A stretch of DNA of 40,705 nt. Origin: a virus. Its lineage: Duplodnaviria > Caudoviricetes. Under the pieces are notes generated by a model, which saw nothing but the letters and a program-made list of their open reading frames with translations, did not search any database and had not been told where the DNA came from. Positions 1-40,705 of this stretch are shown here, piece by piece (position 1 is the first letter of the stretch; each line of letters starts with the position of its first letter). A program made the position numbers and the translations under genes. The stretch is from IMG/VR virus record IMGVR_UViG_3300027007_000032, positions 1-40,705 of that record; one strand, given 5' to 3'.

Positions 1-27
1 ATGCGGTGTATCAGGAGGTGTGTCGGC

Positions 28-345
28 GTGACGCTCAACGAGAGTGTGTCGGCCGGCGATCTGCGGGTCAGGATCGGCGACCTCGTCGGGGCGGATATTC
101 GCGAGCGTGTCAACACGGTCGGCAACAGTCGCGCGGCTGTTTCGTTCCGACGGCCGACGTTGCTGCAGATCGCCATCCGGATTCCTGTCAGGACTGGCGA
201 CCTTCGCGACCCTCGTGACCTGACCACGTCCGAGCTTCGGACGTACATCGCACGGAACACTGGCGTCGAACCTCCGGCATCGAGCAGCCACTTTCAGTGG
301 ATCCACCTCAAAGCGATCTACCAGGAACTGGAGGGATCGGCGTGA
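28..345 (+). CDS. hypothetical protein
   Basis: GGAGGTG RBS at ~14-20 before GTG at 28; stop overlaps next start (GTGA). Confidence 0.65.
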   Translation: MTLNESVSAGDLRVRIGDLVGADIRERVNTVGNSRAAVSFRRPTLLQIAIRIPVRTGDLRDPRDLTTSELRTYIARNTGVEPPASSSHFQWIHLKAIYQELEGSA

Positions 346-1136
346 GCACGCGCAAGAAGTACCGAAAAGAGGTGGACACAGGGACTGCTCACGCTGGCGA
401 CGGCGACCACTACGCGATCACCGTCAGCCCGCCACTGAGCGCCGACAGCGAATACTGCCGGATCGCCGTCAACGGTCGCACCTGGGGCGGTGGTGGTCGT
501 GCCGTCGAGTCTCGCGAAGCCGCGGTCGACTACCTCCAGGAGCGTATCGACGAGCTCGAGGCCAAGGCCACTGACGACAAGCGCCGCGGCAGTCTCCCTC
601 GATACCCCGAGCCACCGAAGCCGGCGAACACGCGCTTCCGCGTTCATCCTGACTTCGATGACGAGATCGCTGCTCGCGAGCTCTGGGGCGACGCGACGCT
701 CGCCAGTTTTGGTGCCGATACCGGCTCGAAGTACGCTGATAGGCCGTGGTACCAGCATCGCGACGCCTACCAAGAGTGGCTCGCGCCGCTGCGAGACCAC
801 GTCGACGTGCTTCGGGTTTACGCCAAAGATCTCACCGAGAAGGCCTACTGGTGGTACACCGTCGCCAACGAGCAGTTGATCGGTGTCCGCTATCGAGCCA
901 AGGCCCAGCGGTCGAAGTACTTCGAGTCCAGCTGGACGTCCGCGACCCGGCGTGTCGGTGGCATCGGAATCACGAACGCGCCACCGGCCGATCTGCGATA
1001 CGTCACGATCGACGGGTCCCCGTTCGCAGAGGGGGTCGACGAGAATGCTGTCGAGGGCTGGCTGGATCAGTCGGCACCGGAACCGATGGACAAAGCCGAC
1101 GCAAATCAGGTCGAGGTCGAGGAGGGATCGGCGTGA
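342..1136 (+). CDS. hypothetical protein
   Basis: GTG start overlapping upstream TGA after GGAGG; acidic halophilic composition. Confidence 0.8.
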   Translation: MSTRKKYRKEVDTGTAHAGDGDHYAITVSPPLSADSEYCRIAVNGRTWGGGGRAVESREAAVDYLQERIDELEAKATDDKRRGSLPRYPEPPKPANTRFRVHPDFDDEIAARELWGDATLASFGADTGSKYADRPWYQHRDAYQEWLAPLRDHVDVLRVYAKDLTEKAYWWYTVANEQLIGVRYRAKAQRSKYFESSWTSATRRVGGIGITNAPPADLRYVTIDGSPFAEGVDENAVEGWLDQSAPEPMDKADANQVEVEEGSA

Positions 1137-1276
1137 GTGTCACGATCGCCACGCCAGTCTGCGGGTGTATGGGGTGTTCCGAGCCCGCCGTTGCGATTAT
1201 CGACCATCCCGACTACGGCCAACGAACAGTCTGCGAGGATCACGTCGACGGGCACGAGGTGATCGCCGATGTCTGA
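1133..1276 (+). CDS. small Cys/His metal-binding protein (47 aa)
   Basis: VCGCMGC...VCEDH; coupled GTGA start after GGAGG. Confidence 0.75.
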   Translation: MSVTIATPVCGCMGCSEPAVAIIDHPDYGQRTVCEDHVDGHEVIADV

Positions 1277-1556
1277 GCGAGAGACAGACGCTATAACTCG
1301 GGTTGACGCAGACTTGAGGCCGTCTGGAGTTCACCCCCACGGGTCAGATGACACCGCCAAGTGCCATTTATGCGGTAGAGCGGCTCCCCGACACAGTGAC
1401 ACAGAAGAATACGTGTTCGGGTTCGTTTGTGGGAGGGCCGACTGTCAGCGTGTTTCAGAAGCCTTCTCCGATAAGTTCCGATGTCGGCAGATGAGTTGGC
1501 AGTACATGGGCGGCGGTAGCAGTTGGTCGTTAGAGGGCGAGGTGATGGTCCGATGA
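1269..1556 (+). CDS. putative zinc-binding protein
   Basis: CHLC...CGRADC; GAGGTGA RBS; overlaps both neighbours. Confidence 0.65.
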   Translation: MSERETDAITRVDADLRPSGVHPHGSDDTAKCHLCGRAAPRHSDTEEYVFGFVCGRADCQRVSEAFSDKFRCRQMSWQYMGGGSSWSLEGEVMVR

Positions 1557-2068
1557 ACAGTGACCAACCCGGCGGCGAAGGCGCTCATGAGCAACCCGAC
1601 GTCCGCCCCGAGGACGCCCTGCAGGTCGCCCAGCGCGCGCTCCAGAAGGCCAACGAACTCGAGGGTGACGTCGACGCTCTCCAGGACCGGATCGTCGAAC
1701 TCGAGCTGCGCCTCTCGGAGATCGACGACCAGCGCGACTACGACTCGCTGACCCTCGACGAGAAGATCGGCATGGTCCGCGAGCACGCCTACCAGAAGGC
1801 CCGCGACGGTCACGGGAAAGCGACGCTGGACTACAACGACATCATGTGGAGCGTCTTCGACGGCGAGCCCGGGACGAAACACTGCTACAAACTGATCCGC
1901 CGGGCCGCCGGCCTTCGGGACGATCGCCGCACCGGCAGCGAGGTCCCAGGCTTCCGGGCCCGTGACCCAGACGGTGACGCCTACCACCTCGCTGTCGACG
2001 CCGAGCAGGCAAAACGTGGCGCGGCGTTTTTTCCCGAGAACAAAACGTCCTCGGAGGGGGTCCGCTGA
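1553..2068 (+). CDS. hypothetical protein with N-terminal coiled coil
   Basis: ATGA overlap after GAGGTGA; heptad-like LQVAQRALQKANELEGDVDALQDRIVELELRL. Confidence 0.8.
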   Translation: MNSDQPGGEGAHEQPDVRPEDALQVAQRALQKANELEGDVDALQDRIVELELRLSEIDDQRDYDSLTLDEKIGMVREHAYQKARDGHGKATLDYNDIMWSVFDGEPGTKHCYKLIRRAAGLRDDRRTGSEVPGFRARDPDGDAYHLAVDAEQAKRGAAFFPENKTSSEGVR

Positions 2069-2262
2069 TGGCTGAGATTGTCCACTCCGGAATCCCACCA
2101 CCGTTTCACTCCGCGTTCGAGAGTGCAAGTGTAGTTGTGTAAGCAAAGGTCGGTTAGCTGATGGTACGGCGACAGCACGGCGACGCACGGCTCGTGCTGG
2201 ACGTCGGAAAGGCTCGATCGAGCTTTGTTCTCAGGAAAAAACGGATCCGCGACCCATCACCC

Positions 2263-4365
2263 ATGGCACAAACTCAACCCGAACCCGATCTCGTCGATAG
2301 ACTCACCCGGTTCTACCGGGACTACTACCGAGAGGAGCTGGGCCAGCTGGCCGAGCACTATCCTCAGGAGCAACGCTCGCTGACCATCGACTACGACGAC
2401 GTCTACCAGTTCGATCCAGCCATCGCTGACGACCTTCGAGATGGCGATCCCACGCAGCTGCTCGATTACTTCGAGGAGGCGCTGCGACAGGTCGAACTCC
2501 CCGTTGATGTCCCTCTCGGGCAGGCCCACGTGCGCGTCCGTGATCTCGACGCGGCCCACACCTACTACCCAGGGGCGTTCAGCCCGTCCGATCACGCCCG
2601 GCAACTCCGCGGCGTCCGGGGCGAGGTGTCGAAAGCGACGGATGTCTACTCTCGCCTGGAGGTCGCGACCTTCGAGTGCCAGCGCTGCGGGTCGACCTCG
2701 CGGATCCCACAGTCTGACGACGACTTCCAGGAGCCTCACGAGTGCCAGGGGTGCGAGCGCCAGGGCCCCTTCGAGATCAACTTTGACCAGTCCGAGTTCG
2801 TCGACGGGCAGAAACTCCGAATCCAGACGCCGCCCGAGGAGGCCCAGGGCGAGGGTCAGGACATGGACGTCTTCGTCGAGGACGACCTCGTCGACGTCGC
2901 GACGGTCGGCGACCGGGTCACTGTGACGGGCATCGTCCGCTTGGACCAGCAGACCCGCGGATCAGCCCCGACCAACAAGTTCGAACCCTACCTCGAGGGC
3001 AATCACATCGCCGTCGAGGAGACCGACGCCCAGGACGTCGACATCACACCCGCCCAGCGAGAGCGGATCCACGCACTCGCCGCCGGCGAAGAGGGCGACC
3101 CACTCGAACTCGCCGCCGACGCACTCACCACCAAGATCTACGGCTACGACACGGTCAAGCAGGCGATCGTCCTTGCGCTGGTCGGCGGGGCCCGCGTCGA
3201 GTACCCGGGCGACGACTTCGATCGGGGCGAGTTCCACGTCCTCCTGATCGGGGACCCCTCGACTGGCAAGTCCAAACTCGTCGATCGGGCCGAAGCCGTC
3301 GGGTGGCGGTCAGTGGGCGTCTCGGGGACCGGCGCGACCGTCGCCGGCGTCACGGCCACGGCCATCCAGGACGACTTCGGAGATGGATCCTGGACCCTCG
3401 ACGCCGGCGCTGCCGTGAAGGCCCACCGGGGCGTGCTCGCGATCGACGAGCTCGACGACATGCCCGCGGAGGTCCGATCTGCCCTCCTGGAGCCGATGTC
3501 CAAGCAGACGATCCACATCACCAAGGGCGGGATCAACACCCACCTGCAGACCCGGACTGCCGTCGTGGCGGCCGCCAACCCGGACCAGGACCGCTTCGAC
3601 CCCTACCAGCCGATCGCCGAGCAGTTCGCCTTCTCCTCGACACTCCTGAGTCGATTCGATCTCGTCTACACGTTCCGCGACGTCCCCGACGAACAGCAGG
3701 ACGACGACGTCGCCGACCACGTGCTGACGGGTCGGGATGCCGCCAAGCGAGCCGAACGCGATCTCGACGGGGACGTCGACGTGATCGACAACGATCCCGA
3801 GCCGCCGGTGGGTCCGGACATCCTGCGCAAGTGGATCGCCCTCGCGAAGCAACAGCCCAAGCCGGTGTTCGCCGACGCCGGCGTCAAAGACGACATCAAG
3901 GAATCGTTCACCAATCTCCGCGGGCTGTACGGCTACGACGACCCTGACGATCCCGTTCCGGTGACGTTCCGCACGCTCGAGGGGATCGTTCGCGTCGCCG
4001 AGGCCGCCGCGAAGTTCGAGTTCAGCGAGACGATCGAGCAGCGCCACGTCGACATCGCGACCGAACTGGTCGGCCAGTCGATGCAGGATATCGGCAAGGA
4101 TCCCGAGACCGGCGAGCTTGACGCGGACGTCCACGAGACGGGGACGTCCAAGAGCCAACGCGACCGGGCGACCACGATTCGGGAACTCATCCAGGAGATC
4201 GCCGACGAGCACGAGGATGGGGCCCCAGTCGACACCGTCATCGACCGCGCTGAAGAGGTCGGGATCGACACCTCGAAGGTCGAACACGAGATCGAGAAGC
4301 TGAAACAGAACGGCGAGGCCGTCGAGCCGGTGACTGACCACATCCGGTACATCGGGAGGTACTGA
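2263..4365 (+). CDS. mcm: MCM replicative helicase
   Basis: Zn finger CQRC..CQGC; Walker A GDPSTGKS; Walker B IDELD; AAANP; arginine finger SRFD; C-terminal wHTH; start reassigned to MAQTQ. Confidence 0.97.
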   Translation: MAQTQPEPDLVDRLTRFYRDYYREELGQLAEHYPQEQRSLTIDYDDVYQFDPAIADDLRDGDPTQLLDYFEEALRQVELPVDVPLGQAHVRVRDLDAAHTYYPGAFSPSDHARQLRGVRGEVSKATDVYSRLEVATFECQRCGSTSRIPQSDDDFQEPHECQGCERQGPFEINFDQSEFVDGQKLRIQTPPEEAQGEGQDMDVFVEDDLVDVATVGDRVTVTGIVRLDQQTRGSAPTNKFEPYLEGNHIAVEETDAQDVDITPAQRERIHALAAGEEGDPLELAADALTTKIYGYDTVKQAIVLALVGGARVEYPGDDFDRGEFHVLLIGDPSTGKSKLVDRAEAVGWRSVGVSGTGATVAGVTATAIQDDFGDGSWTLDAGAAVKAHRGVLAIDELDDMPAEVRSALLEPMSKQTIHITKGGINTHLQTRTAVVAAANPDQDRFDPYQPIAEQFAFSSTLLSRFDLVYTFRDVPDEQQDDDVADHVLTGRDAAKRAERDLDGDVDVIDNDPEPPVGPDILRKWIALAKQQPKPVFADAGVKDDIKESFTNLRGLYGYDDPDDPVPVTFRTLEGIVRVAEAAAKFEFSETIEQRHVDIATELVGQSMQDIGKDPETGELDADVHETGTSKSQRDRATTIRELIQEIADEHEDGAPVDTVIDRAEEVGIDTSKVEHEIEKLKQNGEAVEPVTDHIRYIGRY

Positions 4366-4367
4366 GG

Positions 4368-4724
4368 ATGGGCACGGACACAGAAGGGCCGTCCTCCAAG
4401 CGGATCTACGACATGGTCGTGGGCGCCGTCCGAGCGCGGTGTAACGACGTCCAGGGCCCCGGGGCTCGCAAGCGACAGTTGTACGTCTCACTGGCGGGCA
4501 CGTACGGCCCCTTCGAGACTGACGACGTCGACAACGCACTGCGGGCCGGTCGTGAGCGAGGCGATCTCTGTCGGTGGCGTGACGCTGTGGGCACGCTACG
4601 ATACACGCCGATCGCCGAATCCGAGTTGCGGGCTGTCGTCGCCTACATGAACGATCACGAGTACGACCCCGAACAGATCGAACGGATCGCACGACTCGTC
4701 CGGGAGGTTCGAGACGATGACTAA
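4368..4724 (+). CDS. hypothetical protein (possible winged-helix)
   Basis: Directly follows MCM and overlaps next gene. Confidence 0.75.
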   Translation: MGTDTEGPSSKRIYDMVVGAVRARCNDVQGPGARKRQLYVSLAGTYGPFETDDVDNALRAGRERGDLCRWRDAVGTLRYTPIAESELRAVVAYMNDHEYDPEQIERIARLVREVRDDD

Positions 4725-4959
4725 CCAGATCGCCGTGCCGGACACCCTCCAAGACGCACCGCCGTCAGTGAAACTCGTCTGGGCCGTCCTCGATGACGCC
4801 GACGAGGCGCTCGATCAGCAGGCGATCGAGGACCGCACCAAACTTCCGAATCCCACGGTTCGGTCGGCGCTGTACGAGCTCGAGCTCACCGACCACGTCG
4901 ATCACCACCCCGATCCCGCTGACGCCCGCCGGCGCGAATACTATCTCCTATCTGAGTAG
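4717..4959 (+). CDS. MarR-like winged-helix DNA-binding protein
   Basis: PPSVKLVWAVL...LDQQAIEDRTKLPNPTVRSALYEL...DARRREY (MarR-type wing). Confidence 0.85.
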   Translation: MTNQIAVPDTLQDAPPSVKLVWAVLDDADEALDQQAIEDRTKLPNPTVRSALYELELTDHVDHHPDPADARRREYYLLSE

Positions 4960-5089
4960 TGATCGTATTGATCGCTACCGTGGTCGCTTACCAAGCGTGG
5001 GGGCCGTAGTACTGACAACGACAGACCACAGCCGCGCCTGGCGAGCGTGACTGACACGACTCCCTGGAAAGTAAGGTGAGCTTAGACAC

Positions 5090-5551
5090 ATGTCCTCGAC
5101 ACCCTTCCACGAACATCTACTCGAAGCTCCTGATGTGTGTGCTAACTGTTTCTCTTTGATACGCGAGGAGCGAGTCGATCCTACCCGGTCTGGCTTCGGT
5201 CGCGATTACGAGTCGACCTACACACGACGACGCGAGACAACTGAGATCGGTTACGGGCCGGCGCGTACGCCCAGTGAGAGTAAAGGCGTGTTTTGCCAAT
5301 GTGGTGTAGAGTCTCACCGTGTTCAACATCGCGTCTGGGACTACACCGAACTCAGCCGCGAGCGGTTCAAACAACTCCTGCAGAACGCTGTCCGGACGCT
5401 CGAGCGCAAGGGCGTCACCATCGCCCAGAAGACGCTCGTCGGCCACGCGATCCAGGCCTACGACGCCGGCGCCAACGTCGATGGGGCGATCGAGGCCGGC
5501 CTCGACGCCGGGCTGGCTGTCGCGACGACCCAGCGGGCGACCGCGGACTAA
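5090..5551 (+). CDS. hypothetical zinc-binding viral protein
   Basis: CANC...CQC; GGTGAG RBS upstream. Confidence 0.8.
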   Translation: MSSTPFHEHLLEAPDVCANCFSLIREERVDPTRSGFGRDYESTYTRRRETTEIGYGPARTPSESKGVFCQCGVESHRVQHRVWDYTELSRERFKQLLQNAVRTLERKGVTIAQKTLVGHAIQAYDAGANVDGAIEAGLDAGLAVATTQRATAD

Positions 5552-5800
5552 CCAGACCCCGATGACCCAGTGAGGGCCTCGTGCCCGAGGCGAGGGTCCG
5601 CATCGCACATGGGTACTGTCGTCGGCCTACACGACCTGATCGACGGGCACTGCGCTCGCATGTCGACTCCCAGCCGGACCGACCAGCGCCGTCGCGAGGG
5701 AGGATCCCCGGGACAACCGGGAGCCCTGACCGGCGGCCGCGGCGAGACCCCGCAGTCGTGTCCACCGACCCTGACCTCCGTCTTCGGCTTCCAGCCCTCC
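5552..5800 (+). ncRNA. candidate structured RNA or leader beginning with a K-loop
   Basis: CCC-GAT-GA-CCCAGT-GA-GGG at 5558-5576 plus several short GC hairpins; no convincing halophilic ORF. Confidence 0.35.
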
Positions 5801-5838
5801 ACCCCATTCCCCCACCCCCATCCTTTTCCATACGACAC

Positions 5839-6027
5839 ATGAGTACCGAAGCCACGCTGTCCTACGACGGCCCTTTGAGTACCTACCAAGAGTGGGACGC
5901 CCTGCTGTACGGCCTCACCGTCGGTTTCGTCCTGGCGATCGACCGGATCCGTCGCGACGCCGCCGCCGAACCATCGAAGGTGATCGGCGGGGCGATCGTC
6001 GGCTACGCAATCGCCAAACTGCTATGA
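5839..6027 (+). CDS. small membrane protein (2 hydrophobic segments)
   Basis: ALLYGLTVGFVLAI and VIGGAIVGYAIAKLL; start reassigned to MSTEA. Confidence 0.75.
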   Translation: MSTEATLSYDGPLSTYQEWDALLYGLTVGFVLAIDRIRRDAAAEPSKVIGGAIVGYAIAKLL

Positions 6028-6034
6028 ATGAGCC

Positions 6035-6355
6035 ATGAGTGCACGCACGAGACCCTGGTACTGCAGCGATCGACTGACCGACGACTGGCTGACGATCGAG
6101 TCCGAGGGCGGTGATCTCAAGATGCTCAAGTCGCTGAAGATCGTCCGGTCGATCGTCGTCAACATCGCCATCGCCGCAATCTCGTTGATGGCGATCTCCC
6201 ACGGTGGCGACGTTCACATCTTCGGGGGTGTCGGTCTGGCCGCGCTGATCGCTTACAACGGCATCGAGGTCTACGACTACGCGAGCCTCCTGCAGGCGAT
6301 CGCCGAAGCCCAGGAGCAACAGTCACAGTCGGCCGGCAGTGATCCCGATGACTGA
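6035..6355 (+). CDS. small membrane protein, holin-like
   Basis: IVVNIAIAAISLMAI and IFGGVGLAALIAY, followed by a polar C-terminal tail. Confidence 0.75.
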   Translation: MSARTRPWYCSDRLTDDWLTIESEGGDLKMLKSLKIVRSIVVNIAIAAISLMAISHGGDVHIFGGVGLAALIAYNGIEVYDYASLLQAIAEAQEQQSQSAGSDPDD

Positions 6356-6590
6356 CGACCAGGTCGGCGACGAGGAGACGACCTCGACGGCAGTGCGCTG
6401 GCGGTGGACCAACGACGTCCTCGCCGGCGTCCTGATCGGCACCCTCTGCACCGCGATCCTCTACGATCTCCACTTGGAGGCGACGCTGTCGAAGGACCTC
6501 TACACCGCGCTGGCGCTGTCGAGTGGCCTGGCCGCGGTGTGGGCCTTCGGCGTCGAGACTGTCACCGCACTCAAACAGATTCGATCCTGA
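6348..6590 (+). CDS. small membrane protein
   Basis: VLAGVLIGTLCTAILY and ALALSSGLAAVWAFGV. Confidence 0.75.
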   Translation: MTDDQVGDEETTSTAVRWRWTNDVLAGVLIGTLCTAILYDLHLEATLSKDLYTALALSSGLAAVWAFGVETVTALKQIRS

Positions 6591-6592
6591 CC

Positions 6593-6724
6593 ATGGCTGG
6601 AGACGCCCGCATCGCCGAGCACGTGGTCGGCGACGACTGCTGGCTGCTGGACCCGACCGAGTCGGGCGAGCGTCGGCGCTGGCTGTGCTCGGACACGTTT
6701 GTCGATCGGGCGGAGTGGGCGTGA
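6593..6724 (+). CDS. small hypothetical protein (43 aa)
   Basis: ATG 2 nt after previous stop; MAGDARIAEH...RAEWA. Confidence 0.55.
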   Translation: MAGDARIAEHVVGDDCWLLDPTESGERRRWLCSDTFVDRAEWA

Positions 6725-6727
6725 CCC

Positions 6728-6750
6728 TATTTGAAATACATAAAACAGCG
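6728..6750 (+). promoter_or_regulatory. TATA-like promoter, probably of a leaderless packaging/late transcript
   Basis: AT island TATTTGAAATACATAAAA ~20-38 nt upstream of ATG 6766. Confidence 0.6.
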
Positions 6751-6765
6751 TAACGTATCTGAACG

Positions 6766-7488
6766 ATGACCAGCCGAAGAGATCGCCGTGTCACACTCGC
6801 CCTCAAGTGGCACTACCTCGACAATCTCTCCCCCCAGGAGATTCGGGACCGCTTCGAGGAGGAGGGCATCGGCGACTACGCCACGAGCACGGTCCGGCGC
6901 TACCTCAACGAGCAGCCGGCCGAGGAGGTCCTCGAGCAGATCGAAGCCGAGCACGCCAACGTTCGCCTGCAGATCGCCGAGCGCGAAGAGCGGATGTTCC
7001 AGCGCGCTCGCGAGGCCGAATCTCAGGCGACCGAGGACCAGCCGATCAAGCGCGTCGTCCCCCAGACCCAGACCGCTCGCGAGACGGAGATCGTCAACGC
7101 CTGGGAGTTCGTCGAGGATCCCGACGCCCGTCCGGACTGGGCGACCGAGCGGGACGTCATCATCCGCTTCACCGACGAGGAACGCGAGGTCCTGGAGGGC
7201 CAGCAGTACCCGATCCAGGCGCTGGATGGCTCGCCCCGATACACCACGGAGTTCGCCGGCCTCGAGCGCGACGTCGACGACCTCCAGGGCCAGGCGATGG
7301 CTCGCCAGGAACAGACCCAGCACCTGCAGGCCAAGGGCGACGTCCTGGGCGTCTACAAGGATCGCGTCGAACTCGAAGGCTCACTCGAAACGGAGTCGAC
7401 TGTCGGCGTCGACGACGACACCAAGGAACTGGCTCGGGAACTGCTGGCCGCACGCTACGACCAGGAGGGCGACGATGGCGACACGTGA
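6766..7488 (+). CDS. terminase small subunit (putative)
   Basis: N-terminal HTH (LSPQEIRDRF...ATSTVRRYL); immediately upstream of TerL. Confidence 0.75.
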   Translation: MTSRRDRRVTLALKWHYLDNLSPQEIRDRFEEEGIGDYATSTVRRYLNEQPAEEVLEQIEAEHANVRLQIAEREERMFQRAREAESQATEDQPIKRVVPQTQTARETEIVNAWEFVEDPDARPDWATERDVIIRFTDEEREVLEGQQYPIQALDGSPRYTTEFAGLERDVDDLQGQAMARQEQTQHLQAKGDVLGVYKDRVELEGSLETESTVGVDDDTKELARELLAARYDQEGDDGDT

Positions 7489-9055
7489 AGTCGACCCCGA
7501 CGACGTCGTCGCCCAGCTGGAGGACCCGGCCGCGCTGCGGGAGGTCCTCAACCCCTTCGACGGCTGCCCGTGGGACGTCTACTTCAACCGGCTGACCGAG
7601 GGCTACATGGCCGCCGAGCGGGATCCGCACGTCCCGATCGGCGACGTCCACGTCCACTGGGCCGAGCAGTTCGCCAGCGACGACAACATCGGGATGCTGG
7701 CCCATCGTGACTCGCTGAAGACGACGTTCTCGCTGGGGTACGTCATCGCCTGCCTCGAGTACCAGCCCGGCTTTCTGGCCCACTGGATCACCAACACGCA
7801 GGGCCAGGCCCACAAGAAGGCTGACACCGAGTTTTGGAAGATCGTCGATCGCAACCCGTGGCTGGTCAACCTCAACCGGCCACCCGAGCAGGACACCAAG
7901 GAGGCGAAGATCTTCGCGAACGGGTCGGCGCTGTACGCCGGCTGGCTCTTCGGGGCGATCGAGGGCGACCGCTCGCACCTGCTGATCCTCGACGACGTCA
8001 TCAAAGAGCGCGGTGACGGCGACACCGAGGAGATCCTGCAGTGGATCGAGGGCGTCACCGTCCCGATGGTCAAGGACTCCGGAAAGACCGCCGTCATCGG
8101 GACGCGCAAGCGCCCGGACGACATCTACTCGCACCTGATCGATCGCGACGCCTACGATTTCACTGAGTACCCAGCGGTCCTCGAGGAGTGGGATCGGGAG
8201 TTCCGCGACGACGACACCTGGCAGGCCCGTCGTCCGCCCGAGGAGCTCTACACCGAGGTCGACGGTCGCCCGCTCGTTGACGACGACGTCCACGTCCTCT
8301 GGCCCGAAGCGCGGGGGCCCGCCTACCTCGCTGAGAAGTTCGACCAGATGTCCCGCCACCTGTTCTGGCGGGAGTTCTGCATGGTCATCCGGGGCGCGTC
8401 GGGCAACCTGATCGACGAGAGCGACGTCAACCAGCTCGTCGACGACGGTGGCTGTTCGATTCGGGGGCAGTCCCCGCCGCGACAGCTGACGCCCGGCGCC
8501 GGCGAGCAGATCGTCGTCGCCCACGACCCAGCGCAATCTCCGACCGGTGACGATGCAGCGTTCGTGGCGTTCAAAGTTGGTCGCGACGGCCGACGGACGC
8601 TCCTGGACGCCGTCGCCGAGCAGGGGATGAGTCCGTCGCGGGTGAAGGCGACGCTCGCCGACCTGGACGAGCGCTACGACCCGGCGGTCGTGGTGATCGA
8701 GTCCAACGGGATGCAGCAGTACGTCGCTAACGATGCCCTCGAGTTCTCGGCGTCGCTGCGGGCGAAGGTGACTGGCATCCCGACGACGGGGAAGAAACAC
8801 AGCTGGGAGAACGGCATCCCACGCCTCCGCCGGCTCGTCGAGAACGGCTCGATCCAGTTCTATCGCGGGCACAACGGCACCGAGGAGTTCATCCAGGCGG
8901 CGATGTCGCTGACGCTCAAGAACGGCCGCCTGGAGGGCCACACCCCGGACCTGATCGCGGCCTGGTACATGGCCGAGCAGGGCATCCGTCGCCTGGAGGG
9001 CATGGGAGCGCTCGAAGATGCCGACGACGACAGTTCAGGAGTGAGCTATCTATAG
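7475..9055 (+). CDS. terL: terminase large subunit
   Basis: Walker A-like AHRDSLKTT; Walker B LLILDD; coupling motif IGTR; RNase H-type VAHDPA, VIESN, PDLIAA; start MATREV after GGAGG. Confidence 0.92.
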   Translation: MATREVDPDDVVAQLEDPAALREVLNPFDGCPWDVYFNRLTEGYMAAERDPHVPIGDVHVHWAEQFASDDNIGMLAHRDSLKTTFSLGYVIACLEYQPGFLAHWITNTQGQAHKKADTEFWKIVDRNPWLVNLNRPPEQDTKEAKIFANGSALYAGWLFGAIEGDRSHLLILDDVIKERGDGDTEEILQWIEGVTVPMVKDSGKTAVIGTRKRPDDIYSHLIDRDAYDFTEYPAVLEEWDREFRDDDTWQARRPPEELYTEVDGRPLVDDDVHVLWPEARGPAYLAEKFDQMSRHLFWREFCMVIRGASGNLIDESDVNQLVDDGGCSIRGQSPPRQLTPGAGEQIVVAHDPAQSPTGDDAAFVAFKVGRDGRRTLLDAVAEQGMSPSRVKATLADLDERYDPAVVVIESNGMQQYVANDALEFSASLRAKVTGIPTTGKKHSWENGIPRLRRLVENGSIQFYRGHNGTEEFIQAAMSLTLKNGRLEGHTPDLIAAWYMAEQGIRRLEGMGALEDADDDSSGVSYL

Positions 9056-11014
9056 ATGTCAGATTCAGACAATAGCGCAAAGGTCAACGTCGAGGGTATC
9101 GGCGGCAACACCACACTCTCGAAGGCCCAGAACAGCCAGCAGTTGGCCGACCGCCGCATCCACACAGTCGGGACGGGCGTCAAGCCGCCCTACCATCCCG
9201 ATCGGCTGGCGTCGTTTCTCGAGCTCAACGAGACGCACGCCACGGCTGTCCGCAAGAAGGCTCGCTACGAGGTGGGCTTCGGCTTCGAGATCGTGCCTCA
9301 TGCAGACGTCGACGCCGAGGAGGCCGACGACCAGGAGCGCACCGTCGCCCGACAGTTCTGGCGCAGCCCGACCTCGCGCTGGGAGACGGGCCCGCATCAG
9401 TCCGCCGAGCCCACGACACCCCACGAGGTGAAGGAACTCGCTCGCCAGGACTACCACTCGGTCGGGTGGTGTGCCCTCGAGATCCTCACCAACATGGAGG
9501 GCCGCCCGATCGGGCTGGCACACGTCCCGGCCAACACGATCCGCGTCCGAAAACCACAGAGTCGCTTCGACAAGCCGCGCCACCCCGAAGAGGGGACGTT
9601 CGTCGGTGCCGAGTCAGCCGACTACGCGAGTCGGGGCTATGTCCAGATCCGGGATGGCCAGCGTCGATACTTCGGCGAGGCGGGCGACCGCTATCGTGGG
9701 ATGGAGCCGACGATCACCGGCGACGGGGACGACGTCCGCGTCACCTACAAACCCGACGGGGAGAGCGATCGCGAGCCCATCTACGTCGATCGGGAGACGG
9801 GCGACATCGCGATCGGTGACGCCGACGGCCTGGACAACGGGCCCGCGAATGAGCTCATCTTCATTCGGAACCCCTCGCCGCTCGAGCAGGACTACGGCGT
9901 CCCGGACTGGGTCAGCGCCATCCGGACGATCGGGGCCGACGAGGCGGCCAAGGACTACAACCGTGAGTTCTTCGACAACGACACGATCCCGCGGTTCGTC
10001 ATCAAGGTGACTGGCGGCGAGCTCACCGAGGAGTCCAAGAACGACCTTCGGCAGATGCTCCACGGCCTTCGCGAGGAGAGTCATCGCGCGGTCATCCTCG
10101 AGGTCGAGAAGTTCCAGGCCCAGCTGGACGAAGACGTCGAGATCGAGCTGGAGCCACTGGGCCAGGGCATCAGCGAGGAGATGGACTTCCGGCTGTTCCG
10201 GGAGAAAAACGAGCACGAGATCGCCAAGGTGCACGAGGTGCCGCCCATCCTCATCGGCGTCACCGAGACATCGAATCGCTCGAACTCCCAGGAGCAGGTC
10301 GCGGACTTCGCGAACAACGTCGTCGCGCCGGAACAGCACAAGTTCGCCCAGCGACTCTACCGGTTGATCCACCAGCAGGCGCTGGGCGTCACCGACTGGA
10401 CGATCGAGTACGAGCTCCGCGGGGCCGACATTCCCAAGGAGGACGCCGACGTCGCCCGGCGGAAGATCCAGGCCGTCCGCGGCGCCATCCCGATCGACCG
10501 GGCCCTGGAGATGATCGGCGAGGAGCCGCTCGACGAGGATCATCCCGTCGACGGGCAGACGCTGGTCGCCGATGTCGGCAGCGACACCCAGCCAGTCGGC
10601 CAGCAACCCGAGTCCGGCGCCGTCGAGCGTGCCGAGGCCGCGCCACCGCCGGGAAACAAGATCGGCGAGCGTGACTGGGACGAGGTCGAGGCTGATCTCG
10701 CCACCAAGGACCCCATCGAACAGACGCAGTTCGACAGCTCGAATCTTGACGAGGGCCTGTACGACTTCGGCACGCAAGAGCTGTTCCTCTCGTTCATCCG
10801 CGAGGACGGCGCCAACTCACTGTACGCCTACGTCGACGTCCCAGCGGCGGAGTGGTCGGGGCTGGTCAACGCTGCGAGCGCTGGCTCCTATCACTATGAC
10901 TCGATCCGGCTGGACTACGCCTACATCGAGATCACGAACTTCCACGACCGGCTGCCCGAGGGCCCCTCGCCCGATCCCGAGGACGTCCCGGAGGGGGTGC
11001 CGTCTGAGATATGA
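9056..11014 (+). CDS. portal protein with C-terminal KTSC-like domain
   Basis: LAHVPANTIR, YGVPDW, FFDNDTIPRFVI, HEVPPILIG portal motifs; C-terminal SSNL..GLYD...Y.Y.DVP...W..L..A.S.GSY....IR. Confidence 0.92.
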   Translation: MSDSDNSAKVNVEGIGGNTTLSKAQNSQQLADRRIHTVGTGVKPPYHPDRLASFLELNETHATAVRKKARYEVGFGFEIVPHADVDAEEADDQERTVARQFWRSPTSRWETGPHQSAEPTTPHEVKELARQDYHSVGWCALEILTNMEGRPIGLAHVPANTIRVRKPQSRFDKPRHPEEGTFVGAESADYASRGYVQIRDGQRRYFGEAGDRYRGMEPTITGDGDDVRVTYKPDGESDREPIYVDRETGDIAIGDADGLDNGPANELIFIRNPSPLEQDYGVPDWVSAIRTIGADEAAKDYNREFFDNDTIPRFVIKVTGGELTEESKNDLRQMLHGLREESHRAVILEVEKFQAQLDEDVEIELEPLGQGISEEMDFRLFREKNEHEIAKVHEVPPILIGVTETSNRSNSQEQVADFANNVVAPEQHKFAQRLYRLIHQQALGVTDWTIEYELRGADIPKEDADVARRKIQAVRGAIPIDRALEMIGEEPLDEDHPVDGQTLVADVGSDTQPVGQQPESGAVERAEAAPPPGNKIGERDWDEVEADLATKDPIEQTQFDSSNLDEGLYDFGTQELFLSFIREDGANSLYAYVDVPAAEWSGLVNAASAGSYHYDSIRLDYAYIEITNFHDRLPEGPSPDPEDVPEGVPSEI

Positions 11015-11196
11015 GCGACCAGCGGAAGCCCAAAATATGGATCGATCACTACGACCTTAACCTCGGTGTCGAAGGCGGGCCCGAGGAAACCCTCGATGAC
11101 GTCCGTGAACACTTCGACGAACTGCTCTCCGATGCTGTCGATCGCGACCCTAAACTGGGCGAGAAAGATGTCGAACCCGACCGGGGCGTCGAGTAG
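11011..11196 (+). CDS. small acidic hypothetical protein
   Basis: ATGA overlap with portal stop. Confidence 0.7.
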   Translation: MSDQRKPKIWIDHYDLNLGVEGGPEETLDDVREHFDELLSDAVDRDPKLGEKDVEPDRGVE

Positions 11197-11200
11197 GCAC

Positions 11201-11244
11201 CGACCGATGATCCAGGGAGCGCCCGACTCCCCTGGTGAGGTTCG
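11201..11244 (+). promoter_or_regulatory. canonical kink-turn hairpin (putative L7Ae site)
   Basis: ACC-GAT-GA-T-CCAGGG...CCCTGG-T-GA-GGT: C-stem, 3-nt bulge, tandem G.A pairs, U.U pair, NC-stem. Confidence 0.5.
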
Positions 11245-11273
11245 ACCGGGTCAGAACGGATTTTCGACCACCT

Positions 11274-11408
11274 ATGACAGACAACAGTGAACGCGGCGAG
11301 AAGCGCGGCGTCCTCTCGACCGGTCGAGCCAAGGCTCTCGACAAAACGAAGGACGCCGACGCTGACGCCGCCGATGACGAAGACGATGTACAGGACGACG
11401 AGGGCTGA
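11274..11408 (+). CDS. 44-aa protein with basic N-half and acidic tail
   Basis: MTDNSERGEKRGVLSTGRAKALDKTKDADADAADDEDDVQDDEG; below the ORF-track cutoff; in frame with the protease. Confidence 0.6.
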   Translation: MTDNSERGEKRGVLSTGRAKALDKTKDADADAADDEDDVQDDEG

Positions 11409-11411
11409 CCC

Positions 11412-12905
11412 ATGCCGCCCGTGACAAAGGCTGGCGGGTCGGCCTTCCGGAAAGACGTCCAGTTCACCACCAAGGACGAAGACGAGCAGCGAGCGGTCGG
11501 CATCGTGATGGTGCCGGACAAGGCCGATCTCCAGCACGACTTCGCTCGTGAGGACACCATCCGGCAGTTCGCCGACCAGTTCGCCAACTTCGTCGACGCC
11601 GGCGAAGGTGACGGCGGCATCATGCACGCCGCCTGGCCCTCCGAGTGGATGCACCTCGAGCGCAACGAGGTCCTCGACGAGACGCAGGAGATCGGCGGGA
11701 CCACCGCCCCCGAGGGCGCGTGGGTCCAGGAGTGGCAGTTCGATGATGACGACCTCTGGTCGCTCGTCGACGACGGCATCCTGGAGGGCTACTCGATCGG
11801 CGCGGTCAACGTCGACTGGAACGGCCCGTACGACCAGGGCGACGAAGCCGTCGACGACGTCGCCGTCCCGAACGACCTCGACGAGGAGGCACTGATCTGG
11901 GAGCTCACCGAGGGGCTCATCCGCGAGGTCAGTGCCGTCGACATCCCTGCCGTTCCGGACGCCCAGATCCTCGACACCAAGGCCGACGCCGAGAAGCGCC
12001 TGGCCGAGCACCTGGGCAACCGCGACGGATTCATCGACGAGGCGATGGAGCGCGGCCACAGCGAGGCCGAGGCCGAACGCCTCTGGGACGTCCTCAACGA
12101 AGCGATCGACATCGAGGGCGCCGGCGACCCAGGCAAAGACTCCCTCCTCGAGCGCGTGGGCAAGGCGGCGGTGTCGGTTCTGTCCGGCGGCGAGTCGGAT
12201 GGGGCTGCGGAGTCGCCCGACGACCCCGCCCGTGAGAAGGCTGGCCGGACGCTGTCGACGTCCAACCGCGAGTCGATCATGGCGTCGATCGATGCCGGCC
12301 TGGACGTCCTCGAAGACTCGGGGATGGACCACGGCATGACGCGCTTCACCGATCGCGACGACGTCGACTTCGACCTCTCCGAGCACGACGCTCGCGAGTG
12401 GGCGGGCGATCACGACGACGATGATGATGATGGTGACGACGAGGAGGACGACGAGGAATCGACAACCGAGAACGCAACCGGCGGCGAGACGCCGGACTCC
12501 ACAGACATGAGCAACGATCCCACCGACGATGGCGACTCCGATGCGAAGGAACTCGCCGAACAGAACGCAGAACAGATCGACGAACTGACCGACGCCGTCA
12601 AGAGCCTCACCGAGGCCGTCGAGGCCGACGACCCGGACGCTGACAAGACCGCCGAGGTCGAGCTCCCTGACGGCAGCGTCGCGGAGGTCTCCAAAGAGGA
12701 GGCCCTGAGCTGGTTCGAGGACGACGAAGATGGATCCAGCAAAGGCGGCAGCACCGAGGCCGCCGCCACCAAGGCCGACATCGAGGCGCTGCACGCGCGC
12801 CTCGACGCGATCTCGCGCGAGGCAGCCGGCAGCCAGCAGCTTGACCAGGGCGACGGCGACAGCGACGACGGCGGACTCGGCGACCTGGGCAAGGCCCTCT
12901 CCTGA
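11412..12905 (+). CDS. prohead protease (XkdF-like) fused to acidic scaffold region
   Basis: GIVMVPDKADLQHD, MHAAW (His), GYSIG (Ser), EVSAVDIPAVPDA; lies between portal and capsid genes. Confidence 0.88.
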   Translation: MPPVTKAGGSAFRKDVQFTTKDEDEQRAVGIVMVPDKADLQHDFAREDTIRQFADQFANFVDAGEGDGGIMHAAWPSEWMHLERNEVLDETQEIGGTTAPEGAWVQEWQFDDDDLWSLVDDGILEGYSIGAVNVDWNGPYDQGDEAVDDVAVPNDLDEEALIWELTEGLIREVSAVDIPAVPDAQILDTKADAEKRLAEHLGNRDGFIDEAMERGHSEAEAERLWDVLNEAIDIEGAGDPGKDSLLERVGKAAVSVLSGGESDGAAESPDDPAREKAGRTLSTSNRESIMASIDAGLDVLEDSGMDHGMTRFTDRDDVDFDLSEHDAREWAGDHDDDDDDGDDEEDDEESTTENATGGETPDSTDMSNDPTDDGDSDAKELAEQNAEQIDELTDAVKSLTEAVEADDPDADKTAEVELPDGSVAEVSKEEALSWFEDDEDGSSKGGSTEAAATKADIEALHARLDAISREAAGSQQLDQGDGDSDDGGLGDLGKALS

Positions 12906-12916
12906 GGTGACTATAC

Positions 12917-13963
12917 ATGAGCACTAACACCATCGACGCAGTCCGACGCCAGAACGAACTCGCAGGGACGTCCCACAAGGATGTCGACCTCGCAACGCTG
13001 GACGGCTTCCAGCTTCCGGTCGACGTCACCGAGGAGTTCCTCGAGCGGATGCAGAAGCAGATCAACATCCTCGGGATGGCCGACACGATGACCATCCCGC
13101 GCCTGGAGATGGAGGTCCCGCAGTTCGGGGTCCCCCAGCTCTCGGGCCAGCAGCGCAACGAAGAAGGGTCGCGAACGAGCAACTCCGCGGTCGACTCGGG
13201 GTACGTCAAGTTCAACGCGACGGACAAGCAGTACTACATCCTCGTCGAGCCGACGCGCGACGCCCTCAAGAACACCCACTACGGCCCGGACCAGTTCGGC
13301 GACTACATCGTCGATCAGTTCGTCCAGCGGTGGGGCAACGACATCGGGCTGATCGGCATCCGCGCCAACGCCGACACCGGCAACCTCCAGTCGTCGTTCT
13401 CGGCGGTCACCTCTTCGACGCTCGACGACACCTGGAACGGCTGGATCGCGATCGCCGAGGGCGAGGACGGCGCGTCCGATCGGATCGGCCTCGAGGAGAC
13501 GGCCGGCGGCCAGCTCTCGACGATGCCGGTCTACGACCAGGCGTCGGCGGCGCCGGACACGCAGATGTTCAACGAGGCGATCCAGACGCTGGACTCCCGC
13601 TATCGCAACAGCAACGACGTCGACCCGGTCTTCATGATGTCGCCGGACAAGCTCCAGGAGTACGTCTTCTCGCTGACCGAGCGCGAAGATCCCCTGGGCT
13701 CGGCGGTCGTCTTCGGCGACAGCGACATCACGCCGTTCAGCTACGACGTCGTCGGTGTCAACGGCTGGCCGGACTCCTACGGGATGTTCACTGATCCCGA
13801 GAACCTCAAGTTCGGGCTCTACGAGGAGATGGAGCTCGACCAGACCACCGACACCGACAAGGTCCACGAGGACCGCCTCCACTCGCGCAACTGGCTCGAA
13901 GGCCAGTTCGATTTCCAGATCGCGGAGCTCCAGGCAGGCACGCTCATCACGAACATCGGGTGA
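12917..13963 (+). CDS. major capsid protein (HK97 fold)
   Basis: GAGGTGA RBS; position; size; GFQLP...FLERMQ and FTDPENLKFG patterns typical of HK97-type capsids. Confidence 0.88.
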   Translation: MSTNTIDAVRRQNELAGTSHKDVDLATLDGFQLPVDVTEEFLERMQKQINILGMADTMTIPRLEMEVPQFGVPQLSGQQRNEEGSRTSNSAVDSGYVKFNATDKQYYILVEPTRDALKNTHYGPDQFGDYIVDQFVQRWGNDIGLIGIRANADTGNLQSSFSAVTSSTLDDTWNGWIAIAEGEDGASDRIGLEETAGGQLSTMPVYDQASAAPDTQMFNEAIQTLDSRYRNSNDVDPVFMMSPDKLQEYVFSLTEREDPLGSAVVFGDSDITPFSYDVVGVNGWPDSYGMFTDPENLKFGLYEEMELDQTTDTDKVHEDRLHSRNWLEGQFDFQIAELQAGTLITNIG

Positions 13964-13969
13964 TCTCCG

Positions 13970-14329
13970 ATGACTGAGCCCACCACGAACGCCCGGGTCC
14001 GCGACTACTTCGAGGGCAGTGACGGGTCCTACGCCGAGACGCTGTCGCCCGCAAACGGCGCGGCCGTCGCCCCCAGCGAAGACACACGGACGGCTGTCAT
14101 CAACCCCGACGGGACGAACACCCTCGACCTCTCGAACAACGAACGGCAGGGGCACCTCGTCACGATCGTCCACAACGGCGGCGCGAACACGCCGACCCTG
14201 TCGTTCGACGATGCCGACTTCGTCGGGACCGGGCCGAGTAACATCACCAGCGCCGGCGCGACAGCGACACTCCTCAACACGGACGGCACGGCCAGTGGCT
14301 GGGTCGTCGTCGCGACCGGGAGTGCCTGA
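13970..14329 (+). CDS. putative minor capsid/decoration protein
   Basis: Beta-rich, T/G/A-rich, ends GWVVV; follows capsid gene. Confidence 0.6.
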   Translation: MTEPTTNARVRDYFEGSDGSYAETLSPANGAAVAPSEDTRTAVINPDGTNTLDLSNNERQGHLVTIVHNGGANTPTLSFDDADFVGTGPSNITSAGATATLLNTDGTASGWVVVATGSA

Positions 14330-14331
14330 TC

Positions 14332-14685
14332 ATGCCGGTCGTTGAGAAGACGTCCGGCGGGACGGTCCGGGTACGCGGCATCGGCGAGTTCGCGCCCGGA
14401 GATCGCGCCGAGGTGTCGACCGCTGACGCCCAGTACCTCGTCGAGGAGCGCGGCGACTTCGAGCTCGTCGACGACGGCAGCGAAGATGCGGACGACGTCG
14501 TCACTGCCTATGCCTTCCCCGATGGCGACGAGCTCAGCGACCTCACAGTCGGCGAAGTCCAGGACCGACTCGCGACGGGCAGTTACGACCACGTCCTCGA
14601 CGAGATCGAGAGTGCCGAGACGCACGGCAAAGACCGAACGACCGTCCACGAAGCGATTGAGACACGGCGATCTGGAGGACACTGA
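14332..14685 (+). CDS. hypothetical head-module protein
   Basis: C-terminal helical motif LTVGEVQDRL...E...KDRTTVHEAI. Confidence 0.7.
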   Translation: MPVVEKTSGGTVRVRGIGEFAPGDRAEVSTADAQYLVEERGDFELVDDGSEDADDVVTAYAFPDGDELSDLTVGEVQDRLATGSYDHVLDEIESAETHGKDRTTVHEAIETRRSGGH

Positions 14686-14688
14686 CTC

Positions 14689-14988
14689 GTGCCACCCGAG
14701 ACCGAGGAGACGATCGACATCGACAACAGCGGCAACGCTGTCGCCCTGGAGCTGGCCGGCCACGCGTTCGTGTCGGTCCACATCCGAGCCGACGCCACGG
14801 CCGAGTACAAGTGGGACGTCCGCAAGCGTGGAGGGTCGTGGATCGAGGACGCTGGCACGACCTACAGCGGCAGTGCGGACCATGACGACGACGTCGAAAC
14901 AGCAGCCCACGAGGTGCGGATCCGCTGTTCGAGTGGGACAGGTGGCAACGGCGACCAGGCAACGATCACGCTGATGACTGGAGGGTGA
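14689..14988 (+). CDS. putative virion protein (small beta-sandwich)
   Basis: GGAGG RBS, GTG start, operon position. Confidence 0.65.
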   Translation: MPPETEETIDIDNSGNAVALELAGHAFVSVHIRADATAEYKWDVRKRGGSWIEDAGTTYSGSADHDDDVETAAHEVRIRCSSGTGGNGDQATITLMTGG

Positions 14989-14989
14989 G

Positions 14990-16300
14990 ATGGTCTCGAG
15001 TAAACTGGACGGTCAGACCGTCTCGGATGTGCTGGCCGAATCGTTTTTCGGCCCGCTGAATCTCAACAACGCGATCCGAACCGAGGAGGTCACTGTTCAG
15101 TTCGAGAACAACTCCCAGTCCGATACCAAGCTTCGAAACGTCAAACCCGGCGACGCAAGTGTCGCCTTTGCCGCTGGGCGATTCGAGGTGACGACCACTG
15201 CTACTGGAACGGACACGCAAGCCCTGGAGACGGCCAGCATCGGCGAGTACGCTGCCGGCCTCCCTGGCGGAATCGGCATGGAGGTCGAGAAAGAGTCCGA
15301 CCCAGTCGGCCTCGCCGAATGGGGTTACGGCGGTGATGCGTTCGCCGATGGGTTTCGCTGGCAGCTCCAGAGCGACGGCTCGTACGCCGTGGTCCGCCAG
15401 AAGGGTGGTGTCGACACCACAATCCCACGTTCGCTGTGGGGTTCGACAACCGACCGCGAGATCGTCAAGGACGAGAACGACAACGTCGTCGGCGTCGTGA
15501 CCGGCTTCGACAAACTGGACGGTAACGGGCCCAGCGAGGCAGATATATCGACGCCGGTTCTTGGACTGTTCGGCTTCGACTTCGTGCTGTACGGTGGTGG
15601 CGGGTTCGCGCCGTGGTTCGTCGATCTGACGGCTCAAGGTGCTGTCGAAAAGCTCTACCCGTTCGTCTTTCATCCCACGACCGAGAACGTCCTCGAACAG
15701 TTCAACCAACCCATCTTCGCAAAGTTGGACAACGACGGGACGGCAACGGCAGACTCGCTGTTCGTGACGGAGCGACAGTTCAGTCGCTTCGGAACCAACA
15801 AGGGGCCTGAGCGCGGCACCCAACACTGTTTCGACCTCGAAAAGACGGCCGGGTCGCCGACTTGTCTGGTGGGTATCCGCCGGGCAGATAGTGGCGGCGG
15901 GACTCGGCTGGACGTCCTGGACGTCATCCTCTCAGTCGACAACACTGCTCACGTCTGGTTCATCGTCGACCCAGACGTCACCGCCAACGGTGGCGACGCC
16001 AACTGGTCGCGCCCCGATCGCGACTTCGACGGAACGACCACGCCAGCCGACGAAACGAAAATCGAGGTCAACGAGAGTCTGGAGGTCGACGCCACGACAG
16101 GCATCGGCCTTGACGGCGATGTCGTCCAAGCCACCAGTAGCGGCGGCCCGCCAGGTGGCCGTGTTCAGCCCACCACCACCAGCTTCCGATCCTCACCGTT
16201 TATCCGCGACCGGCCTGTCGCAGTGATGATCGAACCGTTTGCAGGTGGCAGTGCACCCACCGACGAGGAGGGTGTCGTCAACGTCAACGAGGGATTCTGA
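14990..16300 (+). CDS. putative virion fibre/lectin-like structural protein
   Basis: Beta-rich 436 aa; EWGY, DKLDGNGPS and FVLYGGG motifs resemble a bacteriophage structural family. Confidence 0.6.
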   Translation: MVSSKLDGQTVSDVLAESFFGPLNLNNAIRTEEVTVQFENNSQSDTKLRNVKPGDASVAFAAGRFEVTTTATGTDTQALETASIGEYAAGLPGGIGMEVEKESDPVGLAEWGYGGDAFADGFRWQLQSDGSYAVVRQKGGVDTTIPRSLWGSTTDREIVKDENDNVVGVVTGFDKLDGNGPSEADISTPVLGLFGFDFVLYGGGGFAPWFVDLTAQGAVEKLYPFVFHPTTENVLEQFNQPIFAKLDNDGTATADSLFVTERQFSRFGTNKGPERGTQHCFDLEKTAGSPTCLVGIRRADSGGGTRLDVLDVILSVDNTAHVWFIVDPDVTANGGDANWSRPDRDFDGTTTPADETKIEVNESLEVDATTGIGLDGDVVQATSSGGPPGGRVQPTTTSFRSSPFIRDRPVAVMIEPFAGGSAPTDEEGVVNVNEGF

Positions 16301-16301
16301 C

Positions 16302-17201
16302 ATGACTGAAGGCTACTGCACGATCGCGGACGTCCGCCGGGCGCTTCGGAAGGCCAACCTCCCGGGTGACGTCGACGCCGACAATGACATCGCTGTCGAC
16401 GCGATCACGGCGTGGACCGAGCCCTTGGAGAAGACGCTCGATCGGCACTGGTACGCCGAGGATGGTGACGACATCCTCGACGAGGCCTCGGCGGTCACGA
16501 TCCCACAGTCGACGAAGACCCGCGACGACGAGCACGATATCCCTACTCACGGCGGGCTGGTCCACGGCGCCAGCGAGCAGGAGCGCTATCGCTTCCGGAA
16601 GAACAGCGACGCGCTGCTGGAGTCAGGCCCCCGCTACGAACGCCGGCGTCGATCCTATCGTGACCCCAAGCGCGAGATCCGCATCGCGACCGGCGATGCA
16701 CAGTCACTCGAGCCGCCGGTCGACGACACCACACCCGCCTACACGCGGATCACGATGGCTCGAAAAGATGTCGACGCGCTGAACCAGCTGCTGGTGATCA
16801 ACGCCGATGGCGGCTACGACGACTGGGTCGACAGCAACGACTACGACGGCGGTGTCGGCCTGACAAACCGCGGGAAGGACTACTGGGTCCGACTCAACAA
16901 CGGCGGCGTCTCGGAGCTGTACTTGGACGTCCACGCGATGGCCGACGAGATCGCGTCGCTCTCGAACGCGGTGTACGTCGACTTCGACTACGGTCACGCC
17001 GGCATCCCGAGCAACGTCCGCCGTGGCGTCGCCTCACTCGCTGCGGCCGCGCTCGTCGAGGAGGCTGTCATCGAGATCCCGACTAACGCCACGCTGTACA
17101 ACGTCGAGACGAAAGCCGAAGAGCTGCGCGGGTACGCCGAGGAACACCTCGGGACGTACCTGCGAGACACTGACGAGTCGCTGCTGGAGGCGCTGACGTG
17201 A
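16302..17201 (+). CDS. head-tail adaptor protein
   Basis: N-terminal YCTIADVR and C-terminal YGHAGIPSNVRRGVASLAA (gp6/gp15-like); start reassigned to MTEGY. Confidence 0.8.
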   Translation: MTEGYCTIADVRRALRKANLPGDVDADNDIAVDAITAWTEPLEKTLDRHWYAEDGDDILDEASAVTIPQSTKTRDDEHDIPTHGGLVHGASEQERYRFRKNSDALLESGPRYERRRRSYRDPKREIRIATGDAQSLEPPVDDTTPAYTRITMARKDVDALNQLLVINADGGYDDWVDSNDYDGGVGLTNRGKDYWVRLNNGGVSELYLDVHAMADEIASLSNAVYVDFDYGHAGIPSNVRRGVASLAAAALVEEAVIEIPTNATLYNVETKAEELRGYAEEHLGTYLRDTDESLLEALT

Positions 17202-17692
17202 CGACCCTCTCGACCACCTTCGAAGGTGACCTGCGCGAGGCGCTCCTGGACGACGTCGAGACGACGCTGGTCGGCGAAGAGGCTAACCTCATCTTCGAGT
17301 TCATCGAGCTGGTCCACGCGAACCTCCGCGCCTATGGCCGCCGCCACGGCTATTCGGTCGAGTCGACGATCGAGTCGCTGGGCACGCCCCGAGTCCAGCG
17401 AACCGACAACTGCGTGACTGTTCGCGTCGGCTGGACGTCCGAGCAGATGGCGCGCTGGGAGTTCGGCGTCAGCCCGCACACGATCAACGGAAAGCCCGTA
17501 TTGTCGTTCGTCTGGAGTGGTGAGAACGTCCCCGAGTGGGTCAAAGAGGAGTTCGAACAGGCCCGTGGGTCAGGCGGCCAGTTCCAGAAGGGCTGGCGCG
17601 TGTTCTTCCCCGAGGTCGAACACCCGGGTATCCCCGAATCCCGAGCGATCCGCGACTCAATCCGTGGGCTCCGCCGGATCCTGGAGGCCTGA
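17198..17692 (+). CDS. neck/tail-completion protein (HK97 gp10-like)
   Basis: WEFGVSPHTI...V.HPG..ESRAIRDS. Confidence 0.7.
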   Translation: MTTLSTTFEGDLREALLDDVETTLVGEEANLIFEFIELVHANLRAYGRRHGYSVESTIESLGTPRVQRTDNCVTVRVGWTSEQMARWEFGVSPHTINGKPVLSFVWSGENVPEWVKEEFEQARGSGGQFQKGWRVFFPEVEHPGIPESRAIRDSIRGLRRILEA

Positions 17693-17695
17693 CAG

Positions 17696-18199
17696 ATGCT
17701 GGATCTCACTACCCACGTGCTGTCCGTCCTGGACGCCTGGGATACGAACAACTACAGCCCGAAGCCCGCGCTCATCAACAAGAACGACGCCGCCTTCTAC
17801 GCCAACGCGCCCGGGAACTACTCAGCCGGTGACCGGACGAAAGACTTCGATCACACCCAGGCGTCGATTATCAAGGTCGGCAACGGCCCCGATCGCCAGC
17901 AGACGCCGATCGGCACCGAGTACGACTACGACGTCGAAGACGCCGTCGGCGTGACGATCCAGGCGGTCCACGAAGACGAGCACGGCGACATCGCCGACCA
18001 CGCAGAGTTCCTGTCGCTCGTCGATGAGGCGCGGCGGTTGATCCAGGCCGATCGCGAGTTCCCACTCGACCAGGGCGATGAGTACTACCCCTCGCTACAG
18101 GTTGATCTCGAGAGCGACAACTCAGACGAGTACATGGACTTCTACGAGTACACCTTCGACGTCACCTTCGACGGTTACGAGGAGTTGTCCTCAGTATGA
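17696..18199 (+). CDS. putative tail terminator
   Basis: Position and size in the neck module. Confidence 0.55.
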   Translation: MLDLTTHVLSVLDAWDTNNYSPKPALINKNDAAFYANAPGNYSAGDRTKDFDHTQASIIKVGNGPDRQQTPIGTEYDYDVEDAVGVTIQAVHEDEHGDIADHAEFLSLVDEARRLIQADREFPLDQGDEYYPSLQVDLESDNSDEYMDFYEYTFDVTFDGYEELSSV

Positions 18200-18717
18200 G
18201 TAGCTTCGACAAGGTAAAGATGGAGCTGCCGAACGGCGACACGTTCGTCGGGCACGGCAATCTCGTCGTCACCGAATCCCAACAACCGTTCTACTTGCTC
18301 GACGGGTTTCAGTCCCTCAGGACCCTCGCCGAGAAGACGGGCGTCGTCGAGAACGACACTGCCTCGGCGTTCGTGGGATCGGGCGCCCGGGTCCGGACCT
18401 GGACGATCGAGTTTACCCAGTGGGAAGGCTCCAGCGACCAGTGGGGCTCGGCGGCCGACGGCGACGACGTCATCACCAAGCTCAACGTGCTCGGCCAATC
18501 ACTCGCGACGGCCGGCATCGACGGCCAGAGTCCGGCCACCCTCTCGTACGGCGAGTACTCTTCGGCCGGCCAATTCTCGCCCCAGAGCGTCGTCCCCGGC
18601 GAGATGCAGCTCGTGGCCGATCTCGGCCAGGACGGCACGCCGAGTAGCTTCCGGCCGCAGTTGGCCTGGCGCGACGCAGCCGACCTCTCCCAGGCGATCC
18701 ACTCCCTCGCACCCTGA
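18196..18717 (+). CDS. putative tail protein
   Basis: ATGA-coupled, within the structural operon. Confidence 0.6.
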   Translation: MSSFDKVKMELPNGDTFVGHGNLVVTESQQPFYLLDGFQSLRTLAEKTGVVENDTASAFVGSGARVRTWTIEFTQWEGSSDQWGSAADGDDVITKLNVLGQSLATAGIDGQSPATLSYGEYSSAGQFSPQSVVPGEMQLVADLGQDGTPSSFRPQLAWRDAADLSQAIHSLAP

Positions 18718-18720
18718 TCT

Positions 18721-19128
18721 ATGACCGACTACGATCTCGTCCCCAACGACTCGGCGCTTGATGGCGTCCGGTGCTACGGCGACTCGCTGGGGCCACTAAC
18801 TCGTGAGCAAGAGCACGGCGCCGCGATCGAGACTTTCGAGCCCGAGGTTGCCCCCACCACGGCTGCCGATGGGCTCGCGCCGGGCCAGATCAACTTCAAC
18901 GGCCAGTGGTTAGGGTCAGAAGCATCGGCGCTGGCCGACCGACTCCGCTCGATCGCAGCCGACGCCGGCACGACCGAGCTCACCGTCCAGGCCGTCGACA
19001 GCGCCGGCAACAACGTCGCCGACCCGGTCAACGGGACGTACGTCATCGCCGAGGACATCAGCGTCGAGCAGGTCGTCCCCGGCAAGGACGTCGCCTACTC
19101 CTACGACATCACGCTTTCCGAAGAGTAA
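18721..19128 (+). CDS. putative tail protein
   Basis: Beta-rich, ends YSYDITLSEE; within the structural operon. Confidence 0.6.
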   Translation: MTDYDLVPNDSALDGVRCYGDSLGPLTREQEHGAAIETFEPEVAPTTAADGLAPGQINFNGQWLGSEASALADRLRSIAADAGTTELTVQAVDSAGNNVADPVNGTYVIAEDISVEQVVPGKDVAYSYDITLSEE

Positions 19129-19162
19129 CACACAGACCACAGACCCATGACAGGAGGACCCA

Positions 19163-20080
19163 ATGCCATCCGGAGCCGGTAGTGCGACCGTCGCCTGGGC
19201 CCCCGAGCAATCGTATCTCGGCGGGACCGGCACGTCTCCAACCTACCGCCTGCCGGGCACGAACGTCACAGTACAGGACGCTGAACTATCACGCAATCTG
19301 CTGCAGATCTTGGCCCCCACCGACGTCGAGGCTCAGAACTACCTCGCCCAGCAGCTCGAGGGCGCTCTCGGTCTGCAGTGGACACTCACCAACGATGAGT
19401 ACCATCGCCTACTGTTCAACGACTCGTTCACCGGCTTCACGAGTGGCCTCGCGAACTCCGCCGAGTGGTATCTCGGTGTCGACTACGTCGGCGGCACGAC
19501 CGAGCGCCAGATCAAAGGCTGGGCCCCGGCGACGTGCAACGTCGAGTACAGTGGCACGACAGAGATGGTCACCGTCACGATGACCGGTGCCTACGGCGAC
19601 GAGGAGAAGAACACCTCGATCACGCCGGGGACGATCGCCGACACGAGCGCCGGCAATGAGGTCCCCGGACACGGGGCCAGCGTCTCGCTGGCGTCGACGT
19701 CGCTGGACGAGTACCTGCAGAATGCGACACTGCAGTTCGAGAACATCTCACGACTCATTCGTGGCGCGAAGCAAAAGCCGGTCGAGGCGGTCGCCGGCAA
19801 CGTCCAGGCGTCGGCCGACATCAACGTGATCTACGACGGCCCCGACCTCTACGAGCGGATCCTCGGGAGCGCCGGCGTCTCGACGATCCAGGAAACCGTC
19901 GACAGCGTCACGGGCTCGCTCACGTTCAGCGCCGCCGGGACCGAGCGCGCCAGCTACGACTTCAGCACTGTGAAGCCGGACACCTACAACTGGCAGGATC
20001 TGGTGAACAACGACGCCGAACTGCAGGAGGCAGTGTCGTTACTCGCGACGGGCACGACCGGGAGTGATCCGACAGCATGA
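19163..20080 (+). CDS. major tail tube protein
   Basis: AGGAGG RBS; N-terminal WAPEQSYLG motif; T/S/G-rich; precedes the frameshifting chaperone. Confidence 0.8.
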   Translation: MPSGAGSATVAWAPEQSYLGGTGTSPTYRLPGTNVTVQDAELSRNLLQILAPTDVEAQNYLAQQLEGALGLQWTLTNDEYHRLLFNDSFTGFTSGLANSAEWYLGVDYVGGTTERQIKGWAPATCNVEYSGTTEMVTVTMTGAYGDEEKNTSITPGTIADTSAGNEVPGHGASVSLASTSLDEYLQNATLQFENISRLIRGAKQKPVEAVAGNVQASADINVIYDGPDLYERILGSAGVSTIQETVDSVTGSLTFSAAGTERASYDFSTVKPDTYNWQDLVNNDAELQEAVSLLATGTTGSDPTA

Positions 20081-20562
20081 CTGGCACCGAGATCAACTAC
20101 CCGCCGAGCCGGACGTATCGTCTTGAGGGCACCCTCGAAGACGTCCAGGAGGAGATCGCCGCCCTCGACGAGGAGATCGCCGACCTGGAGGACGCCGCCG
20201 ACGTCGACGAGCAGGCGCTCGCCGAGAAACGCGTGCGACGGTCGAACCGTGCCGACCAACGCGACGCCCTGCAGTGGGCGATCAGTGAGTTCGGTGACGA
20301 CGCCGAGTTGACGATCGAGGCGTTCTCAACGGCGAAGCGATCGCGGACGCTGGACACGGCCAACCGGCAGACGATGGGCCAGCTGGGCAACAACCAGCTC
20401 ACCGACTGGCTGCTGGCCGCGGCGATCGTCGACGCCCCTTGGCTCGAGGGCGGTGAGAATCTTCGCGAGCGCTACGAGCTCGTCGGGGCCCTACCGCCAG
20501 CACTGACGGACTATCTCGATCGCCAGCAGGAGGATCTCAACGACCTCAACGAGGGAAACTGA
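20077..20562 (+). CDS. tail assembly chaperone (lambda gpG analogue)
   Basis: Between tube and tape measure genes; ends in slippery G GGA AAC. Confidence 0.8.
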   Translation: MTGTEINYPPSRTYRLEGTLEDVQEEIAALDEEIADLEDAADVDEQALAEKRVRRSNRADQRDALQWAISEFGDDAELTIEAFSTAKRSRTLDTANRQTMGQLGNNQLTDWLLAAAIVDAPWLEGGENLRERYELVGALPPALTDYLDRQQEDLNDLNEGN

Positions 20563-20729
20563 GGACGACCCGGCGGCTCGCTGCCGGCGAGCCAGCGGAC
20601 CCGGACCACGAGGCGCTGGTCCAGTTCGCCGTGGCAGCGGCGGTCGCCGACGGGCACGACCCACGCGAGGTGCGGCAGTGGGCTGAGGGTGACCTCATCC
20701 ACTACGCGAATTTCATACTCCTATCATGA
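20553..20729 (+). CDS. -1 frameshift extension (gpGT analogue)
   Basis: Heptamer 20553-20559; -1 frame open for 56 codons (LRTTRRLAAGEP...ANFILLS), stop overlaps ATG 20726. Confidence 0.8.
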   Translation, partial: GKLRTTRRLAAGEPADPDHEALVQFAVAAAVADGHDPREVRQWAEGDLIHYANFILLS

Positions 20730-21802
20730 CAGACTTCGAAACTGGTGCAGAACTGAGCATCACCATCCCCGAGCGCGAGCTCCGACAGGCACGTCGCGAC
20801 ATCCAGGACGGGATCGGGAGCGTCAACGTCTCGATCGAAAACGGGCGCGCGGCCCGGCCGGATGGTGGGGTCTCCAGTGCCGGACTCGCTGGCGGTGCTG
20901 CCGTCGACGAACTTGGCGACCAGACACAACTCCTCGAAGATATCCTCGACGAACTCGACGGTGGTGTGGGCGGTGGGGGCGGCGGTGGGGGCGGTGGCGG
21001 CCTGCTCGGTGGTGGCAGTGGGATCCTCGCCGGCCTCGGCCTCAAAAGCGCACTCGGCAGCGTCGGGGGCGGTGGCGGCCTCACGGGTTTAGCAGCCAGC
21101 AATCCAGTCGCTACTGGAGGGCTGCTCGGCCTCGGTGGTGCGGGGCTGCTCGACGTTTTCGGCGTCGATGATCAACTCCAGTCAACGGGGCAGGACGCCC
21201 GCCAGTCGCTGCCGTTCGGTGAGGAAATCGGTGACGCAGCCAACTTCATCCCTGGGCTCTCGATCGCGGCCACGCTTCCCGAGTTGGGGTCACTCGACTT
21301 CGGCGAAGCTGGCGACAAGTTCGATCAGGTGTGGCAGCAGCGTTCACGAGTCTTGCGCAACGTCACAGGAATCACACCCGCCGACGCCGACCTCTTCGCT
21401 GGGGACACTGGCAGCGGATCCACCAGCACCCGTGCGCTGACAGGATACGAACCGGCTGGAACGACGACCGGCCTCGACGACGCCCGCGAAACTGTGGCTC
21501 GCAACATCGGCGCGTCCGACGCAGAGGCGCGCCGAGCGGGGATGAGTCAGACCCAGAGCACCGTCGCCGACTACCTGACGTCTGGCAACCCGACGTCAAG
21601 CTCTGAGACGAACTCGACGACAAATGTCACAGTCAACGCCCCGATCGACGCGAGCGGGAACGGCGAGATCTCACCTCAGCAGGTGCAAGAACTCCAGCGC
21701 GAGTTCGAACGGATCGCCCAGGAGAAACTGACCTCTCAGGAGGCGGCGGACAACCTCAGTGGGACGATGCAGAACAACTTCAACAGTCTCTTCTCAGGAT
21801 AA
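20726..21802 (+). CDS. short tape-measure-like protein
   Basis: Follows the G/GT chaperone; G/A/L-rich; C-terminal TNVTVNAPID. Confidence 0.7.
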   Translation: MTDFETGAELSITIPERELRQARRDIQDGIGSVNVSIENGRAARPDGGVSSAGLAGGAAVDELGDQTQLLEDILDELDGGVGGGGGGGGGGGLLGGGSGILAGLGLKSALGSVGGGGGLTGLAASNPVATGGLLGLGGAGLLDVFGVDDQLQSTGQDARQSLPFGEEIGDAANFIPGLSIAATLPELGSLDFGEAGDKFDQVWQQRSRVLRNVTGITPADADLFAGDTGSGSTSTRALTGYEPAGTTTGLDDARETVARNIGASDAEARRAGMSQTQSTVADYLTSGNPTSSSETNSTTNVTVNAPIDASGNGEISPQQVQELQREFERIAQEKLTSQEAADNLSGTMQNNFNSLFSG

Positions 21803-23200
21803 ATGGTCACGATCAACGGCACCCAGCTGGATGGCGTCCGACAGGTCCAGGCGACGGACAACTCCAGCGGCACGCTCGGTCGCGCCGAGATCGTCGTCCA
21901 GGACTCCCCGACAGTCCGATCACTGACCAGCCCGGGCGCCACCGTCACCATCCCCCAGCCCGGCGCCGACTGGACGGGCTACGTCGACGGCGAGTCCGTG
22001 ACTGGGCGCTGGCGCACGATTCGGGCGATCGAGTACCGTGGCGAGCTCCGGGCGAGTCCGCTGCACACCGTCTTCTACGATGTCCCGCGCTCGGAGGGCG
22101 TCACGCTGGCGGCCACGACTGAGACCGAGCAGCGCAACCTCACGCCGATCCACGTGGGCTCGAGCACGACCGACTGGTCGTTCCGCGCGCCGGTCGCCGA
22201 GCTCTACGCCGGAACGCGCGCCGGGCTGTACAACTGGGGGACGGACAACATCTTCTTAGCCGCTCGCGAGGGACACTCCCAGACGCTCACGGCCACCTAC
22301 TCCAACGTCACCACTGACCAGATCCGCGATGGGATCTTTAGCCTGCAGACCCGGCTCCTGGTCAACGATCGCGGCGCCGGCTGGGACACTGAGATCGAAC
22401 TTGTCACGCCCGGCGGGACGACCTATCTCTGGGAACCGACGACGCCGTCGACGTTCCGAACGCTCGAGCTCCCAGCCGAGGAGGCCACCACCGACGGGCA
22501 GGTCTCCCAGACGGGGACGCTCCAGTATCGCTTTTCGCCACGTGCCTCACTGACGGCGCCGACGGGGATCATGATCGACAACGCCCACACGATCCCGTTC
22601 GACCGGGTCAACCGCGACAACGACCTCACGACCAACGGCGTCGAAGCCACCAGCGATTCGATCCGCCGGCGGGTCGACGTCCCAGTCGGGCAGTTTTTGA
22701 ACGTGATGGCCACCGAGGCCGACCGGGAATGGTGGGTCGACGACCAAGACCTGCAGTTCACGGATTCGGGCGGGAGCCAGGGCCTGGAGATTTCGACCGA
22801 CCAGCCCGTCTTCGACGTCGAGGACGATCGCGATTACCAAGCCGTCCGCAACGTCGTCGAGGTCCAGGGTGCCGACGGTGTCGGCGTCACCGTCCGAGAG
22901 CCGACGTCGATCAGCTTCTACGGACCAGTCCCACGACGAGAGCCGATCGTCGATAAGTCGATCCAGTCTGCCGCAGAGGCCCGCGAGCGCGGCGAGGGGT
23001 TCCTGGCGGACAACGCCTTCGACGACGGATCGATTACGTTCTCGATCCTCGACGAGCGCTACCAGCGCCTCTCTGCCGAGGACCTCATCCCCGTCGACTG
23101 GCCGCGGCTCGACCTCAACGGGATCTTCACGGTCGATAGCGTCGACGGCGACGATCCGCGAAGCCACGTTACGATCACGGCCAGCAGCGCGACCACGTAG
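21803..23200 (+). CDS. tail tip/baseplate hub protein
   Basis: WWVDDQDLQF, VRNVVEVQG, SISFYG, hub-like C-terminus. Confidence 0.7.
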   Translation: MVTINGTQLDGVRQVQATDNSSGTLGRAEIVVQDSPTVRSLTSPGATVTIPQPGADWTGYVDGESVTGRWRTIRAIEYRGELRASPLHTVFYDVPRSEGVTLAATTETEQRNLTPIHVGSSTTDWSFRAPVAELYAGTRAGLYNWGTDNIFLAAREGHSQTLTATYSNVTTDQIRDGIFSLQTRLLVNDRGAGWDTEIELVTPGGTTYLWEPTTPSTFRTLELPAEEATTDGQVSQTGTLQYRFSPRASLTAPTGIMIDNAHTIPFDRVNRDNDLTTNGVEATSDSIRRRVDVPVGQFLNVMATEADREWWVDDQDLQFTDSGGSQGLEISTDQPVFDVEDDRDYQAVRNVVEVQGADGVGVTVREPTSISFYGPVPRREPIVDKSIQSAAEARERGEGFLADNAFDDGSITFSILDERYQRLSAEDLIPVDWPRLDLNGIFTVDSVDGDDPRSHVTITASSATT

Positions 23201-23212
23201 ACCTAATCCACC

Positions 23213-24253
23213 ATGCCAGACCTCGATCCAGCCACCAAAGAGACCTGGGCCGGCCTGCGCGAGCAGGCCACCCGTCGCAGCGAGATCGCCGAGGAGGTCG
23301 CGGACCTCCGGGCCAAGCTCTCGGGCTACCCCAGCTACGACACGTTCGTCCAGGCCCGCAGCGACTACGCCGACTACGAGTCGACGCTCACTGCGCGGTA
23401 CACCGAGGTCGGCGAGATCACTGACGACGACGCCTCTCGGACGCGGACCGACCTCGAGGACAACATCTCGTCGTGGAGTGACTACCAGACCGGCGTCGGC
23501 AATCAGTCGACGTGGGACGCCTACCGGACCTACCTCACGAACCAGGGCCTCACGAGCGTCGAGGCGGACCGACACATCCAGCTGCTCCAGATCACGTTCG
23601 ACCCGGGCCAGACGTTCAAGGACGATAGCTCGAGCTGGTCGTCGTTCGCGGACTTCGAGACCTACCTGTCCAACAACGGGTTCTCGTCGAGCGAAGCGAC
23701 GAACTTCCGGAACAAGGTCGAGCAGCGCTTCGCCGACTTCGCGGAGTTCGACATGGAGATCCTCTCCGATGACACGCCCCTCCAGCGCCTGCTCTCGTGG
23801 GCCGAACAGCTGACCGAGGCCGGCGATCCCACGGCCGACACAGCACTGCGACTGTGGGACGTCTCCTCGCTCGCGATCGACGGTACGTCCATCCCGGATG
23901 GGGCACTCACGCTGCGAGGAGCGGATGTCCTCAACGAGATCGCCGGCGCGGCTGGCGTCGACGACGAGGACCAGTCAGCGATCACCTATTCGAATATCAG
24001 CGCCTCCTCGACGCAGATCACCGTCGGCGACACGATCACCGTCAGCGCCGACGTCACGAACAACACCAGCGACGACCTCTCGGACTTCACGGTCCCGCTG
24101 CTGGTCAACTCTCAGGTCGAGGATCGCAAGACGGGCTTTCTCGCCGCCAGCGACACGCGCACTGTGCCGTTTGACTGGACCGCGCCGGCGACCGGCCTCT
24201 ACACGCTCGCGATCGGGACGTCGGGCGGCGTCACCGTTCGCGTCAGGCTCTAA
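23213..24253 (+). CDS. tail protein with C-terminal Ig-like (CARDB-type) domain
   Basis: VGDTITVSADVTN...VPLLVN...VPFDW...GLYTLAIG; internal helical repeats. Confidence 0.7.
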   Translation: MPDLDPATKETWAGLREQATRRSEIAEEVADLRAKLSGYPSYDTFVQARSDYADYESTLTARYTEVGEITDDDASRTRTDLEDNISSWSDYQTGVGNQSTWDAYRTYLTNQGLTSVEADRHIQLLQITFDPGQTFKDDSSSWSSFADFETYLSNNGFSSSEATNFRNKVEQRFADFAEFDMEILSDDTPLQRLLSWAEQLTEAGDPTADTALRLWDVSSLAIDGTSIPDGALTLRGADVLNEIAGAAGVDDEDQSAITYSNISASSTQITVGDTITVSADVTNNTSDDLSDFTVPLLVNSQVEDRKTGFLAASDTRTVPFDWTAPATGLYTLAIGTSGGVTVRVRL

Positions 24254-24256
24254 CTC

Positions 24257-25234
24257 ATGGTCCGAAGACGCATCGAAGACGAGATCCGGAAGAACCGCGA
24301 AACAGCCGTCCGGCTCGAAGGTCAGGACTACGCTGTCGCAGCCACTCGTCGCCGCTCGCTGGAAGCGCCGGCCGGGGCGGTCGAGATCACGACGACGGCC
24401 ACGATCTATCGACGAGACCTCGGGGACGGGCTCGTCGTCAACCACCCCGGGCCCGAACACGGAGTCAACCAGGGCGTGCTGGGCGATCGGCGCACGGACT
24501 GGACGCAGATCCAGACGCTCGACGCCGGTGATGGCGTCTTCACCGCCAACGGGCGACTCGCGCTCGCGGAAGCCCTCGACGGAACGGGCACGGCACTGGA
24601 CACGCTCGCGACCGGCACCGACGGGACCGATCCCTCGACGACCGATACCTCACTCGGGAGTGCTGTCGAGGCCGTCGACGCGTGGATTACCCAACCCGAC
24701 GACCAGACGCTCCGTGCCGCGGCCGTCTTCGAGTGGCACGAGCTCGAGAGTACCGTCGCCGAGATTGGTGCCGACGCGACCGACGACACGCTGCTGACTC
24801 GCCTGGTCCCCGAGGAGATCCCGCTCGCGAGCGACGAGGAGGTCAAGGTCGAACTCGACCTCGAGTTTGCCCACAGTGGCTCCTCCTCGGCGATCACGGA
24901 CTGGTCCTCCATCGCCCACGCGCTCGATGGCGGGACGTCGATCGACCTCGTCGAACTGGCCCTGGGGACTGACGGGACCGACCCGACCGAGGGCGATACA
25001 GCGCTGGGCACCGAGATCGCCAGTCCCGAGGCGGCGGTCGCGACCGGCGCGAACGGCGTCTCCCTGGTCGCCGTGCTGCTCGAGGACGAGCCCGACACGT
25101 CGACGTACGACCTCCAGGAGGCGGGCGCGATCGCCGACGACGGCACGCTCGTCTGGCGGGTGACCTACGCGGCGATGACCAAAGACGACGAGCGGCCGCT
25201 GCAGGCCCGCTCGCTACTGCGATTCCAGAGTTGA
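24257..25234 (+). CDS. tail protein with duplicated collar-fibre-like domain
   Basis: LATGTDGTDPSTTDTSLG and LALGTDGTDPTEGDTALG. Confidence 0.7.
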   Translation: MVRRRIEDEIRKNRETAVRLEGQDYAVAATRRRSLEAPAGAVEITTTATIYRRDLGDGLVVNHPGPEHGVNQGVLGDRRTDWTQIQTLDAGDGVFTANGRLALAEALDGTGTALDTLATGTDGTDPSTTDTSLGSAVEAVDAWITQPDDQTLRAAAVFEWHELESTVAEIGADATDDTLLTRLVPEEIPLASDEEVKVELDLEFAHSGSSSAITDWSSIAHALDGGTSIDLVELALGTDGTDPTEGDTALGTEIASPEAAVATGANGVSLVAVLLEDEPDTSTYDLQEAGAIADDGTLVWRVTYAAMTKDDERPLQARSLLRFQS

Positions 25235-25238
25235 TACC

Positions 25239-25775
25239 ATGCCTACCTTCGACCCAATCGACAACGCTGACGCACCGCTCCACGACACCGATCTCCGGGC
25301 CTTCACCGAGGGGCTGGCCGGCAACGGCCTCCAGTCGGCCGGCGACTTCCAGATCACGGCCGGGACTGGCGACATGGAGATCGACATTGCGCCCGGCACG
25401 GCCGAGTACGACGGCGGGACATCCTCGCTGGGATCGACGTCGACGAAAACGATCACCGCGGCTGACTCGAGTGACACGCGGTGGGACGCCGTCGCCTACG
25501 ACACGGGTACAGACTCGGTCGTCATCCGCGACGGGACGCCTGGCGCTGCTGCCGTGCCTGACATCACAGGTGACGAGATCTATCTGGGCAAGGTCGAAAT
25601 CCCAGCTGGGGCGACGCAGATCACGGCCGACGAGATCTACAACTGGGGCGTTGCGGGTGGTGGGTCCGGATCGGGTGACTTCGACGCTGCGGACGGGGAC
25701 ACGCACACGGTCTATATCCAGGCTGGCTCTCCGAGCTCACCAGCCACTGACGACCTTTGGATCGATACAGCGTAA
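25239..25775 (+). CDS. tail fibre/adaptor protein
   Basis: IDIAPGTA, RWDAV, G.PG...VPD, LGKVEIPAGA..IT motifs; ends SPATDDLWIDT. Confidence 0.7.
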   Translation: MPTFDPIDNADAPLHDTDLRAFTEGLAGNGLQSAGDFQITAGTGDMEIDIAPGTAEYDGGTSSLGSTSTKTITAADSSDTRWDAVAYDTGTDSVVIRDGTPGAAAVPDITGDEIYLGKVEIPAGATQITADEIYNWGVAGGGSGSGDFDAADGDTHTVYIQAGSPSSPATDDLWIDTA

Positions 25776-25808
25776 TATATACATAGATATGACCAGACAG
25801 AAAACCAG

Positions 25809-27653
25809 ATGGAAAATACTGACCCCAACCCGAAACGAACGCGCCGATCACTCCTTTTTGGGCTTGCAGGCACAGCTGGAGTTGCCGGATTTGGGGCCGG
25901 AATTTTGGTCGGGACAACTGTTAAACCTCCAAAAAGCACCCCGTCAGAAATTGCTATTGGACCAAGACCGCCCGAAGCGAACGAAGGCGACCTTTGGGCA
26001 CAGGAGCCAGCCATGAGCAATTTTTATAATTATCCTACCTGGGGAAAAGCAAAGTTTTTCGATATAGGGTTCAACGCGAGCAATGGCTACGGAGGCGATG
26101 TCGACGTTGAACATATCAGCGGGACCTACTACACCGTTCTTCGGGACCCAGACACGGAGATCGTCATGATCTCTTCGACCGATCCCGCTGCGACGACCTG
26201 GACGGATGAAGGGACGCTGGCGACCGCCAGCGACACTGTCTATAGCTACGTGACCGATCCCGCGATCATCGAGGTTAACGGCACCTGGTATCTCTATTTC
26301 TCGGCTGGCAACACCACCTCTGACCAGGAAACAACCGAAATCTACGTCGGCACAGCATCGTCACCGACTGGTAGCTACACAATCCAGTCGACTGGCCTTG
26401 CTGCTGGCGGTGGCGGGTGGCGAGACTACGCGATTGGGGAGCCAGCTGTCTGTTACGATGAGCAAAACCAGCAGTGGGTGATGGCTGTGACCGGCGCACA
26501 AGACAGCAATACCAGCGAGCAAAGTAGTGGCCTCGCAATCAGCAGTGATGGAACGACCTGGTCATGGCTGGCGTCCAATCCAATCATCACCAGCGGGCCA
26601 AACTCCGACTCGACTCCAAACATCGTCGACCCCGAGATCACCTGCGAGAACGGGATGTTCACACACTACGCGAATGAGGGTACGACAAAATACATCCAGA
26701 AGTGGATCTCAACGGATCTGGATAACTGGAGTTTAGCAGATCACACGCCAGTAATCAAAGGCGATCGACCTGAAGATACTGGCGGCGGACCGTTCGCGCC
26801 AGCCGTTATCGATGTCGATGGGACCTCGCATATGTGGTACTCTGCACAAGGCGAAGACGGCAATTACCGTGTCTATGTCCGTGGCAAGCGACACCACGTT
26901 GGCGGTGAGGTAAGACGATACAACGGCTCATCGTGGGTCACGAACCCCGTCTTTAGTTACGATGGGAGCCGATGGCGTCGGACAAGCGCGGTTAACCGCT
27001 ACAATGGGTCGGAATGGAACCGTGCACCACCACTCCAGCAGCCGACGATAATCGATCGGTTCGAGGACCTCTCACTAAGTGAGTATAACACGTACGATCG
27101 GGATGGCGATGGCACGGTTACAGCGTCTGATACGTACTACTACGGCGGCTCGGGGGCGTTAGAACTGTCTGCACCAAGCGCATCGAATACAGATATGTCT
27201 GCACTGTCTAACAGCGGGTTGGATAACTATCCAAGCCGAGGACAGTCGTTCAAATATAATTTATACTTTGACAATAATAGTGGTCTGAACGCAACAGATT
27301 TTGTCTTTTTCGCTGGGAGTGGCTCGGGCACCCCTCGACCGGATGATTGCTATTTTGTTGAGACTGTCGTCAATGGCGAAATTAGACTATATGAACGGTC
27401 TACTGGATCTAATACGTTACTCGATTCGGCGGAGGTGACGTGGTCAAATTACGAGAAGCAATTTCTTGAAGTTGTGGTTAATCCACAAAGTGATGGTACG
27501 ATCTCAGTCACGCTTCGTGACATTTTAGAGAATCAAATAGCTCAAATCTCACCCAGTGACTCAACACACGATTCGGGAGGAGTTGGTGCTGTGGTGTTCG
27601 CGAATAATAACGATGTCACAGAAGTCTTCTACGACGAGTGGGAGTTTGTGTAA
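25809..27653 (+). CDS. putative receptor-binding/glycosidase protein: GH43/GH32-like beta-propeller plus C-terminal beta-sandwich
   Basis: Blade repeats DPAII...WYLYFS, EPAV, DPEI, APAVI..G..HMWYS; three Y(N/D)GS.W repeats; lower GC; alternative ATG at 26013. Confidence 0.75.
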   Translation: MENTDPNPKRTRRSLLFGLAGTAGVAGFGAGILVGTTVKPPKSTPSEIAIGPRPPEANEGDLWAQEPAMSNFYNYPTWGKAKFFDIGFNASNGYGGDVDVEHISGTYYTVLRDPDTEIVMISSTDPAATTWTDEGTLATASDTVYSYVTDPAIIEVNGTWYLYFSAGNTTSDQETTEIYVGTASSPTGSYTIQSTGLAAGGGGWRDYAIGEPAVCYDEQNQQWVMAVTGAQDSNTSEQSSGLAISSDGTTWSWLASNPIITSGPNSDSTPNIVDPEITCENGMFTHYANEGTTKYIQKWISTDLDNWSLADHTPVIKGDRPEDTGGGPFAPAVIDVDGTSHMWYSAQGEDGNYRVYVRGKRHHVGGEVRRYNGSSWVTNPVFSYDGSRWRRTSAVNRYNGSEWNRAPPLQQPTIIDRFEDLSLSEYNTYDRDGDGTVTASDTYYYGGSGALELSAPSASNTDMSALSNSGLDNYPSRGQSFKYNLYFDNNSGLNATDFVFFAGSGSGTPRPDDCYFVETVVNGEIRLYERSTGSNTLLDSAEVTWSNYEKQFLEVVVNPQSDGTISVTLRDILENQIAQISPSDSTHDSGGVGAVVFANNNDVTEVFYDEWEFV

Positions 27654-27687
27654 CCCACTCGTGAGCCCACTCAGTCTCGGCACTGCC

Positions 27688-27921
27688 CTACTCTACGCGA
27701 TCGCTCTTGGGGTGGGTCTCGCGCCAGTACTTCGAGACGACATCACTCTGCGGACAGTCTGGCAGGTGGTTGATCGCGTCGATGTTGCCTGCCGACTGCT
27801 CGCAGGCCTCGCAGATGACCTCGCCGGTGAGTTCGCCAAGCTTGTAGCCGTCCTCTGTGACAGGCGTGTCGCTGCGGCCGAGGCGGAACTCGGTGTCGGG
27901 GTCGGTGAAGCTCCGGGCCAT
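27688..27921 (-). CDS. small zinc-binding protein
   Basis: CEAC...H.PDC; last gene of the coupled leftward operon. Confidence 0.75.
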   Translation of the reverse strand: MARSFTDPDTEFRLGRSDTPVTEDGYKLGELTGEVICEACEQSAGNIDAINHLPDCPQSDVVSKYWRETHPKSDRVE

Positions 27922-28028
27922 CACTCTTTTCTGAGCCGCGCGAACGGCTTGCCCTGCTGGCGATCGTAGCCGATAGCGAGCTCGCGTGACGTCTTCGGAA
28001 TCGACGTCGTGAGTTCGACGCGCTTCAT
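27921..28028 (-). CDS. 35-aa basic microprotein
   Basis: MKRVELTTSIPKTSRELAIGYDRQQGKPFARLRKE; overlaps both neighbours by ATGA/TGATG. Confidence 0.55.
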   Translation of the reverse strand: MKRVELTTSIPKTSRELAIGYDRQQGKPFARLRKE

Positions 28029-28276
28029 GCTTTCACCTGCACGACCAGCTGCTGCTCTGGCTGTGGGCCCTGAGGTTGGACCGCCGTGATCCCGGCGCCG
28101 TGCCTCGCCAGCGCTCGCAAGACCGCGGGCGGCACGCGCTCGATGCCTTCGACGAGCGTGAGCTGGAGATGCGGATCAGTGGGTCCTGGGACCGTGCTGT
28201 CGACGCCGGCGACGACCGGGAGGCCTTCGAGGCCACTGGTGAGCGCCTGCAGTTCCTCGACGGTGCGGACGCTCAT
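28025..28276 (-). CDS. hypothetical protein
   Basis: MSVRTVEE start coupled to upstream stop after GGAGG. Confidence 0.7.
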   Translation of the reverse strand: MSVRTVEELQALTSGLEGLPVVAGVDSTVPGPTDPHLQLTLVEGIERVPPAVLRALARHGAGITAVQPQGPQPEQQLVVQVKA

Positions 28277-28416
28277 CGGCCAGCCTCCAGGTCGCCACCA
28301 CACGACCAGCAGCAGGGCGCGTCGGCAGGGTTGCTCTTCCCACAGTCGACGCAGTCCGATCGTCGCGACCAGGGCGTTCCCAGGCGGTCGTTGTAGTAGA
28401 CGCCGCTCTCAGACAT
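28273..28416 (-). CDS. small zinc-ribbon protein
   Basis: CVDCGKSN...CCWSCG; GGAGGG RBS. Confidence 0.7.
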   Translation of the reverse strand: MSESGVYYNDRLGTPWSRRSDCVDCGKSNPADAPCCWSCGGDLEAGR

Positions 28417-28675
28417 CGCCATCACCCTCCTGGTCCTGGGCCCGCGCGATCGCGTCCTCGAGGACATCCAGCTCGGCGCCGTCGAGTTCGAGCGTGATCT
28501 TGGTGTCGGCGGTCGCGACCGATAGCTGCAGGTGCCCCTCGACGTTCGAGAGCGGCTGGCGCTCAGGAGCCGAGACGCGGAGTGCGGCCTCGGTCTGGGC
28601 CGTCATCGACAGGCGGCCTTCGACCAGCTCGGCCTCGACGTCGACGTCCGGGATCTGCTGGAGTTGCTCGTACAT
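28409..28675 (-). CDS. hypothetical protein
   Basis: Acidic; TGATG-coupled. Confidence 0.75.
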   Translation of the reverse strand: MYEQLQQIPDVDVEAELVEGRLSMTAQTEAALRVSAPERQPLSNVEGHLQLSVATADTKITLELDGAELDVLEDAIARAQDQEGDGDV

Positions 28676-28854
28676 CAGGCATCACGCTCCTCGATCTCCT
28701 TGGCGGCCTCCTCGAGTGCGATCACGACAGTCATCGGGTCGACGCCGGCGTCGATCGCGTCGAGGCCGTAGTCGGCGACGAAGTCCAGGACGTCCGCCTT
28801 GTCCGCAGGTTCGTAGGTGACGCCGGGCGTCCGGCGCATGGGCTCGTCGGCCAT
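28675..28854 (-). CDS. 59-aa acidic hypothetical protein
   Basis: MADEPMRRTPGVTYEPADK...EIEERDA; TGATG overlaps at both ends; absent from ORF track. Confidence 0.7.
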   Translation of the reverse strand: MADEPMRRTPGVTYEPADKADVLDFVADYGLDAIDAGVDPMTVVIALEEAAKEIEERDA

Positions 28855-29177
28855 CAGTTCACCCCTCCATCGAAGTGTTCGAAACAGGGCAGATCGTCGC
28901 TACAGTCCTCACACAGCGCCGGGTCGTCCGCCGTCGGCACAGGCGTCTCGCCGGCCTCGATATTCGCCGCGACCAGGTGCTTGCACTCGCCCTTCGGCGG
29001 GTCGTTGTACTCGAAGTCCGGGCAGGTACAAACGCCCAGCTGGACGTCGACCTGGTAGACGTCGCGGATCGTCTGGACCTCGTACATACCGGGCGCGAGA
29101 TCGCGGATCTCCAGGACGTCCTCGAGCGCCGCGGTGGCGCGCTGCTCGCGAGCGGCGACAGGGCTCCGGACCGCCAT
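28854..29177 (-). CDS. SWIM zinc-finger protein
   Basis: CTCPDF...CKH plus C-terminal CEDC...C..H; start reassigned to MAVRS. Confidence 0.85.
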   Translation of the reverse strand: MAVRSPVAAREQRATAALEDVLEIRDLAPGMYEVQTIRDVYQVDVQLGVCTCPDFEYNDPPKGECKHLVAANIEAGETPVPTADDPALCEDCSDDLPCFEHFDGGVN

Positions 29178-29178
29178 C

Positions 29179-29487
29179 TCAGATCGCCCCCTGCTCGGCC
29201 AGGCGCTGGGCGACGGGGCGCTCGTAGGCGATGTACTCCCACTCGCCGCGGTGGCGGGCGACGTGCTGGATCCACGCTTCGACGGCGTCGGGCTGCTCGA
29301 TACAGGGCGTCTCGGCGAGGTCGTGGGTTGCGACGCCGTCGTCGCTCTTGACGTAGATGCAGATCGTGCCGTCCGTGACGGGGTTGCCGACGTAGTGGCG
29401 ATCGCCGTTGCCGTCGACGCCGACGAGGCCGGCACTGGCTGGGATCGATTCGGTACTACTTTTCTGGGTGGCGTTCGTAGCTGACAT
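29179..29487 (-). CDS. hypothetical protein, first gene of leftward operon
   Basis: GGTGAG RBS; acidic. Confidence 0.75.
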   Translation of the reverse strand: MSATNATQKSSTESIPASAGLVGVDGNGDRHYVGNPVTDGTICIYVKSDDGVATHDLAETPCIEQPDAVEAWIQHVARHRGEWEYIAYERPVAQRLAEQGAI

Positions 29488-29501
29488 TGCTTCTCACCAG
29501 G

Positions 29502-29565
29502 GAAGCGCGGTCGGACGTGTTGGAGCACGTCCGGCCAGACCGATTCTGGCCGCGTCCCGCGCTTC
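29502..29565 (-). promoter_or_regulatory. three-way-junction RNA leader
   Basis: Outer stem 29502-10/29557-65 enclosing hairpins 29512-33 and 29533-51. Confidence 0.6.
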
Positions 29566-29566
29566 T

Positions 29567-29690
29567 TACTCTATAGTCTATCCGCCAGCACCTTATAGGT
29601 TACGCTATAGCGTATACACTCTCTGGCGTACATACGTGATAGGGTAAGTTACTTACGCCACGGCGTATAATTACGATATGAGGTAATATA
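29567..29690. promoter_or_regulatory. divergent promoter region with 14-bp palindromic operators
   Basis: TACGCTATAGCGTA 29601-14; TACGCCACGGCGTA 29654-67; degenerate TACTCTATAGTCTA 29567-80; AT-rich. Confidence 0.65.
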
Positions 29691-29716
29691 TGGGAGCGCC
29701 TGAAACACCAGACGTA

Positions 29717-29935
29717 ATGAGCGAAGAGGGTCGTGCGCTGCTGACTGATCGCGAGCGCGAGATCATCAGCGGCGAGGCCGACGTCTCGGATAACTACGAG
29801 TACAAGACCCGGAGTATCGTTCGCAACCGCATCCGCAAGCGGCTGGGTGACGACGTCGAGTTTCTCGAGGAGTACTTCCCCGAGGTGGCTGATCTAGTCG
29901 TCGAGGAGGTCTGTGAGGATGCCGAGTCTGAGTAG
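29717..29935 (+). CDS. small putative transcriptional regulator
   Basis: GRALLTDREREIISGEADVSDNY...basic helix; divergent from leftward operon; alternative start 29690. Confidence 0.7.
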   Translation: MSEEGRALLTDREREIISGEADVSDNYEYKTRSIVRNRIRKRLGDDVEFLEEYFPEVADLVVEEVCEDAESE

Positions 29936-30560
29936 AGTTGATCGCACGAACGGCGAGATCGACTGGCCGGCCTGGGCCGAGCGGACGCCGTCGCGAGAAC
30001 GCGAGCGGACGTCGAAGTACTCCGTCACGCTCACCCAGGCGATGAAACGGCTCCGTGCCGAACTGCTCGATCGCGTCGGGGCCGACGATTGGCGACTCTC
30101 CACGGCCGCGCCCCACCGCAAGCGCGACGGCCTGCCGTACGCCGACAGCAACCCTGACGATCCCGGCGTCGTGGTCCGCTGGTCCAGAGAGGGCAAGCAG
30201 TACTGCGTCGCCTGTGATCACTACGACGACCTCCGCGACAACGTCCGGACGCTCGGGCTGTACATTGAGGAGAAGCGCAAGATGTCCAACCGCCCTGTCC
30301 ACACCGGCCAGGACGAGTTCGCGACCGCGCGCCTACCCAGCGGTGACGAAGAGGACGATGTCATCGTCGCCGGTAGTCCCGAGCCCGAGCTCGACGTCGA
30401 GGCCGCCGCGGACCTGCTGGGCGTCGCACCCGACGCGCCCGACCGCGTCGTCGAGACGGCCTTCCAGGAGCATGTCAAGACTGAGCATCCCGATCAGGGT
30501 GGGGCCGGTGACGTCCAGCGGCTGCAGGCGGCTCGCGACCAGCTGACGAAAAAGAATTAG
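29919..30560 (+). CDS. phage-type J-domain protein
   Basis: N-terminal WP...RT, RDGLP, DPGV, CD.Y...DN domain plus C-terminal LLGV...HPDQGG; GAGGAGGT RBS. Confidence 0.88.
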   Translation: MPSLSRVDRTNGEIDWPAWAERTPSRERERTSKYSVTLTQAMKRLRAELLDRVGADDWRLSTAAPHRKRDGLPYADSNPDDPGVVVRWSREGKQYCVACDHYDDLRDNVRTLGLYIEEKRKMSNRPVHTGQDEFATARLPSGDEEDDVIVAGSPEPELDVEAAADLLGVAPDAPDRVVETAFQEHVKTEHPDQGGAGDVQRLQAARDQLTKKN

Positions 30561-30562
30561 AT

Positions 30563-31318
30563 CTACAGCGTTTGCCAATAGTCGTAGAACTCGCGACCGT
30601 AGCGTTGCGCTCGAGTCTGATCGGGCACGGTTTCGAAACCAGACTGCCGGACAGCTCCAAGCCCCGCAGCGACATTACTATCTCGAACGTAACACAGCGC
30701 GACGTCGTCACTCCGGATTGCCCAGAACGCGTCGTCACCCACGCTCATATCGTTGGGGTTTTGGACGGATTCACGCCCCGATTGCATCAGTGATTTTGCG
30801 CCCTCAACCGTCTCATAATATTCAGCGTCAGCCAGGATCACGATCGTCTCGCCGCTGTTCAGGTAGGTCGTATCCCAGTTGTCATTGAAGTTGTCGTCTC
30901 GCCGCCAGCCCTGCGGAAATCGACTGACTGGCAACAACAGGTCCTCCTGGGTGACGTCGTCCCCGTATTCGGGGCCACTCTCCTGAGTCAGCCACCACGC
31001 ACCAGCACCACCAGCGATCAGGACGCCACCACCGATCAGCGCATTTCGACGCGTCAGAACGGTACTCTCCTCGGTGTCTGGCGCGGCAGGCGGCGGTGTC
31101 TGGGTTGGGGGTGGCGACGGATCACCGCCACCTCCGTCGCCGGGTTGGCCGGGAGTGGTCTGGCCGCCAGTGCCCTGACTATCCTGGGTGGGTGCGGTCG
31201 GTTCCGCTTCGGCGACGATGTCGGCCCCACACTCCGGGCAGAAATTTCCGTGCGCTGGGGCTTCATGGCCGCAGCGGGGGCAAAACTTCGGCCGATTGTT
31301 CCCTTCGTCCTCGCTCAT
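30563..31318 (-). CDS. zinc-ribbon, single-pass membrane protein with extracellular domain
   Basis: FCPRCG...FCPECG; P/G/T linker; TRRNALIGGGVLIAGGAGAWWL. Confidence 0.8.
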   Translation of the reverse strand: MSEDEGNNRPKFCPRCGHEAPAHGNFCPECGADIVAEAEPTAPTQDSQGTGGQTTPGQPGDGGGGDPSPPPTQTPPPAAPDTEESTVLTRRNALIGGGVLIAGGAGAWWLTQESGPEYGDDVTQEDLLLPVSRFPQGWRRDDNFNDNWDTTYLNSGETIVILADAEYYETVEGAKSLMQSGRESVQNPNDMSVGDDAFWAIRSDDVALCYVRDSNVAAGLGAVRQSGFETVPDQTRAQRYGREFYDYWQTL

Positions 31319-31330
31319 ACCAACGTTGTC

Positions 31331-31555
31331 TCAGCCGTCGGATGTAAACGTAGGGGCACGTCGCGGCCACGTCTCGTCGATTTGCTCCAGACAGCGCTCG
31401 GGATCCAGGCCCTCGCGCTCGACGATCGCCTCGGCGAGCTGGTCGGCCCGATCGGCGCGGGGCCGGTCGACGGGCTCGACGAGCATCGCGTATTCGGTCA
31501 GCGCTTCGACAACGAGCAGCCAGTCCTGGGGGTGCCAGTTCTCGTGCATCGACAC
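31331..31555 (-). CDS. hypothetical protein
   Basis: Acidic helical ORF HPQDWLLVVEAL...QIDETW; TATA-like TTTAAGTA upstream on the minus strand. Confidence 0.7.
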   Translation of the reverse strand: MSMHENWHPQDWLLVVEALTEYAMLVEPVDRPRADRADQLAEAIVEREGLDPERCLEQIDETWPRRAPTFTSDG

Positions 31556-31613
31556 GGGGTGGCGTCGGGATCGTACTTAAACGTCAGTGCGCTGGTCAAC
31601 GGGTGAGTGACCC

Positions 31614-31802
31614 TCACCATTCGATAACCACACCACCGCCCCGAGGGGGTTCGTCGTCAACCTCGTTAGTATCCTCACCACCCACTTCAGTTTCAGTCTC
31701 TTCGCTGTCGCTATCTTGAACGAACAGTTGCCACACTGGAATGGGGATCGAGATGATCCTGCCCAGAACCAATACTATCAGCAGTGGAATCGTGTATTCC
31801 AT
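31614..31802 (-). CDS. small membrane-anchored acidic protein
   Basis: Hydrophobic N-terminus, acidic tail; TTTAAA ~26-31 nt upstream. Confidence 0.55.
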   Translation of the reverse strand: MEYTIPLLIVLVLGRIISIPIPVWQLFVQDSDSEETETEVGGEDTNEVDDEPPRGGGVVIEW

Positions 31803-31935
31803 AGCTGGGGAATCCGGGCGGTCACGTTTAAACCCGGCGCGGGGCTCAGCATATAAAGTATGAGGCCATCGCCGATTTCCAGAACCTCAAGAGAGTGGCT
31901 CTATCGGCAGATCTACTCTGCGGGGGTGTGCGTAT

Positions 31936-31956
31936 TGACTTAGTCCGACTAAGTCA
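31936..31956. repeat. perfect 21-bp palindrome upstream of cdc6
   Basis: TGACTTAGTC-C-GACTAAGTCA. Confidence 0.9.
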
Positions 31957-31971
31957 CCCAGAGTGATCTCC

Positions 31972-31992
31972 CGGAAATACAACCTCCCTTTA
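31972..31992 (+). promoter_or_regulatory. repeated motif CGGAAATACAACCYCC, copy 1, abutting TATA-like element of cdc6
   Basis: Second copy at 33379-33400 in the same position relative to an ATG. Confidence 0.65.
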
Positions 31993-32019
31993 TGTGTCCG
32001 CTCGTCCTCAGGGACTGTC

Positions 32020-33078
32020 ATGATCACCTCGTCCCACGTCTTCGACGACGAGCACCTCCCCCGCGAACTCCGGCATCGCGAGGGCGAGGTCGAGGTTCTC
32101 TCGACAGCCTTCGATCCCGCGCTCCGGGGTGCGGCTGCCCAGAACATCCTCATCTCCGGGCCCTCAGGCGTCGGCAAGACCGTTCTGGCGCGACATACCC
32201 TGGGGAAGCTCGAACAGTACGCCCACGTGCCCCACGCCCACATCCGGTGTCTGGGTGAGACGACGGGGCAGGTTCTTCGAGCCGCACTGAAAGCGCATCC
32301 CCGTGGCCGGGACGTCCGGCACAACACGCCAGTCGAGCGCGTCCGGGTCGATCTACGGGAGGTCGTCGCTGATCCCTACATCCTGATCCTCGACGAGGCC
32401 GACGGCCTCCCGAGCACGGACGTCCTCGAGGAGGTCGGGGCGATCCCAGGCGTGTCGGTGGTCGTGATCTGCCACGACAGCGAGCGCTTCCTCGCTGACG
32501 TCGGAGGCGAGGCCCGCCGGCTGATCGACCAGCATGTCGACGTCGACCGCTACACCGTCGACGAGCTGTCCGACATCCTCCGGGCCAGGGCCGATCGGGG
32601 CCTCCAGCCCGAAGTCGTGACTGAGGGGCAACTCGAGGCGATCGCCGACGAGGTCGCCGGCGTCGCTCGCGATGGGATCCAGTCGCTGCGGGCCGCTGCG
32701 GAGCTGGCCGGCGAGCGCGGTCACTCGACGATCGCCGATCGGGACGTCCAGGACGGCTTCGAGCGAGCGCGGCGGTTCATCCGCGAGAGCAATCTGCAGT
32801 CGTTGCCCATCCACCATCACGTCATCTACGAGATCGTCCGCGAGTGGGGCCCGCTCGGCGCTGGGGCGTTGCACGATCGCTACGAGGACGTCGCCGACCA
32901 GGCGCTGGCCGACAGCCAGCGGACGCCCCTCGGCGAGCGCGCCCGGCGGAACAAACTCGCGAAGCTCGTCGCGTACGACCTCGTCGACGCAGAAGGAGAG
33001 GGGCCGCACCGGGAGTACTGCGCCGTTGACGAGCGGCTGCGATCGGACGTCGTCGACGTCGGCGCAGTGGTTGAATAA
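32020..33078 (+). CDS. cdc6: Orc1/Cdc6-family AAA+ ATPase
   Basis: F...HLPREL.HRE; Walker A GPSGVGKT; Walker B LILDEAD; YTVDELSDILRARA; G.AR; C-terminal wHTH. Confidence 0.95.
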   Translation: MITSSHVFDDEHLPRELRHREGEVEVLSTAFDPALRGAAAQNILISGPSGVGKTVLARHTLGKLEQYAHVPHAHIRCLGETTGQVLRAALKAHPRGRDVRHNTPVERVRVDLREVVADPYILILDEADGLPSTDVLEEVGAIPGVSVVVICHDSERFLADVGGEARRLIDQHVDVDRYTVDELSDILRARADRGLQPEVVTEGQLEAIADEVAGVARDGIQSLRAAAELAGERGHSTIADRDVQDGFERARRFIRESNLQSLPIHHHVIYEIVREWGPLGAGALHDRYEDVADQALADSQRTPLGERARRNKLAKLVAYDLVDAEGEGPHREYCAVDERLRSDVVDVGAVVE

Positions 33079-33088
33079 CTCCGCTGAC

Positions 33089-33265
33089 CTATTGCTTCGG
33101 AGTCACGTTTTTCAAATTGCTGTAAGGGATATACCCGACAACGTTCTTCCCTCCGTGTTCGGACTGGCCAAGGATCTTGAGTCCGTGCTCACCTTCTTCG
33201 ATATCGTTCCCTTCGATCGTTTTGTGCTTGTCGTGTTCGTTCAGGTATGTGACTTCGAGGTCCAT
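33089..33265 (-). CDS. 58-aa hypothetical protein
   Basis: MDLEVTYLNEHDKHKTIEG...VVGYIPYSNLKNVTPKQ; AT-rich upstream region; absent from ORF track. Confidence 0.6.
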   Translation of the reverse strand: MDLEVTYLNEHDKHKTIEGNDIEEGEHGLKILGQSEHGGKNVVGYIPYSNLKNVTPKQ

Positions 33266-33378
33266 ACGGAGCCAGGTACGGCTGAATCACTCAAAAACAT
33301 TCGCAACAATCGGATACTTTCTATTACTATATATGTCATATATTTCTACAGTATTGGGCCAACATATCAGCGAACGTG

Positions 33379-33400
33379 CGGAAATACAACCCCCTTTTTA
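33379..33400 (+). promoter_or_regulatory. repeated motif copy 2, abutting TATA-like element of ORF 33429
   Basis: CGGAAATACAACCCCCTTTTTA. Confidence 0.65.
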
Positions 33401-33428
33401 CCTGCTACACCCCGTCGGTCGTCACTGT

Positions 33429-33662
33429 ATGCCCGACGACACCATCACGATCGGCGGCACCGAGATCGAACCTGAGCACGTCAAACCACTGTCCAGCGGT
33501 GGCGCGCGGTTCGACTTCGAAACCGAGCGCAAACGCTGGCGGGTCGATGTCTCCCGCAGCGGCGAGACCGAGCTTGTCACGACCTGGCGCGACGGCGAGC
33601 TCGCGGATCTCGACGAACCGGAGTGGCTGGACGACGTCGTCGCGATGCTCGCGACGGCGTGA
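33429..33662 (+). CDS. small protein, paralogue A
   Basis: RWRVDV..SG...L.T.WRDG.....PEWL; start reassigned to MPDDT. Confidence 0.75.
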   Translation: MPDDTITIGGTEIEPEHVKPLSSGGARFDFETERKRWRVDVSRSGETELVTTWRDGELADLDEPEWLDDVVAMLATA

Positions 33663-33664
33663 CC

Positions 33665-33922
33665 ATGGCCGCGAACTCACCCGCAGACCCCGGCGAGCAA
33701 GTGTCCGTCGCCGGCGACGCTCGGGTCACCTGCCTCGACACCGTCCGCTGGGGCGGCCGCCGCTACCGAATCGAGCGTGGCTGGGAACGCTGGTACGTCG
33801 ACGTCTGTCCCGACGGCTCGGTTGCACTGGCGACCGGGTTTCGTGACGGTCGGGAACTCGACGGGATGCCCCAGTGGGTCTATGAGATCGCCCAGGAGAT
33901 CGCGCCCGGTGGCGAAAAATGA
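33665..33922 (+). CDS. small protein, paralogue B
   Basis: RWYVDV..DG...L.T.FRDG.....PQWV; start MAANS. Confidence 0.7.
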   Translation: MAANSPADPGEQVSVAGDARVTCLDTVRWGGRRYRIERGWERWYVDVCPDGSVALATGFRDGRELDGMPQWVYEIAQEIAPGGEK

Positions 33923-33924
33923 CG

Positions 33925-34191
33925 TCAGTCCTCGATCGGCTCGAGCTCGGACGCGTCGAGTTCCTCGTCGAGGTAGGCGATTCCGACGTCGGTGATGGAA
34001 TAGAGACCTTTGGTGCCGGCGTAGTACTCGACCATACCGTACTTCCGGAGTTCGCCAAGGCGATTCTGGCAGGTGCTGATCGCCGGACCGCCAACGTTCG
34101 AAACACCCTGCGGCGTGAGCTGGCCGTGGTCGCGGAGAGCCTCCAGTATCCGGTCGTCGGAGGGAGTCATCCACTCCGCGTCCTGTCGCAT
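33925..34191 (-). CDS. PhiH1-repressor-like winged-helix protein
   Basis: MR....WMTPSDDRILEAL...G.Y.IT..G..YL.EELDA signature; alternative start 34218. Confidence 0.88.
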   Translation of the reverse strand: MRQDAEWMTPSDDRILEALRDHGQLTPQGVSNVGGPAISTCQNRLGELRKYGMVEYYAGTKGLYSITDVGIAYLDEELDASELEPIED

Positions 34192-34218
34192 GACTCGGGC
34201 GTCGGTGGCGGTACTCAT

Positions 34219-34330
34219 AACGATTGTTCTCACATCCAAGTAGAGAAGGTACCTACTTGTATCTATGGCCATGCTACTGAAACAAGTAACTATCTTACCC
34301 AAAGACTATTAGCGATGCGCCTGTAGAGCA
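34219..34330. promoter_or_regulatory. divergent repressor/early promoter region with inverted CAAGTAG-N9-CTACTTG
   Basis: 34237-34259; further CAAGTA half-sites at ~34283 and 34480. Confidence 0.5.
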
Positions 34331-34436
34331 GACTGGAAGCCGATCAACACGGGAATCACGTGGAACGCGTCGACGGGTGTTACAGCACCCTCGGCGCTCC
34401 GGCTTCCGTCATCCCCACACGGGAATTGCGAAAGCC

Positions 34437-35528
34437 ATGACAAACAACGATACGCCGGGTGTTAAATCGCACCCCACGACAAGTAGTAATGCCTCCCCTA
34501 CTCGGGGCAGTGATACCAGCGACTCGCGATCCAGCGACGACAGCAGAACTTCGATAGGGAGTGGAGGCTCCACTCGGAGTGACGCACGCGAGGCCGAAGA
34601 GTCTTCTCGCGAGTTGCTTACAGACGGTGGCACAGAGCCTACGGATACTGACGACTCGTGGGCCACGCTCGCGCACATCACGAGCAGTAAGTACCGCACG
34701 ACCGTTGCGCTGGCGCTGCTGGACCACCGCGCGACGCCGTCGACGATCGCCGAACAGGCTGGTCTTGACATCGCGCACGTCTCGCGAGCGCTGACGGACC
34801 TTCGCGAGCGCGACGTCGTCGAACTGCTCGTCCCCGAAGAAACGAAGAAAGGGCGGATTTACGGTCTGACCGACGGCGGCACCGAGCTCGTCGCCGACAA
34901 CACCGCGCTGCTGGAAGGCGAACAGCGCAGCGAGAAGGAAGTCATGACCGACGGCGGCGGCTTCGACATCACGCTCGACCGGACCCACGTCAAAGACGGC
35001 GACGAGAATCTGAAAGAGGTCTGGACGGCAACCGTCGACAACGCCCAGGCCTACGACGACATGGCGGGCCAGACGCCTGGGCGCGCCCTCCACGCACTCG
35101 CCCGGGAGTTCGACGACGTCTTCGGCTCCGAACCGCGGACCGACGGCGGCACGGGCGCGGTCGATCACGAGTTCGACGAGGCCGAACGCGACGCCAGCGA
35201 GCGCCTGGCCGACCAGATCGCCGACATGGACGGCCGCGGGCACGACCGCCTGCAGGCCGGCGACGTCGCGATCGATCTGGTCAAGCGCCAGCCGCTGTTC
35301 GTGCTTGAGCGCGTCGCCGACACCGTCGTCGACTACTTCGAGGAGACGGACTTCGATCTGGCGACGTACAACCAGCACCACTACCTGCCGGTGCGGCCCA
35401 GCGATCCGGTCTTCGAGTGTGCCTTCATCGGCTCGCTCGACGACCTCCACCGGTTTTCGGACACGTACGACTATCCTGCAGGGCGGCTTGCGCGCGTCCC
35501 GGTCGAACTTGCTGGAGGTGGAGACTGA
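34437..35528 (+). CDS. multi-domain protein: ArsR/MarR-like wHTH plus two further domains with TDGG linkers
   Basis: SKYRTTV...ATPSTIAEQAGLDIAHVSRALTDLRERDVVELLVPEETKKGRIYGLT; four TDGG motifs. Confidence 0.85.
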   Translation: MTNNDTPGVKSHPTTSSNASPTRGSDTSDSRSSDDSRTSIGSGGSTRSDAREAEESSRELLTDGGTEPTDTDDSWATLAHITSSKYRTTVALALLDHRATPSTIAEQAGLDIAHVSRALTDLRERDVVELLVPEETKKGRIYGLTDGGTELVADNTALLEGEQRSEKEVMTDGGGFDITLDRTHVKDGDENLKEVWTATVDNAQAYDDMAGQTPGRALHALAREFDDVFGSEPRTDGGTGAVDHEFDEAERDASERLADQIADMDGRGHDRLQAGDVAIDLVKRQPLFVLERVADTVVDYFEETDFDLATYNQHHYLPVRPSDPVFECAFIGSLDDLHRFSDTYDYPAGRLARVPVELAGGGD

Positions 35529-35725
35529 TGGCACAGGCGTTCCGCTGTGACGGCTGCGGCGAGTTCTACGAGGGGCGGCGGACTGGCAGTGTCGAGCACG
35601 TCCCGGACGACAGCGACTACGGCGAGACGACGCACGAGCTGTGTGCGGACTGTCACCGCAGCGTCGTCGCGGCGCTGGACAACGAATCAGTGGCGACCTT
35701 TGCGGACATCGGGGGTGGCGAGTGA
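35528..35725 (+). CDS. small zinc-finger protein
   Basis: CDGCG...ELCADC; TGATG-coupled after GGAGGTG. Confidence 0.8.
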   Translation: MAQAFRCDGCGEFYEGRRTGSVEHVPDDSDYGETTHELCADCHRSVVAALDNESVATFADIGGGE

Positions 35726-35973
35726 TGTCCGCCGACCAGGACGTCACGCAGGTCCCACGCCAGCAGGAGTTTATCCTCGCGACGGTCGACCTCGACGGCG
35801 TCAGCGTCGAACGCGAGGACGGCGCGATCATCGCCACGCGAGACCTGACCGACGACGAGATCTCGCTGGGCGACGTGATCGATCTCGCCCACGAGCACGA
35901 CCTCGGGATCGCCGACGCGACCGTCGACATGCCCGCCGGCGAAGCCCGGCTGGTCGTCGGAGGTGAGCCATGA
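35725..35973 (+). CDS. hypothetical protein
   Basis: TGATG-coupled; acidic; start MSADQ. Confidence 0.75.
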   Translation: MSADQDVTQVPRQQEFILATVDLDGVSVEREDGAIIATRDLTDDEISLGDVIDLAHEHDLGIADATVDMPAGEARLVVGGEP

Positions 35974-36089
35974 GTTGTCAAAACTGCGGCTCTCAGTGCC
36001 AGGGCAAGTACTGCAGCACGTGCGAGCAGATCCGGCTGAACGAGAAACTCTACGGCGACAGCGTTGAGGACGAGGAGGGGGATGCCTGA
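35970..36089 (+). CDS. 39-aa zinc-finger microprotein
   Basis: MSCQNCGSQCQGKYCSTCEQ...; GGAGGTGA RBS; coupled at both ends. Confidence 0.75.
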   Translation: MSCQNCGSQCQGKYCSTCEQIRLNEKLYGDSVEDEEGDA

Positions 36090-37222
36090 TGGCGCCCTTC
36101 CAGACCGTCGAGAAGGGCATGCTCGGCGCCCGCGGGCCGCCCCGGCTGACGGTCTACCAGGACGGCACGAGCAGGCTGACCGCTGAAGCCGATCGCCAGC
36201 TGGGCCAGCCCGAGGCCGTCGCCTTCGCGGCCGGCACGGGCGCGGATGCGGGCTACCTGCAGATCACGCCGACCGATCCCGACGCCGAGCACGCCTACTC
36301 GTGCTCGCGGAACGACAGCCAGGCCGGCGCCGACCTCAACACTACAGTGGTCATGCGCGACTGGGTCGGCGTCGACATCGAGGCGCTGACCGAGGCCCAC
36401 GCCCCGCCGATCGAGATCGACGGTGACACCGTCGTCGCCGACTGTCGAGACCTGCCCGGCGTCGAGACGGGTGGGCAGGACGCCAGCGACGATGGGAGTG
36501 TCGACGACGACACGACAGTCGACACTGAAGACACCGAGGCCAGCGACGAGGAGGTCAAGGCTGCGATGGTCAACAAGCGGAACGCGGTCAGCGAGACGAC
36601 CGAGACGGCCGCCTTTGACGAGACCGTCGCCATCGACGAGCCTGACACCGACGCCGACGAGGACACGCCACCCTGGCGGCAGGGCGGGCGCGACCGTCGC
36701 GAGCGCGTCCACCTGTACGTCGCCGCAATGGTCAACGAACTGGGCACCCTGAAAAGCACGTACGCCGACATCGCTGAGCAGGTCGGCCACCCCGATGCCC
36801 ACGGCAACGCGATCCGGTATGATCTCCAGGCCATGGACGGCTACGAGGCCACCGAGTACGAGGATCCCGAGGACGGCCCGACGGTCTGGCGGATCGCCAA
36901 GACTGACGACACTGAGGACACCGACCCGGACGAGCAGGACGCTGCCGACCAGGACAGCGATCCGGACCTCCTGGAGGGTGTGATCAGCGCCGAGGGTGAC
37001 GACGGCGAGGTCGAACTCCCGGCCGACGAGGTCGTCGACGCGATCGCCAGCGCCGAGGACGTCCACGACGCCCAGGTCGCGCTCGGCCTCGATCGCGTGG
37101 GCGTGCGGCTGCTCCTGCAGGAGCTGGACATGCACGACATGCTCGCCAAGGGCCAGGATGGCGTTCATCAGGACGTCGTCCGCGAGACTGTCGTTGGGTA
37201 TCTCCAGGAGCGTGATGCCTGA
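36089..37222 (+). CDS. acidic multi-domain hypothetical protein
   Basis: TGATG-coupled; acidic linkers; possible internal HTH (STYADIAEQVG). Confidence 0.8.
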   Translation: MAPFQTVEKGMLGARGPPRLTVYQDGTSRLTAEADRQLGQPEAVAFAAGTGADAGYLQITPTDPDAEHAYSCSRNDSQAGADLNTTVVMRDWVGVDIEALTEAHAPPIEIDGDTVVADCRDLPGVETGGQDASDDGSVDDDTTVDTEDTEASDEEVKAAMVNKRNAVSETTETAAFDETVAIDEPDTDADEDTPPWRQGGRDRRERVHLYVAAMVNELGTLKSTYADIAEQVGHPDAHGNAIRYDLQAMDGYEATEYEDPEDGPTVWRIAKTDDTEDTDPDEQDAADQDSDPDLLEGVISAEGDDGEVELPADEVVDAIASAEDVHDAQVALGLDRVGVRLLLQELDMHDMLAKGQDGVHQDVVRETVVGYLQERDA

Positions 37223-37350
37223 TGCCCGAGCAGTGCCCCGTCTGCGAGGCGTCGGTCGACCCTGGCGTCTGGCGCTGTCCAGAGTGCGGGAAGCCCTTCG
37301 ACGGTGAGACGACCGACTCAAACCGCTCGCCGTTGGGGGGTGGTGCCTGA
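37222..37350 (+). CDS. 42-aa CPxCG zinc-finger microprotein
   Basis: MPEQCPVCEASVDPGVWRCPECGKPF; coupled at both ends. Confidence 0.75.
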   Translation: MPEQCPVCEASVDPGVWRCPECGKPFDGETTDSNRSPLGGGA

Positions 37351-38096
37351 TGGACGCGATCGCGATGGTCTCGACGATCGACGACTACGTCGAGCCGATC
37401 AGCGCGCTCGTCGACGAGTGCAAGCTCCGCTGCAACCCCGAGGAAGTTCGCGTCCGCGCGGTCGACCCCGCGAACGTCGCGATGGTCAACACCGCGCTGC
37501 GAGCCTCGGCGTTCGAATCCTACCAGGCCGACGGTGGCCTGCTGGGGCTCAACCTCAGCACGTTCGAGGACGTCCTCGGGCTGGGCGACAGCGATCAGCT
37601 GGCCCACCTCGAGCTCGACCAGCAGATCCGCAAGCTCGACATCGAGATCGGCGAGACCAGCTACACGCAGGCGCTGATCAATCCGCAGTCGATCCGCTCG
37701 GAGCCGGACATTCCGGACTTGGACCTGCCGAACACGGTGACGCTGACCGCCAAGCAACTCGATCACGCCGTGACGGCTGCAGATCTGGCGGCTGATCACA
37801 TCCTAATCGGCGTCGATCCCCAGGCCGACACGGTCTGGTTCGAGGGTGAGGGTGACACCGACGACGTCCGGACGGTCTACGGCGAGGGCGACTACCTGGA
37901 CAGTCGGCTCGTCGAGGAGACGCGGTCGCTGTTCTCGCTGGACTACCTGAAAGACGTCGTCGGCGCGATGCCGAGCGACGCTGAGGTGCGGCTACGGCTC
38001 GGTCACGAGTTCCCGATCGACCTCAGGTACGAGCACAGCGAGGGCCACGCCAGCGTCCAGGTGACGATCTCGCCGCGTGTCGGTGGTGGCGACTGA
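37350..38096 (+). CDS. pcn: DNA sliding clamp PCNA
   Basis: LVDEC.L, AVDPANVAMV, LINPQSIRSEPDIPDLDL, SLFSLDYLKD, LG.EFP, ISPR. Confidence 0.96.
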   Translation: MDAIAMVSTIDDYVEPISALVDECKLRCNPEEVRVRAVDPANVAMVNTALRASAFESYQADGGLLGLNLSTFEDVLGLGDSDQLAHLELDQQIRKLDIEIGETSYTQALINPQSIRSEPDIPDLDLPNTVTLTAKQLDHAVTAADLAADHILIGVDPQADTVWFEGEGDTDDVRTVYGEGDYLDSRLVEETRSLFSLDYLKDVVGAMPSDAEVRLRLGHEFPIDLRYEHSEGHASVQVTISPRVGGGD

Positions 38097-38281
38097 TGGC
38101 AGCCGGTAGACCCAGCCACCGACCACGCCGGCGCGACGTCGGCGGCATCCAGCGCCTGATCGGGATGGGCGACCAGCGGACCGACGCCTGCCCGCACGGC
38201 CAAGAGGACTGTGCGGGCCCGTACGCCGAACCGGCCGAGAAGTGTTTCCAGTGCTTCGTCGGAGGGGGTCGGGATGCCTGA
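38096..38281 (+). CDS. small Cys-rich protein
   Basis: CPHG...C...CFQC; TGATG-coupled. Confidence 0.65.
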   Translation: MAAGRPSHRPRRRDVGGIQRLIGMGDQRTDACPHGQEDCAGPYAEPAEKCFQCFVGGGRDA

Positions 38282-38654
38282 GGACGGGGTTGCCGAGGTG
38301 AAGGCAGCCCACGACATCGCCCTGGCGCTGCGAAACGACGGCTACTCGATCGGCTACGACAGCGACGACGTCCTCGAGGACTTCGACGAGCACGTCGAAC
38401 ACGGCCAGGACCTGCTCGACCCGGACGATCTGGGCGGGTTCTTCGTCGTCGCCCATCGCGACGGCCAGACCGACTTCGGGACGAGTGTCGTGCTTCGAGA
38501 CGAGGTCGCCTACGGCGTCGTCCAGATCCAGATGCTCGGCGCGCACTTTCGGGCCGTCCATGACACGCTCCCGCTGGACGTCGAGACGCTGGTCGACGCG
38601 ATGATCGACGAGGCGCTGACGATCAGCGATCTGGACGGTGATCTCGATGAGTGA
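38274..38654 (+). CDS. acidic hypothetical protein
   Basis: Start MPEDG after GGAGGGG. Confidence 0.75.
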   Translation: MPEDGVAEVKAAHDIALALRNDGYSIGYDSDDVLEDFDEHVEHGQDLLDPDDLGGFFVVAHRDGQTDFGTSVVLRDEVAYGVVQIQMLGAHFRAVHDTLPLDVETLVDAMIDEALTISDLDGDLDE

Positions 38655-39015
38655 GGGCGACACCTACGACGTCGACGACCCAGGCGTCTCGCGCGAAGAG
38701 GGCGAATCCTGGGCCGACGTCGCCATCGAACGCCGCCAGGCCGACACCGACGAACTGCTCGACGCTGCCCGGCTGCTGGCCGTCACGGCGCGCCAGCGGA
38801 TCGATCGCGACGAGGACGGCCAGCTGTACGACTACTGCCAGCGGGCGGCCGCCAACGCCGAGGCCGCGCAGGTCCTCCTGGAGGGTGTCGACGTCCTCGA
38901 GGAGGAGACCGAGTGTTGCCCGGCCTGCGGGTCGCCGTCCTGGGGCGTGTTCCGCTGTCGAGGCGTCGCGCCGGTCTGTCTGGACTGCGGGACGCGAGGT
39001 GAGCCCGATGAGTGA
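38647..39015 (+). CDS. hypothetical protein with C-terminal zinc finger
   Basis: CPACG...CLDCG. Confidence 0.75.
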   Translation: MSEGDTYDVDDPGVSREEGESWADVAIERRQADTDELLDAARLLAVTARQRIDRDEDGQLYDYCQRAAANAEAAQVLLEGVDVLEEETECCPACGSPSWGVFRCRGVAPVCLDCGTRGEPDE

Positions 39016-39250
39016 CACCACAGTCTTGGCCTCCTGGACCGAGCACCCCTACACCAGCTACGACAAGCGGTCCTGGGCGATCGAGCACCGTGTCGTCGTC
39101 GAGCACTACGGCGGCATGGGCGGGGACGTCCGCCACGAGGTCCGGTCAAGCGACTCTGAGGACTGCCCCGCCGAGTGGACTGAGAAGGACGTCGTCGAGC
39201 TGCGTGATCACGGGAAGCTCGTCCGGAAACAGGACGGTGACTGGCCATGA
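39008..39250 (+). CDS. hypothetical protein
   Basis: Start MSDTT after GAGGTGAG. Confidence 0.75.
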   Translation: MSDTTVLASWTEHPYTSYDKRSWAIEHRVVVEHYGGMGGDVRHEVRSSDSEDCPAEWTEKDVVELRDHGKLVRKQDGDWP

Positions 39251-39321
39251 ACGTGTATCGACACACCGCGAAGTGGCTGCTCGCGGTCGCAGTGCTGACG
39301 CTGGGGGTGCTACTACTGTGA
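39247..39321 (+). CDS. 24-aa hydrophobic peptide
   Basis: MNVYRHTAKWLLAVAVLTLGVLLL; ATGA and GTGA overlaps. Confidence 0.5.
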   Translation: MNVYRHTAKWLLAVAVLTLGVLLL

Positions 39322-39458
39322 GTACATTATCGAAAGATCCAGAGGACATGACCGACGACGAGCTGCTCGAACGCATCGCGGCGCGTGATCCGGAGAAATG
39401 GCCGATCGCGGAACGGGCTGAGAAGGCACTTCGCGCTGATCAGGAGGACTCCTCATGA
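39318..39458 (+). CDS. 46-aa helical protein converging on the integrase
   Basis: GTG-coupled; DMTDDELLERIAA...IAERAEKAL. Confidence 0.55.
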   Translation: MSTLSKDPEDMTDDELLERIAARDPEKWPIAERAEKALRADQEDSS

Positions 39459-40705
39459 TCGCCGACGACACGAGCTCGGAAGTCGGGGTCGTGTTTGAAG
39501 CGTCGACGCCACTCCTCGAGGAGGTCCTGATCAGTCGGCGTCTCGGAGTTCGTCGCCGACTCGAACGTCTCGTCATCGACCTTATCGACCTCGTCGGCGA
39601 GGGCCGATTCCAGAGGTTGGGCACAGCCCGGGCAGAAGCGCTCGGCCCCTCGCAGCGGCGTCCGGCACTGCGGACACTGTTCGAGGTCCGGGGAGCTGTC
39701 CTCCCCATCGTCGTTGGCGAGGTCGTAGTCCTCGAAGATCGCGTCGTTCATCTCTTCGTCGGTGACTCTACTGTAGGTGCTCATCTCCCGAGTGTCTTCG
39801 TCCCAGTCGACGCGGTGTTTGATCTTCTGGTCGCTGAAGCCGTTGCGGATCCACTCGCTGATGGCCGTCCCACGGAACAGATGGGCGTGGATCCGGTCGG
39901 GGTCGAGGCCAGCCTCCTCGGCGATCAGGCTGATGCGCTGGCCGGCGTACTGCTGGCGGAGCGCCCCATCGCCGTCGTCGGTGATCTGGCGGGTCTTGTG
40001 GATGACCGCCCGCTCGGGATCGTCCGGTCGGGGATGGACGTCCAGCCAGTTGGCGAGATAGCCCCGACTCCAGGTCAGCGGTTTCGCGCCGTCAGCATCC
40101 TTGACGTTGGCGTCGGTGTTGATCGTGATCGTCGCCCGCTCGCCCTCGACGTCGACGTGCTTGAGCTGCAGGGAGAGGACCGCGCCGATCCGGAGGCCCG
40201 TATCCCGGAGCAGGGCGATCAGTGCCTTGTCCCGAGCGGCGCTGTCGAACTGTCCACAGGCGTCGAGCATCGCGCCCAGCTCCTCGCTGTCGATCTCCTC
40301 GTCGGGGTCGTGCTTGCGATCGATCGAGGCGCCGATCGTGATCTCGTCGAACCAGTCGGCCTCGCGCCACTCGAAGAACTTCCGGACGGCCTTCATGTAG
40401 TTGCGGATCGTGCCGTCGCTGAGACCGTGTTCGTCCTCGAGGTGGAGCTTCAGCGAGGAGACGTCGTTGAGCCGCTCCATCTTGGTCAGCGGTCGGGCGG
40501 AGCGTTCGGCCGCCAGGCGGATCCGGTTCAGGTGGCCGACGACGGTGCCCAGCGACTCGACATCGGGGTCGTTCGCTCGCAGGTGCGTGACCCAGCGCTG
40601 GATCGCCTCGCGATCGGCGTCGGTGATGTCGTCGCTGTTCTCGAGGAGCTCCGATTGGTTGTCGAACTTCTCGCGATAGCCCTGGACGTCGTCGACCGAG
40701 ACCAT
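39440..40705 (-). CDS. int: tyrosine integrase with C-terminal zinc ribbon
   Basis: TGLRIG (R), K, HAHLFR (H..R), W, Y catalytic set; CPQC..CPGC tail typical of haloarchaeal proviral integrases. Confidence 0.95.
   Translation of the reverse strand: MVSVDDVQGYREKFDNQSELLENSDDITDADREAIQRWVTHLRANDPDVESLGTVVGHLNRIRLAAERSARPLTKMERLNDVSSLKLHLEDEHGLSDGTIRNYMKAVRKFFEWREADWFDEITIGASIDRKHDPDEEIDSEELGAMLDACGQFDSAARDKALIALLRDTGLRIGAVLSLQLKHVDVEGERATITINTDANVKDADGAKPLTWSRGYLANWLDVHPRPDDPERAVIHKTRQITDDGDGALRQQYAGQRISLIAEEAGLDPDRIHAHLFRGTAISEWIRNGFSDQKIKHRVDWDEDTREMSTYSRVTDEEMNDAIFEDYDLANDDGEDSSPDLEQCPQCRTPLRGAERFCPGCAQPLESALADEVDKVDDETFESATNSETPTDQDLLEEWRRRFKHDPDFRARVVGDHEESS

What the first reader, a model, noticed from the sequence alone, without database searches (positions are those of the whole stretch)
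10730..10930. Portal protein fused to a KTSC-like domain
Seen: after an acidic linker the portal continues into SSNLDEGLYDFGTQELFLSF...YAYVDVPAAEWSGLVNAASAGSYHYDSIR, matching the KTSC pattern. KTSC is regarded as a single-stranded nucleic-acid-binding module. Inference: a portal ring could display multiple nucleic-acid-binding domains. With the two nearby K-turn RNAs, this suggests (speculatively) an RNA-assisted packaging or assembly system loosely analogous to phi29 pRNA.
Basis: partly seen in the sequence, partly recalled or inferred. Interest (0 to 1): 0.72.

Follow-up and report, generated by a model that had tools for sequence, protein, structure and literature searches.

The report
Halovirus portal carries internal KTSC cargo
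The DNA-entry ring (portal) of this virus of salt-loving archaea really ends in a small KTSC domain, at the end predicted to face the inside of the head, where it likely stands in for the usual minor head protein MuF; the nearby kinked RNA hairpins are conserved but also occur in viruses without KTSC, so an RNA-assisted packaging motor is unlikely.

Summary
The fusion is real: Pfam KTSC at residues 560-621 (E 4.8e-11), with a fold match to KTSC structure 7X8C (Z 11.2, 1.1 A). It is standard in BJ1/CGphi46-like haloviruses, visible in databases, and this scan found it twice before on other DNA.

The pRNA reading is not supported. KTSC follows the crown end of an HK97-type portal (capsid interior), the virus has an ordinary terminase, and the K-turn element also occurs in 17 of 21 KTSC-less relatives.

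New here: (1) in 79 distinct loci KTSC (58) and the minor head gene MuF/gp7 (21) never co-occur, though this rests on only 2 independent contrasts; (2) another provirus lineage encodes the same KTSC as a separate gene between terminase and portal, also without MuF; (3) a Lys just before it is kept in 116 of 117 portals, like Lys sites near the starts of other head proteins. Best reading: a portal-delivered internal head protein in the MuF slot, probably released by the prohead protease. Its ligand is unproven, and it has lost most basic residues.

Side result: an Rfam-unlisted K-turn-plus-pseudoknot RNA family ahead of halovirus head genes.

The parts
9056..11014 (+). Portal-KTSC fusion gene, 652 aa
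9056..10567 (+). HK97-type portal core (residues about 35-504); Lys23 near the N-terminus kept in 116 of 117
10571..10639 (+). Variable, predicted-disordered linker (about 506-528)
10640..10705 (+). Conserved pre-KTSC segment (PPxxNKIGER strand plus helix, 529-550), predicted to pack on the KTSC domain; absent from standalone halovirus KTSC proteins
10706..10708 (+). Lys551, kept in 116 of 117 (Arg in 1); candidate prohead-protease site (inferred)
10733..10918 (+). KTSC domain (Pfam PF13619, residues 560-621; structural match 555-627)
11203..11250 (+). Conserved K-turn hairpin with predicted loop-to-3' pseudoknot (11222-11225 pairing with 11247-11250); ends 23 nt before the ATG of the small ORF
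11274..11408 (+). Small conserved ORF (44 aa, RGEKRG motif, acidic tail; BJ1 ORF51 homologue), found with KTSC in most loci and in no MuF locus
11412..12905 (+). XkdF-type prohead protease with acidic scaffold-like tail
   Evidence: PF14550, E 6e-28
12917..13963 (+). Major capsid protein
   Evidence: phrog_1623; gene order as BJ1 ORF53
7475..9055 (+). Large terminase (start approximate) with RNase H-like nuclease domain
   Evidence: PF17289, E 2.1e-10
5555..5598 (+). Second K-turn element, probably closing a three-way junction, at the start of the intergenic region ahead of the late genes; counterparts in KTSC loci and in one MuF locus

Best explanation
The portal gene ends in a genuine KTSC domain that is predicted to lie inside the head and likely serves as a portal-delivered internal head protein in place of the MuF/gp7 protein, likely cut free at Lys551 by the prohead protease. 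Shown: in-frame fusion, KTSC fold, attachment after the crown end of an HK97-type portal, KTSC and MuF never together in the loci examined, a standalone form in another lineage, and the conserved Lys. Inferred: twelve copies enter each prohead with the portal ring; the protease trims head proteins after Lys and releases or nicks KTSC; the domain then does a gp7-like job at the portal, most likely holding the packaged DNA end so that ejection is timed properly. The K-turn/pseudoknot is inferred to be a separate cis-element of the late mRNA, bound by host L7Ae, that sets stability or translation of the high-copy protease/capsid genes.
For: Fusion and fold. Crown-end attachment: with T4 portal topology from PMC9958956. 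Exclusion with MuF: of 103 loci examined, 79 were kept (24 dropped as truncated or duplicate); KTSC 58, MuF 21, both 0, neither 0. No MuF-profile hit anywhere in the window at E <= 10. The genes after KTSC-less portals are PHROG 'head morphogenesis' (3 of 3 tested). A phiCh1-type portal that gained KTSC has no MuF (L206). Standalone form: in 5 of 20 genome regions fetched, a halovirus-type KTSC is a separate ORF. PHROG confirms terminase and portal on either side in L188 and L189, and the portal in L186. In the four with a complete portal (L186-L189) the protease-type gene follows it within 300 nt, and Pfam MuF hits in those genomes lie on other contigs. The standalone proteins start with a short peptide ending in K or R at the Lys551 position. 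Lys23 is kept in 116 of 117 and Lys551 in 116 of 117 against 3.1% background Lys. Similar Lys sites lie near the starts of MCP, protease and MuF (by eye); HK97 cleaves at K103/S104 (PMC10275583). The same C-terminal slot carries MuF in 4 of 66 portal representatives scanned and an ADP-ribosyltransferase-like tail after KTSC in L003, L020, L021 and L034. SPP1 gp7 is targeted to the procapsid interior by the portal and aids infection (PMC6316719).
Against: The KTSC/MuF exclusion rests on only 2 independent pairs on the portal tree (2 of 2 the same way, sign test p 0.5) plus the standalone lineage. KTSC, RNA, small ORF and protease are linked and could have moved as one cassette, with MuF lost in the swap. 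About 65% of tailed phages have no MuF at all (PMC5576092), so its absence is weak evidence alone. The domain model folds 526-636 as one unit (pTM 0.84), so Lys535 and Lys551 lie within it and may be structural; L080 lacks the Lys551 equivalent. At the four positions recalled as the ssDNA-binding residues of the 7X8C protein, 0 of 117 portal KTSCs have K/R. In 23 parsed KTSC domains from other haloarchaeal genes the counts are 18, 0, 15 and 8. DNA binding in the known mode is therefore doubtful; only the Arg618 position is kept (117 of 117). No proteomics or binding data exist for this virus.
Confidence: 0.5

Rival explanations
1. KTSC is a permanent, uncleaved crown appendage that binds scaffold, capsid or DNA inside the head during assembly; the Lys is structural.
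For: The domain is as conserved as the portal core (0.79 against 0.71-0.75; the set was found with this region, which inflates it). The pre-KTSC strand and helix fold onto it with high confidence. Its surface is acidic and aromatic-rich, which suits protein binding.
Against: Standalone versions begin right at the Lys/Arg and lack the pre-KTSC segment, so the segment is dispensable for the fold. Matching Lys sites occur in other head proteins.
Confidence: 0.22
2. KTSC is an ejected early effector or decoy that enters the host with the DNA and interferes with KTSC-containing or DNA-sensing defence systems.
For: Haloarchaeal solo KTSC genes sit beside HerA-like and ATPase/nuclease genes. A HerA of a SIR2-HerA system has a weak KTSC-like C-terminal match (E 0.32; PMC11472057). 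Some portals add an ART-like tail after KTSC (DRAT-like, score 0.91). Portal and MuF fusions are described as delivery routes for effectors (PMC5512222, PMC5576092).
Against: High uniform conservation and fixed linkage to head genes are unlike fast-evolving counter-defence genes. There is no evidence of ejection.
Confidence: 0.15
3. Portal-KTSC binds the K-turn RNAs to form a pRNA-like ring that assists packaging or assembly.
For: The RNA structure covaries. The loop/tail complementarity could pair between molecules as well as within one. 53 of 58 KTSC loci carry a K-turn-type element. phiCh1 virions were reported to contain RNA (title seen in a reference list), but phiCh1 lacks KTSC.
Against: KTSC is at the interior end. 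The element is in 17 of 21 KTSC-less loci and is replaced in 5 of 58 KTSC loci. Most of 53 distinct short-type copies show no portal, KTSC, MuF or protease hit within 1.5 kb, and most lie about 20-30 nt before an ATG. The virus has an ordinary terminase.
Confidence: 0.04
4. KTSC is a neutral passenger fused once to the portal and inherited by descent.
For: Most carriers form one clade (48 of 50 rows).
Against: Dozens of invariant residues over 117 sequences, presence on three portal branches, and an independent standalone gene in the same module.
Confidence: 0.05

Closest known systems
Portal proteins of Halorubrum viruses BJ1 (ORF50) and CGphi46, Graaviviridae
   Same: Same portal-KTSC architecture (67.5% and 50.9% identity), same K-turn element after the portal, same order terminase-portal-small ORF-XkdF protease-MCP.
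   Different: Nothing essential. The KTSC part is visible in Pfam/UniRef labels but is not mentioned in the passages read of the BJ1 paper (PMC2194725, searched for portal and ORF terms) or in the main text of the taxonomy paper (PMC8651126, 0 occurrences).
KTSC family (PF13619); Methanolobus vulcani protein, PDB 7X8C
   Same: Fold (Z 11.2, rmsd 1.1 A, 69 residues) and family motifs.
   Different: Fused to a portal, with an extra N-terminal strand/helix and a C-terminal extension; acidic; K/R absent at the four positions recalled as ssDNA-binding (the paper, PMID 35809674, was not readable).
SPP1 gp7 / MuF minor head proteins and portal-MuF or MuF-toxin fusions
   Same: Same genomic slot after the portal; delivery to the head interior through the portal; C-terminal enzymatic cargo in some members.
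   Different: No sequence relation to MuF; much smaller; up to 12 copies by fusion rather than 1-2 by binding.
phi29 pRNA (recalled)
   Same: A structured viral RNA with loop-mediated pairing, encoded near packaging genes.
   Different: pRNA is a longer multi-helix RNA on the outside of the prohead, under a nuclease-less ATPase (recalled). Here the element is about 50 nt, sits in a leader position, is independent of KTSC, and the virus has a terminase with a nuclease domain.
K-turn leaders bound by L7Ae in archaeal mRNAs (PMC5539422); K-turn-assisted pseudoknots of SAM-I and c-di-GMP-II riboswitches (recalled)
   Same: Box C/D-type K-turn in an untranslated region before a start codon; a kinked hairpin whose loop pairs with a 3' segment.
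   Different: Viral; no Rfam family matched at E <= 1; no enclosing riboswitch helix or ligand pocket seen.

Membership tests
KTSC (PF13619) | Profile score above the curated cut-off over the whole model | tested here: met
   42.7 bits against 25, positions 1-58
KTSC (PF13619) | Four-strand sheet plus helix pair as in 7X8C | tested here: met
   Z 11.2, rmsd 1.1 A, 69 aligned
KTSC ssDNA-binding type (7X8C protein) | Basic residues at positions 3, 7, 54, 58 (numbers recalled, not read) | tested here: not met
   0 of 117 at each position; position 7 is also non-basic in the other haloarchaeal KTSCs
KTSC ssDNA-binding type (7X8C protein) | Binds ssDNA; forms a tetramer | not testable with these tools
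   needs a binding assay; oligomer not modelled
HK97-type portal | PF04860 match and clip-stem-wing-crown fold | tested here: met
   (Z 19-21 to GTA and HK97 portals)
Graaviviridae | Portal closest to BJ1/CGphi46, shared head-gene order, integrase | tested here: met
Graaviviridae | Genome-wide shared gene fraction used for family demarcation | not tested
   no whole-proteome comparison was run
MuF/gp7 | MuF domain homology | tested here: not met
   no hit in the window to a halovirus MuF profile or to Pfam MuF on the portal
MuF/gp7 | Occupies the slot after the portal and is carried into the head by it | tested here: inconclusive
   slot and exclusion seen; virion location inferred
phi29 pRNA system | Packaging ATPase without terminase nuclease (recalled) | tested here: not met
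   TerL with PF17289
phi29 pRNA system | RNA tied to its protein partner across relatives | tested here: not met
   K-turn element in 17 of 21 KTSC-less loci; replaced in 5 of 58 KTSC loci
phi29 pRNA system | Intermolecular loop pairing into a ring | not testable with these tools
   sequence cannot tell intra- from intermolecular pairing
K-turn motif | C-stem, 3-nt bulge, tandem G.A/A.G, NC stem with covariation | tested here: met
   34 sequences, 93.8% of cells paired, 5 pairs changed on both sides; MuF type, 14 sequences, 95.2% and 4 pairs
K-turn motif | L7Ae binding and kinked fold | not testable with these tools
   needs EMSA or structure
Known Rfam families (riboswitches, ribozymes, C/D sRNAs) | Covariance-model match | tested here: not met
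   no match at either K-turn site at E <= 1

The most novel reading that the evidence does not exclude
Haloviruses replaced the MuF/gp7 minor head protein with a KTSC domain that is made either as a free gene or as a protease-released tail of the portal, so twelve copies are loaded into each head to hold or escort the DNA. The same viruses balance few-copy portal against many-copy capsid proteins with an undescribed family of K-turn/pseudoknot mRNA elements that recruit host L7Ae, interchangeable with tRNA-like processing signals.
Probability: 0.3. Interest if true: 0.72.

Novelty: new variant of a known kind. Interest (0 to 1): 0.5.

Why it matters
What MuF/gp7-type minor head proteins do is a long-open question. 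A 70-residue domain that appears to substitute for MuF, in cultured viruses (BJ1, CGphi46) with cultured MuF-bearing sisters (phiH, phiCh1, HRTV-DL1), makes it testable by domain swaps and virion proteomics. It would also give the widespread but poorly understood KTSC family a defined viral role. The K-turn/pseudoknot family would be a structured cis-regulatory RNA of archaeal viruses not listed in Rfam. The fusion alone is modest news: it is database-visible and was already noted twice in this scan.

Tried and rejected
Co-folding KTSC (526-640) with the small 44-aa ORF gave no answer, score 0.00; this is no evidence either way. A search for close standalone relatives of 44-140 aa found 1 protein, probably a portal fragment; standalone forms appeared only through the genome scan. 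No loci were found for P0128 in viral contigs; L206/L207 later supplied that type. The first covariance model hit 49 sources, all KTSC loci, and no MuF locus at a significant score, which at first suggested perfect KTSC-RNA co-occurrence. Reading the MuF loci directly showed diverged subtypes, so that reading was dropped. One search used a mis-registered structure string and is superseded. A hammerhead reading of the CGAUGA..GAG core was considered and rejected, because the flanking bases covary as a K-turn C-stem. Minimum-free-energy folding of the elements is not better than shuffles (z 0.5 to -0.9 for the K-turn segments), so support comes from covariation only. ARAGORN does not call the T-arm elements as tRNAs. 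The atlas feature search of the KTSC region gave nothing usable. RNA-library contigs cover the HRTV-DL1-like locus L074 but cannot show ends or levels. A K-to-R switch shared by several head proteins of L189 is suggestive, but the alignments are too loose to count. Antibody and glycosidase hits are chance. The 7X8C paper is not held. Supplements were not read; annotation tables of PMC8651126, PMC11705971 or PMC13573593 might label the KTSC part.

Full report
Observation. The window is a 40,705-base virus record with an integrase, MCM, Cdc6-like and PCNA genes and a head module of terminase, portal, protease and capsid genes. ORF 9056-11014 (652 aa) carries Pfam Phage_portal at 216-438 and a complete KTSC at 560-621. 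Of 120 listed relatives of the C-terminal region, 119 carry both domains. The closest isolates are BJ1 and CGphi46 of the Graaviviridae. In 401 Halobacteria genomes, 54 have a KTSC match, and 22 of the listed matches lie in frames of 598-673 aa; 14 of those were fetched and are portal-KTSC fusions. A model of residues 526-640 (pLDDT 88, pTM 0.84) matches KTSC structure 7X8C at Z 11.2, far above the next hit at 5.3.

Where the domain sits. The full model aligns over residues 35-504 to the whole HK97 portal and over 37-492 to the gene-transfer-agent portal. A variable, low-confidence linker follows, then KTSC. In T4 the clip faces outward and takes the motor, while stem, wing and crown are inside the capsid (PMC9958956 passages). 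That the C-terminal part forms the crown is general portal knowledge. KTSC is therefore inferred to hang inside the head, on the side away from the terminase. The dodecamer itself was not modelled.

KTSC and MuF. KTSC-less sister viruses (phiH, phiCh1, HRTV-DL1) have a head-morphogenesis (MuF/gp7) gene straight after the portal; the window has none. Of 103 loci, 79 were complete and distinct: 58 have KTSC, 21 have MuF, none both and none neither. On the portal tree this is only 2 independent pairs (p 0.5). A wider tree needs 3 changes for the KTSC label. A second lineage, with a portal not detected by my profile, encodes the same halovirus-type KTSC as a separate gene in front of the portal (L186-L190). 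The next gene after that portal is protease-like, and MuF hits in those genomes are on other contigs. The portal's C-terminal slot is a general cargo site. It holds MuF in 4 of 66 representatives scanned out of 150 returned, an unknown Trp/Cys-rich domain in 3, and KTSC in 4. In four loci KTSC is followed by about 370 further residues with ADP-ribosyltransferase-like motifs. A bacteriophage PBSX-type portal also appears among structural KTSC matches, as does a 70-aa phage 'structural protein' (labels only, not checked).

A possible protease site. Lys551 is kept in 116 of 117 portals, as is Lys23, against 3.1% Lys overall. MCP, protease and MuF of these viruses also show a Lys at the end of a short N-terminal stretch (by eye). 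The standalone KTSC proteins begin with a short peptide ending in K or R at the same place. HK97 maturation cuts at K103/S104 (PMC10275583 passage). Against this, the model folds the preceding strand and helix onto the domain, and L080 lacks the Lys. Cleavage is a prediction.

Does it bind nucleic acid? KTSC is called RNA- or DNA-binding in passing in PMC7824862 and PMC9503650 (passages), and one member is titled an ssDNA-binding protein (reference seen; paper not held). At the four positions I recall as its binding residues, portal KTSCs have no K/R (0 of 117 each). In 23 parsed KTSC domains from other haloarchaeal genes (of 30 loci, one of them halovirus-type) the counts are 18, 0, 15 and 8. 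One Arg (618) is invariant, and several Tyr/His are nearly so. Binding in the known mode is thus doubtful, and a changed mode or a protein ligand is open.

The K-turn RNAs. A strict scan finds two plus-strand K-turns in the window, at 5558 and 11203. The second is conserved after the portal gene. Over 34 sequences, 93.8% of cells pair and five pairs change on both sides, including the C-stem; slid controls reach at most 48%. Its loop is complementary to an invariant 3' segment. That helix does not vary in this subtype, but other subtypes swap it. A pattern that specified neither side of the pseudoknot gave 64 viral-contig hits, 53 distinct; 36 form at least 5 base pairs between loop and tail, against a mean of 9.2 and a maximum of 18 in 1000 shuffles. 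Most lie about 20-30 nt before an ATG, and only a minority have a head-gene hit within 1.5 kb. A third subtype precedes the protease gene in MuF viruses (95.2% paired, four pairs changed on both sides). A general K-turn-plus-pseudoknot scan hits 14 of 23 MuF loci (duplicates included) in the 100 nt before the protease, against 2.6% of random 95-nt windows. Overall, 53 of 58 KTSC loci and 17 of 21 MuF loci carry a K-turn-type element, and 5 KTSC loci carry a tRNA-T-arm-like element instead. The RNA follows the start of the protease/capsid genes, not KTSC. L7Ae binds K-turns in archaeal mRNA leaders and controls translation (PMC5539422, abstract). An mRNA stability or translation role is inferred, not shown.

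Literature. A whole-word search for KTSC gave 22 papers (20 listed); none of the listed titles concerns a portal, and the three opened mention KTSC once each. A second search gave one preprint in which KTSC appears only in a figure legend. The arTV taxonomy paper has no occurrence in its main text. Searches on K-turns with haloarchaeal viruses listed nothing on this RNA (listings only), and Rfam has no match. The library lacks most subscription journals, and supplements were not read. Also seen as passages: PMC6210493, PMC10544981 (portal and two phiCh1-like capsid proteins in HRTV-DL1 virions), PMC2194725, PMC5576092, PMC5512222, PMC6316719, PMC11472057, PMC11237433. phi29 pRNA and riboswitch features are recalled. 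This scan recorded the same fusion twice before, with the same interior reading; I reached that reading before looking and tested it here.

Verdict. The fusion is real, typical of its virus group and uncharacterised. The best reading is a portal-delivered internal head protein in the MuF slot (0.5); the pRNA analogy is unlikely (0.04). The RNA element is a separate, apparently undescribed family that deserves its own follow-up. Interest 0.5.

Noticed in passing
window 11203-11250; L122-L185; L083:7612-7672; L186-L189 between portal and protease: Family of K-turn-plus-pseudoknot RNA elements in haloviruses, at least three subtypes, usually 20-30 nt before an ATG; the pseudoknot covaries in the short subtype; no Rfam match.
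   Followed up: partly
L045:2112, L052:5361, L061:7860, and L195, L198, L204 just after the portal gene: tRNA-like element (acceptor-like stem plus T-arm) followed by a GC hairpin takes the place of the K-turn element after the portal; possibly an RNase P/Z processing signal.
   Followed up: partly
window 5555-5598; L002, L011, L014, L016, L027, L031, L041, L080: Second K-turn element with a variable interior, 3-4 kb upstream of the portal, at the start of a long intergenic region.
   Followed up: partly
L003, L020, L021, L034; P0060: Portal-KTSC extended by about 370 aa ending in an ADP-ribosyltransferase-like domain (atlas: DRAT-like, 0.91), followed by a small ORF.
   Followed up: partly
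L186-L190: Haloarchaeal proviruses with a divergent portal and capsid and a standalone KTSC gene in front of the portal.
   Followed up: partly
P0134, P0136, P0140: Halophilic portals ending in an unknown Trp/Cys-rich domain after a Lys, with no Pfam match.
   Followed up: no
window 11274-11408: 44-aa ORF with an invariant RGxKRG motif and acidic tail, linked to KTSC loci and absent from MuF loci; missing in L018, L191 and L193.
   Followed up: partly
L086, L095, L097, L098, L100, L103, L106: Solo haloarchaeal KTSC genes beside HerA-like or ATPase/nuclease genes, resembling defence operons.
   Followed up: no
L039 about 6247, L041 about 9516, L085 about 6537, L038 about 9509: K-turn-plus-pseudoknot-like pattern inside the protease/scaffold coding region of phiH/phiCh1-type viruses; could mark an internal scaffold start.
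   Followed up: no
window 25809-27653: 614-aa late-region protein with a GH43-like beta-propeller match (E 9.8e-13), a possible receptor-binding or glycan-degrading tail protein.
   Followed up: no
window 20726-21802 and 21803-23200: No long tape-measure-sized ORF is obvious; the two ORFs after the tail-tube region are 358 and 465 aa.
   Followed up: no
P0123, L191: Portals whose KTSC part is out of frame (sequencing error or decay; not resolved).
   Followed up: no
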